Shown: positions 1-64,000 of the stretch, piece by piece
Position numbering within the stretch: the stretch's first letter is position 1
Layout of the letters: each line of letters begins with the position of its first letter
Assembly (NCBI RefSeq): GCF_963921235.1
Contig: NC_086097.1
Coordinates: 151,592,001 to 151,656,000, forward strand
Source: Mobula hypostoma
Lineage: Eukaryota
Length of the DNA: 64,000 nt
Reading direction: 5' to 3'
Position numbers and translations under genes: made by a program
Notes under the pieces: generated by a model
The model's database searches: none
What the model was told of the DNA's origin: nothing
What the model saw: only the letters and a program-made list of their open reading frames with translations

Positions 1-439
1 TCTGTCCTGAAACTGAATTGATGTTGGTAGAGATGTAAATGTTATCAGCTGTAACATTTACTCAGTTTCCACCTCCACAGCTGCTGCTTGACCTGTGGTA
101 TATTTCCAACGTTCTCTTTTATTCCATGTCCTGCAACTGCAGTTACATATTTATGTCATAGTTCCACAATTCTTTATCACTGCTTTCTTTTTTGTAGCCT
201 TTGAATTCTTTCTACTTGCACCTCCATCAGACAGCTCAGCTGCATTTAACAAGCCTTCACCACAGTAATGTTGATAGATTTTACCAGTGCGTAGTTTCAG
301 TGGTATACATTGCAGTATCATCTAGCAAAAATCTCCTTTTCTCTTTAGGAGTTATTTTTGACTCTGCCAGTACTATGATAAGCTACGCGTGGATTCATGG
401 TCAAGGTCTTAAATTAATGCTTCTCGTCTATATTTACTC

Positions 440-2293
440 TGAAGAGGACACAGATGCTAGGAAGTTTAGGAGAAGGAAGAGTTGATGTCCTGTAGCATAA
501 CTACATAACAAAGGAGGAAGTGTTGGAGGTCCTGCAATGCATGATGGATAATACATACCTAGGGTTTAATGAGATTTATCCTCGGATGTTATGGGAGGCA
601 AGGGACAAGAGTGCTAGCAGACATTACTGTATCTTTGTTAGCTACACGTGTAGAACTGAAAGACTGGAAATCAGCTGATGTTGTGCTTTTACTTAAGAAG
701 AGTAAGCTTTACATTAGTAGTGAGAACATAATTGGTAGGGATTCTGGAGACAGCATTACTGTATTTGGAAGTGCAAGGATAATTGTAACACGCTGTAAGG
801 TTTCACTGCTAATGTAATGGCTTCTTTGTAATGTTCACTGCTGAAGTAACAGTTTCTCTGTAGCAGCAATGTTTGGGCTATGGCTGGAGAAAACAGGACT
901 GTGGAATGCATGTTAACCAATCGAGATTTTGTTGCCCTGTCTTGTGAATCTGGAAGCAGTTGATTTCGTGGGCATTTGCCGGACAGAGATAGATAAAGTG
1001 AGAAGACGCGAATGGACAAACTTGGTAGACCGCCAGACAGGGTGGACTCGGATTGAGGGTCCGAAGGGCAGCAATGATCGAAGGAGGTTGATGGGGACCG
1101 ATAGGCCTATGAGTGAGCTCCAACTTTGCGCACAGACTGTTTAATAAAATTGGGCCCTTGTTTAAATTTTGTTTCTCTACTAACCATATAGTCAAAGTAA
1201 GAACTATAAAGCTTAATCATTTAATCGCATATTGTGTACTGTTTGTTATTTCGGGGTACTGATTTGTAACAGGGGACACTGCACAGCATCCTCCCAAACA
1301 AGATTTCTTAAGTTTGGCCAGACAGGGGGTTATCACCCCCTATATTAAGCCACTAGGCGAAGTGAGAGTTACATAATTAATACTAGTCAGCATGGATTTG
1401 GGCATGGGAAATCACCTCTCATGAATTTGATTGAGTTTTTTAAAGAGGTGACCAAGAGCACTGATAAAGGCAGTACGGTATTTATTGGCTACATGGAGGT
1501 GTCAAGGCCTTTGACATGGCTGTGCGTAGTAGGCTGGTCTGGAAGAATAGACACATGGGATCAAGGATGAAGTGGCTTATTGGATACAAAATTGCCTTGG
1601 AGGTCGGAGGCAGAGAGTGTAGTAGAGGACTGTTATTTAGATTGGATGCCCATGACTATGACCAGTGTTGTGTTGCATCGATTAGAGTTGTGTCCTCTAT
1701 CATTTGTCATTTATATTCATGATCTGCATGAGAATGCAGCTGACATCAGAACTGGTGGTGCAGTGGACAATGAAGCAGGTTGTCCAAAATTATAAAAGGA
1801 CATAAATCTACTGGGGAAGTGAGCAAGGGAATGATGGATGGAATTTAACTCTGACAAGTGTGAAGTGGAGAATTTTGGGACGTTAAATCAGACAGTTAAT
1901 GGCAGGTCCCTGGAGAGTGTTGCAAGTACACAGTTTCCCAGAAGTGGCAACACTGTTGGGATGTCATATTAGCATTATACGAAGCATTGGCTGGGCTGTA
2001 CTCAGTGTATTGAGTGTTGCTGCTGGTCGCATTATGGGAAGGATTTGATTAAACTAGAGACGGTGCAAAAAAGATTCACAAGGATATTGTGTAGACTGGC
2101 GAGCTTGAGTTATAAAGAGAGACTAGACTGGCTGGGACAGTTTTACCTTAAGCAAAGAAGGCTAAGGGGGTGATTGAGATAAAATTATGAGAGGTATAGA
2201 TAGGGTAGATAGCCAGAGTGTGTTTTCCATGGTATGAATGACAAAAACTAGAAGACACAGGCTTAGTGAGAGGGAAGAGATTGAAAGGGAACC
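440..2293 (+). mobile_element. Old degenerate CR1-type LINE (RT region), interrupted by a solo LTR (784-1373) and a Penelope element (2294-4145); resumes about 4146-4395
   Basis: Recognisable remnants of CR1 RT sequence (agtcagcatggatttg = SQHGF; ttgattgagttttttaaagaggtgacc = LIEFF.EVT; aaaagattcacaaggat = RFTR) with many stops; similar to the intact CR1 at 6568-8676. Confidence 0.85.
784..1373 (+). mobile_element. Solo LTR (590 bp), Gypsy/ERV-like
   Basis: Begins TGTAAC and ends GTTACA (perfect 6-bp inverted termini); 4-bp TSD TAAT at 780-783 and 1374-1377; AATAAA at 1143; host CR1 reads through when it is removed. Confidence 0.9.
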
Positions 2294-2296
2294 CTT

Positions 2297-3754
2297 GTTC
2301 AATTCCTTCCGACCTATGTTCGTGACACTTCTCACGCTCTTAAACTTTTCGATGATTTTAAGTTCCCTGGCCCCCACCGCTTTATTTTCACCATGGATGT
2401 CCAGTCCTTATATACTTCCATCCCCCATCAGGAAGGTCTCAAAGCTCTACGCTTCTTTTTGGATTCCAGACCTAATCAGTTCCCCTCTACCACCACTCTG
2501 CTCCGTCTAGCGGAATTAGTCCTTACTCTTAATAATTTCTCCTTTGGCACCTCCCACTTCCTCCAAACTAAAGGTGTAGCTATGGGCACCCGTATGGGTC
2601 CTAGCTATGCCTGCCTTTTTGTTGGGTTTGTGGAACAATCTATGTTCCGTGCCTATTCTGGTATCTGTCCCCCACTTTTCCTTCGCTACATCGACGACTG
2701 CATTAGCGCTGCTTCCTGCACGCATGCAGAACTCGTTGACTTTATTAACTTTGCCTCCAACTTTCACCCTGCCTTCAAGTTTACCTGGTCCATTTCCGAC
2801 ACCTCCCTCCCCTTTCTAGATCTTTCTGTCTCTGTCTCTGGAGACAGCTTATCCACTGATGTCTACTATAAGCCTACTGACTCTCACAGCTATCTGGACT
2901 ATTCCTCTTCTCACCCTGTCTCTTGCAAAAACGCCATCCCCTTCTCGCAATTCCTCCGTCTCCGCCGCATCTGCTCTCAGGATGAGGCTTTTCATTCTAG
3001 GACGAGGGAGATGTCTTCATTTTTTAAAGAAAGGGGCTTCCCTTCCTCCACGATCAACTCTGCTCTTAAACGCATCTCCTCCATTTCACGTACATCTGCT
3101 CTCACTCCATCCTCCCACCACCCCACTAGGAATAGGGTTCCCCTGGTCCTCACCTACCACTCCACCAGCCTCCGGGTCCAACATATTATTCTCCGTAACT
3201 TCCGCCACCTCCAACGGGATCCCACCACTAAGCACATCTTTCCCTCCCCCCCTCTCTCTGCATTCCGCAGGGATCGCTCCCTGCACAACTCCCTTGTCCA
3301 TTCGTCCCCCCCATCCCTCCCCACTGATCTCCCTCCTGGCACTTATCCGTGTAAGCGGAACAAGTGCTACACATGCCCTTACACTTCCTCCCTTACCACC
3401 ATTCAGGGCCCCAAACAGTCCTTCCAGGTGAGGCATCACTTCACCTGTGAGTCGACTGGGGTGATATACTGCGTCCGGTGCTCCCGATGTGGCCTTTTAT
3501 ATATTGGTGAGACCCGACGCAGACTGGGAGACCGCTTTGCTGAACATCTACGCTCTGTCCGCCAGAGAAAGCAGGATCTCCCAGTGGCCACACATTTTAA
3601 TTCCACATCCCATTCCCACTCTGACATGTCTATCCACGGCCTCCTCTACTGTAAAGATGAAGCCACACTCAGGTTGGAGGAACAACACCTTATATTCTGT
3701 CTGGGTAGCCTCCAACCTGATGGCATGAACATTGACTTCTCTAACTTCCGCTAG
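2297..3754 (+). CDS. PLE reverse transcriptase (N-truncated) + GIY-YIG endonuclease
   Basis: Frame open from VQFLPTYVRDT (2297) through the 453-aa ORF; motifs MDVQSLY, GVAMGTRMGP, RYIDD, Cys-rich linker CKRNKCYTC and VIYCVRCSRCGLLYIGETRRRL..RF.EH. Confidence 0.92.
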   Translation, partial: VQFLPTYVRDTSHALKLFDDFKFPGPHRFIFTMDVQSLYTSIPHQEGLKALRFFLDSRPNQFPSTTTLLRLAELVLTLNNFSFGTSHFLQTKGVAMGTRMGPSYACLFVGFVEQSMFRAYSGICPPLFLRYIDDCISAASCTHAELVDFINFASNFHPAFKFTWSISDTSLPFLDLSVSVSGDSLSTDVYYKPTDSHSYLDYSSSHPVSCKNAIPFSQFLRLRRICSQDEAFHSRTREMSSFFKERGFPSSTINSALKRISSISRTSALTPSSHHPTRNRVPLVLTYHSTSLRVQHIILRNFRHLQRDPTTKHIFPSPPLSAFRRDRSLHNSLVHSSPPSLPTDLPPGTYPCKRNKCYTCPYTSSLTTIQGPKQSFQVRHHFTCESTGVIYCVRCSRCGLLYIGETRRRLGDRFAEHLRSVRQRKQDLPVATHFNSTSHSHSDMSIHGLLYCKDEATLRLEEQHLIFCLGSLQPDGMNIDFSNFR

Positions 3755-4046
3755 GCCCCACCTTCCCCTCGTACCCCATCTGTTACTCTTTTTTATGCAC
3801 ACATTCTTTCTCTCACTCTCCTTTTTCTCCCTCTGTCCCTCTGAATATACCTCTTGCCCATCCTCTGGGTCACCCCCCCCCGTCTTTCTTCCCGGACCTC
3901 CTGTCCCATGATCCTCTCATATCCCCTTTTGCCTATCACCTGTCCAGCTCTTGGCTCTATCCCTCCCCCTCCTGTCTTCTCCTATCATTTTGGATCTCCC
4001 CCTCCCCCTCCAACTTTCAAATCCCTTACTCACTCTTCCTTCAGTT

Positions 4047-4082
4047 AGTCCTGACGAAGGGTCTCGGCCTGAAACGTCGACT
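4047..4082 (+). ncRNA. Minimal type I hammerhead ribozyme in the PLE terminal repeat
   Basis: AGTC-CTGACGA-AGGGTCTCGGCCT-GAAACGTC-GACT: stem I AGTC/GACT, core CUGANGA, stem-loop II, GAAA, palindromic ACGU stem III, GUC cleavage triplet. Confidence 0.85.
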
Positions 4083-4424
4083 GCGCCTCTTCCTATAGAT
4101 GCTGCCTGGCCTGCTGCGTTCACCAGCAACTTTGATGTGTGTTGCGGGAATCTGAAGGGTACATCTTTATGGTGAATAGTATCTGTAATGATCTGTGAGA
4201 GAAGGAGGTAGTGGCTGGAAGAGCACCAGCATTAAAGAGGCATCTGGGCAGGTACTTGAATGAGTAAGGCACAGAGGGATATTGAATTATTGCTGCTGTG
4301 GGATTGGTATGGATAAGCTTGATGGTCAGCATAGAAGCGATGGGAAGAAGGGTTCATTTCTATGCTGTACAACTCGTTGAATATATAATTCTATAACATG
4401 ATGCTGTGGTGTGTATTATTGCAA

Positions 4425-4983
4425 TCCCTAGCTGATATGCCTTCTTCTCCCTTTTACTCTCTGTCTCCATATTCACTTTTCCAAAACCATGTAAAGAATG
4501 GAGATGGTTCACTGTCTGAGAAGAATGCTGCAGAAAGATCAACAGCTCCAACCCTCAGCCAGCAGCACCACCACTTGTGTCCATCAATCTGTCTTGGTCA
4601 AGTCAGGTCGAGGTTATTGTCATGTGCAGCTTGTCACCCTATCAGACCATTCCGTGCACATTTCCCCCCTCCTCCCCCTACCCCAACCCCTTCTCTGTAA
4701 CATAAACGATGCTTAATTTTTAACATTTCCCAGTTCTGATGAAAGGTAAACCTGTGAAATGCTAACTCAATGTTTCCCTCTCCACAGATGCTGCCTAGCC
4801 TTCTGAATATTTCCAGAATTTTATGTTTATATTTAGAACGCCAGCTCAGAGAGCTGAGAAAACTGCTGGCCATTTTGCAGCACTCATCTCACACAGGGAA
4901 ATAAGTCCTTTTTCTTCATGGTGTTAGGAAGGTAAACATGGAGCCAGAGAGAAAAAGGGCGAGGAGAAAATATGGGCTGGGGA
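4425..4983. repeat. Gapless imperfect inverted repeat (arms about 4425-4548 and 4859-4983)
   Basis: Manual alignment of the reverse complement of arm 1 to arm 2 gives about 87/123 identities with no gaps; a PLE-tail fragment (about 4700-4835) lies in the spacer. Confidence 0.75.
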
Positions 4984-6567
4984 CAAATTCGAAAGCAAGG
5001 TCAGAAGGGCATTTTATTTCACAGTGCTTTCAAAAGTCTGGGGACTGGTGCTAAGGTGGACAATTTGGCAGGAAGTTGCAAAAAGTGCAGTATAAGGGTT
5101 AAGGTAACAGCTGCTGGCAGAGTGGAAAATAAATCCCAAAGAGCATAGGAGATTTTGACTAGATGATACTGCAGTGTATATTACTGAAATTACACACTGG
5201 TAAAATCAATCAACATTAATGTGGTCATCTCCCTTGGGAGTTTCAATTATCCTCTAGCAACTACTTTAAAATCATGAAAATACTAAGAATTATGAATGGT
5301 TTATGACCTCAGGCTTCTTACCCACTGAAACAGCAGCTCCAGCATTATCCATTTAATATGATTCCCTTTGCTGCAACTTTTTCATTTACTTTTACGGCCA
5401 ATAATTTTTCATTGTTTCTTTTTCTCCTACTGAAGAAACAAAGCATTTCAGTATCTTCACCCTGAGGCGATTCTATATATTTGACAGGTTATTTGATGTC
5501 ACAAAAGACCACAGATGAAGCTGCTCCTCATTTAATGCACACACATGCATGCCCGCAGAAGTCATCAGGCAACGGTGAAGACTGGCCAGAATGGCTGATA
5601 TTTTATTCTTGTAAAATATTAGCACCAATGCAAAGTTGAAACGAGTTACTCGCTTTATGTGAACTCGGCCAACCCAGCACACAATGAGGAACAAACCAAA
5701 AACTTTTCTGGCCTGGCTAACTCAGTTCCATGCCAAAGTATGCAGTTACCAAATGGATCATCAATGGAGCTGTCAGAGTGTTTAATGCAAGATGCTCTAC
5801 ACTTTGACACTGCCTCTCATCCAGTATAGAGCTGCATTTTGTGTTGCTAAATAGAAAAATGACAAATGTAAGTGTGTCCGACTGCCTTAAAACAATGTTA
5901 TTTGTTTTTGAAAGGTGCTGTGGATGATGATGTATGTGAAGAACGGCAAAGTACTAATTCAACACATTCGTTCTGCCACCAAGACTTCTGAGCAGTTGTC
6001 ATCCAGATTTTCAGTCTGAAAACCGGCGCCTAGGATTCATAGTTTTTCAATAGCTGCAAGCTATTAGTGGGTCAGATGGTGGAATTGAAAGCCTGATTCA
6101 GGGCAGGCTTTGTTCCATGCATGCTCCTCAATTAATCATTGCTGGCCAGTTGCCTATGAGCTTGATGTAGCTGCAGCAGAAGGAAAACTGAAAAGTTTGA
6201 ATGATAATGAAAAATGTGCTTTATGCTGAGAGGACAAAAAGGGACTTGTGAACTTCAGTCAATTTTAAAAGTTGCTTTTTCTCTTTGCTATTGAATTGTT
6301 CTTTAAAGAGGCATTGACACTTCAGCAGAAAACACTGCTTCAAAATCAATTGGAAAATTTGCATTCCCTGAGATACAACAAGAAGAATGAGGATGGAAGA
6401 CTGAGGTGCACTAGGAATAGGAAAATATCAGTTAGATTTTTTCTCTCTTACTCAATCTCTTCATCCCATTTTATTTCCAGAAACTACAACATTAACAAAT
6501 TAATTCGTAGAGATAATCTTGTATCCACGAAATTAGATGGATTGGAAGGTGTTAGTTCTGCACCATA

Positions 6568-8570
6568 ATGAACTACAACAATTGTTCATCCCAGTTTGGC
6601 AAAAGAATAAATCAAGGAAGGTAGTGCACCCGTGGCTGACAAGAGAAATTAGGGATAGTATCAATTCCAAAGAAGTAGCATACAAATTAGCCAGAGAAAG
6701 TGGCTCACCTGAGGACTGGGAGAAATTCAGAGTTCAGCAGAGGAGGACAAAGGGCTTAATTAGGAAGGGGAAAAAAGATTATGAGAGAAAACTGGCAGAG
6801 AACATAAAAACGGACTGTAAAAGCTTTTATAGATATGTAAAAAGGAAAAGACTGATAAAGACAAATGTAGGTCCCCTGCAAACAGAAACAGGTGAATTGA
6901 TTATGGGGAGCAAGGACATGGCAGACCAATTGAATAATTACTTTGGTTCTGTCTTCACTAAGGAGGACATAAATAATCTTCCAGAAATAGTAAGGGACAG
7001 AGGGTCCAGTGAGATGGAGGAACTGAGCGAAATACATGTTAGTAGGGAAGTGGTGTTAGGTAAATTGAAGGGATTGAAGGCAGATAAATCCCCAGGGCCA
7101 GATGGTCTGCATCCCAGAGTGCTTAAGGAAGTGGCCCAAGAAATAGTGGATGCATTAGTGATAATTTTTCAAAACTCGTTAGATTCTGGACTAGTTCCTG
7201 AGGATTGGAGGGTGGCTAATGTAACCCCACTTTTTAAAAAAGGAGGGAGAGAGAAACCGGGGAATTATAGGCCGGTTAGCCTAACGTCGGTGGTGGGGAA
7301 ACTGCTGGAGTCAGTTATCAAGGATGTGATAACAGCACATTTGGAAAGCGGTGAAATGATCGGACAAAGTCAGCATGGATTTGTGAAAGGAAAATCATGT
7401 CTGACGAATCTCATAGAATTTTTTGAGGATGTAACTAGTAGAGTGGATAGGGGAGAACCAGTGGATGTGGTATATTTGGATTTTCAAAAGGCTTTTGACA
7501 AGGTCCCACATAGGAGATTAGTGTGCAAACTTAAAGCACACGGTATTGGGGGTAAGGTATTGGTGTGGGTGGAGAATTGGTTAGCAGACAGGAAGCAAAG
7601 AGTGGGAATAAACGGGACCTTTTCAGAATGGCAGGCGGTGACTAGTGGGGTACCGCAAGGCTCAGTGCTGGGACCCCAGTTGTTTACAATATATATTAAT
7701 GACTTGGATGAGGGAATTAAATGCAGCATCTCCAAGTTTGCGGATGACACGAAGCTGGGTGGCAGTGTTAGCAGTGAGGAGGATGCTAAGAGGATGCAGG
7801 GTGACTTGGATAGGTTGGGTGAGTGGGCAAACTCATGGCAGATGCAATTTAATGTGGATAAATGTGAAGTTATCCACTTTGGTGGCAAAAATAGGAAAAC
7901 AGATTATTATCTGAATGGTGGCCGATTAGGAAAAGGGGAGGTGCAACGAGACCTGGGTGTCATTATACACCAGTCATTGAAAGTGGGCATGCAGGTACAG
8001 CAGGCGGTGAAAAAGGCGAACGGTATGCTGGCATTTATAGCGAGAGGATTCGAGTACAGGAGCAGGGAGGTACTACTGCAGTTGTACAAGGCCTTGGTGA
8101 GACCACACCTGGAGTATTGTGTGCAGTTTTGGTCCCCTAATCTGAGGAAAGACATCTTTGCCATAGAGGGAGTACAAAGAAGGTTCACCAGATTGATTCC
8201 TGGGATGGCAGGTCTTTCATATGAAGAAAGACTGGATGAACTGGGCTTGTACTCGTTGGAATTTAGAAGATTGAGGGGGGATCTGATTGAAACGTATAAG
8301 ATCCTAAAGGGATTGGACAGGCTAGATGCAGGAAGATTGTTCCCGATGTTGGGGAGGTCTAGAACGAGGGGTCACAGTTTGAGGATAGAGGGGAAGCCTT
8401 TTAGGACCGAGGTTAGGAAAAACTTCTTCACACAGAGAGTGGTGAATCTGTGGAATTCTCTGCCACAGCAAACTGTTGAGGCCAGTTCATTAGCTATGTT
8501 TAAAAGGAAGTTAGATATGGCCCTTGTGGCTACAGGGGTCAGGGGGTATGGAGGGAAGGCTGGGTTCTGA
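6568..8570 (+). CDS. CR1 ORF2, C-terminal part (reverse transcriptase)
   Basis: KSPGPDG, NYRPVSLTS, LDFQKAFDKV, SGVPQGSVLGP, FADD; the first ~10 codons of the 6537 ORF are flanking DNA. Confidence 0.93.
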
Positions 8571-8676
8571 GTTGGATGATCAGCCATGATCATAATAAAT
8601 GGCGGTGCAGGCTCGAAGGGCCGAATGGCCTACTCCTGCACCTATTTTCTATGTTTCTATGTTTCTATGTTTCTAT
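6568..8676 (+). mobile_element. Young 5'-truncated CR1 LINE
   Basis: Uninterrupted RT frame, 3' UTR and (TTCTATGT)n tail at 8647-8676; nearly identical to the copy at 27165-30926. Confidence 0.97.
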
Positions 8677-9439
8677 AATAAGGGATGTTTCTGTTGTATT
8701 GGCAAAAGTCCAATCAGATTGACTGCTGGTGAACCTATTAGAAACTCTGCCTACTGTGATCAAATGTTTTCAATTTTAAACCCGAGAAATGAAAATTCAT
8801 CCTTAGTTGCATATTCTAAGAATGTAATATGGTAGCAATTGTGCATTGAACTTTGCTTCTGAAATCAGGCCTCAGTCACTTTTAACCTCAATCTTCCTAA
8901 TTGTTTCCCCTCTCCTTCCCCATTTTCCTGCTTTTTAAAACTTGTTTGTTTCTAACCCTTCAAAGTTCTGATGGAGAGGCATGGAATTGACACTTTTAAT
9001 CAGTTTCTCTCTCCATCCGTCTTTCCTCTATTTTACTTTTTGTTTTATTTTGCATTTCCAATAATTGTGACATTTTAATTTTTGAGTTTGGCAATCACAT
9101 TTTAGTGCTTTATATGCTTGGACTGCTATGGCCCTTTGAAACCTTATTGTTCTTAGTTTTCAGTACTCAAATTAAAATATAGCATTACATAAAAGCAACA
9201 GAAAAAGGTTAAATAAAGACTCACTGTATTCAGACAGATCTGACAGATCATACCAGTGTGAAATTGAACTGTCTCGTGCTCTCTTCTCCATGAAAACAAA
9301 AACTTGAGGAGAGATCTGATCAAGGTGCATGATGAGCTGTGCAGCAGAGGCTCATGAATCCACAAATGAAAAGTTGGTTTATTCAAGTTCTTCTCAAGAC
9401 TATGGTTCAATCTAAGTGGATGGAGGTCCTTCTTATTTC

Positions 9440-9675
9440 ATCCCTCTGCCTCGCCCAGTTATTTTCCCTCTCACCTGGTCTCACCTCTCACCTGCCAGCT
9501 GGTACTCCTTCTCCCCGTTCTTATTCTGACTTCTGCCCCTTCCTTTCTGGTTCTGATGAAGAATCTCAGCATGAAATGTTGATTTATTTTTCTCCATAAA
9601 TGCTGTCTGACTTGCTCGGCTCCTCCAGTATTTTGTGTGTGGGTTTCCAGCATCTGCAGAATCTCGTGTTTATGT
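9440..9675 (+). mobile_element. PLE 3' terminal fragment with decayed hammerhead
   Basis: ggttctgatgaagaatctcagcatgaaatgttgatt followed by a tail resembling 4090-4145. Confidence 0.7.
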
Positions 9676-9834
9676 CAGCATCATCTATTTGTTTCTGAAT
9701 TTGTTGAAATCCATTTGTCTGTGTTTCAACCATTCAATGAATATATCATTTTCTCATTGTAATTTTTTGCACACATCTAAAATATGTGATATGCTACTAT
9801 CATTTAGGTCAACAATTTATCTGGATATGTGATA

Positions 9835-12800
9835 CTTCATAAGACCATTTATAGGCCATTTGGCCCATCGAGTCCGTTCGGCCATTCAATCATGCCTGAC
9901 CCTTTTTGCCCCTGCTCAGTCCCACTCCCTGGCCTTGACCCCGTAATCTTTGAAAACGCAACCAATCAAGAACCTATCAATCTCCACCTTAAATACATCC
10001 AAGGACCTGGCCTCCACAGCTGCCTGTGGTAGCAAATTCCACAAATCACCACCCTCTGGCTACAGAAATTTCTCCGCATCTCTGTTTTAAATGGATGGCC
10101 CTCTCTCCTGAGTCTGTGTCCTCTCGTCCGAGACTCCCCCACCATGGGAAACATACTTTCCACATCTACTCTGTCTAGGCCTTTCAACATTTGAAAGGTT
10201 TCGATGAGAACCCCTCTCATCCTTCTAAATTCCAGCAAGTACAGGCCAGAGCCATCAAACGTTCTTCATATGATAACCCTCTCATTCCAGAATTGGCATT
10301 CTTGAGAACCTCCTCTGAATCCTCTCCAATGCCAATACCACTTTTCTTAGATGACGAGCCCAAAACTGTTCACAATAATCAAGGTGAGGCCTCAGCCTTA
10401 CAATCCCTCAGCAGCACATCCCTCCTCTTATATTCTGAACCTCTTGAAATGAATGCTGACATTGATTTGCCTTCTTCACCACTGACTCAACCTGCAAGTT
10501 AACCATTAGGGTGTTCTGCACAAGGACTCCCAACTCCCTTTACATCTCCGATTTTTGGATTTTCTCCCCATTTAGAAATTAGTCTGCACTTTGATTTCTT
10601 CTACCAAAGTGCATGACCATGCATTTTCCAACATTGTATTTCATTTGCCACTTTCTTGCCCATTCTCCTAATCTGTCTAAGTCCTTCTGTAGCTTTCCTG
10701 ATCCCTCAGCACTACCTGCTCTTCCACCAATCCTCCTATCATCTGCACACTTGGCAACAAAGCCATCTATTCCATCATCCAAATCATTGATATAGAGCAT
10801 AAAATGAAGCAGTCCCAACACCGACCCCTACGGAATACGACTAGTCACTGTCAGCCAACCAGAAGAGGATCCTTTTATTCCAACTCACTGCCCCTTACCA
10901 ATCAGCCAATGCTCTAACCATGTTAGTAACTTTCCTGTAATACCATGGGCTCTTAACATAGTAAGCAGCCTCATGTGTGGCAACTTGTCAGAGGCCTTCT
11001 GAAAATCCAAATATACAACATCCACTACATCTCCTTTATCTATCCCACTTGTAATCTCCTTAAAAAATTCCAACAGGCTGGTCAGGCAAGATATTCCCTT
11101 AATGAAACCATGCTGACTTTAACCTATCTTGTCTTGTTTCATCAAGTAGTCCATAACCCCATTCTTAACAATTGAATCCAACCTCTGAAGTCAGGATTTT
11201 CCTTGAAGGAAACCATACTGACTTTGTACTATCTTGTCCTGTATTACCAAGTACTCCATCACTTCATTCTTAACATTTGACTCCAACATCTTCTCAACCA
11301 CTGAAGTCAGGCTAACTGGTCTATAATTTCCTTTCTGCTGCCTTCCTCTTTTCTTAAAGAATGGAGTGACATTTGCATATTTCCAGTCATCTGGAACCAG
11401 GCCAGAGTCTAATGATTCTTGGAAAACCACTACTAATGCCTCCACAATCTCTAACACTACCTCTTTCAGAACCCTACAGTGCAGTTCATCTGGTCTGGGT
11501 GACTTATGCACCTTCAGGTCTTTCAGGTTTTTGAGCACCTTATCCCTTGTAATAGCAACTGCACTCACTTCTCACCCCTCACACCCTTCAACAACTGGCA
11601 TACTGCTGGTGTCTTCCAGAGTGAAGACTGTTGAAAGATACTCATTCAGTTCATCTGCCATCTCCTTGTCCCCAGTTATTATTTCTTCAGCCTATTTCTC
11701 AGCCCTCCAATATCCACCCTCATCTCTCTTTTATTTTTTATATACTTGAAAAAGCTTTTTCTATCCACTTTGATATTATCTGCTAGCTTGCTTTCATATT
11801 TCATCTCGTCCCTCCTAATGACTCTTTCAGTTCCTTTCTGTAGGTTTTTAAAAGCTTCCCAATCCTCTATCTTCCCGTTAATTTTTGCTTTGTTGTATGC
11901 CCTCTCTTTTGCTTTTACATTAATGTTGACTTCTCTTGTCAGCATGATTGTACTATTTTGCCATTTAAATATTCCTTTATTTTTGGAATACATCTAGCCT
12001 GCACCTTCTTAATTTTTCCCAGAAATTCAAACCATTGCTGCTCTGTTATTATCTCTGCCAGCAGCTCTTTCCAATTTACTTTGGCCAACTCCTCTCTTGT
12101 ATCACTGTAATTTCCCTTACTCCACTGAAATACTGCTACGTCAGACTTTACTTTCTCCCTATCAAATTTCAAATTGAACTCAATCATACTGTGATTACTG
12201 ACTCCTAAGAGTTCCTTTACCTTAAGTTTCCTAATTGCCTCTAGTTCATTACATAACTTCCAATCCAGTATAGCTGAGTAGGCTCAATGACAGGCTGCTC
12301 TAAATAGCTATTTCATAGGCATTCAACAAATTCACTGTCTTGATATCCATTACCAAACTGATTTTCCCAATCAACCTGCATGTTGATCTCCCATGACTAT
12401 CATAACATTGTCCTTTTGACACGCCTTTTCTATTTCCTGTTGTAATCTGTAATCCACATTCCAGCTACTGTCTGGAGGTTTGCCATCAGCGTCCTTTTAC
12501 CGTTGCAATTTCCTAACTCAACCCACAAGGGTCCAATATCTTCCGATTCTATGTACATCTTTCTACTGATTTGATGCCATTCTTTACCAGCAAAGCCACA
12601 TCAGCCCCTCTTCTTGCCTTCCTATCCCTCTGATAAAATGTGTAACCAAAAGACCATAAGACAAAGGAGCAGAAGCCAGCCATTCGGCCCATCGAGTCTG
12701 CTCCGCCATTTTATCCTGAGCTGATCCATTCTCCCATTTAGTCCCACTCCCTCACCTTCTCACCATAACCTTTGATGCCCTGGCTACTCAGATACCTATC

Positions 12801-14810
12801 AATCTCTGCCTTAAATACACCCAATGACTTGGCCTCCACTGCTGCCCATGGCAACAAATTCCATAGATTCACCACCCTCTGACTAAAAAAATTTCTTCGC
12901 ATTTCTGTTCTGAAAGGGCGCCCTTCAATCCTGAAGTCATGCCCTCTCGTACTAGACTCCCCCATCATGGAAAACAACTTTGCCACATCCACTCTGTCCA
13001 TGCCTTTCAACATTCGAAATGTTTCTATGAGGTCCCCCCTCATTCTTCTAAACTCCAAGGAATACAGTCCAAGAGCGGACAAATGTTCCTCATATGTTAA
13101 CCCTCTCATTCCCGGAATCATTCTAGTGAATCTTCTCTGAACCCTCTCCAACGTCAGCACATCCTTTCTTAAATAAGAAGACCAAAACTGCCCACAGTAC
13201 TCCAAGTGAGGTCTCACCAGCATCTTATAGAGCCTCAACATCACATCCCTGCTTCTATACTCTATTCCTCTAGAAATGAATGCCAACATTGCATTCGCCT
13301 TCTTCACTACTGACTCAATCTGGAGGTTAACATTAAGGGTGTCCTGTACGAGGACTCCCAAGTCCCGTTGCATCTCCGCACTTTGAATTCTTTCCCCATT
13401 TAAATAATAGTCTGTCCGTTTATTTTTTCTGCCAAGTGCATAACCATACACTTTCCAACATTGTATTTCATTTGCCACTTCTTTGCCCATTCTTCCAATC
13501 TATCCAAGTCTCTCTGCAGACTCTCCATTTCCTCAGCACTACCGGCCCCTCCAACTATCTTCGTATCATCAGCAAACTTAGCCACAAAGCCATCTATTCC
13601 ATAATCCAAATCATTGATGTACAATGTAAAAAGAAGGGGCCCCAACACGGACCCCTGTGGAAAACCACTGGTAACTGGCAGCCAGCCAGAATAGGATCCC
13701 TTTATTCCCTTGGAGATTCTGCTCCCAACTACAACCATTCTTCAGCCACAATTCAGAGATCGCCACAACATCATAACCGACAACCTATCTTATCATCCAT
13801 CGTCCATCTTATTTCTTATAATCCGTGCATTGAGATATAATACTTTGAGTACTGTATTTGCTGCTCTTTTTGATTCTGCATCCCTAATGCCCTGCTGACT
13901 GCAATTTTGTCCTATCATCTGCCTGCCCTTCCTGGCAGTCTATCACGCTATCTTTGCTTTTTTAACTATCTGTCTTATCCTGAGTCCTTTCACTCTGGTT
14001 CCCATCCCCCTGCCAAATTAGTTTGTACCCTCTGCAGCAGCTCTTATAAACCTGCCTGTGAGAATATTGGTCCCCCTTGGGTTCAGGTGCAACCCATCCC
14101 TTTTTTCACAGGTCAAACCTCCTCCAGAATAGATCCCAAATATCCAAGAACCTGAACCCTTGCCCCCTGCACCAGCTTCTCGGCCACACATTTATCTGCC
14201 ATATCATCCTGTTCTCTGGTGCGTGGCAGAGGTAGCAATCTAGAAATTACTGCCCTGGAGGACCTGCTTCTCAGCTTGCTGTCTAGTTCTCTAAATTCTC
14301 TTTTCAGGATCTTTTTGCTTTTCCTTCCTATGTCATTGATACCAATATGTACCAAGACATCTGGTTGCTCCCCCTCCCTTTCCAAAATGCTGTGGACATG
14401 ATCCAAGACATTCCTGACCCTGGCATTTGGGAGGCAACATACCATCCAGGTGCCCCATGAACATTCACAGAATCTCCTGTACCCCTGACACAGTAAGAAA
14501 AAAGGGAAACTTAACAGAAATTTACCCAGACAACTTACCCAAAGCCAATACCTCTTCCGAGCTGAAGCCTCCTTTGAGCCTAAGCCTGACACTCCCGCTC
14601 TCACCACTGGCCCACTCCCAATAATGGCCGCTCCACTTGTCCCTTCTGCACTTTTATTAAGTCCTCTATGCGCTGCTTCCGTCGCTGATTGGGCCACTGG
14701 AATGACACCGAACACCCGCGAAGCTCTCCTTTTAAACAAGCGCCCCCGACCTGTGAGAAACCTCCTTGATGTGCACTGCTCCCATCACTGATTGGGCTGC
14801 CGGAATGATC
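9835..14810 (-). mobile_element. Near full-length degenerate CR1 LINE (5' UTR, ORF1 esterase remnant, EN, RT, 3' UTR) with a nested CR1 at 12648-13709
   Basis: Fragmented ORFs with CR1 RT/EN motifs; SGNH remnant VLVHIGINDIG at about 14340; host is contiguous across the insertion (tgtaacc|ttggagattctgctccca). Confidence 0.88.
12648..13709 (-). mobile_element. 5'-truncated CR1 LINE nested in an older CR1
   Basis: ORFs 13400-13738 (SGFPQGSVLGP, FADD) and 12738-13490; 3' tail ccaaaagaccataaga at 12646-12661. Confidence 0.9.
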
Positions 14811-14829
14811 TAATCTGATTATTAAAATA

Positions 14830-15560
14830 ATGAATAATTGACTTCCTGCTCAGACTCTTCTGGGACACCACTAGTCACATCTTTTTGATGAGGTTATTTA
14901 TTCATTATCCAGGCACTCTGCTTTCCAGTGTCTAATGAATCTAACCAAGTCAAAAATTTACATTTGATTCCATTAGCCTGTGCTATTAACAAAGCGTCTC
15001 ATGTGGATCTTTAGCAAATACATTCTGGAAGCCCTCGTAAACTATACACATAAACATGTTACTCTCCTGTACTTTAGCTATTGTATCATGAAGTTCAAGG
15101 AGTTTGTAAGGAATTTCCTCTTAAGTAATGATTCCAATAATTTTCCCATAGCAGATCCTGGACTGTCAGGTCTTAAACTTTCTTATTTCTCACTCTCCTC
15201 TTTGCAGGGGTATATCTGTAATTTTCTAATCTGAGATATGCATGCCAATTTGTACAAATAGATTTTCCCTGCTGGAGGGAATGAGATTTTCAACAATGTG
15301 TGCAACTGGAGGATATCATTCATTACAGGAGAAATCAATGATCAAATATAGTATAGCTTCTTGTGCTTCTGTGGCAGATTTTGGAAAATGAGCTGGGATG
15401 AAAACCTAAGAAGAAACTGACATCTTATTCTATTAAATTCAGAGCTGGTATAAAAATATGCAGGGGTCCTTAAGGTATCCACTATAATGTTGTGGTTGAT
15501 TACTAGTTCCCCTAGATAAGTACTTGTAGAAATTACAATAATACAAGTCTAAAGCTTCGT
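14830..15560. mobile_element. Very old CR1 fragments (both orientations)
   Basis: Weak motifs such as ctgggacaccactagtcac (reverse: VTSGVP) and ggactgtcaggtct; heavily diverged. Confidence 0.45.
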
Positions 15561-16967
15561 TTGGAAGAGATTGGAAATGAAGAAAGTAATTTATTTCTGA
15601 ATTTGTTTTAACATAGAAGGGCAAAAGTTGATTAGACCCCATTCAATCTTTCTAAATTACAGAAGCTGGCAACTCAAATATTGTTCAAAGATGAGGATAT
15701 AATTAACTGGATGTAATAAACTGCAAACAGTAAAGACAAAATTAATGTAGTTTCCAAGTCTGGGTCAATGTTAACTTTTTTATTATTGAGTTTGTTTGGT
15801 CTTTGTTACTTCCACAATTTAGCTCTGTGCTGAAGGGCAACACCACAGAGATGACTGTTGTTAATGTGTGAGTCCAGAATCAGAAGGTGGTATGCTGTTT
15901 CATTTTGGATGACAATTTTGCTTTCCTTTATTTTCCTTGAATAGTTCAGAATATTAACACTTTGCACCAGGTGCATTGAATAGTGAATAGGTATTTCATT
16001 ATTCTCGGTTAACAGACTTTGGGCAAAGGGAGCTGCCTGATCCCTCTAGTCAAAAGTCTCATAGAATTTAAATGAATTCTGTATTTCTATTAATCCCACA
16101 TATCCAAGATTTGTAGTTGCTCATTCAATCTGTTTATAGCCTCCTTTGACTCTTTCTGTTCTTCTATTTACTTACATAGAACACAGAAGTTAGAAATATA
16201 CAGCACATTACAGGCCCTTCAGCCCACAACATTGTGTCGACCATGTAACCTACTCTAGAGACTACCTAGAATTTCCCTAGCACATAGCCCTCTATTTCTC
16301 TAAGCTCCATGTACCTATCTAAGAGGCCTATTGTATCCGCTTCCACCACTGCCGCCGGTAGTGCATTCCACGCACTCACTACTCTCCGTGGGAAAAAAAA
16401 ACAAACAACAACTTACCCCTGACATCCCCTCGGTACCTATTTCCAAGCACCTTAAATCTATGTCCCCCTCGTGTTAGCCATTTCAGCCCCGGGAAAAAGC
16501 CTCTGGCTCAGGGGCGGCACTAAGGTGGTGCTAGCTGGGGCTATAGCCCCAGCAGAAATTGCAATTGCCCCACCATAGCACCAACAAGAAATTAACTGCA
16601 GCTGCTTTGCTTTCTCTGTATAGTTTTGAATACAGCTTTTTTCTCCAGCTGATCTAGTGAAACAGCGCCCCCAATTACCATAGCACCCATGCAGCAAAAA
16701 AGTTATAAGCTCTGTCAGATCCACTCTACACTTTTGCTTATTCGTTCGTTGTCAATGTCTTGCCGTTGCTGTCCTCAGATCAGTTAAGCTGATCCAAGAT
16801 CACTTAAGGTGGTGACGTCACTCACTCTCACTCACGCGAGAGATTGATAGTATACATCCAGGCGCAGATCCATGGCCTCGTGAGACTAACGGATGCCACA
16901 CGCACACATTGTTCTTTTGCAAGCTAGCGTCGACCTGGCACGTGTATTATTTTGGCCGGCATGAAAA

Positions 16968-19112
16968 ATGGATCGGTTTTTAGTCAGAAAATGACCTCAT
17001 CCAGAGGAATCAGTGATGTTTCAGCCTGAGCATGTCTTAATTGAAAGTGACATGCAGAAAGAAGTAAGTGGGGATGAGGATGACAGCAGTTCATCGAAAG
17101 AGTGTGAGGGCGAAGTAGAGGAACAAGAAATGGAGCGGGATTCGGAAGAGAACTTGGATGAAGCTGCTGTTAGTGCTAGTGGGAACACTGTTAGTGATGT
17201 TAGCCAGCAGCCTGAGGAAGGACCCCGTCGGCCAGCATTGAAAAAGTACCCTTCGCAACAGTTTGGCAATCAGCAAAGGAGTATTCGTGGCTGGTTTGAC
17301 CTGAACTCCTGGCTGGAATATTCAATCACAAAAGATGCTACATTCTGCTTCGCATGCAGGCATTTCCTGTGTGGAGGACATGGTTTCCATTCTGAGTCTA
17401 CCTTCACTGTCACCGGTTACCACAACTGGCGGAAAGCTACAACAGCTTTCAAAACCCACCATGTAAGTATAGCTCATAAGTTTGCGATGGAGGCACGGGC
17501 CGAATTCAGATTGAGAAAACAGGACGATTCAAGATTGAGAAATATGCTTGACAAAGGACATGCCAAGATTGTCCAAGAAAATTGTGAGTATATGAGAGCA
17601 GTAGTTGAGTCTGTACGCTATACTGCGTGCGAAGGCATTGCCCAGTGAGGACACCAGGACAATGATGGATCTGGCAATAGGGGAAACTTTGTTGAGTTGC
17701 TCAGTGTAATTGGGAAGTTTGATAAGACTGTAGCTAAAAAAAAAGAGGACAATCCTGGAAATGCAAAAGACACCCATCACGATATCCAAAATGAAATTAT
17801 GGGTATTATGGCAGATATGGGTCAGACGTCAAATAAGTGCAGAAATCAAGGAGGCTGGATATTTTGCCATCATGGTGGATGAAAGTAAAGACTTGAGTAA
17901 AAAGGAGCAAATATCAGTGGTGGTGCGGTATTTGAATAACAAAACAGTGCTTGAAGAATTATTGTACTTCACTCCAGCAGAAGGGTTGAACGCAGAGTCG
18001 CTTCTTAAAAGCATTGAACAGATGCTCGCCCAGTGTGTTATTGATAAGAACGCGTGTGTAGGTCAGTGTTATGACGGGTGGCAGTGATGTCCACGTGCAA
18101 TAACAGGGTACAAGAGAGGTTCAGGAAAGAGGTCCCACAGGCATTATATACACACCGCCATGCTGACAGACTTAACCTTGTTTTAGTGGATGTTGTGAGC
18201 AATGTACAACAAGTGGGTGAGTTTTTTGAAACTGTGCAGCTGCTTTACAACTTCTTTTCAAACTCTGTTGCCCACGATCTTTTCATGAAGAAACAGAAAG
18301 AACAGGAATCAACTGCACAGCCCGTGGAGTTGAAGAAATTGTCAGATACACGCTGGGCATGGCAGTATACAGCTTTGTGGACTATAAGGAAATCACTCCC
18401 TGCCATTCTAGCTACACTACAGGATACTATGGGTCAATCAAATGCACGGAGGAAAACGGAGGCCAGAGCTGTAAATGGACTGATTGACGAGCAGTTTGCT
18501 TTACTTCTCACTCTGTTTGAGGATTTATTCCGAGTCACCAAGTTCATGTCAGACCAGCTACAATCTCCCAGTTTGGAGCTTTCATCTGCTGTGGACTTGG
18601 CTCAGTCTGTTATCGATGCACTCTCAGCAAAACGAGGAGAGGAATCATGGAATGAAATTCAGGCAAGAGCTAGGGACCTGTGCGTCAAGGCCGGTATACT
18701 GACCACATGAAAGGAGACAGGCCCAGCCACCCCGCTGCCTACATGATTTTGTTGTTGAAGCCCACACTGAACGCACACCTGTCACATCTTCTGATGACCT
18801 TCGCAACCACTGTTTCTATCCAGTTATAGACAGACTTCTGACTGAAATGAAAAGACGGTTCTCAATTGAGACTGGGGGTGTTCTGACTGGAGTCTCAGCA
18901 CTGAGTCCCAAGCACAAGTTCTTCCTAGACAAGAATTGGCTTTGGCCAATGGCCCAATACTATGGAGTGACTGAAGTGAACCTGACTGCAGAGCTACATC
19001 AGGTTTGGCGTCTGCTGGAAATAAAACAAAAGCAAGGACAGACAGTGACATCCAGAAAATCATTGATGCTTTCGCCACCAATCACAACAACAGACGGATT
19101 GTGCTTCTCTGA
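16968..19112 (+). pseudogene. hAT transposase pseudogene (ZMYM1/DUF4371-like, TTF-type zinc finger)
   Basis: MDRFLVRK start; WLEYS..KDATFCFACRHF; GNFVELL; FAIMVDESKDLSKKEQ; GQCYDG; H.HADRLNL; LSDTRW; ends DAFATNHNNRRIVLL*; several stops and frameshifts. Confidence 0.9.
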
Positions 19113-19170
19113 AAACATTAATGGTGAGTGCAGATGATTTTTTAAAAATTTGGGCCAAGACTAATGCTGA

Positions 19171-19192
19171 TTATTATTATTATTATTATTAT
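19171..19192. repeat. (TTA)n microsatellite inside the hAT element
   Basis: ttattattattattattattat. Confidence 0.9.
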
Positions 19193-22100
19193 TTTGTGGT
19201 GGATACCCCATAGTCCTTATGTTTCCTGAAAATCCTAAAATATTACACTTACTACTATTAAGCCTACTGGTTTTGCTTAGACTTCCAAGTGGTGATTCTG
19301 TTGATTTTTGTTTTAAATTCAATAGCCGAATTAATTGAAGTATTGCATGGTCAGAGTACGATTTGTCCAACTCCTGGTAAAGCCTTGCATCTGTTGTTTG
19401 TCTTATTTGACTTTAATAATGGTGTATCTTTTGGCATTGCTGTCTATGTAATGCGAATAGCAGTGGGTTTGTTTTGTGTTTTTCAGTTGAAAAGCACGCA
19501 TTTGGCGCCGATTGCGGGATTGGTGCGTGATTCACGTTGTCCGCTGTTGCTCGGATGCTCTGTTTGTTTTTTTTGTTTATGCTCTGTGTAGCCCAGGTTG
19601 TCTCTGATGCTGTTGACACTGTAACGGTTCACTTCTATATTAGATCTATCAATTGCTGTTGCTTGTGAATCAACAGAGGCATTTATAGTAGGCACATAAT
19701 GCTTAAAACTGACTTTTTAACACCAGATGTCTGGCCTTGCGAATACATATTACCATACGGAGCAACCCTCAGCACCATCACTGAATCATTCAGCCCCTCC
19801 GTAGCACCAGCAAGAAAAAATCTCTGGCACCGCCACTGCTCTGGCTATCCACATGATCAATGCCTCTCATCATCTTGTACACCTCTATCAGGTCACCTCT
19901 CATCCTCTGTCGCTCCAAGGAGTAAAGACCGAGTTCACTCAACCTATTCTCATAAGATATGCCCTCCAATCCAGGCAACATCCTTGTAAGTCTCGTCTGC
20001 ACTCTCTCTATAGTATCCACATTCTTCCTGTAGTGAGGTGATCAGAACTGAACACAGTACTGCAAGTGGGGTCTGAACAAGGTCTTATGTAGCTGTACAT
20101 TACCTTATGGCTCTTGAAGTCAATCCCATGGTTGATGAAGACCAACACATCATACACCTTCTTAACAGCACTGTCAACCTGTGCAGCAGTTTTGAGTGTC
20201 CTATTGACACGGAACCCAAGATCTTTCAGATCCTCCACATTACCTAGAGTCTTACCATTTATATTATAATCTTTCTTCAAATTGGACCTACCAAAATGAA
20301 CCACTTCACAATTATCTGGGTTGAAGTCTATCTGCCACTTCTCAGCCCAGTTCTGCATCCTATTGATGTCCCACTGTAACCTCTGACAACCCTCCATACT
20401 GTCCACAACACCCCCAACCTTTGTGACATCAGCAAATTTACTAACCTACCCTTCTACTTCTTTATCTAGGTCATTTATAAAAACCACAAAGAGGAAGGGT
20501 CTCAGTACAGATCTCTGCAGAACACCACTGGTCACCGACCTCCATGCAGAATACGAACCATCTACAACCAACCTTTGCCTTCTCTGGGCAAGCCACTTTT
20601 GGATCCACAAAGCAAGGTCTCCTTGGATCGAATGCCACTTTAATTTCTGAAGGAACCTTGCATGGGGAACCTTATCAAATGCCTTACTGAAATCCATATA
20701 CACTACATCCACTGCTCTACCTTTATCAATGTGTTTTGTTACTTCCTCAAAGGATTCAATCAGGCTTATAAGGCGCGACCTTATTTGCAACCCTCCAATC
20801 CTCCAGTACTTCTCCCATCCTTGTTGCTAATGCAACGGTCATCGCAAGAGGCTCAGCAATCTCCTCCCTCGCTTCCCACAGTAGCCTAGGGTATATCTCA
20901 TCCGGTCCCAGTGACTTAACTAATTTATTGCTTTTCAAAACCTCCAGCACATCCTATTTTTTATGTTTATATGCTCAAGCGTTTCAGCCCACTTTAAGTC
21001 ATCCCCACAATTGCCAAGGTCTTTTTCCCTGGTGAATATTGAAACAAAGCATTCATTAAGTACCTCCGCTACCTCCTCCGACTCCATGCATACATTTCCA
21101 CTATCATGCCTGATTGGTCCTATTCTCAAACGGCTTATCTTCTTGTTCTTCACATACTTGTAGAATACCTTGGGATTTTCTTTAATCCTGCTCACCAAGA
21201 CCTTCTCATGGCCCCTTCTGGCTCTCCTAATTTCATTCTTAAACTCCTTCCTAGCAACCTTGTAATTTTCTAGAGCTCTAATAGTGCCTAGTTTCTTGAA
21301 CCTTTCGTAAACTTTTCTTTTTGTCTTAACTAGATTTTCTACATACTTTGTACACCATGGTTCTTTAACTCTACCATCCTTTCCCTGCCTCAATGGAATA
21401 TACGTATGCAGAACTGCATGCAAATGTTCCCTGAACATTTGCCACATTTCTGCCATGCATTTTCCTGAGAACATCTGCTCCAAATTTATGGTCCCAAGTT
21501 CCTGCCTAATTGCATCATATTTCCCCCACCCCAATTAAATGTTTTCCCAAATTGTCTGCTCCTATCCGTGTTACTATTGGGGGGGGGGTCTATAAAAAAC
21601 ACCCAGTACAGATATTGCCCTTTCCTGTTTCTGACTTCCACCCACACTTACTCAGTAGACAATCCCTCCATGACTTCCTCCTTTTCTGCAGCCGTGACAC
21701 TATCCCTAATTAACAATGCCACGCCCCCACCTCTTTTGCCTCCCAACCATCTTTGTGTCATCAGCCCTTTTTGATGAAATGCATTTGATCCTTTTGTTTG
21801 AATCTAACAATGGGCTGGAAATGGTCAAGAATCAGTCTACTTGAAGATGACCTTCTTACCACTAATCACTGTTTTATTTTTGTTATTCAATCACTTATCC
21901 ATATTAATGTATTGCCTGCAACAACACACGCCCTTATCTTATGCAAAATCCTTCTCAGACTGCAATGTGAACCAGTTAAAACAGACAGTGCAAACTAATT
22001 TATCAGCTTCAAAATGTTAAGACAATCAATTAATGACCAAATGGAAACGGAGCCAGAGATGTACATAAGCAACATGCAGAGGAAAACTGATGGTAAAATC

Positions 22101-23753
22101 TCTCTGAACATGAAGTATTTGTACTGTTGAGTGGATAACAGCAAGTGATTAATACTTCAATAATTACAGTTGCACAATTTACTTCAATATATTGTGTAAG
22201 CATAACTGTTTCCATAGAATGACATATTTACAATGGGAGAGGATCTCTACTGACAAGGCAATCAAATAAAATTGTTGCAACAAAGATGTTCACATCAATA
22301 TTCTGAAAGCTTCTGAGTGCAATAAAAACACAAGCACTCAGAAATAGCGTTGTGAGGGATAATTCTCTGGCTATAAAATACCCCAATTATTGATTGACAG
22401 AATAAATATGCTTCCAACCATATCTGATACACAAGTGGTAAAATAAACATTCTGGAACCTTCCTTGATCTCCGTCATGATGCTGCTAAATACCTTAGCTG
22501 AAGACAAACACAAGAGATGCAGCACATGCTGGAAGTCTTGAGCAACCCACATAAAGTGCTGGAGGAAAGCTGAGGGTCAGTCAGCATCTATGGAGGGGAA
22601 TAAACAGTCGATGATTTGGGCCAACACTTCATCAGGATTGGAAAAGAAGGAGGGATAAGCTATTCAGAAACAAGAGAAAATCTGCTGATGCTGGAAATCC
22701 AAGCAACAAACAGAAAATGCTGGAGGAACTCAGCAGGCCAGGCAGCATCTATGGAAAAGAGTAAGTCTTTGGCGTTTCTCTCCGAGACCCTTCATCTGGA
22801 CTGGAGAAAAAAGATGAGGTCAGAGTGAAAAGGAGGGGGGAGGGGAGGATGAAATACAAGATATGAACTGGGAGGGGTGAGGGGTGAAGTAAAGAGCCAA
22901 GAAGTCAATTGGTGAAAGAGATAAAGGGCTGGAGAAGGGGGAATCTGATAGCAGAGGACAGAAGGCCATGGAAGAAAAGGAAGGGGGAGGAACACCACTA
23001 GGAGGTGATGGGCAGGTTAGGAGATTAAGTGAGAGAAGGAAATGGGAATGGTGAAGGGGGAGGCAATTACCAGAAGATAAAAAATATAAACCTTTACGCC
23101 ATCAGGTTGGAGGCTACAAGGTGTTGCTCCTCCAACCTGAGTGTGGCCTCAATGTGGCAGTAGAGGAGGCCACGGACTGACATATAGGAATAGGGATGGG
23201 AAGTAGAGTTAAAATGGGTGGCCACCGGGAACTGCTGCCTTTTTCTGGTGATTGGAGCAGAGGTGCCTGGCGAAGCAGCCTCAGCAATAAACAGGACGCT
23301 ACTCTGGGAACACCAGATACAGTAGGTGACTCCAACAGACTCACAGGTGAACTGTCACCTCACCTGGAAGGACCGTTTCGAGCCCTGAATGGTAGTGAGG
23401 GAGGAGGTATAGGGGCAGGTGTGGCACATGTTCCGCTTGCAGGAGTAAGTACCAGGAGGGAGATCAGTGGGGAGGGATGAGTGGACAATGGAGGGAATAA
23501 TTCCTGCAGAAAGCGGAAAGTTGGGGGGAGGGAAAGATGTGTTTGATGGTGGGATTCTATTGGAAGTGGTGGAAGTTACAGAGAATTATGTGCTGGATGT
23601 GGCAGCTAGTGGGGTGGTAGTTGCGGACAAGGGGAACCCTATCACTGGTGGGGTGGTGGGTGGACGGGATGAGGGTAGATTTTCGCAAAATAGAAGTGAT
23701 GCGGGTGAGGGCTGCATTGATGGCAGAGGAAGGAAAACCCCTTTCTTTGAAGG

Positions 23754-23898
23754 GCCATAAGACCATAAGACATAAGAGCAGAATTTGGCCATCTGGCCCA
23801 TTGAGTCTGCTCTGCCATTCAGTCATGGCTGATGCTTTTTTCTATCTCCTCCTCAATGCCAGTTCCCGGCCTTCTCCCCGTAACCTTTGATGCCATGT
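23754..23898 (-). mobile_element. CR1 3'-end fragment
   Basis: (CCATAAGA)n tail plus CR1 3' UTR. Confidence 0.8.
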
Positions 23899-23904
23899 AT
23901 AAAA

Positions 23905-24272
23905 GGATTAGATTAGATTAGATTATGAGAACACTCAGTCCTCATTTATTGTCATTTAGAAACGCATGCATGCATTAAGAAATGATACAATGTTTCTCCA
24001 GAGTGATATCACAGAAAAACAGGACAAACCAAAGACTAACACTGACAGAACCACATAATTATAACATATAGTTACAGCAGTGCAAAACAATACCATAATT
24101 TGATAAAGAACAGACGATGGGCACAGTAAAAATAAGTCTCAAAGTCCCGAGTCCCCGATAGCAGGCGGCAAAGGGAGAAACTCCCTCCCATAAACCTCCA
24201 GGCACCGACAACTGCCGATGCATTGGAAGCACCTGAACACAGCCGACACTGAGTCCTTCCGTCCAAAAACTT
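23905..24272 (-). mobile_element. LINE 3' UTR fragment (Rex1/L2-type) with (TCTAA)n tail
   Basis: attagattagattagattag array next to tttatt (AATAAA on the minus strand). Confidence 0.6.
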
Positions 24273-24369
24273 TGAGGTCATCTCACATTCATTAGAATGA
24301 AAAGTCTCATCCTGAGAGCAGTTACAGCAGAGATAGAAGAATTGAGAGAAAGGGATGACATGTTTACAG

Positions 24370-25570
24370 CAAGCAGAATAAGAAGGTGGGGGAGGGGAAG
24401 GAATGTAAGGTGACGGGTGATAAGTGAAACAAAGGTGGGTGGGTTGTGGGGGGTTGGGGAATGAAGTAAAAAACTGGGACATGATAGGTCGAAGAGGCAA
24501 ATGGCTGATGAAGAAAGAATCTGATAGGAGAGAACAGTAGACCATGGAAGAAAGGGAGGAGGAGGGTCACCATAGGGAGTTGATGAGAAGCTGAGGAGAA
24601 TAAAAAGAATGAGTGGGCAACTAATATGGGGAATGGGAAAAAAGTGAAGGGAGGGGGAGAAAGGATCAAATCTTTAGAGGAATCAATATTCATGCCATCA
24701 GGATGCTGCCCAGATGGAATATGAAGTGTTGTTACTCCAACCTGAGTGTATTGGAAAACATTGTAACACTTTGTTTTTTAAGTGTTTATTTAAGTGTGCT
24801 TTTATTGCGTATCAAGTGTTTATTCAGGTGTTTACTATGCCTTTGCTATGCATGAAGGGTCAGTTATTGAGTGTGTAGGGGATTCCTATGGTACTTTGCT
24901 ATGTAACCATTGATTCATTAGTTAGAATGAAACCTGTGTACTTTTAACACCATGAGAAAGGAATGTAGCGAAGTAAGAGAGATAAGAGTAATTGATTTAT
25001 TAGTTAGAGTGAAACTTACAGCGTATGCTAATGCGAGAAGGGGGGCTATAAAGAATGCTGTGTGAAAAAATAGGCAGGCATTCAGAGGCTAGCCCACTGT
25101 CTGTCTCAGCTTTGATTTGCAAATTAAAGTTTCAAAATTTCTTGGAGAATCTTCGGCGTCTCCTTTGTCATTTGTAAAACCATGACAAGTGTAGCCTCAC
25201 CATTGCAGTAGAGGACTATCAATCTGGAATGGGAACGGGAAATTGAATTGAAATGGGTGACCTCTAGGAAATCCACCTTTTGTTGCAGTCAACATGAAGG
25301 TGCTCAATGAAGAGGTCTCCCAAGCTATGTTGTGTCTCACCAATGTAGGGGAATCCTCACCTGGAGCACCAAACACAGTAGACAGCCCTAAGAGACCTGC
25401 AGGTGAAGTGCTGCTTTACCAGGAAGTATTGTTTGGGGTCCTGAATAGCGGTGAGGAAGGAAGTCTAGGGGCATGTATAACACCTGCCCTTCTTGCAGGG
25501 ATAAACGCCAGGAGGGAGATCAGTGGTGAGAGATGAGCAGACAGGGGACTCACGTAGAGAGTGATAGAGA
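24370..25570 (-). mobile_element. Degenerate PLE 3' part, interrupted by a solo LTR
   Basis: Similar to the reverse complement of 3300-4030; ccaacctgagtg|tagcctca is contiguous across the insertion. Confidence 0.8.
24749..25187 (+). mobile_element. Solo LTR (439 bp)
   Basis: TSD AGTG (24745-24748 and 25188-25191); ends TGACA; TATA box (ctataaag, about 25046) followed by ATTAAA (about 25123); 5' terminus degenerate (TA instead of TG). Confidence 0.75.
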
Positions 25571-25639
25571 GCAGACTAGTTGAAGATGCCTGTTTGACGC
25601 AGACCTATCGTCTTTTTTTTTGGTCATTGCATACTAAAG

Positions 25640-26385
25640 TATAAGAAGAATGGCTGACAAGCAGCAGGCAAAGAATGGATATGAAGGCGGTCTTTCCTAG
25701 TTGGCTGCCATGACTCATGGTGTTATGCAGGGGTAGATGTTGTTACCACTTCTTTTCATGCTATATGTCAATGATTTGGATGATAGAATTGATGACTTTG
25801 TGTCCATATTTGAGGACAATATGAAGATAGCTGGAAAGGGGTAGACTATTATCTAAACAGGGAGAAACTTTCAAAAATTGGAGCCTTAAAGGGACTTGAG
25901 AGTCCTTGTGTAAGATACCCTAAAGGTTATCTTGTGGTTGAGTTTGTAGTAAGGAAGGCCAATGCAATAAGAAATTCATTTTGAGCGGAATAGAACATAA
26001 AGAAGGATGCAATACTGAGGCTTTATAAGGCATTGGCTAGAATGCACTTGGAGTATTGTGAGCAGTTTTGGGTACCTTATCTAAAAATGATGTGCTGGCA
26101 TTAGAGAGGGATGCCCATTTACAACGGAGAAGAAGGGGAATTTCTTTAACCAGCAAGTGGTGAATCCATGGAATTCAGTGCCACAGATGGTTGTGGAAGC
26201 CAAGCATTTAAAGCAGAAGTTGATAGGTTCTGAATTAGTAAGGGCATCAAAGGTTACAGGGAGAAGGCTGAAGAATGTGGGAATGTGTTTGAGAGGTATT
26301 ATAAATCAGCCATGATAGAATGGCACAGCAGACTTGATGGGCTCGCCTAATTCTGTTCCTACGTCATATGATCCTATTGTCTTAG
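25640..26385 (+). mobile_element. Degenerate CR1 3' part with deletions
   Basis: Remnants of YINDLD, HLEYCEQFW and VVNPWNS plus CR1 3' UTR. Confidence 0.8.
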
Positions 26386-27264
26386 GGAAATCATGTCAAT
26401 TTGCAAACCTTATCTCTTCAGTGGCCTAAAGCTATGAACCAGTTGTCAGCCCTCTTCAACAATGCTGCTTGTGTAAACTGGTTCCCTTTTAAATTCAAAA
26501 CTAATTACTTGTTATTGATAGGTAGCTTTTATTTAAAATAGTTTGTGAAGTCTGGTTCTTACTGTATGTGTATTAATGGCTGCTATATCTAAAATTGCAC
26601 GCTCTCTGACAATGGCTGCTTCTCCCTGATACAAGTAAAACAGTATATTTTGGGACATGGCTCCATGAATAGGAATGGTAAATGGATACCTTTTTACCCT
26701 GTTGAATAATACTATTGATCATACACTGAAAGTTTGTAGCCAATATGAATCTGTTTTATAGAAAGTTAATTAAATACCAAGATAAATCTTGTGGGTGATT
26801 AATCAAAAGATGAAATGAGCTGTTTTTCTTTCTTGCAGAACTCTGCTGAGGTCAGTTGCAAACCATTTTTCACCTGGGGGCTTGACCTTTAAAATGATGC
26901 TGGTGGACTCGAGAACATTTAAATAGAGTTGATTAATGATTCTGGGAATTAGGCATTTTTGACTTGAAAACCTCTTGAAGAGTGGATCTTGTTTTCACTG
27001 AAGTAAATAAGTCCCAGTCTTTTTATATACGGTAGTATTGCAAATGGGCATTTCAATAGATTAGCAGAACTGCTAAAATTATTTGTGTGATCTTTTGATC
27101 ATTGGGTCAGGAGAAGTGGCAGCAATGTGGTTGACAGTGGGGCAGAGCTGAACCATGGCAATAGATATAGAAACATAGAAACATAGAAAATAGGTGCAGG
27201 AGTAGGCCATTCGGCCCTTCAAGCCTGCACCGCCATTTATTATGATCATGGCTGATCATCCAAC

Positions 27265-30200
27265 TCAGAACCCCGCTCCAGCCTTCCCTCCATATCCCCT
27301 GATCCCTGTAGCCACAAGGGCCATATCTAACTCCCTCTTAAACATAGCCAATGAACTGGCCTCAACAGTTTGCTGTGGCAGAGAATTCCACAGATTCACC
27401 ACTCTCTGTGTGAAGAAGTTTTTCCTAACCTCGCTCCTAAAAGGCTTCCCCTCTATCCTCAAACTGTGACCCCTCGTTCTGGACTTCCCCAACATCGGGA
27501 ACAATCTTCCTGCATCTAGCCTGTCCAATCCCTTTAGGATCTTATACGTTTCAATCAGATCCCCCCTCAATCTTCTAAATTCCAACGAGTACAAGCCTAG
27601 TTCATCCAGTCTTTCTTCATATGAAAGTCCTGCCATCCCAGGAATCAATCTGGTGAACCTTCTTTGTACTCCCTCTATGGCAAAGATGTCTTTCCTCAGA
27701 TTAGGGGACCAAAACTGCACACAATACTCCAGGTGTGGTCTCACCAAGGCCTTGTACAACTGCAGTAGTACCTCCCTGATCCTGTACTCGAATCCTCTCG
27801 CTATAAATGCCAGCATACCATTCACCTTTTTCACCGCCTGCTGTACCTGCATGCCCACTTTCAATGACTGGTGTATAATGACACCCAGGTCTCGTTGCAC
27901 CTCCCCTTTTCCTAATCGGCCACCATTCAGATAATAATCTGTTTTCCTATTTTTGCCACCAAAGTGGATAACTTCACATTTATCCACATTAAATTGCATC
28001 TGCCATGAGTTTGCCCACTCACCCAACCTATCCAAGTCACCCTGCATCCTCTTAGCATCCTCCTCACTGCTAACACTGCCACCCAGCTTCGTGTCATCCG
28101 CAAACTTGGAGATGCTGCATTTAATTCCCTCATCCAAGTCATTAATATATATTGTAAACAACTGGGGTCCCAGCACTGAGCCTTGCGGTACCCCACTAGT
28201 CACTGCCTGCCATTCTGAAAAGGTCCCGTTTATTCCCACTCTTTGCTTCCTGTCTGCTAACCAATTCTCCACCCACACCAATACCTTACCCCCAATACCG
28301 TGTGCTCTAAGTTTGCACACTAATCTCCTGTGTGGGACCTTGTCAAAAGCCTTTTGAAAATCCAAATATACCACATCCACTGGTTCTCCCCTATCCACTC
28401 TACTAGTTACATCCTCAAAAAATTCTATGAGATTCGTCAGACATGATTTTCCTTTCACAAATCCATGCTGACTTTGTCCGATCATTTCACCGCTTTCCAA
28501 ATGTGCTGTTATCACATCCTTGATAACTGACTCCAGCAGTTTCCCCACCACCGACGTTAGGCTAACCGGTCTATAATTCCCCGGTTTCTCTCTCCCTCCT
28601 TTTTTAAAAAGTGGGGTTACATTAGCCACCCTCCAATCCTCAGGAACTAGTCCAGAATCTAACGAGTTTTGAAAAATTATCACTAATGCATCCACTATTT
28701 CTTGGGCTACTTCCTTAAGCACTCTAGGATGCAGACCATCTGGCCCTGGGGATTTATCTGCCTTCAATCCCTTCAATTTACCTAACACCACTTCCCTACT
28801 AACATGTATTTCACTCAGTTCCTCCATCTCACTGGACCCTCTGTCCCTTACCATTTCTGGAAGATTATTTATGTCCTCCTTAGTGAAGACAGAACCAAAG
28901 TAATTATTCAATTGGTCTGCCATGTCCTTGCTCCCCATAATCAATTCACCTGTTTCTGTCTGCAGGGGACCTACATTTGTCTTTACCAGTCTTTTCCTTT
29001 TTACATATCTATAAAAGCTTTTACAGTCCGTTTTTATGTTCTCTGCCAGTTTTCTCTCATAATCTTTTTTCCCCTTCCTAATTAAGCCCTTTGTCCTCCT
29101 CTGCTGAACTCTGAATTTCTCCCAGTCCTCAGGTGAGCCACTTTCTCTGGCTAATTTGTATGCTACATCTTTGGAATTGATACTATCCCTAATTTCTCTT
29201 GTCAGCCACGGGTGCACTACCTTCCTTGATTTATTCTTTTGCCAAACTGGGATGAACAATTGTTGTAGTTCATCCATGCAACCTTTAAATGCTTGCCATT
29301 GCATATCCACCGTCAATCCTTTAAGTGTCATTTGCCAGTCTATCTTAGCTAATTCACGTCTCATACCTTCAAAGTTACCCCTCTTTAAGTTCAGTATCTT
29401 TGTTTCTGAATTAACTATGCCACTCTCCATCTTAATGAAGAATTCCACCATATTATGGTCACTCTTACCCAAGGGGCCTCTCACGACAAGATCGCTAATT
29501 AACCCTTCCTCATTGCTCAAAACCCAGTCCAGAATAGCCTGCTCTCTAGTTGGTTCCTCGACATGTTGGTTCAAAAAACCATCCCGCATACATTCCAAGA
29601 AATCCTCTTCCTCAGCACCTTTACCAATTTGGTTCACCCAGTCTACATGTAGATTGAAGTCACCCATTATAACTGCTGTTCCTTTATTGCACACATTTCT
29701 AATTTCCTGTTTAATACCATCTCTGACCTCACTACTACTGTTAGGTGGCCTGTACACAACTCCCACCAGCGTCTTCTGCCCCTTAGTGTTACGCAGCTCT
29801 ACCCATATCGATTCCACATCTTCCCGGCTTATGTCCTTCCTTTCTATTGCGTTAATCTCTTCTTTAACCAGCAACGCCACCCCACCTCCCCTTCCTTCAT
29901 GTCTATCCCTCCTGAATATTGAATATCCCTGAACGTTGAGCTCCCATCCCTGGTCACCCTGGAGCCATGTCTCTGTGATCCCAACTATATCATAATCATT
30001 AATAACAATCTGCACTTTCAATTCATCCACCTTATTACGAATGCTCCTTGCATTGACACATAAAGCCTTCAGGCGCTCTTTTACAACTCTCTTAACCCTT
30101 GTACAATTATGTTGAAAAGTGGCCCTTTTTAATGCTTGCCCTGGATTTGTCGGCCTGCCACTTTTACTTTTCTCCTTTGTACTTTTTGCTTCTACGCTCA

Positions 30201-30318
30201 CTTTACAGCCCTCTGTCTCTCTGCACTGGTTCCCATCCCTCTGTTGTGAACTAACCTCCTCACGCCTAGCCTCTTTAATTTGATTCCCACCCCCCAACCA
30301 TTCTAGTTTAAAGTCACC
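27265..30318 (-). CDS. CR1 ORF2: APE-type endonuclease + reverse transcriptase; intact frame but no AUG before the endonuclease
   Basis: NARSI, GITETW, GGGVAL, YRPP, MGDFN, LDWV, SDH, then RT motifs to FADD; frame is open from 30318 (TGA at 30321-30319); the track's start at 30297 is TTG. Confidence 0.95.
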   Translation of the reverse strand, partial: GDFKLEWLGGGNQIKEARREEVSSQQRDGNQCRETEGCKVSVEAKSTKEKSKSGRPTNPGQALKRATFQHNCTRVKRVVKERLKALCVNARSIRNKVDELKVQIVINDYDIVGITETWLQGDQGWELNVQGYSIFRRDRHEGRGGGVALLVKEEINAIERKDISREDVESIWVELRNTKGQKTLVGVVYRPPNSSSEVRDGIKQEIRNVCNKGTAVIMGDFNLHVDWVNQIGKGAEEEDFLECMRDGFLNQHVEEPTREQAILDWVLSNEEGLISDLVVRGPLGKSDHNMVEFFIKMESGIVNSETKILNLKRGNFEGMRRELAKIDWQMTLKGLTVDMQWQAFKGCMDELQQLFIPVWQKNKSRKVVHPWLTREIRDSINSKDVAYKLARESGSPEDWEKFRVQQRRTKGLIRKGKKDYERKLAENIKTDCKSFYRYVKRKRLVKTNVGPLQTETGELIMGSKDMADQLNNYFGSVFTKEDINNLPEMVRDRGSSEMEELSEIHVSREVVLGKLKGLKADKSPGPDGLHPRVLKEVAQEIVDALVIIFQNSLDSGLVPEDWRVANVTPLFKKGGREKPGNYRPVSLTSVVGKLLESVIKDVITAHLESGEMIGQSQHGFVKGKSCLTNLIEFFEDVTSRVDRGEPVDVVYLDFQKAFDKVPHRRLVCKLRAHGIGGKVLVWVENWLADRKQRVGINGTFSEWQAVTSGVPQGSVLGPQLFTIYINDLDEGIKCSISKFADDTKLGGSVSSEEDAKRMQGDLDRLGEWANSWQMQFNVDKCEVIHFGGKNRKTDYYLNGGRLGKGEVQRDLGVIIHQSLKVGMQVQQAVKKVNGMLAFIARGFEYRIREVLLQLYKALVRPHLEYCVQFWSPNLRKDIFAIEGVQRRFTRLIPGMAGLSYEERLDELGLYSLEFRRLRGDLIETYKILKGLDRLDAGRLFPMLGKSRTRGHSLRIEGKPFRSEVRKNFFTQRVVNLWNSLPQQTVEASSLAMFKRELDMALVATGIRGYGGKAGAGF

Positions 30319-30926
30319 TCAGTAGCCCCCGCTAATCTCCCTGCCAGGATATTGGTCCCCCTAGGATTCAAGTGTAACCCGTCCTTTTTGTACAGGTCAC
30401 GCCTGCGCCAAAAGAGGTCCCAATGATCCAAAAACTTGAATCCCTGCCCCCTGCTCCAATCCCTCAGCCACGCATTTATCCTCCACCTCATCGCATTCCT
30501 ACTCTCACTGTCGCATGGCACAGGCAGTAATCCCGAGATTACTACCTTTGCGGTCCTTTTTCTCAACTCCCTTCCTAGCTCCCTATATTCTCCTTTCAGG
30601 ACCTCATCCCTTTTCCTACCTATGTCATTGGTACCTATATGTACCACGACCTCTGGCTCCTCACCCTCCCACTTCAGGATATCTTGGACACGATCAGAAA
30701 TATCCCGGACCCTGGCACCAGGGAGGCAAACTACCATCCGGGTCTCTGGACTGCGTCCACAGAATCACCTATCTGACCCCCTTACTATCGAGTCCCCTAT
30801 CACAACTGCCCTCCTCTTCCTTGCCCTACCCTTCTGAGCTACAGGGCTGGACTCTGTGCCGGAGGCACGGCCACTGTCGCTTCCCCCGGGTAAGCTGTCC
30901 CCCCCAACAGTACTCAAACAGGAGTA
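30303..30926 (-). pseudogene. CR1 ORF1 C-terminal SGNH/GDSL esterase domain (5'-truncated, one premature stop)
   Basis: VIGDSIVRG, CLPGA, VHIGTND and DGLHLN blocks; TGA at 30767-30765 (probable CGA>TGA). Confidence 0.9.
30306..30312 (-). promoter_or_regulatory. Candidate -1 ribosomal frameshift slippery site U_UUA_AAC
   Basis: ORF1 ends ACT TTA AAC TAG; ORF2 continues in the -1 frame; the same TTTAAACTAG occurs at 61759-61750. Confidence 0.65.
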
Positions 30927-30949
30927 TGATTCTGTTCCGCTAATAAAAG

Positions 30950-31960
30950 AATGCCTCTTGTGCAATTGGATCATCAATTTCCTCACTTGCAGACCCCAGT
31001 TAGTTTGGATTGGCAATGACATCTCCTCCACAATCTTCGTCAGCACAGGTACATCACAAGGCTGTGTGTTTAGCCCCCTGCTCTACTCGCTTTACACTTA
31101 CGTCTGTGTGGCTAAGCACAGCTCCAAAGCCATTTTTAAGTTTGCTGATGACACCACTGTCGTAGGCTGAATCAAAGGTGGGAACGAACCAGCAAATAGG
31201 AGGACATATGAAACTCTGGCTGAGTGGTGTCACAACAACAGTCTCTTACTCAATATCACCAAAACCAAGGAAGTGATTATTGACTTCAGGAAGAGGAAAC
31301 TGGGTGACCATGAACCAGTCCTCATCGGGGGATCAGAAGTGGAGAGGGTCACCTACTTCAACTCCTCGGTGTTATCATTTCAGAGGATCTGTCTTGGGCC
31401 CAGTTTATAAGTACAATTACGATAAAACTCGGCAGTACCCGTATTTCCTTAGGAGTTTGCAAAGTGTTGGCATGACATCTAAAACTTCGGCAGACTTCTA
31501 TAGATGTGTGGTGGAGAGTATATTGACAGGCTGCATCACAGCCTTGTATGGAAACACCAATGCCCTTGAATGGAAAATCCTACAAAAACTAATGGATATG
31601 GCCCAGTCCATCATGGGAAAAGCCCTCCCAACCATTGAGCATATCTGCATGGAGCATTGATGCAGGAAAGCAGCATCCATCATCAAGAATCCCCACCACT
31701 CAGGAGATCTTCTCTGTTTGCTGCTGCCATCAGGAAGAAGGTACAGGAGCCTCAGGACTCAGACCGCCAGGTTTCGGAACAGTTATTACCCCTCAACCAT
31801 TAGACTCTTGAGCCAGAGGAGATAAATTTACTTGTCCAATCACTGAACTGTTCCCACAACCTATGGATTCACTTCCATCTCATGTTCTCACCATTTATTG
31901 ATTTATTTATTTATTGACGTGTGTTTATCTGTTTATTTATTTATTATTTTTTATTTCTCT
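30950..31960 (+). mobile_element. Degenerate Rex1/Babar-type LINE 3' part
   Basis: [50 protein letters not shown]-rich tail. Confidence 0.85.
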
Positions 31961-31989
31961 CAACTCAAGCTGGTAAAACCTAAGGTACA

Positions 31990-34450
31990 GACGTAGCCAA
32001 GCACAACCATTTCTCAGTTGCTAGGAAATTTCATACTATTCTCATGGCGTTTGGTATTGTGGCTTTCTAGAGATTTTCATAAATATTGCTGTGTAGGCCT
32101 GATTGTTTAATACTATTGTGTAGTGACTTTGGGATGAAACCAGTTGTTGATATTACTATTGGGGCAATGTATTTTATTTTCCTTTTTAAATTCAGTATAT
32201 TTCTGATGTGTTTCACTTATTGATTTCTGTATGTTATGTTTGTTTGGAATGGGTACATCTATTAAATTGTTCTTGCTTGCTTATCCTGTTTCATTATATC
32301 CAGACGATTATTATGGATTGTCCTATGTGTAATAACGGTTTGGTCATAATAAAATTTGTGGGACTCGTACTCTGAAACTGGATCAGACCTGCATTTATAG
32401 TAATGTATGTTTTTTTTATGAGTCTGTACTTTAAAGCAAGAATTTGGTGAATGATGTTTGCCACTTGATTGTGCCTGTGTAAGAAATCGGATTGAATTAA
32501 ACTTCTGCAGGAACCTATAATATGTTGGATTGTTTCTGGTTTCTCTTGGCATTTTCTACATTTATCATCTTGATTTTGTTGGTCTTTTATTATGTACTTT
32601 TGATCATTTTTTTTGTGTTAACCACCTGATCCTGTATTGCCACAAGCAACCCTCTGTTTCTGGGAAGAGGTCTCCAAATCTGAGCCAGGTATCTGACACA
32701 TCCTAGTCCTCTAGTCTGCTCAGGTCATGGGGTTGTCTTCCATGGGGTGTCATGCTCTTCCATTAGTTAACTTTTTCTTCAATAGTGATTATTTCTTCAT
32801 TTTTTCTGGGTTGTGCTCCCAATTAAGTTTAGTGGTGTGTGCTTTTTATCAGAATTGCATATGCCTGTATGGAATGCTGATTCCTATTTTTGTTGATGAA
32901 AATCTATCCTTAGAAATTTTATCTGTCATGTAATTTTTTGAAGTCTGTTATTCCTCTTCCTCCTTCTGACCTAGTTAATGCTCGGTCCTTAACTAGCATT
33001 AGTTAAGTTTGAGTGTACAAAATGTTTTTAAAAATTTGTCATTTCATTTCTTATTTTTCTTTGTAAATTTTCAGATCAGTGTTGGACCAAAATATTATTC
33101 CCAAAAGAATATGTTAATATGCGTGTAACACACTCAGAAAGGTTTCACTGCTAGCGTAATGGTTTTTCTGTAGAAGCAGTGTCTGGCTTATGGTTAGAGA
33201 TAACGGATGCTTTGGAATGTGAACCGGGCACTTTGTTCGGCGGGAGATGAAGAGGGAGGACGCTGGAGAGAACCAGTCGTAAGATTTGACCCGGAGAGGA
33301 CTGTGATTCAATGGAGCAAGGTGCTTCAGTCGACTGAGGATCGGTGAATATGACTTTTGGAAGAGTTGAGCTCCAACTTGTGCAGATTTGACTGTTTAAT
33401 TGTAATGGACACTTTTTGGTTTTTTCGTTTTATCTTTAATTCCTTTAATCATATGCAGTGTGCTGTCTGTTATTTCTTGGCACTGAGTTGTAATAGGGTA
33501 GCAAATTACACAGCATCCGCACAACCCGGGGTTTGGGGTGAAGAACCGTCTTAATCCCAAGGGTTTGGTAGGATTGCAGCATGTATTCCCTAGACTTACA
33601 CAGCCAAGGAAACCAGCGAGATTTCATGGGTATAGAGGAAGTGTTTATTGCCTTTTTTATATTTTTACTATTGAGCTCTGTTTGGCAGATTTTCTTAAGC
33701 ATTGAAGTAAATTCTGTGGATAGTTTTCACTTTATCGCACTATGATCTATTTTCTTTGCTTGTTAATATTCGAGATACTTATATGTTTCATACTCATCCA
33801 TCGGTTGTATTGTATCCTGCTGCTCTCTTTTATATTCTACTAGAGCTAGTGCACCTTTCTTTACATTTAACGTTCTGCACATACCTAGCTCATCTTATAT
33901 CTTTAGAAAATAGTTCTACTATTTGAATTAATTGCTTTAGCTTTACTAATGAAGGAAGGTATAATTTCAAATTGTCCACGTATAGAAGATCTGTCAAGGT
34001 ATAATCTGTTTTATTGTTTCTGATCTGAAACCCATGTTCATCTGATTCAGTAAATTCGAGAGCAGATTTAAAGCTAAACAAAACCATAGTGGGCTTAGAG
34101 AGCCACCCTAGAAAATACCAGTGTTTATTTTGATAATGGTGGTTGTTCTTTTATGGTGGTTAATAGATAGGGTGATTATAGTATGCCATTGCTTCATCAG
34201 ATATTAAAAGAATGTCTCAAGTATTGGGTGTAGATTATATATATTAAGAACCTCTATTAAGCATGAGTGTGGGACAAAGTCAAATGCTTTTGATAGTCAA
34301 TATAAGATTTCTGCTTTTCCACCGGGCTTGGTTTAGAATTACAGAATCTATTGACAGTTGTTATTTACATCCTTTCATACCCTTACAGCATCCTCTCTGC
34401 TCTTCTGTAAGTATATTGTGGTTATCTAAGTGAGAGGTGATTAGTTGCGA
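31990..34450 (-). mobile_element. Degenerate R4/Dong-clade (REL-endonuclease) non-LTR retrotransposon, split by a solo LTR
   Basis: EEQRGCCKGMKGCK; LLYVDNLKLY (YxDD remnant); AINTSSIP|ILTYSFG; CCHC knuckle CRKCQEKPETIQHIIGSC; REL motif YDQTVITHRTIHNNRLDI...DK. Confidence 0.85.
33124..33626 (+). mobile_element. Solo LTR (503 bp), related to 784-1373
   Basis: TGTAAC...TTTCA; TSD TGCG/TGGG (one mismatch); removal restores the R4 codons IP-ILTY; shares aaggtttcactgcta..gtaatgg with the 784 LTR. Confidence 0.85.
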
Positions 34451-34650
34451 GATGCTATTATTATTATTTTTTTCTTTCTTTTTGAATTTACACAGCTTGT
34501 CCTTTGCACGCGCATTATCCACCCTGTTGGTGCGGTCTTTCATTGATTCTATTATGGTTATCAGATTTATTGAGCATGCCTGCAAGAAAATGGAAATTAA
34601 TCTCAGGGTGGTATATGGTAACATTCATGTACTTTGAACTTTGAAATTTG
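34450..34650 (+). mobile_element. Rex1-type LINE 3' tail fragment
   Basis: gcaagaaaatg..tctcagggtggtatatgg...actttgaactttgaa; similar tails at about 38495-38590 and 61400-61520. Confidence 0.65.
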
Positions 34651-34744
34651 AAGTAGGAAAGACTTCCAATGATATGGCATTTTACATGACCCCAGGGCAA
34701 TGCGAAGGACTTTGTTTCCACATACTTATGAAGTGAATTTCTTA

Positions 34745-35033
34745 TTGAAAAGAATTTATTTAGCGATATAAGACTAGGCCCTTCTGGTTCTTCGAACTAC
34801 GCCACCCCAGCAACACCCAACAAACCCAAGTGACCCTAAGCTAATCACAAAACAATTTATAATAACCAACTAACCTGTACGTCTTTGGACTGTGGGAGGA
34901 AACTGCAGCTCCCAGGGAAAACCAATGTATCCCATGCAGAGAACAAACAGATGGCACCAGAACTGAACTCTGAACTTGGGAATGCCCCAAGCTCTAATAG
35001 TGATGTGCTATCTGCTACGCCACCGCGGCGCCC
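34745..35033 (-). mobile_element. tRNA-derived SINE with V-SINE-like core
   Basis: Minus-strand head ggtggcgtagcagatag (A-box-like) and gttcagttc (B-box-like); core tttcctcccacagtccaaagacgtac. Confidence 0.75.
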
Positions 35034-35214
35034 AGTAATAGAAGTGATGCACAAACAACCACATCATATTGATCAGGTGAGTGACGTTAGTCAAAAGAAA
35101 CATATTGAGCATGAGACTGTGTAGAGACTCACTTAAAATTAGTGTTTGGGGACCTTTTAAATCCACTTAATAGTGTAGAGGACATCAGTTCAACACAGAG
35201 GCCCATGAGCCAGT

Positions 35215-35492
35215 CCCCATCAGGGTATCGGAGGTGGCGAAAGTCTGCAACTTTAATTTACTCGACATGATCATTCTGAAGTATCAATCCAGGGTCCAGC
35301 ATACATCTGCCATTACAAAGAAGGCCCTGCAGCACCTTGACTGTCCTAGAAGTTTGTACAGATTTGACATGTCCTTTAAAACTTTGAAAATCTTCTCTAG
35401 ATGTGTGGTGGTGAGTATACTGACTGGTTGCAACATGACCTGGTATGGAAACACCAATGCTCTTCAATGGAAAAAAAAACTACAAAATGTAG
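35215..35492 (+). mobile_element. Rex1/Babar LINE fragment
   Basis: RCVVVSILTGCNMTWYGNTNA. Confidence 0.75.
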
Positions 35493-35496
35493 AGGA

Positions 35497-37655
35497 TTAT
35501 AAACACGAGAAATTTTGCATTTGCCGGAAATCCAAAACAACACACAAAAAGTGCTGGAGGAACTCACGGAAATGAATAAACGGTCGTCTTTTCGGGCTGA
35601 GACCCTTCTTCAGGACAGGGAAGGATGGGGGAAGACACTAGAATAAGAAGGTGGAGGGAATGGAGGGAGGGGAAGGAGGATTGCTAGAAGGTGATAGGTG
35701 AAGCCAGGTGGGTAGAAAGGTAAAGGGCTGGAAAGGAAAGAATCTGATAGGAGAGGAGTGTGGACCACAGGAGAAAAGGAAGGAGGAGGTGACCCAGAGG
35801 GAAGTGATAAGCAGGTGAGAAGAGATAAGAGGCCAGAGTGGGGAATAGAAAAAGAGGGGAGAGGGAGGGAAGAATTTTTTTCTTTACCAGAAGGAGAAAT
35901 TGATATTCATGCCATCAGGTTGGAGGCTAACCAGATGGAATATAAAACGTTGCTCCTCCACCCTGAGAGTGGACTCATCGTGATACAAAAGGAGGTCATG
36001 GACTGTCCTGCCAGAACGGGAAAGGCAATTGAAATCAAAATGTTTGTTCACTGGGAATTTCCACTTTTGGGGAATGGAGCAGAGGCGCTCAACGAAGAGG
36101 TCCCCCAATTTATCATGGGTCTCACTAATGTAGAGGAGACTACGTCGGGAGGACTGGATGCTAGAGCAACCCCAGCAGATCCATAGGTGAGGACTGCTTG
36201 GGCCCTGAATCGAGGTGAGGGAGGACATGTATGCACAAGTGTGGCCGCCTGCAGGGATAAGTGCCAGGAGAGAGATTACTGGGGAGGGTCAAATGGACAA
36301 GGGAATCATGGAGGGAGGGACCCCGGCAGAAAGTGGAGAGAAGGAGGGATGTAAAGTTATGTTTGGTGGTAGGATGCCTTTGGAGATGGTGACAGCTGCA
36401 GAGAATGATGTGTTGAATGCAAAGGCTCATGGGGTGGCAGGTAGGAAAATAGAAACTCTATCACTTTTAAGGTGGCGGGAAGATGGGGTGAGTGTGGATA
36501 TTTAGGAAATAGAGGAGATATGGATGAGGGCACCATCAATAGTGGAGGAAGGAAAGCCCTGTCCTTTGAAGAAAGAGCAAATCGCTGACGTCCTGGAAAG
36601 GAAAGCTGTGTCCTGGGAACAGATGAGGCGGAGACGAAGGAAATGAGAAAAAGGAATAGGATTTTTACAGGAGAAAGTGTGGGAAGAGGTATAGTCAAAA
36701 TAACCATGGGAATTGGGAGGTTTTTTAAAAGATGTTGGTCAAAAGTTGGTCTCCAGAGCTAGAGAGAGAGAGATCGAGAAAGGGGTAGGAGGTATCAGAG
36801 CTGATCCATGTCAATTCAAGGGCAGAGTGGAAGTTGAGGCAAAGTTGAAATTGACATGCTCAGCATGGGTTCACGATGCAGCACCAATACAGATGTCAAT
36901 GTAGTGGAGTAAGAGTTGGGGAGTATTATCAGGGAAAGCTTGGAACATGCACTGCCAACAAAAAGGCAGGGCATGTCTGAGATCCATGCGGGTGCCCATG
37001 GCTAGCCGCTGAGTCTGGAGAAAGTGGGAGGATGAGGACCAGTTCTGTCAGATGGAGGAGGGTGGTGGTGGAGGGAACTCGTTGGTTCTTTTATTGAGAA
37101 AGAGGTGGGGAGTTTTAAGGCCTTTTTGACAGGGATAGAAGTGTACGGGGATTGGAAATGAGGTAGTCAGGACTATGGAATTGAAAGTTAGTGAAGAGAT
37201 CGAGAGCATGAGAATTGTTGTGGATATAGGTGGGAAGGGACTGAACCAAGGGGGATAGAATGGAGTCGAGGTATGAGGACATGAGTTAAGTGGGGCAGTA
37301 GCAGGCAGAGACAATGGGCCTACCCGGACAGTCAGGTTCATGGATCTTGGGTAGCAGGGAGAAATGAGCAATGGGTCTATGAATTTGGTGGCAGTGGGTG
37401 GGAGCTTTCCAGAGCTGAAGAAGTCAGTGATGGTTTACTGATGGTCCAGAGTGGGATCTTCTTCAAGGGTTAGGTATGAGGAGGTGTCTGAGCACCCGCT
37501 TGGTCTCAACAAGGTAGTGGTTAGTCTGCCACACTACAACAGTACCCCCTTTGTATGCGGGTTTGGTGGTACGTTTGGGATTGGTGCAGAGAGTGTGGAG
37601 GGGAGTTCATTCAGAAGGAGTAAGGTTCGAGGAGGAGAGAGTCAAGCCATTTGAA
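35497..37655 (-). mobile_element. Degenerate PLE (most of RT, GIY-YIG and terminal repeat)
   Basis: LYISETHDKLGDLFVERL and LQPDGMNINFS; hammerhead remnant at 35581-35618. Confidence 0.88.
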
Positions 37656-37689
37656 GTCCAGTCGGCTCTTTGAACTGAAAAGATCCAGA

Positions 37690-38205
37690 GCAGGCAGAGA
37701 ACCAGAGTGGGCTGTCCAAGAAGAGGAGGAGTGGATATGACCCAGTCCATCACAGGTAAAGCCCTCCCTGCCAGTGAACACATCTCCATGGAACATTGTC
37801 CAGGAAAGCAGTATCATCTAGGGCCCCCAACATCCATGTCACCCTCTCCTCTCACTGTTGCCATCAAGAAAGAGGTACAGGAATCTCAAGTCCCACACCA
37901 CCAGGCACAGGAACAGGTATTACCACCCAACCATCGGGCTCTTGAACCAGCGGGGATAACTTCAATCACCCCAATACTGAACTGATTCCAAAAACTGCGG
38001 ACTTAATTTAAAAGACTCTACAACTCGTGTTCTCGATATTTATTGTTCTTTTTTCTTTTCTTTTTGTATTTGCACAACTTGTTGTCTTTTGCACACTGGG
38101 TGTTTGTCCATCTCTGTTGTGTGCGGTTTTTCATTGATTCCATTGTGTTTGCATTTATTTATTTATTCATTTGTCTGCCTGCCTGTTTGTTTATTTATTT
38201 ATTGG
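37690..38205 (+). mobile_element. Rex1/Babar LINE 3' end
   Basis: VDMTQSITGKALPASEHI; 3' UTR shared with 31700-31960. Confidence 0.75.
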
Positions 38206-38492
38206 TTTGTTTGTTTATTTACTGAGCTACAGCGCAGAATAGGGCCTTCTGGCCCTTCAAGCCACACAGCCCAACAATCCCCCTGAATCTTTAATTCGAG
38301 CCGAATCATGGGACAGTTTACAATGCTCAACCGGTACGTCTTTCGAATGTGGGAGGAAAATGCAACACCTGGAGGAAACCCACACAGTCATAGGGAGAAT
38401 GTACAAATCCCTTACAGGCAGTGGTGAGAATTGAACTTGTAACACTGGTACCGTGAAGCATTGTGCTAACCACTATGTTACCGTGACACCCC
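38205..38492 (-). mobile_element. V-SINE-like element
   Basis: Core gtgtgggtttcctccaggtg...tttcctcccacattcgaaagacgtacc and tRNA-like head on the minus strand. Confidence 0.75.
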
Positions 38493-38874
38493 ATTATTTA
38501 CTGTGAGTGTCTGCAAGAAAATGAATCTTGGTGGTATATGGCAACATACAGTATATGTACTTCGATAATACATTTACTTTGAACTTTGAACTCAAGTGAA
38601 AGATGGCACTAGCTACAATACTGCACTCTCTTAATATTCTGCTGAAATAGCTTAGCTTTTGCAATCCATTTTCTGAAGTAAGACTTGAGAGATCACTACT
38701 GTCTGTGTCTGTGGTAGCCTTGAACCACACCTGACATATGGTAGTTTTCCAGACCGCACCAGAGACATATATAGAAAGAGAAAAATTTTGCTTTTTTTTT
38801 TGACTGTACTAAGCCAGATGGTCTTGCCAAGAGAAATAATGAGGCTTCAGTACTCCAGGATGATAAGGGAAACT

Positions 38875-39115
38875 TGTAGTGTATTCAATAATTCAGTAAT
38901 ATTTGAGTGATAATATATACATTGTTCGACTAAGCATTCTTTGTTTGCTTACATAATTCATTACAGGTTATATGTAAAAGCACATGAATGGCATATGTCA
39001 TTATGCCATCACGTCATATGTGCGTGCCTCACTAAAAAAGAAAAACTATTTTATGAAGTATTCCGGGCTGCTGTGATTTCCTTTTGATTAGTTTCGAGAG
39101 TTTAAAAACGTAACA
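38875..39115. mobile_element. Candidate short solo LTR (241 bp)
   Basis: TGT...ACA termini; 5-bp TSD AAACT/CAACT (one mismatch). Confidence 0.6.
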
Positions 39116-40669
39116 CAACTTACTGGAGATTGCTGCTTCTAATCACTTCCCAGCAACTCAACTCATACATCTCTGAAATCACCTTTGTTGCTAACCTCTG
39201 TTCCTTGTGTAATGCTCTCCTGATAGAGGTGATCTCAGAAGCACATCTCTCTCCTCTTATCTGCTAATCAGTTTTCATGATGGCAAGAATTAGTTTTGTG
39301 AGATGAGCTCAGGTTCCAGCTGTGACCATAAGAGCTTTAACCTTACAAGCTCCAGATCACAGAGGGCATGTAGAAGGGGAACTGTTTATGATTAATCTCA
39401 TATTACCTCATCGTCACTTAAGTGAAGGACTGACTGTAACTATCTCTTAATCAGTGTACACATCCTAGAGTGATAAAAACTAATCCTACAATGTTAATAT
39501 CTACATTAAATATACCTCTGCTTAATAATCTTTCTGTTACAGTGAATCATTATCTTAAATCTTCCATAAAGGCTTAATGGGTTGGATAAAAACAATAATA
39601 GTTGATCAACAGTCTGTTGAAGAAATGACCTCAATGTACGAAATGACCTTTTCACTTTGCATATTGTATTAAATGTTCTTGTGTGCCGTTGTTAATGGTT
39701 CTTTTACCCATTTATTGTTGCTCTAGGTAGCTATTAATAAAGTACATTAGCTTTTGCTTTCTGGCACTAAGTACTGACATATGTCTGTGATCACTGAGCT
39801 GGAAGTCTAACAGTGATGGCCACAGCCAAATTGCCAATATATTGATGATAGGAGAGAGATAGTGAAAAGTTATAGAGAATTATCTTTATAGTCATCAGAG
39901 AGCTGTAGCTATCAATTTTCATATAAATATAATTCTGCATATGGAACCTTGTTAAAGGGAATTTTACTTGTTTCAAATTGATCCACTGTTTTAACATTTA
40001 TCTGCAATATTTAGCAGTGAATGAGCATTTGTTAGTAATGTTCTACTTTTTGCTTTATTGACTGAAAAATTGCAGACTTATAAATATCTAAAGTCATTGG
40101 ATCACTCAGAAAGAGAGGAAAGGAAGTAATAGTAGAAGGAAGAAGAGTCCTTGTTTTGAATTTTTCCCAGGGATGTAACAGAGGAGTTTGAAAGAAAGGA
40201 GGTAGCTCTATAGAATGTGCTAGAATACATTACATAGTGCATGGGTTGTGAGTGGTCTATCCTTCTCTCACCTGTGGCTATCACCAGACTGCTGTTCCGT
40301 GTGCTTCTATAAAACCAACAGGCAACTGGAAGATTCAAACCTTTCCCTATCTTTACTGCTGTCTATTGAGAAAAGCAAGGGGTATGCTTATGGAGTTTAT
40401 TTATCATATAACTGTAAAATATCACAATGGATTATCTTGAAATGTTGTGACTGTAGAGAGGTAAATTAGAAATCAGACAACAACACATCAAGCAAAATGG
40501 CTCTATTGAAACTATTCGTCATTTTACCCCTTTCTAAGAGAACAGCTTGATGCTACACCTCACAAATTTCCCTTGAGGCATGTTCAAGCATGGATTAAGT
40601 ACAAAACTGTGTCATTCCTAAATTCACTGTGCTGATATTTCATTTGCTGGTGAATCCAAAAGTGTATTT

Positions 40670-41990
40670 ACTTAATTTATTATTTTGGGGATTTGGGCAT
40701 CATTTGCAAAGTTAGTATTTCTTGCCCATATTTTTTTTTGCTTTAAAAGATGGTACTAAGTTGCCTTCTTGAACTATTTCTCATGAGTTGCCTCTAAAAT
40801 GTTCATGCATAGGGAGTCCCAGAATTTAGACACAGTAAAGAGGAAGGATTGATGCTACATTTCCAGGTCAGGGTAGTGTGTGACTTTGAGGAGAAACAGC
40901 ATGATGTGGTGTTCCTGTGTCCCTTTGGTCTTACACTGCAGCTGCTGTGCACCAGTGGTATAGGAAGTGAATAGTGTGGAATGGTGATTGAGATACCAGT
41001 CAGGTTACTTTGCCTTGGATGGTGTCAAGATTCTTGAGTATTGTTGGAATTATATTCATTCTAGCAAGTGAAGAATACTTCAACGTAGCCCAGACCTGCC
41101 TTGGTGAATGCTTGGAACATAGGCAAGCGGATCACTTGACAGAGTATCATCAGCCACTGACCTGCCCTTCTCACTGTACCATGTAGATATTGGTAAGTCC
41201 AGTTGAGTTTCTGTTCAATACTCATCCCCAAGACATTGACGATGGTGAACCTAGGAGATGGTGATGCTGTTAAATATCAAAGATAGTCAATTAGATTCTT
41301 GCTAAAGATGTTTGCTGCCTGGAAATTCTGTTGCATAAATCTGACTTCCTACTTATTAATCCATGCTATAATATGTATCACCCTGGGAAAGGTTTCACTG
41401 CTTAAGTAATGGGTTTTTGGTTAGAAGTAATGTTAGAGATAATGGATGCTTTGGAATGTAAGCAGGGTCCTTTGTTCAGGGGGAAATGAAGAGAGAAGAC
41501 GGTGGAGAGAACTGGTCGTAGGATTTGACCCAACAAGCCTATCCACCTTTCCTTGTGCAAGGTGCACCTAACCTCTGCGTCCCTCTCGATGTCACTTGTC
41601 CCCAAGTTCTTTGACACAGTCAAAAAATGCCTAGATATAAAGGACAGTTTATTTCACATCAACTCCAGAATCCAGCTGTTTGGAGAAAGGCTGTGATGAA
41701 TTCTGGAGTTGGGTACACTGGGAATCAATGAGTAGGTTACTGTGCTGCTTGAGAGCAGTGTCAGTGACAGGTTCCATCTCCTTGCTGATGAATAAGAGCA
41801 GATTGACTGAGCAGAAATTAACCAGATTGAATTTACCTTACACTGCATCAACAACATATTTCTGTAAAAAAATTCACGTTACTGGGTTCATGCCAGTGTT
41901 GTAGTTGGTTGGAAAACCCTGGCTGATTGTGCAGCTACTTCTGGAGCACAGATCCTCGATACCAGATCTTAGATATGAGGCCCAAGAAGA
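40670..41990 (-). mobile_element. Old LINE (CR1/L2-type) RT 3' region, interrupted at about 41374-41650
   Basis: 40680-40980 aligns by eye with 63760-64000 (gccttcttgaac; tttcca.gtcag..t.gtg.gtgactt.gag). Confidence 0.6.
41374..41531 (+). mobile_element. 5' fragment of the LTR family seen at 33124
   Basis: tgtatcac..gaaaggtttcactgct...ggatgctttggaatgt...gatttgaccc matches 33124-33293. Confidence 0.8.
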
Positions 41991-42532
41991 TGGTAGGTAA
42001 AGACATAACTGGCAATAGAACAGAATTATATGATTTGATTAAATTGACTTAGGGGGAGACTCATGCAGAGCATGACCACTGTTTCAGTGCTGTAAATTCT
42101 ATGTTCTACTAGGATTAAAGCAACACTCAGAGATATTGTGCAAGGACTCTGAAAATGAAAGAAACAAAAAATGCTCCAGGAAGCTTTCCACCCTCTGCAC
42201 ATCACTCAGTTTTGCAATACTGTCAACTTGGCTTTGAAAACGATCAATAAAATCCTCTAAATTATGTGGTTATAAAGGATTTCACCACCTTTTTTTTATT
42301 TTTTACAATCACATCTGAGACATGAATCCATCACACAAAACTAATTTTTGCCATGATGAAACTTCATTAGCTGGTGAGGAGAAACAACTTCTATCAAGCG
42401 GTGTCAGAAAAGGGACGGAGGAGAGGAATGATGGAAATTTTCATTTGCAGACATTTGTTATGAAAACCTATTATGGAAGTTAGTCTGGTTTTCTTTTGAA
42501 AGAAAAGATTTTGGGATGACAAAATGACAAAA

Positions 42533-43712
42533 TGGTCTACGCCCACCTGGACAAGCCAGCGAGCACTGTGAGGGTCATGTTTTTTGACTTCTCCAGTGCG
42601 TTCAACACCATCCGCCCTGCTCTGCTGGGGGAGAGGCCGACAACGATGCAGGTGGATGCTTTCCTGGTGTCATGGATTCTTGATTACCTGACTGGCAGAC
42701 CACAGTACATGTGCTTGCAACAGTGTGTGTCCGACACAGTGATTAGCAGCACTGGGGCTCCACAGGGGACTGTCTTGTCTCCCTTTCTCTTCACCATTTA
42801 CACCTCGGACTTCAACTACTGCACAGAGTCTTGTCATCTTCAGAAGTTTTTGGATGACTCTGCCATAGTTGGATGCATCAGCAAGGGAGGTGAGGCTGAG
42901 TACGGGGCTACGGTAGGAAACTTTGTCACATGGTGTGAGCAGAATTATCTGCAGCTTAATGTGAAAAAGATTAAGGAGCTGGTGGTAGACCTGTGGGGAG
43001 CTAAGGTACCGGTGACCCCTGTTTGCATCCAGGGGGTCAGTGTGGACATGGTGGAGGATTACAAATACCTGGGGATACAAATTGACAATAAACTGGACTG
43101 GTCAAAGAACACTGAGGCTGTCTACAAGAATGGTCAGAGCGGTCTCTATTTTCTGAGGAGACTGAGGTCCTTTAACATCTGCCGGATGATGCTGAGGATG
43201 TTCTACGAGTCTGTGGTGACCAGTGCTATCATGTTTGCTGTTGTGTGCTGGGGCAGCAGGCTGAGGGTAGCAGACACCAACAGGATCAACAAACTCATTC
43301 GTAAGGCCAGTGATGTTGTGGGGATGGAACTGGACTCTGACGGTGGTGTCTGAAAAGAGGATGCTGTCCAAGTTGCAAGCCATCTTGGACAATGTCTCCC
43401 ATCCACTACATAATGTACTGGTTCGGCACAGGAGTACATTCAGCCAGAGACTCATTCCACCGAGATGCAACACAGAGCGTCATAGGAAGTCACTCCTGCC
43501 TGTGGCCATCAAACTTTACAACTCCTCCCTTGGAGGGTCAGACACCCTGAACCAATAGGCTGGTGCTGGACTTATTTCCTGGCATAATTTACATATTACT
43601 ATTTGACTATTTATGGTTTTATTACTATTTATTATTTATGGAGCAACTGTAACGAAAATCCAATTTCCCCCGGGATCAATAAAGTATGACTATGACTATG
43701 ACTATGACTATG
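42533..43712 (+). mobile_element. Fairly young 5'-truncated Rex1/Babar LINE
   Basis: 273-aa RT ORF (FFDFSSAFNTI, GAPQGTVLSP, FLDD, YKYLG), one frameshift near 43330, AATAAA then (TATGAC)n tail at 43685-43712. Confidence 0.92.
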
Positions 43713-44069
43713 AAAATAAACATTGAGATCGTGAACTAAACTGATTCATGTGGCAGTGGTGGCTTCAAATGCCAACAGACATGAGTTCAAGAATAACAAA
43801 ACTGGAAATGAAGGGAAAACCTGGCTGAAATTTTTTTACCTAAAATAATTTGAAATAAGTTATCTATTATACTGGGTGCAAAGGAGATTTATGAAACAAT
43901 TAAAAGTATCTGTAGAAATGCAAAGTTTTTCAGCATTTCCTTCTTTGTTTTGAGCACCAGTATCTTGTGTAATTGCCTGCTCAGCATCTAATTTATAATT
44001 TTCAGGCCGATTATATTACTTCTTCATTACATGTAAAGAAATACACAATATTAAAACAAATTAATTTTG

Positions 44070-44293
44070 GAAAAATACATGAGGCTAAAATCTGATAAAT
44101 GTCAGGATCTGATGGCTTGAATCCAAAGAGTTAGCAGTGGAGACAGTGGATGCACCTGTCATCTTCCATAGATTCCCACTGATTTGGGGAACCCTGCTGT
44201 TAAGGAATGAGCAGGGAGAAAGTAGAAATTATAGCTTCAGATTCTTTGACATCAGAGGAACAGAAAATGATGAAATCTATGATTAAGGAAGTA
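44070..44293 (+). mobile_element. Old CR1 fragment; continues about 45440-46340
   Basis: gataaatgtcaggatctgatggcttgaatcc (DKSPGPDG remnant); later gatgtgatgtatttggatttt (DV.YLDF). Confidence 0.6.
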
Positions 44294-44300
44294 GCAATTT

Positions 44301-45235
44301 CAATAGAAACATAGAAACATAGAAAACCTACAGTACAATACAGGCCCTTCGGCCCACAAAGTTGTGCCAAACATGTCCTTACCTTAGAAATTACTAGGCT
44401 TACCCATAGCCCTCTATTTTTCTAAGCTCCATGTACCTACCCAAAAGTCTCTTAAAAGACCCTATCGTATCCGCCTCCACCATCATTGCCGGCAGCCCAT
44501 TCCACGCACTCACTGCTCTCTGAGTAAAAAACTTACCTCGACATCTCCTCTATACCTACTCCCCAGCACCTTAAACCTGTCTCCTCTTGTGGTAACCATT
44601 TCAGCCCTGGGAAAAAGCCTCTGACTATCCACACAATCAATGCCTCTTATCATCTTATACACCTCTATCAGGTCACCTCTCATGCTCCGTCGCTCCAAGG
44701 AGAAAAGGCTGAGTTCACTCAACCTGATTTCATAAGGCATGCTCCCCAATCCAGACAACTTCCTTGTAAATCTCCTCTGCACCCTTTCTATGGCTTTCAC
44801 ATCCTTCCTGTAGTAAGCTGACCAGAACTGAGCACAGTACTCCAAGTGGGGTTTGACCAGGGTCCTATATAGCTGCAACCTTACCTCTCGGCTCCTAAGT
44901 TCAATTCCACGATTGATGAAGGCCAATACACCGTATGCCTTCTTAACCGCAGAGTCAACCTGCACAGCTGCTTTGAGTGACCTATGGGCTCGGACCCCAA
45001 GACCCCTCTGATCCTTCACACTGCTAAGAGTCTTACCATTAATACTATATTCTGCCATTGTATTTGACCTACCAAAATGAACCACTTCACACTTATCTGG
45101 CTTGAACTCCATCTGCCCAGTTTTGCATCCTATCAATGTCCCACTGTAACCTCTGACAGCCCTCCACACTATCCACAACACCTCCAACCTTTGTGTCATC
45201 AGCAAACTTACTAACCCATCCCTCCACTTCCTCAT
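44301..45235 (-). mobile_element. 5'-truncated CR1 LINE
   Basis: (ATAGAAAC)n tail; RT C-terminal ORF 44510-45235; TSD GCAATTT (44294-44300 and 45236-45242). Confidence 0.92.
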
Positions 45236-46344
45236 GCAATTTTTTCTTATGACAGAGGAGGCTTCCTATTCCAATGAATTTATTGTCAGTTCACAGAACA
45301 ATCCCATTCACCCACTAATTTACCCCATAGTCTAGTTCTTCCTTCTTTCACATCCACTTACCCCAGATTTTACCACCCACTAACACAAAGGGTATTTTGC
45401 CACAGCCCCATTACTTCACCATCCTGCATGCCTTTGAAAATCAGCTGATGTGATGTATTTGGATTTTCTCCAGACCTTTGAGAAGCTGTAAGATGAGAGT
45501 CAATTTAACAAATAAAAAACCTTGTTATTCAAGGTAGGTTTGTGACGTGGATTGAGGATTGGATCTTGAACAGTAAGCAGAGGTAAGAAATAAGTGAGTC
45601 ATTTTGGGGCTGGGAAGTTGTAACCAGTGGATCAGCTATCAGTGTTTGGGCTACGGGGGTTCAGCATCTTGATCAATAATTTTGATGAGGGGACAGAAGT
45701 AGGCTAAGTGAGTGGGCAAGGACATTGAAAAATTATAATTTGGAAAATGTGAGGTCATCCAATTTGGTAGAGAAAAAAGGCAGAGAATTTTTCAAAGAGT
45801 GAGAGGTTGAAAGATGTTAAAGTCTTATACATGAATCACTGACATTTAATATGCAAATTCAGGACAAACATTAGGAAGGTCAAAGTTGCATTAACCTTCA
45901 TTGCAAGGGCAATAGCCTAATTGAATTGAGACGTAATACTTCAGTTAATGAGATGAGATGTTTTTGAAGCATACAAAGTTCTGAAGGGGCTGGACAGGAG
46001 TTGCTATTTATCCTGAATGGAATACTTATTGCCAGTGGTCACAATCTCAAAATAAGGAAAAGCGAAAAACTGCAGCTGGTAGAAATCTGAAAGAAAAACA
46101 GAAAACTGTGAGCTGAAACATTAACTCTATTACTTTTTTCACTAATAAAAACATTTTCTGTTTTTATAAATCTCAAATTAAGTTGTTTGCTGTTGAATAG
46201 AGATGTGAGGACAACTGGTCAGAGGACAGTGAATGTTTGGAATCTACTATCCAAGAGCATGGTGGAGAGTTGATAACTGAGTAAAGTCCTGAATTGAGAT
46301 CACTATCTTTTTAGGTATTACAGGAAAAGATGTCGGATGACCAA

Positions 46345-46700
46345 AGGGCTGTGCTGTGGTGCAAACATCAAAGCTGTATCCCTACAGCTCCAATAACTCA
46401 GTTTCAATCTTGTCCTTCCGTGCTTTTACATTGAGTTCTCTTGTTCTCGCTGTGGCCACAAAGGTTTCCCACAAGCTGCTCCAGTTTTCTCCCACATCCC
46501 TAAAATGTGCAGGTTGGCCACTGTAAATTACACAAAACTCCATGTAGATAAGGAAGGGTATCAGGGGGAAATAACGTGAATATGGGGAGTATAAAAAAGG
46601 TTAGGATAGGATTAGTATAAGAACGGTTGTTTGATAGTTGTCATGGACCTGGTGGACCAAAGTATATGTTTCTATGTTGTTTCTATCTATGAGTCTGGGG
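46345..46700 (+). mobile_element. Old V-SINE-like element
   Basis: gctccagttttctcccacatccctaaaatgtgcaggtt core; CR1-like 3' tail. Confidence 0.6.
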
Positions 46701-46934
46701 CTTTATGAAAGCAGTACTGAGGAAAAAGGTGAAGTATAATTATATTGAATTTTGAAGCAGATATGAGAGACCAGTGACCTAATCTTGCTTTTATATTTTT
46801 ACATTCTTATATTCTTGATATGGACTGTTATACGTATATCGAAACCATCTTGAAATAATGCATATATTGAAACCATCTTGAAAGTTTCTTTCTTGGTAAA
46901 TGGGTTTTACTATTCTTGAACAAAAGAAGGATAT

Positions 46935-48250
46935 GAACACAAGGAATTCTGGAGATGGTGGAAATCCAAAGCGACACATACAAAACGTTATAGGAACTCA
47001 GCAGGTCAGGCAACATTTATGGAAGTGAATAAGCAGTTGAATTTTCAGCCTGAGTCCCTTCCTTAGGACTGGAAAGGAAGGGGGAAGATGCCTGAATAAA
47101 AAGGTGGGAGGAGGTGAAGGAGGAGGGCTAGAAGTTGATAGGTGTAACCAGGTGGGTGGGAAAGGTAAAGGGCTGGAAAAGAAGTAATCAGATAGGAGAG
47201 AAGAATGAACTATGGGTGTCATCAGGTTCAGATATGGCCCAAGTGTGGAGTGAGAGACACTGAAGCAGGTCAATAGTTCACAGACTTTAATGTGAACAGT
47301 GTTGAAGGGAAAAGAAAACAATAAGTGCTAGGCCAAACAGGGTCATTAACTAAAACTCTCAAATGGAAAACAAAGCCTATACACGGCTGAAAAGAACAAC
47401 TATGAATAAAGTGAATACTGCTAGTCTTCAGAGTCATTTGATTCGACAGTCCAATTTCTCAGGCAAGGCAGATTGCAAAGCATGGGGCATGCGTTGGCTG
47501 TGTCCAAGTCTCGACAAATACTACAACGGAATGAGTGGAGTTAAATGCTACCACAATGAAATAATAATTAGCTGACACGTACGTATATTCACGAGCGCAA
47601 TTGTCGAATCTGCTGCACTGCTGAATCCATGCTTGTGACAACGGAAGAAAGGGAAGAGGCGGGGCAGCAAGGGGAGATGATACGGCAGGTGAGGAGAAGA
47701 GGTAGGAGGTCAGAGTGAGGAATAGAGGAAGAGGGATAGGGGAGGGAAAAAATTACCGGAAGGAGAAATTGATGTTCATGCCATCAGGTTGGAGGCTACC
47801 TAGGAGGCCATGGACCGACATGTCGGACGAGAATGGGGAGAGGAATTAAAATGGTGGTCATCAGGAAATTCCACTTTTAGTGGATAGAGCAGAGGTGCTC
47901 AATAAAGTAGTCCCCCAACTTACATTGAAGTATGTGGACACAAGTTCAGTGGAGCAGGAGCAGGTAGGGACAATGGGCCTACTAAGATAGTCAGGTTTAT
48001 GGATCTTCGGTAGGCGATAGAAATGAGCAGTGCAGAGTAAGGGAACTATGAGTTTTCTGGCAGTGGATAGGAGTTCTCTAGAGTTGATGAGGTTAGTGAT
48101 AACGTCAGAGACGATTTTCTGATGGTGCGGAGTAGGGTCCTATTCAAGGGGAAAGTAATATGAGGTGTTTGAGAGTTGCCTCTGGCCACGGCAAGGTAGA
48201 GGTCAGTCCACCACACTATAACAGCACCCCCTTTGTCTGCGTGTTTGATA
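46935..48250 (-). mobile_element. Degenerate, internally deleted PLE with LTR insertion
   Basis: Terminal repeat at 46935-47075; IKHADKGGAVIVW in ORF 48046-48297. Confidence 0.82.
47217..47640 (-). mobile_element. Solo LTR (424 bp)
   Basis: TGTCA...TGACA termini; degenerate 5-bp TSD ATGGG/ACGGA; host PLE contiguous across it; ATTAAA on the minus strand near 47286. Confidence 0.7.
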
Positions 48251-48422
48251 GTGTGCAGTATCTGAAAAATAGACTTATACCAACACCACGCAACCAAAAG
48301 CAGTCAATGTGTCTGTTGTGTGACAAAGTTTTTTCACACGAGGCAATGAAAGCATCCAGGCTCTGTGAACATTTGAAGAGAATACACTCTGATAAATCAA
48401 ATAAGGACTTGGCTTATTTTTG
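48250..48422 (+). pseudogene. Orphan BED zinc-finger fragment of a Charlie/Buster-type hAT transposase
   Basis: VQYLK..LIP.....SMCLLCDKVFSHEAMKASRLCEHLKRIH. Confidence 0.8.
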
Positions 48423-48584
48423 TAATTGTGTGGGAAGTATATTACTTTCCATTTAACTAACCATGCCTAGATGATGTTAAGGACTCCCTGCTTGCAGGCA
48501 TTGGCTTTTATTTTTGAAGAAGTATGAAAGGAATTAAGCATGCTTTCAGTTTTTTTGACCCTCTTCAAACCTGATCTTAAGATG

Positions 48585-49060
48585 GACATAAGAGAATAAG
48601 AAACATGGCCTTCTTTGCCATTCAGTAAGATCATCTACTTTATCATGCTCCATTCGAGTGTCTTCTGCTATTCTATCATATCCCTCTCCACCCCATTCTC
48701 CTGCCTTCTCCCCATAACCTTTGATGCTCTTACTAATCAAGAACCTAGCAAACTCTACTTTAAATGTACTCAATGACATGGCCTCCACAGCATCTGTGGC
48801 AATGAATTCCACAGAATCACCACTCTGTGGCTAAAGTAATTGCTCCTCATCTCTGTTCTGAAGGGACATCCCTCTATTCTGAGGCTGTGCCTTCTGGTCC
48901 TAAACTTCTCCATGATTGGAAGCATCCTCTCATATCTACTCTCGGCCTTTCAATATTCAACAGGTTTCAATGGGATCTCCCTCATTTTCCAAACTCCAGC
49001 GTGTACAGGCCCAGAATCATGAAACCCTCCTCATATGTTAATCTTTTCATTCCCAGAGTC
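48585..49060 (-). mobile_element. CR1 3' end
   Basis: VEAMSLSTFKVE...GYGEKAG and CR1 3' UTR. Confidence 0.8.
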
Positions 49061-49152
49061 TTGAGGTGACAGATTAGTAGCTAAGTTAACTTGTGAAAAC
49101 AGAATATGTCTCCATTTCAAGTAAGTCAGCAATTCTAATTAAATCGTCACTC

Positions 49153-51711
49153 TAGTGGTACCTAAAGTGGGCCATCCCCCTGGGAGCAGTAGAATTTCTA
49201 AGAGGAGGATAAAAATAAAGCAGGCAGTGAAAGGGTACTCAATAGCAAGGGAGAAGCTGAGTGATTATGGTTTAAGTATAATAAATGAATTACTTATTTT
49301 AAGCATTTGATTCTCAGTTCCTCATAATTGATTACAATGATCACATAATCACCTCACCTCTTTCTAACTCACCGTTCCCTTATACTTTGCTTGAAGTAGA
49401 TTATAGCTGTTGAAAACATTGAACCCATGAACACTACCTTGCTACTTTTTATTTTTGTCTTTTTTTTGCACAATTTATTTTAACTTAATTATTTAATAGA
49501 CGTATACATACTTACAGTAATTCAGTTTTTTATCTCTATTTATTTATGATGTATTTCATTGTAGTGCTGCTATAAAGTTAACAAATTTCATGACATATGA
49601 TGGTGATATTAAACCTGATTCTGAAAGCAATGTGACACTTCTGTATTTCGGTGCCATGAGAAATCTGGACTGAAGAAATAGTGTTATTTCCGGGCCTGAC
49701 CTCCGCATTATTGCCATTCACTATAGTACAGTGTTAGCCACTACGATTCCCATACTCTAATTCTGTAGTGATGCAATTCCTGTTGTGTGAAAAGGTTTTT
49801 TAGAATGAGGCAATGAAACCATCCAGGCTCCTTGAACATTTGAAGAGAACGCTCTCTGATAAAGCAAATGAAAACCTGGATTTTTTTCAGTCACTTTGAT
49901 AAAACTTTCAGAAACGGAAAACACTTCAAAACATGTTGAAACAAAACATTTCACAACAAAATAGTGATGGTTTGTGTGCTTCATACTCATTGTTCATTGC
50001 TATGTCTGGAAAGCCCCATACAATTGGAGAAGAACTGATTCTGCCAGAAATAAAGGAGATTCCAAGTACAGTTTTGCATAAGTCACCAGACCAAATAACT
50101 AAAACAATTCCACTCAGCAATAACTCTGTTCAAAGATGAATAGATAAAATGTCTAAGAATGTGGAAGACACATTGTGCAACACACTTAGGGCAACAGAAT
50201 TTGCTCTTTAGTTGGATAAGCCAAATTTGCCAAGCAACGAATCTTTGCTTCTTGGTTATGTTTCCTTTATAAAAGATGAAAGCACTGTTCAAAAGTTATT
50301 ATTTGCAAGAGACTGGAAACAAATACGAAGGGAGAGTCAAAATTCTGGGCTGTGTAATTTTTCAAAGAGAAGCACATTCCGCTCACCAACATTCCTGCTT
50401 GTGCAACAGATGGGGCACTATCAATGACAGGACGCCACAGTGGAGTTATTACTTTCTTGAAAAAAAGCCATACATAACATATTTACCATTCACTGTGTAG
50501 TTCACAGACAACATCTTGTTGCAAAAAAGCGCAAGGGATTGGCTGCACAAATCATTAAATACTGTTATCATAGTGGTAAATACGTTTGTAAAATCATGTC
50601 TCATGCTCTCAATTCTTGACTATTTTGAGAGCTTTGAATTGAGAATGATGAATAGTTTGAATGCTCACTGTTGCACACAGAAGTCAGATGACTCTTAAAA
50701 TGAAACTGCCTGAAACATTCTTATGTGCTTTTTGAAACTGATAACATTCTTTGAAGACTTGAATGCTTCATTGAGTAATCAATTCCAGAATATTAGCATG
50801 ACATTGGTCATTTGTCAGAATTATTCGCAAAGTTATATGAAAACAATATTCAATTGCAAATAAATTATATGAACCTTATCAAGTCAAATTAGTCATATCC
50901 ACAGTTCTGTCCACATTAACCCTATTTAATTGCAACATCAACTGTCATGGCCTTTTCCAATTTCTGAGCCTCTTTAATTGGAAGAGAAAGAAAGAATACT
51001 AGATGATGATTTTCAAGTATACTGTGTCCACCTGGGTGAGCTGCATAAAGACATGTCAGATTTCAGGATCTTCTCTTGATCCAAATTCGAGATTGAACAC
51101 TTGTGATGAAGACTTACCAGGAAAAGCTGGCTACAAGCTGATACTGAGGTTCAAAAAATGATAGTAAGACTTTTGGTTGCAGAAAGAAGTCTCGGAACGC
51201 TATCCTGCTATGTGAAAAAAAAAGGTCAAGGTGTTCTTTATTGTCTTTCCAACATCATATTGAGTGTAGTGCAGCTTTGCTGCAGTCCTCCAACTTCTTT
51301 CAAAACAATGAAACAGACAGCAAATTACTGAATAAGGTGATCTGAGACTCCTTCTGAGTGACATTCAGGCCGACGTTGAGAAGCTGATATCACTACACCA
51401 AGCCCATCCATTTTTCTGCAGGGTGAAAAAGTAATGAAGTGGTTTTAAAAGTTGGACTAATAATGTACACTCTAAAATTGGGGATAAAAATAGGTTTTAC
51501 TGTAATTAAATAAAAAAAATAATTTTATTTGTAGCTTTAAATAGATTTGAATTTTTTTGCTATTGCTTTGAATTTGCAGTTCCTGTTTTCTTCACTGTAC
51601 ATTTAAATCAAAATTCTTTGTAGTTTTTATGTAATGGCCAGAAAGGGAGAGGCTGGGGATGTGATCTGGGAGTCAAGGGGGTAGGAACTCAAAAAAGTTT
51701 GAGAAGCACTA
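49153..51711 (+). mobile_element. Decayed Charlie/Buster-type hAT transposon (SCAND3/ZBED8/FAM200-like transposase remnant about 49780-51420); LINE tail inserted at about 49400-49625
   Basis: GKPHTIGEELILP, IPLSNNSVQR, IHCVVHRQHL and F.TSY remnants; TIR-like ends TAGTGGTACCTAAA / TAGTGCTTCTCAAA; no clear TSD. Confidence 0.8.
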
Positions 51712-51818
51712 GTTCTATCCTTCATGTCTGGAATGAACATAAACCATTTGAAAGAAAGAACATAATTTTTATGCATAATCACTTCTTATAAATTGATGAT
51801 CCCCATTGTGTTTTATAT

Positions 51819-52225
51819 TCAGAATCAGAATCAGAATCAGGTTTATTATCACTGGCATGTGTAGTGAAATTTGTTGACTGAGCAGCAGCAGTTCAATGCA
51901 ATACATAATACGGAAGAAAAAGAATATAATAGTAATTAATAAAAAAGTAAATCAATTACAGTATATGTATATTGAATAGATTAAAAATCATGTAAAAACA
52001 GAAATAATATATATTTAAAAAATGCGGTAGTGTTCATGGGTTCTATGTCCATTTAGGAATCGGATGGCAGAGGGGAAGAAGCTGTTCCTGAATTGCTGAG
52101 TGAGTGCCTTCAGGCTTCTGTACCTCCTACTGAATGATAACAATGAGGAAAAGGCATGCCCTGGGTGCTGGGGGACCTTAATAATGAACACTGCCTTTCT
52201 GAGACATCACTCCTTGAAGATTCTT
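51819..52225 (-). mobile_element. Rex1-type LINE 3' end with (GATTCT)n tail
   Basis: tcagaatcagaatcagaatcag array; gaagaagctgttcctgaa and cttcaggcttctgtacctcct. Confidence 0.8.
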
Positions 52226-52409
52226 TGAGGTGTAACTATTTTAGGAAGTGTGATTTACTCTGTCAAACTCAATCCATATGAATTTATGTAGCGTAGTCTT
52301 CTAATGCTAAGCACACCAGCCACAACCTTCTAACCTTCTCCCCAATTGGAAATGGAGAGTTCAGGTGTCAGGAATGGCTTTCTGTGTGCCACAGTGCAAT
52401 AACCGACAG

Positions 52410-53390
52410 TATATGTACATTCCATGGCATAGAACGGTACAGTACAGGACGGGAACAGGCTCCTTAGCCGTGATGTCTGCACCGAATACAATGCCAAGTT
52501 CACTAAATCACTTCTCCCTGCACATGATCCATAGTCCTCCATTTCCTGGGGTTAAGAGGGAAAATGAATAAGCCATGATCGAATGGCAGGGCAGAATTGA
52601 TTGGTTGAATGGCCTAATTCTGCTCCTATATTTTATGTTCTTGTGGTGTTATATTCATGTGTCTATCTAGCAGCTACTTCAACATCACTATCATACTTCT
52701 GCTTCCACCACTGGCTCTGACAGCCTGTTCCAGGCACCTATTGCACTCTATGTAAAAAAAATCTTTGCCATGTAAATCTCCTTAAATTTGTGCCTTCTTG
52801 TATTCTACTTGGGGAGAAAAGTTCACTTCATTTCTGCCCCTCAAATTTCTATAAGCGTTTGTCAGGAATCACCTCAAAGAAAACAATCCAAGTTTTTGAT
52901 TCATGCACAATAACATCCAGATTCATGCACCACCACTTGCAGTTTTCCTCCATTTAGGCAACTATCTGCTCTTAGCTTCATTCGTCTCCTAATATAAATC
53001 AAGACGATAAGATGTGCTCTTGACTTCAGATCTATCTCACTGTCATAGAGTCATAGAGAAGTACAGCACAGAAACAGACCCTTCAGCTCATCTATTCCTT
53101 GCTGAAACCATTTAAACCACACTCCTATCGAGCTAGCCCTCCATATCCCTACTATCCACATACCTATCCAAACTTCTCTTAAACATTAAGTTCGAGCTAG
53201 CATGCACCAGTTGTGCTGGGAGCTCATTCCACACTCTCATGGCCCTCTGAGTGAAGACGTTTTCCCTCAAGTTCCCCTTAAACTTCTCACCTTTCACCCT
53301 TAACCCATGACCTCTGGTTGTCGTCCCACCCAACCTCGGAAAAGCCTGCTGGCATTTACCCTACCTATACCCCTCATAATTCTGTATACC
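52410..53390 (-). mobile_element. Cluster of CR1 3'-end fragments
   Basis: TTRGHGLRVKGEKFKGNLRENVFTQRAMRVWNELP (53133-53333); tails at about 52425 and 53043; a plus-strand CR1 tail at about 52545-52650. Confidence 0.75.
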
Positions 53391-53659
53391 TTAACCTTGC
53401 ACCTTTTTGTTTACCTGCACTACATTATCTTTGTATCTGTTAAACTTTATTCTGCAGTATTATTATTCTTTTACCTTATTTACCTCAATGCAGTGTGTGG
53501 TGATTTGATCTGTATGAACAGAATGAAAAACAAGCTTTTCACTGTATCTCAGTACATGTGACAATGATGAATAAATAAATTCCAATTTGTTTAGATAATC
53601 CCTGTATATGGACCTAAGGAGCGGAAGAATCTGCATGGTCTGATGGCCCTTTGTTGTCA

Positions 53660-53880
53660 TGGCAACACAGTAGTTAGCACAATTGCCTCACAGCGGAAGC
53701 AGTCATTCCCACTACTGCCAGCAAGGAGTCTCTACATTTTCCCTGTGACCATATGGCTTTACTCTGGGTGCTCTGGTTTCCTCCTACATTCAAAAGATTT
53801 ACTGTATGTGTTAGGGTTATTAAGTTGTGGGCATGTTAGTTTGGTGCCAAAAGAATGTTGATACTTATGGCTCCCCACGT
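53660..53880 (+). mobile_element. V-SINE-like element
   Basis: ctctgggtgctctggtttcctcctacattcaaaaga core. Confidence 0.65.
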
Positions 53881-53884
53881 TAAT

Positions 53885-54190
53885 TTAATTTTTTTAAATA
53901 TAATTTTTATTGAGTTTTGGAAAAGATTACATAGAAAGATAATATCTTCCTTCCCCCCTCCCCTTAACCCTTCCCCCCGATATATACCACTACCTGAAAA
54001 AAAAAGAAAAAAGGAGAAAAGAAAAGAAAAAGAAAGAAGAAGGAAGAACTGCCTGGATATTGGAAAGTTTCCACATGCTCCATGGGATTCAAAATAAATT
54101 TAGTATATTTATTACTTTCCCCAAGGGACCAACATCTTTATCATCGGAGCAACTAAATATGCCATCCTATCTTTTGTAAATATGGGCGCC
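53885..54190 (-). mobile_element. Probable L1/Tx1-type LINE 3' end
   Basis: Minus strand shows a G-rich tract, then AATAAA and an A-rich tail; family call is inferential. Confidence 0.45.
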
Positions 54191-54301
54191 ACGCTGATTT
54201 AATTTGATGCAAATGACTCATTTCACTATATGTTTTGATGTAGTCACATATGAAAAATGAAGTTAATCTTTAAAAAAAATACATAAAATTAAATTGACCT
54301 T

Positions 54302-55119
54302 CAGTAGATTCTGGTTAATTGGGTCATTGCTTAATGGGCGCAGCCACTTATTTGGGACAACTCTGAAAGAGCAAATACTAATTGAGAAAATAGCCAGGAT
54401 TTCCTTTGTTTATTTAGGATACTGTGCCGCTTAATTGGGACAGGAGACTGTTGCTGAATATTTTCTAACTGGCATCAACCATGTGCACTTGTTTGGCTGT
54501 TACTACACTGTGCATATTCTAAATAGCATCAGTTGCCATGCACTTGTGTTCAAATGTAGTGAACTGACAGTTGGTGAGGAATATGCAGTAAGAGAATTCA
54601 AAACCGTTTTGCTCACTATGGTTTCAAGCATTCAGGCTCGGAGATGCCAGAAATGGCCAGGAGTGAAAATAACCAATTTTACTATTTCAACAAATTAGGA
54701 ACTATGAAGAATTTGAAGGTATTGACAATCATTTTGAATGTTGCAATAAAAATGAAGATTTGGAGGATGCAATCATCAAAAGCATGGTACGAATGTTGTC
54801 CATTATCTGCACTAGGTGTTTATACTGATTTTGTTCATTTACAGTCAATCAAAGCAACTCACAGTGTACACTGGATCAATTCCTCCATCGATAATGATTA
54901 GGAGCTTACACACAGTTTTATAATACTGTAGTAATATCAGTTGTGTTCTAATTTATTCTGTATTTAATTTAAATGCATTTTTTTTTACTCAGTACAATGG
55001 TAGTTTGTATCTTTTAACTATTTTAACTATTTCCTTGAAACTTCATCTAATTGGGGCAGCTGGTTAATTGGACCAAAATGCACTGGTCCCACAGTGTCAC
55101 AATTAACTGGAATCCACTG
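54302..55119 (+). mobile_element. Non-autonomous DNA transposon (Tc1/pogo-Tigger-like MITE)
   Basis: TIRs CAGTAGATTCTGGTTAATTG / CAATTAACTGGAATCCACTG; repeated TTAATTGGG subterminal motifs; no ORF. Confidence 0.8.
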
Positions 55120-55599
55120 TTTCATTTAGAATGGAGTAAGCACAGGCTGCATATGCTACATCACTGAGGCAGCGAGAATAACTTTGCTCTAAGTGTACAA
55201 CTTGTTAAACTAGACCTCTCTACAGTGTCATATCCTAGCAACACATAACTTATTTCATGGGCTTATGTAAAAGAGATACAAGCAGAAGGCGACAGGTAGA
55301 AAATCCTTGAGATCCTCTCTGACCTTGATAATGAAATATGAGTACAACGTTTTGTTTCATAGAAAGAATCTCTTTGTTACCAGTTATCTGGGACCTTGAG
55401 CCCAATTATGTAAACACAGTCAGAACAAAGCTGCATTGCAAGCTGAATTCTTTGCTGCAATGAATGACCTCTTTCCTCATTCTTTCACCATTGTGAGTGT
55501 GTTTGAATGTCCTTAAGCACGGGATTAATTCATAGCATAAAATGCCTGGGGGCTGTGTCAGCTTTGGGTCTGTGGATTGTATACTCAGGAACAAACTCA

Positions 55600-56258
55600 G
55601 TTGCTACAGGCAGGATGCTGCTGCAATTCAGCTAGTCAGGCAGCATCTATAGAGGGAAATTAAATTTGATGTTTTGGGCCAGGACCCTTCATCAGGACTA
55701 GAAAGAAAGAGGGCAGAAGCGGGAAGAGGGAGAGGAGGGTGATAGGTAAATGCTTGTGAGAAGGAGAAGGTAGAAGCATGGGAAGTATGTGGGGAGGGAA
55801 AAGGAATGATGTGAAAGATTGAGTGACGAAATGTGAAACTGGCAAAGAGCTCAAGAAGATGGAATCTGATAACAGAAGTCAGTAGAGCATGGAATAAAGG
55901 GATAGAGGTGGAAAACCATAGGGAGGAAGGTGTGACTGATGGGCAGGTAGAGAGGATGCGGGATGGGAAAGAGCAGGGGTAAAGGGCACAAAGGGAAAAG
56001 GGAAAACAAGGGGGGTGTGGAGAGAGGTGAATAGTTACCAGAAATTAGAGAAATCATTAGGTTGGAAACTACCAAGACAGAGTTTGAGGTACAGTTCCAT
56101 TGATCAGCGTCTCGTCTCAACTTGGCAGTAGAGGAGTCAGAGGATATACCAGTGTGGGAATGGGAAGTGCAATTAAAATGTCTGGTCACTGAGAAATCCT
56201 GGCTGATATGGCAGATGAAGTGAAGGTGTGAAGCTGCTCGATGAAGCGATCTCCCAAT
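55600..56258 (-). mobile_element. Degenerate PLE 3' fragment
   Basis: Hammerhead remnant at 55663-55700; QDFSVTRHFNCTSHSHT. Confidence 0.8.
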
Positions 56259-56269
56259 ATATATACACG

Positions 56270-56867
56270 CAATGGATTCCAGGGTAAATTGGGACATATC
56301 GGTACCAGTACATTTTGCCCCAATTACGAGCCTGCACCAGTTAGCCAAAGTTTCATGGAAATAGCTAAAAAGGCAAACTATCATTTAACTGGGTAACAAT
56401 TACGTATTTAATGAAATACAGAGCAAATTAGAACACTACTAATCTTACTACAGTACTATAAAACTGTGCATTAGTTCTTAATAGTTATCAATGGAGGAAT
56501 TCATTCAGTGAACACTGCTATGTTCTTTTGATTGACTGTAAGTGAACAAAATCAGTGTAGGCACCTAGTGCAAATAATGGACTGCCTTCATATAATCCTT
56601 TTGATGATTGCATCCTCAGTGACAAAAGCACATGCAACTGATGCTTTTTAAAAACTGTTCACTCTAACCATGACATGTATAACAAGAGCACAAGACTGAC
56701 ACTAGTTAAAATCTGGTCGGCAACAGTCTCCTGTTCCAGTTATGCATCATAATGTCCCAAATAAATAAAGGGAAGCCTAGGTATTTTCCCAATTAGTTTT
56801 TTTATGAGTTATCCCAAATAAGCGGCTGATGTGATTGACCAATGGTCCTATTAATCAAAATCCACTG
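56270..56867 (-). mobile_element. Second copy of the same MITE, inverted
   Basis: Ends CAATGGATTCC...AATCCACTG|TA; interior is the reverse complement of 54302-55119 with deletions. Confidence 0.8.
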
Positions 56868-57284
56868 TATTTGTAAAGAATATACAAACCGTCCTATTCT
56901 ACATGCTATATAGATTTAAGTTCCAGCAACTTAAGTTGTGGTAAGGAAGTTTAACAAAGTTGGAGCTGTCACTGCTTGAATAAAGTTCTGAAGCAAAGTA
57001 TTACCTGACTCTTGATATAAAACTTTCCATTACACCAAGTCCTCATTACCTGTGTACTTACTAACTGTGTATGTGTCCACTCATAAGATTGGCTTTGAAT
57101 TTCTGGGTGTGTGGCCGGGTATGGAGATAGAGTTAGGATCAGGGTTGGGAGCACATAAAGGTGGAGCAAGCTGGAACATGTAAGCTAAAACAAATAAAGA
57201 AGTTCTTATGTCCCTGGAGAGTTTGACTGCTATAGGTGGTAATGGTGCCATGGTCTTAAACAAAAATAACAGTAGTTAATGTAA

Positions 57285-57780
57285 TGCTCAAAGTTCAAAG
57301 TAGTTTTATTATCAAAGTTGATGTATGTCACCAGATATGTCATCTAGAGATTCATTTTCTTGCAAGGATTTTCAGTAGAACAGAGAAATACAATAGAATC
57401 AAAGAAAAATACAGTACATGAAGGATGACAGTCAATGTACAAAAGAAGACAAACTGTTCAAATAAAAAAGATAAGTTAATAAATACTGAGAACATGAGTT
57501 GTAGAGTCTGTAGGTTGTGAAATCAGTCAGAGTTGAGATGAGTGAAGTTATTCAAATGGGTTCTGGAGCCTGATTGTTGAAGGGAAACGATTGTTCCTGA
57601 ACCTAGTAGCATGGGACCTAAGGCTCCTGTGCCTCTTTCCCACTAGAAGCAGCAAGAAGAGAGCATGGCCTGGATGGTGGACGTCCTTGATGATGGATGC
57701 TGCTTTCTGGCGTCAATGCCCCTTGTAGATATGCTCAATGACCTGTGATGGACTGGGCTGTATTCACTGTGATGGACCAT
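57285..57780 (-). mobile_element. Rex1-type LINE 3' end
   Basis: caaagttcaaagt tail; gatgatggatgctgctttc. Confidence 0.7.
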
Positions 57781-58239
57781 GAATCTAAGTGTTTTGCTCT
57801 GTTTCTTCTTTGTCTTATTAATATTTTTCATTTGTATGACAACAGCAGTGAATGCATCAGATCCACTCATTGGTTTTGAGGCATTTTGAAAGGCACAAGA
57901 AAGGAGCAACATAATGTTCTTAACATTGTTGTACGTGCTTATAGGTGGAGATGTTGTTTACTGCAATTCTAAAGGAAAAAAAAATTACAGTGACTCACTA
58001 AAGTGCATTCTTAACATTTGGAAGCTGTCTTGGTGATTTGACACAATGATTATATTTTATTCCTCAACACAAGATATTTCAGATAATTTTACTGCCTGGA
58101 TTGATACTGAGCCTCACAAACAAGAACAAGAATGCTGATCTCAAATAATATTAGCAGTGATGCTATTCACTGCATTATCTCAAACTAGGGAAATTAAAAT
58201 CTCTCCTGTAAAAATGTGATTTTTGCAGCTTGCTCACCA

Positions 58240-59055
58240 AACATATAGAACAGAATAGCATAGGAACAAGCCCTTTGCCCCATGGTGTCCGTCGTAGAAA
58301 TTATGCTAATCCAAGCACGTGCTCTATATCCTTTCACTTCTTGCCCATTCTTGTGTCTGACTAAAGCCCTCTTAAACATTACTATTGTATCCAGGCAACA
58401 ACCTGGTTAATCTCTTCTGCATCCTCTCCAAAGCCTCCACATCCTTCATGTAATGCGGCTACCAGAACTGCACTCAGTAGTTCAAGTGCGGCCTAACCAA
58501 GGTTTTATACAACAGTGACATGTCTTCCTGTCTTCCTGATGGTTATATTCAACATCCTTTCCAATGAAAGTATGTATGTTGTTCAAAGAGAGATACAGAA
58601 CGATTCGTCTTTTTTTGTTACATGTACGTTGAAACATACCTGTGCAGTGAAATATGTCATTTGCATCAACGACCAACATGGTCCGAAGATGTACTTGGGG
58701 CAGCCCGTAGGTGTTGCCATGCCCTGGCATTGCATGCCCATAACTTACTCACCCTAACCTGTATGTCTTCAGAATGTGGGAGGAAATGGGAGCACCCAGG
58801 GTAACCTACACAGTGACAGGGAGAACATGCAAACACTTTTCTATCAATGGTGGAAATTAGACCATAAGAGCATAAGATATAGGAGCAAAATTAAGCCATT
58901 TGGCCCATCAAGTCTGCTCCACAATTTCATCATGGCTGATCTATTCCCTCTCAGGCCAACTTCCTGTCTTCTCCTTGTATCCCTCCATGCCCTGACTAGT
59001 CAGGAATCTATCAACCTCTACCTGAAATATACTCAATGATTTGGCCTCCACAGCC
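58240..59055 (-). mobile_element. Cluster of CR1 fragments and a V-SINE-like element (about 58585-58850)
   Basis: accagaactgcac..agta.ttcaagtgcggcct; tgtgggaggaaa..ggagcaccc; accataagagcataaga tail. Confidence 0.7.
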
Positions 59056-59679
59056 TAAATTGCTCACATACTTCCCTTTCTTTTTTGACAACTATACACT
59101 TTCAACAAAATTGTCATTCATATTTCCCAAATTTGCTAGCCTTCTCATTTTAAGGAACATGTTAGACCAGAATTCCTACCAGCTGACCTTTAAATTACTT
59201 CTATATGTCAGGGGTTGGCCTCACCCAATAACAGCTGCACCCAGTCTATTTTCCCCAGCTCCTATCCTATACTGTTATAATGAACCTTTTCATAATTTGT
59301 CTTTTAAATGACTTCCATTTGTTAGATGTGGACTTACCACTCTCAATCTACTTAACACAGCTCTTGTCTAACATTGTAGTAATTAGCTCTTTCCCTTGGG
59401 TCCAGTCCTATCCTTATCCTTAACTATCTGTAAACTTGCAGAGTCATGATCCTTGTTCACAAAATCCCACTAAAATACATTCACCTGGCCAGATTCTTTT
59501 CCCAAAACAAGGTTTAAGATGGTGCAGGTGAACCATGGCAACATTCTGAGGGGTATGTACTTTTAAAGATAACTTTTTTGTATTACTCTCACTGCAATCT
59601 GCGTGATGCAATTTCCCTCTAAGCAATGTGCTTTTAAATTAACTGAATGATCTGCAGATTTCATGATTGTCTGAATATC

Positions 59680-61520
59680 TTAGTGTCGAGTATGGCACCT
59701 TTAAGTGGACGAACGTTCATCATAATGGAAGGAAGTGAGGCAGGAGGGGGGGCCTCCAGGCCAGGCTGAAACGCAGAGGGACGAAGCCCCCCTCTCCCAG
59801 CATCTTGTTAGCAAATGTGCAGTCGCTGGAGAACAAAATTGACGACCTGGGGGCAAGATTGCTGTAACGGGAGGAAATGAGGGTCTGATGTCTGAGCTGT
59901 GTCTATGTCTGAGCAAGACTTGGCTTTCTCCCAGCACGCCAGATGCAGTGATCAGACCAGAAGGCTTCTCAGTTTACGGAATGGATTGAATTGCTGATTC
60001 AGAAAAGGCAAAAAGTTGGAGGTGTGCGTTTCATGATAAACCCTTGGTAGCGTTCTGATAACAGTGCCAAAGAAGATCATAGTAATTTGTCTCAGTGACT
60101 ATTGTCCAGTAGCATTTACATCCACAGTGAAGAAGTGCTTTGAGGGGTTGGTGATGAAACATATCAGCTCCTGACCTGGATTCGCTCCAATTTGCCTGCA
60201 GGTCCATAGCAGATGCCATCTGACCGGCTTTTCTCTCAATCCTGGAACTTCTGCACAGTAAAGATGTATACATCAGGATGTATTTAATTGATCATAACTC
60301 GGTATTCAATACCATCATCCCCTCAAAACTAATTAATATTCTCCAAGATCTTGGCCTCAATACTTCCGTGTGCAATTGGACCCTCTATTTCCGCACTTGC
60401 AAACCCCAGTCAGTTTGGATTGGCAACAGCATCTCCATGTTCTCAGGCAGCACAGGTGCACCACAAGGCTGTGTGCTTAGTCCTCTTGCTCTACTCACCT
60501 TACATTTATGACTGTGAGGCTAAGCATCGTTCCAATGCCATGTTCAAGTTTGCTGACAACACCACTGCCATAGGTCGAATCAAATGGGGTGATGAATCAG
60601 CATATTGATGGGAGACTGAAACTCTGTCTGAGTGGTACCACAACAACAGCCTCCGACTCTATCTCAGCAAGACCAAGGAGCTGATTATTGACTTCAGGAG
60701 GAGGAAATTAGAGGTCCATGAGCCGGTCCTCATTGGAAGATCAGAGGTGAAGAGGGTCAATAACTTTAAATTCCGCAGTGTTACTAGTTCAGAGGACCTA
60801 TCCTTGGTCCTGTGGTTACGGAGAAAGCATGGTAGTGCCTCTACTTTCTTCGGAGTTTGCAAAGATTCAGCTTGACATCTAAAACTTTGACAGATTTCTA
60901 TAGGTGCATGGTGGAAAGTATATTGACTGGTTGCACCACAGCCTGGTATGGAAACACCAATGCTCTTGAACAGGAAATCCTACAAGAAGTAGTGGATATA
61001 GCCCAGTCCATCACGGGTAAACAATTTCCGCGATTGAGTACATCTATACAAAATATTGTCACAGGAAAGCAGCATTCATCACAGGAAACCCACCACACAG
61101 CTCATGCTGCTGCTATCAGGAAGAATGTACAGGAGCCTCAGGACTCAGATCACCAGATTCAGGACGGTTATTACCCCTCAGCCGTGAGGCTTTGAACCAA
61201 TGGGGATAATTTCACTCAACTTCACTTCATCATTGAAATGTTCCCACAACTGATGGACTTACATTCAAGGACTCTTCATCTCATATTATCAATATTTTTT
61301 GCTTATTTATTATTATTACTACTTCTTCTTTCTTTTTGTATTTGCACAGTTTGTGGTCTTTTGCACAGTGGTTGTATACATCCAACTGGTGTGGTCTTTC
61401 ATTGCTTCTCTTATGGTTAGTGGATTTATTGAGTATGCTGCCAAGAAAATGAATCTCAGGATTATATATGGTGACATACATGTACTTTGATAAAAAATTT
61501 GCTTTGATCTTTGAACTTTA
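59680..61520 (+). mobile_element. Degenerate, internally deleted Rex1/Babar LINE including its 5' endonuclease start
   Basis: [65 protein letters not shown]; tail at 61480-61520. Confidence 0.85.
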
Positions 61521-61524
61521 ATCT

Positions 61525-62505
61525 ACTAGGTTCATCTTCCTTACCTGTAATGATCCTTGCATTAAAATAAATGTTTCTCAGCCCATCAATTGCACTCTGT
61601 TCATTTACCTGTTCCTGTCTATCCTTTTTTTCCATCCTACTTGACCTAATCCTTTTCGTCCCTTCAGTCTCCATTTATTGCCCTCATGCTTTGGTTTCCA
61701 AAACAATGCCAGACCACCCCCCTTCCCCCAGCCCAACCTCAATACCATGCTAGTTTAAACCACCTTGAATAGCACAGGCAAACCTCCCGGCAAGGCATTT
61801 GATGCACGTCCAGATTAAGTGCAACTCAAGAGTACAATGTACCAGAAGCCCCACATCCTGCACCAGCTTCTAGGAACACATTTAATTGTACTCTTCTTAT
61901 TCCTTGTCTTGCTAGCTTGTGGCACGGTGAATAATCCAGAGATTAATGAATCAGAATCAGGTTTATCGGCAAAGAATGTTAGTCAGGAATTTTGTCATTT
62001 CATGTCAGCAGTCCAGTGGAGGCATAGCAAATTACAATAAATTACAATATAAAAAATACATAACTAGTTGAAAATAAGAATAACAAGGTAGTATTCATGG
62101 GTTTATGGACCATTTGAAAATTTGATGGTGGGAGAAAGGAATCTGTTTTTGAAATACTGAGTGAAGGTCTTCAAGCTCCTATACCTCCTTCCTAATGGAG
62201 GTAATAAATAGAGGGCATGTTTTGGAAGGTGAGGACCATTAATGATAGATGCTGCTTATTCAAGGCACTGCCTTTTGAAGATGTCTTCAATGATGGGGAG
62301 TCTTGTGTCTGCGATTATTACTCACGATGCTTTGTTTCTTAACTTTCAGCATTAGCTTCTAAATTCTCATCGTAGGACTTCGTCTTTCTTTCTGCCTATG
62401 TTGTTAATATGGACCACCACCTCTGGCAGTTTACCCTCCTCTTTCAGAATGCCCTGTGCCCACACAGAGACTTCCTTGACCCTGGCACCAGGGAGGCAAC
62501 ATACA
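61525..62505 (-). mobile_element. Old CR1 fragment spanning the ORF1/ORF2 junction, interrupted by a Rex tail (about 61945-62310)
   Basis: tgttgcctccctggtgccagggtcaagga (CLPGARV); GGTTTAAACTAG; LRNIYFNARII. Confidence 0.75.
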
Positions 62506-62704
62506 ACTATAATGTATGCCATTGTGTTGAATGGAGAACTTTGATCCGGCAGTTAACTGATCTACTGAGTCTGAATGTTAACGACTAACTCTGAACTATG
62601 GACAAACTCAAAATCCACTAATGTTTCCAAGAGAAGGATGAATTGGAGAAGTTTAACCAATGAAAAACAAGGTTCTTAAATTCCTTTGCAACCTTTTTTG
62701 AATA

Positions 62705-63045
62705 CTTAGAACATAGAACAGTATAGCACAGTACAGACCATTTGACCCACGACAATGTGCTGGTCCTTTAACCTACTCCAAGATAATTTAACTCTTCGCT
62801 GCCACATAGCACTTAATTTTCTTTCACCCATGGTCTCATCTAACATTCTCTTAAATGCCCCTATTATATCATCATCTGCCACCAACCCAGCAGCATCTTC
62901 CATGCACCTACCACTCTTGGTGTAAAAAACTTATCTGACATCCGCCTACACTATTCTCCAAATACCTTAAAATTACAGCCCCTGGTAAAAGCCTTTGGCT
63001 ATCCACTTGATCTATGTCTCTTATCATCTTGTATTACTTGCCTAT
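62705..63045 (-). mobile_element. CR1 3' end
   Basis: agaacatagaacag tail; IGAFKRMLD. Confidence 0.7.
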
Positions 63046-63759
63046 TCAGAAGGACCTACAGCTAATTAGCAGAGAAATGGTAACCCTCTTTTTGAAACAT
63101 CTCTATGTGCTCTTTTTATTTGTCCTGCTGTCCAGAATACAGCTGGATGTTTGTTGCATTTTGACTAGTTATGAGACTTGCTTGACAGAACAAAATAGGT
63201 GCATTAAAAATAACAACAGGATATGATGCGAGGATTCAGCAGGTCAGGTAGAACCTGATGAAGTGGCTGTTGATCTGAAATATTGACTCTGCTCTCTACT
63301 CTCTGGAGATGATGTCTGACTTGTAAAGCTCTTTCTGGCATTTTCTATCTTTGTTTAGCATTCCTAGCATCTGCAGTATGTTCCTCCAATTAACTGGGCC
63401 CCTACTTCTTCAACCTCAAGGCAAACTGAAGCCACACTCTTACAATAATGATTTTCACTTTGGAAAGTAATTCACTTGGATGGACATCATAAAATCTTCC
63501 AGCATTTTCATCCACTACTGGCCTTCTACCAAATTCTTACAAAATCTGTCCCATTTTAGCTGTGCTAAGGACCATTCTGGGGTGTGCACAGTGGTTGGTG
63601 TGGAAGGGGGCTGGAAAGTGGAAGGCATAGCCAGTAGAATAATTAGTATGATAGAGTTTAGCACATTTCATGTATATTTACTATGATTCTAATTTGCCCT
63701 TCCAATATGACATTCCTTTGCTGTTCCTTTTATGATAGAGCCTTTGCAAAACTAATTAT

Positions 63760-64000
63760 TTTTATTCATTGATGGGATGTGGGTATCGCCAGCGAAACCA
63801 GCATTTATTGCTTATCCCTGGTTGCCCTTGAGAAGGTGGTGATGAGCTGCCTTCTTGAACCGCTGCAGTCCCTGAGGTGTAGGTACACCCACAGTGCTGT
63901 TAGGGAGGGAATTCCATGATTTTGACCCAGTGAAAATGAGGGAATGGTGATATGTTTCCAAGTCAGAATGGTGAGTGACTTGGAGGGGGACTTAGATGGT
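63760..64000 (-). mobile_element. LINE 3' end (CR1/L2-type), runs off the window
   Basis: tttttatt then cttgagaaggtggtgatgagctgccttcttgaaccgctgcag; homologous to about 40680-40900. Confidence 0.65.

Follow-up and report, generated by a model that had tools for sequence, protein, structure and literature searches.

How is the second open reading frame of a CR1-type LINE translated when it lies in the −1 frame relative to ORF1, opens just before the ORF1 stop codon, and has its first in-frame AUG within the endonuclease domain? This question is raised by an element on the minus strand of a 64,000-nucleotide stretch of the Mobula hypostoma genome (NC_086097.1, positions 151,592,001 to 151,656,000), here called the window, in which position 1 is the first letter. 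In cartilaginous fish, reptiles, and birds, few LINE families are as common as CR1. In the literature searched, we found no account of how their ORF2 is translated, and a frameshift, if real, would explain how the family makes its copying enzyme. The initial annotation of this DNA had proposed that programmed −1 ribosomal frameshifting fuses ORF1 to ORF2. Our analysis lends this proposal comparative support, in the form of a conserved heptamer, stop codon, and −1 phase, and shows its arguments from the missing AUG and from a downstream G-run to be weaker than originally written. The reading that we favor, with a probability of roughly 0.7, is a programmed −1 frameshift at U_UUA_AAC, conserved across CR1 lineages, that would produce an ORF1–linker–endonuclease–reverse transcriptase (RT) fusion.

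The element is a 5′-truncated LINE copy that runs from about 30926 to 27166. Its ORF2 is intact, with 1017 codons open in the list of open reading frames, and contains Pfam matches to Exo_endo_phos (residues 102–288) and RVT_1 (residues 575–792), an order of AP-type endonuclease and then RT that fits a CR1-type LINE. Pfam revealed neither a protease nor an integrase domain in this frame. CR1-type LINEs end at the 3′ side in short 8-base tandem repeats rather than poly(A) and are commonly 5′-truncated; the tail of this copy, which consists of three 8-base repeats without poly(A), and its 5′ truncation agree with this pattern. We take the element to be a CR1 on the basis of this anatomy and of known features of the family. 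The esterase of ORF1 (Lipase_GDSL_2, E 5e-16 by Pfam) also fits, as this domain was first described in the CR1 clade (PMC3905857), and a profile of ORF1 relatives matches PDB entry 4c1b, the solved esterase of a retrotransposon ORF1-encoded protein, with an E value of 4e-43. Among the named ORF1 relatives, the nearest (311 residues, 97% identity) carries the label Mobula hypostoma, and residues 105–311 of the full-length relative P0001 match 30926–30306 at 95.7% in a tblastn comparison. ORF1 is interrupted here by a premature TGA at 30767–30765, and this copy is therefore unable to make the ORF1 protein; because the copy is also 5′-truncated, the mechanism considered below concerns the full-length copies of the family. 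A second copy in the window, at 6568–8668, is 98.5% identical over 2.1 kb, indicating that the family is young. The features of the junction and of related remnants are collected in Table 1.

Table 1. Coordinates of the CR1 copy, its ORF1/ORF2 junction, and related junctions in the window.
Feature	Positions	Strand	Basis
CR1 ORF1 remnant, esterase half, 5′-truncated	30303..30926	−	tblastn with P0001; list of open reading frames
SGNH/GDSL esterase domain, ending Thr-Leu-Asn	30306..30764	−	Pfam; profile match to 4c1b
TGA, upstream bound of the −1 (ORF2) frame	30319..30321	−	
Putative slippery heptamer U_UUA_AAC, in ORF1 phase	30306..30312	−	Pattern as in PMC3542737
ORF1 stop TAG adjoining the heptamer	30303..30305	−	
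Out-of-frame ATG of an 8-codon ORF; in the ORF2 frame only in a minority one-G-shorter variant	30299..30301	−	
G-rich run GGTTGGGGGGTGGG, 6 nt past the heptamer; predicted two-tier quadruplex	30286..30299	−	
ORF2-frame linker without Met, from shift site to endonuclease start motif	30064..30306	−	
GTG, ORF2 codon 40, a candidate site for reinitiation; aligns with Met in two sister families	30199..30201	−	
First in-frame ATG of ORF2, residue 218, within the endonuclease domain	29665..29667	−	
ORF2 frame, AP-type endonuclease and reverse transcriptase, intact	27265..30318	−	
3′ tail, three 8-base repeats, TTTCTATG-like	27166..27189	−	
Decayed, diverged CR1 junction reading TACAAAC TAA, with two differences from the heptamer	14018..14027	−	
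Decayed CR1 remnant junction, TTTAAAC TAG retained	61750..61759	−	

At the junction, ORF1 ends ACT TTA AAC TAG, and the TTTAAAC within this ending lies in the X_XXY_YYZ phase that defines −1 shift sites (PMC3542737). The remaining geometry was also described correctly at the outset: the ORF2 frame is −1 relative to ORF1, opens after the TGA at 30321–30319, and overlaps ORF1 by 16 nt, and the G-rich run begins 6 nt after the heptamer. The first ORF2 AUG does fall inside the endonuclease, but its residue number, given as 211, is 218 when counted from the start of the frame. From the in-phase heptamer, the −1 frame is open into the downstream ORF, both here and in the distant locus L002 described below. 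The layout is not that of stop-codon readthrough, as ORF2 is in the −1 frame and the ORF1 frame is shut again 34 codons on. A canonical heptamer precedes only 36 of the 6696 stop triplets (0.5%) in the six frames of the window, TTA accounts for only 15–20% of the Leu codons of this element, and T occupies 21–24% of its four-fold third positions. ORF2 contains no other in-phase heptamer, compared to 4.1 expected, and this zero count was reached by 16 of 1000 synonymous shuffles.

Conservation of the ORF1 ending was assessed in 188 ORF1-like proteins, 155 of which align past the catalytic His and enter the counts of Leu-Asn (LN) endings. LN is the ending of 42 of the 51 relatives at ≥45% identity and of 34 of the 104 at <45% identity, and named ORF1 relatives are known from rays, skates, sharks, sturgeon, and turtle. 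Glu, Gln, Lys, Met, and Trp, none of which has a codon ending in U, immediately precede LN in 1 of 50 dereplicated proteins, compared to 74 of 450 residues over positions −4 to −12 (p 0.002). The same residues are also scarce at positions −6, −7, −9, and −10 (2–4 of 50 each), and a polar-residue control gave a p value of 0.23; we regard the avoidance as only suggestive of a constraint on U. In a quick esterase tree from which the C-terminal residues were omitted, a clade of 72 rows with a support of 96 holds 62 LN-ending proteins and both DNA-verified −1 junctions. This tree used 140 columns, has 48 of its 146 inner branches open, and leaves out five loci with ORF2 in frame and the proteins whose core is short or absent. 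Two CR1-type ORF1 proteins labelled as bacterium and flatworm (P0020 and P0036) come from short contigs and are probably host DNA in those assemblies.

At the DNA level, one locus, the bony-fish-like L002, is the sole CR1-type junction in 80 viral and metagenome loci among the matches listed; the metagenome scan gave at least 79 loci, one of them with a CR1-type junction among the matches listed. Besides the junction in the window, L002 is the only unbiased intact DNA junction among the matches listed. Its ORF1 is 47% identical to that of the window and nearly identical to a protein labelled Acipenser, and at identical degenerate residues the codon is shared at 14 of 45 positions in ORF1 and 5 of 20 in the endonuclease, so that synonymous sites are mostly randomized. 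L002 keeps an identical TTTAAAC TAG, its −1 ORF2 opens 22 nt ahead of the stop, and its linker contains no Met before the endonuclease. Other scans for relatives gave one weak, unrelated esterase locus in viral contigs, 27 loci in genome contigs that were titled as bacteria or uncultured prokaryotes and were 23–37% identical, and no match in plasmids.

Translated sequences provide further junctions. The −1 frame reads F-K-L in five lineages, namely P0010, P0031, P0065 (named from turtle), P0207, and P0257/259/261, with one miss, P0230, in which it reads F-K-M. F-K-L in the −1 frame combined with an LN-stop ending in the ORF1 frame fixes the nucleotides as T TTA AAY TAR. Five linkers measured from F to the endonuclease span 35, 47, 68, 71, and 86 codons and are open, and three of the lineages that carry them have no Met there. 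Both the F-K-L and the open-linker evidence are biased, because only proteins with an open −1 frame show F-K-L. The two decayed remnants in the window differ at the site, with the heptamer kept at 61759 and two changes at 14027; in both, stops close the −1 frame, and it is the ORF1 frame that now contains the endonuclease motif. Of 587 loose-end rows, 20 are listed, and three of these, at 30337, show T TTA AA behind differing upstream codons when read by eye.

We also aligned contigs from four runs at 80% likeness to the junction, with places 30240–30441 listed. The initial annotation had pointed to a possible family consensus with one G fewer in the G6 run, which would bring the AUG at 30301 into the ORF2 frame. 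Among the rows listed, this variant is only a minority, at 3.1% of contig depth in run X1 and 0.19% in run X5, and none was found in runs X9 and X16 among the rows listed. Substitutions are absent from 30271–30328 among the rows listed, an absence that we do not count as evidence because young copies decay neutrally. Across the few DNA junctions, and with the test on the residue before LN partly decisive, the site is conserved at the nucleotide level beyond what the protein needs. The combination of heptamer, stop codon, and −1 phase is a real, conserved feature.

The linker is the place where another route to ORF2 would leave its mark. The absence of an AUG before the endonuclease is true of this copy, and the read counts for the family cover 30240–30441, to one side of the codon at 30201. 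In relatives, in-frame AUGs are common before the endonuclease, which weakens the original AUG argument. The GTG of this copy at 30201–30199 is replaced by a Met codon in two sister families, whose linkers are 75–76% identical to the one here, and P0207, labelled Hypanus sabinus, has Met directly after F-K-L in the ORF2 frame, which implies a UAAUG stop–start overlap with its AUG in the ORF2 frame. In most other CR1 ORF2 clusters examined, a Met lies 23–61 residues before the endonuclease motif, although first residues may be GTG or TTG starts chosen by a gene caller. An in-frame AUG at or near the stop is present in P0207 and the P0206 cluster and absent in this copy, L002, and P0257/259/261; an AUG kept family-wide near the ORF1 stop, as in the LINE-1/SART1 type of junction, was thus not found. 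The linker of this copy, at 86 codons, is 18 codons longer than the 68-codon linker of its sister P0207 (30243–30302, minus strand) and carries a G-rich motif twice, at about 30299 and 30238, which suggests a frame-preserving duplication. A 12-codon ATG ORF in the ORF1 frame (30236–30198, minus strand) ends in a TGA that overlaps ORF2 codon 40; an ATG at codon 40 would give an AUGA overlap with this small ORF, which may be chance.

Because sister families have an AUG at the position of the GTG, and one has the UAAUG overlap, termination followed by reinitiation remains a live rival. Ribosomes would stop at UAG or UAA and restart in the ORF2 frame at the UAAUG where there is one, at a linker AUG or GUG, or at some codon other than AUG, so that the ORF2 protein would be made unfused; the candidate codon in this copy is the GUG at codon 40, 102 nt past the stop. 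The P0207 overlap, the codon-40 Met of the two sister families, and the Met residues in most other linkers all speak for such a restart, which is also the route of LINE-1 and SART1 and, in its calicivirus version, tolerates changes of the start codon (PMC5972666). Reinitiation leaves unexplained, however, why T TTA AAY is kept before the stop at 47% protein identity and why the −1 frame is open from the heptamer onward. In the nine junctions read, F-K-L is followed by E, D, G, I, M, or A, with Met in only one of them, and no Met precedes the endonuclease in L002 or in the P0257 family. Moreover, because Met makes up 2.1% of ORF2 residues, a single Met in a linker of 50–90 residues, and likewise Met in linkers of 35–86 codons, is expected by chance. 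On balance, we consider reinitiation to be an unlikely source of the ORF2 protein.

To a combination of the two routes, in which the frameshift site is ancestral and real and some subfamilies, possibly the sisters of this one, supply most of their ORF2 protein by reinitiation at a linker AUG, we give little credence. The P0207 family does have heptamer and AUG together, but the heptamer ending is unrelaxed in lineages that bear an AUG, with LN in 9 of the 11 members of the skate ORF1 cluster. More improbable still is an explanation in which the ending is preserved because Leu-Asn packs onto the esterase fold, or because the RNA there acts as a signal (for splicing or termination, for example), with ORF2 made from spliced or internally started RNA. 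The Leu is in helix register with the hydrophobic positions −6 and −10, as packing would predict, but LN stays at the stop even though the distance from the catalytic His to the end varies (18, 21, 23, 24, 26, 28, and 35 residues beside the usual 22), the last three ORF1 residues are modeled with low confidence (pLDDT <50), and the match to 4c1b ends before the LN columns (profile positions 144–307 of 311). A constraint on the protein, in addition, fixes neither TTA nor the preceding U. With respect to splicing, TAG-ending junctions may resemble an acceptor AG, but TAA-ending junctions contain no such AG.

Under the frameshift that we favor, most ribosomes would terminate at UAG and release the ORF1 protein alone. 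A minority would slip back by one base, with the Leu and Asn tRNAs on UUA AAC, read CUA next, escape the stop codon, and go on to translate the linker, endonuclease, and RT. We infer that slippage would supply most of the ORF2 protein, with the fusion as its working form, given that no protease domain was found in ORF2. A pause would come most likely from the adjacent stop codon, perhaps aided by the G-rich run, and the stimulator is the most uncertain part of this explanation.

A search for downstream structures gave little to account for stimulation by RNA folding. In five folds, with a tool whose model covers structures other than pseudoknots, no 3′ stem-loop was more stable than those of shuffled sequences (z from +0.76 to −0.92); there was no Rfam match at the junction, and no long-range partner for the G-run was better than those of shuffled queries. 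As to the G-rich stimulator proposed originally, a two-tier quadruplex is all that is predicted, in three of four junctions, and it is missing in L002, the best distant junction. Quadruplex stimulation at UUUAAAC has been described with a spacer of 6–8 nt, reaching about 7% with (G3U)4, which has four G3 tracts (PMC3919603); that quadruplex is stronger than the G-run found here. A stop codon directly after the shift site is described in several plant viruses (PMC4737148). According to the same source, replacing the stop with a sense codon cut frameshifting in PEMV by 72% in vitro, and in BYDV a reporter showed an effect of the stop that full-length RNA did not (PMC4737148). The luteo-, diantho-, and umbravirus sites described there have the stop directly or 3 nt after the heptamer, resembling the adjacent stop in this element; unlike the junction here, where neither was found, theirs are accompanied by a large hairpin at the stop and by long-range pairing (PMC4737148).

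More distant esterase LINEs have other junction layouts. Among the matches listed, both the esterase and the endonuclease start are present in 39 of the 80 loci, and these comprise 26 with ORF2 in frame behind one stop (examples of this layout are L013, L025, L079, L020, and L004), 1 clean −1 junction (L002), 1 clean +1 junction, and 11 that are interrupted. After dereplication, the in-frame stop is TGA in 14 of 17 loci and TGAC in 9 of 17, compared to a background of 8%, among the matches listed; the corresponding p value of 2e-6 overstates the case because the loci are related. TGA CTA occurs in 4 of the 17 dereplicated in-frame loci among the matches listed, and two related loci among the matches listed, L012 and L031, have a TAG G stop. 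Leaky stop contexts include UGAC and UGA-CUA (PMC3542737). In the quick esterase tree, the in-frame-stop loci group apart from the LN clade with a support of 86. A third ORF1 clade, of 47 rows, contains 28 proteins that end in Asn (13 LN, 8 QGN, and 7 other). ORF1 proteins ending in QGN or KN include P0076, P0081, P0101, P0104, P0105, P0118, P0138, P0151, P0157, and P0170, and no DNA for this group was found in the contig scans; as a guess, the stop in these genes could be preceded by a G_GGA_AAC or A_AAA_AAC heptamer, either of which would fit such endings.

Two unrelated layouts of recoding type at one junction would make an ORF1–ORF2 fusion the simplest common product. Reportedly, Kajikawa et al. 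proposed in 2012 that ORF2 of the zebrafish L2-clade element ZfL2-1 is translated by suppression of the ORF1 stop, which is also a route to a fusion. ZfL2-1 has the same esterase fold in its ORF1 (4c1b; PMC3905857) and differs in having an in-frame stop instead of a −1 overlap, a layout whose loci lie apart from the LN clade. As a tentative generalization, which we think could well be wrong, esterase LINEs may repeat the retroviral split between frameshifting and readthrough: vertebrate CR1 would slip on U_UUA_AAC mainly by means of the stop and without a classical 3′ structure, L2-like relatives would use UGA-C readthrough, the QGN/KN clade would use other heptamers (G_GGA_AAC, A_AAA_AAC), and the RT would be made as an uncleaved Gag-Pol-like fusion.

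Several known systems can be compared with the junction described here. Viral and retroviral gag-pol frameshifting is similar in that the heptamer fits the consensus in phase and the product would join a structural protein to RT (PMC3542737); here, by contrast, no 3′ stem-loop was found, ORF2 has no protease or integrase domain, and the element belongs to the LINEs. LINE frameshifting itself has a precedent, because the legend of a review figure states that a −1 frameshift is needed for ORF2 of Dictyostelium TRE5-A and TRE3-A (PMC5911963). These are APE-type non-LTR elements with the same ORF1 and APE-RT layout, but they belong to another host kingdom and have a different ORF1, whereas the CR1 junction has a 16-nt overlap ending in heptamer and stop. 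LINE-1 and SART1 share with CR1 a bicistronic LINE RNA, with ORF2 dependent on translation of ORF1 (PMC5972666), and one CR1 sister family has a stop–start overlap; LINE-1, however, has a 63-nt spacer and an AUG where this element has a −1 overlap, a fixed heptamer, and no fixed AUG. A statement of CR1 frameshifting was not found in the literature searched, the scope of which lay outside the original CR1 papers, and the first 300,000 of the 449,034 characters of a frameshifting review (PMC5009743) contain no mention of CR1; an earlier proposal is quite possible.

If real, the frameshift would set the ratio of ORF1 to ORF2 protein and give the RT an ORF1 domain at its N-terminus, and ORF2 annotations that start at an internal Met would be wrong. 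It would also place in vertebrate chromosomes a shift site that is conserved from rays to turtles and seemingly operates without the usual 3′ structure.

The window contains further retroelement sequences. A fragment of another RT-encoding element on the plus strand (30838–31660; RVT_1, E 7e-7) abuts the 5′-truncated end of the CR1 copy. A 107-codon frame on the minus strand (32294–32617) has a Cys/His motif like a non-LTR zinc knuckle, with a zf-RVT match (E 0.006) under the cut-off. In a decayed CR1 copy at 14600–13600 (minus strand), the endonuclease start is fused to the RT near 13708, an internal deletion, and more CR1 pieces extend beyond this copy down to about 9960.
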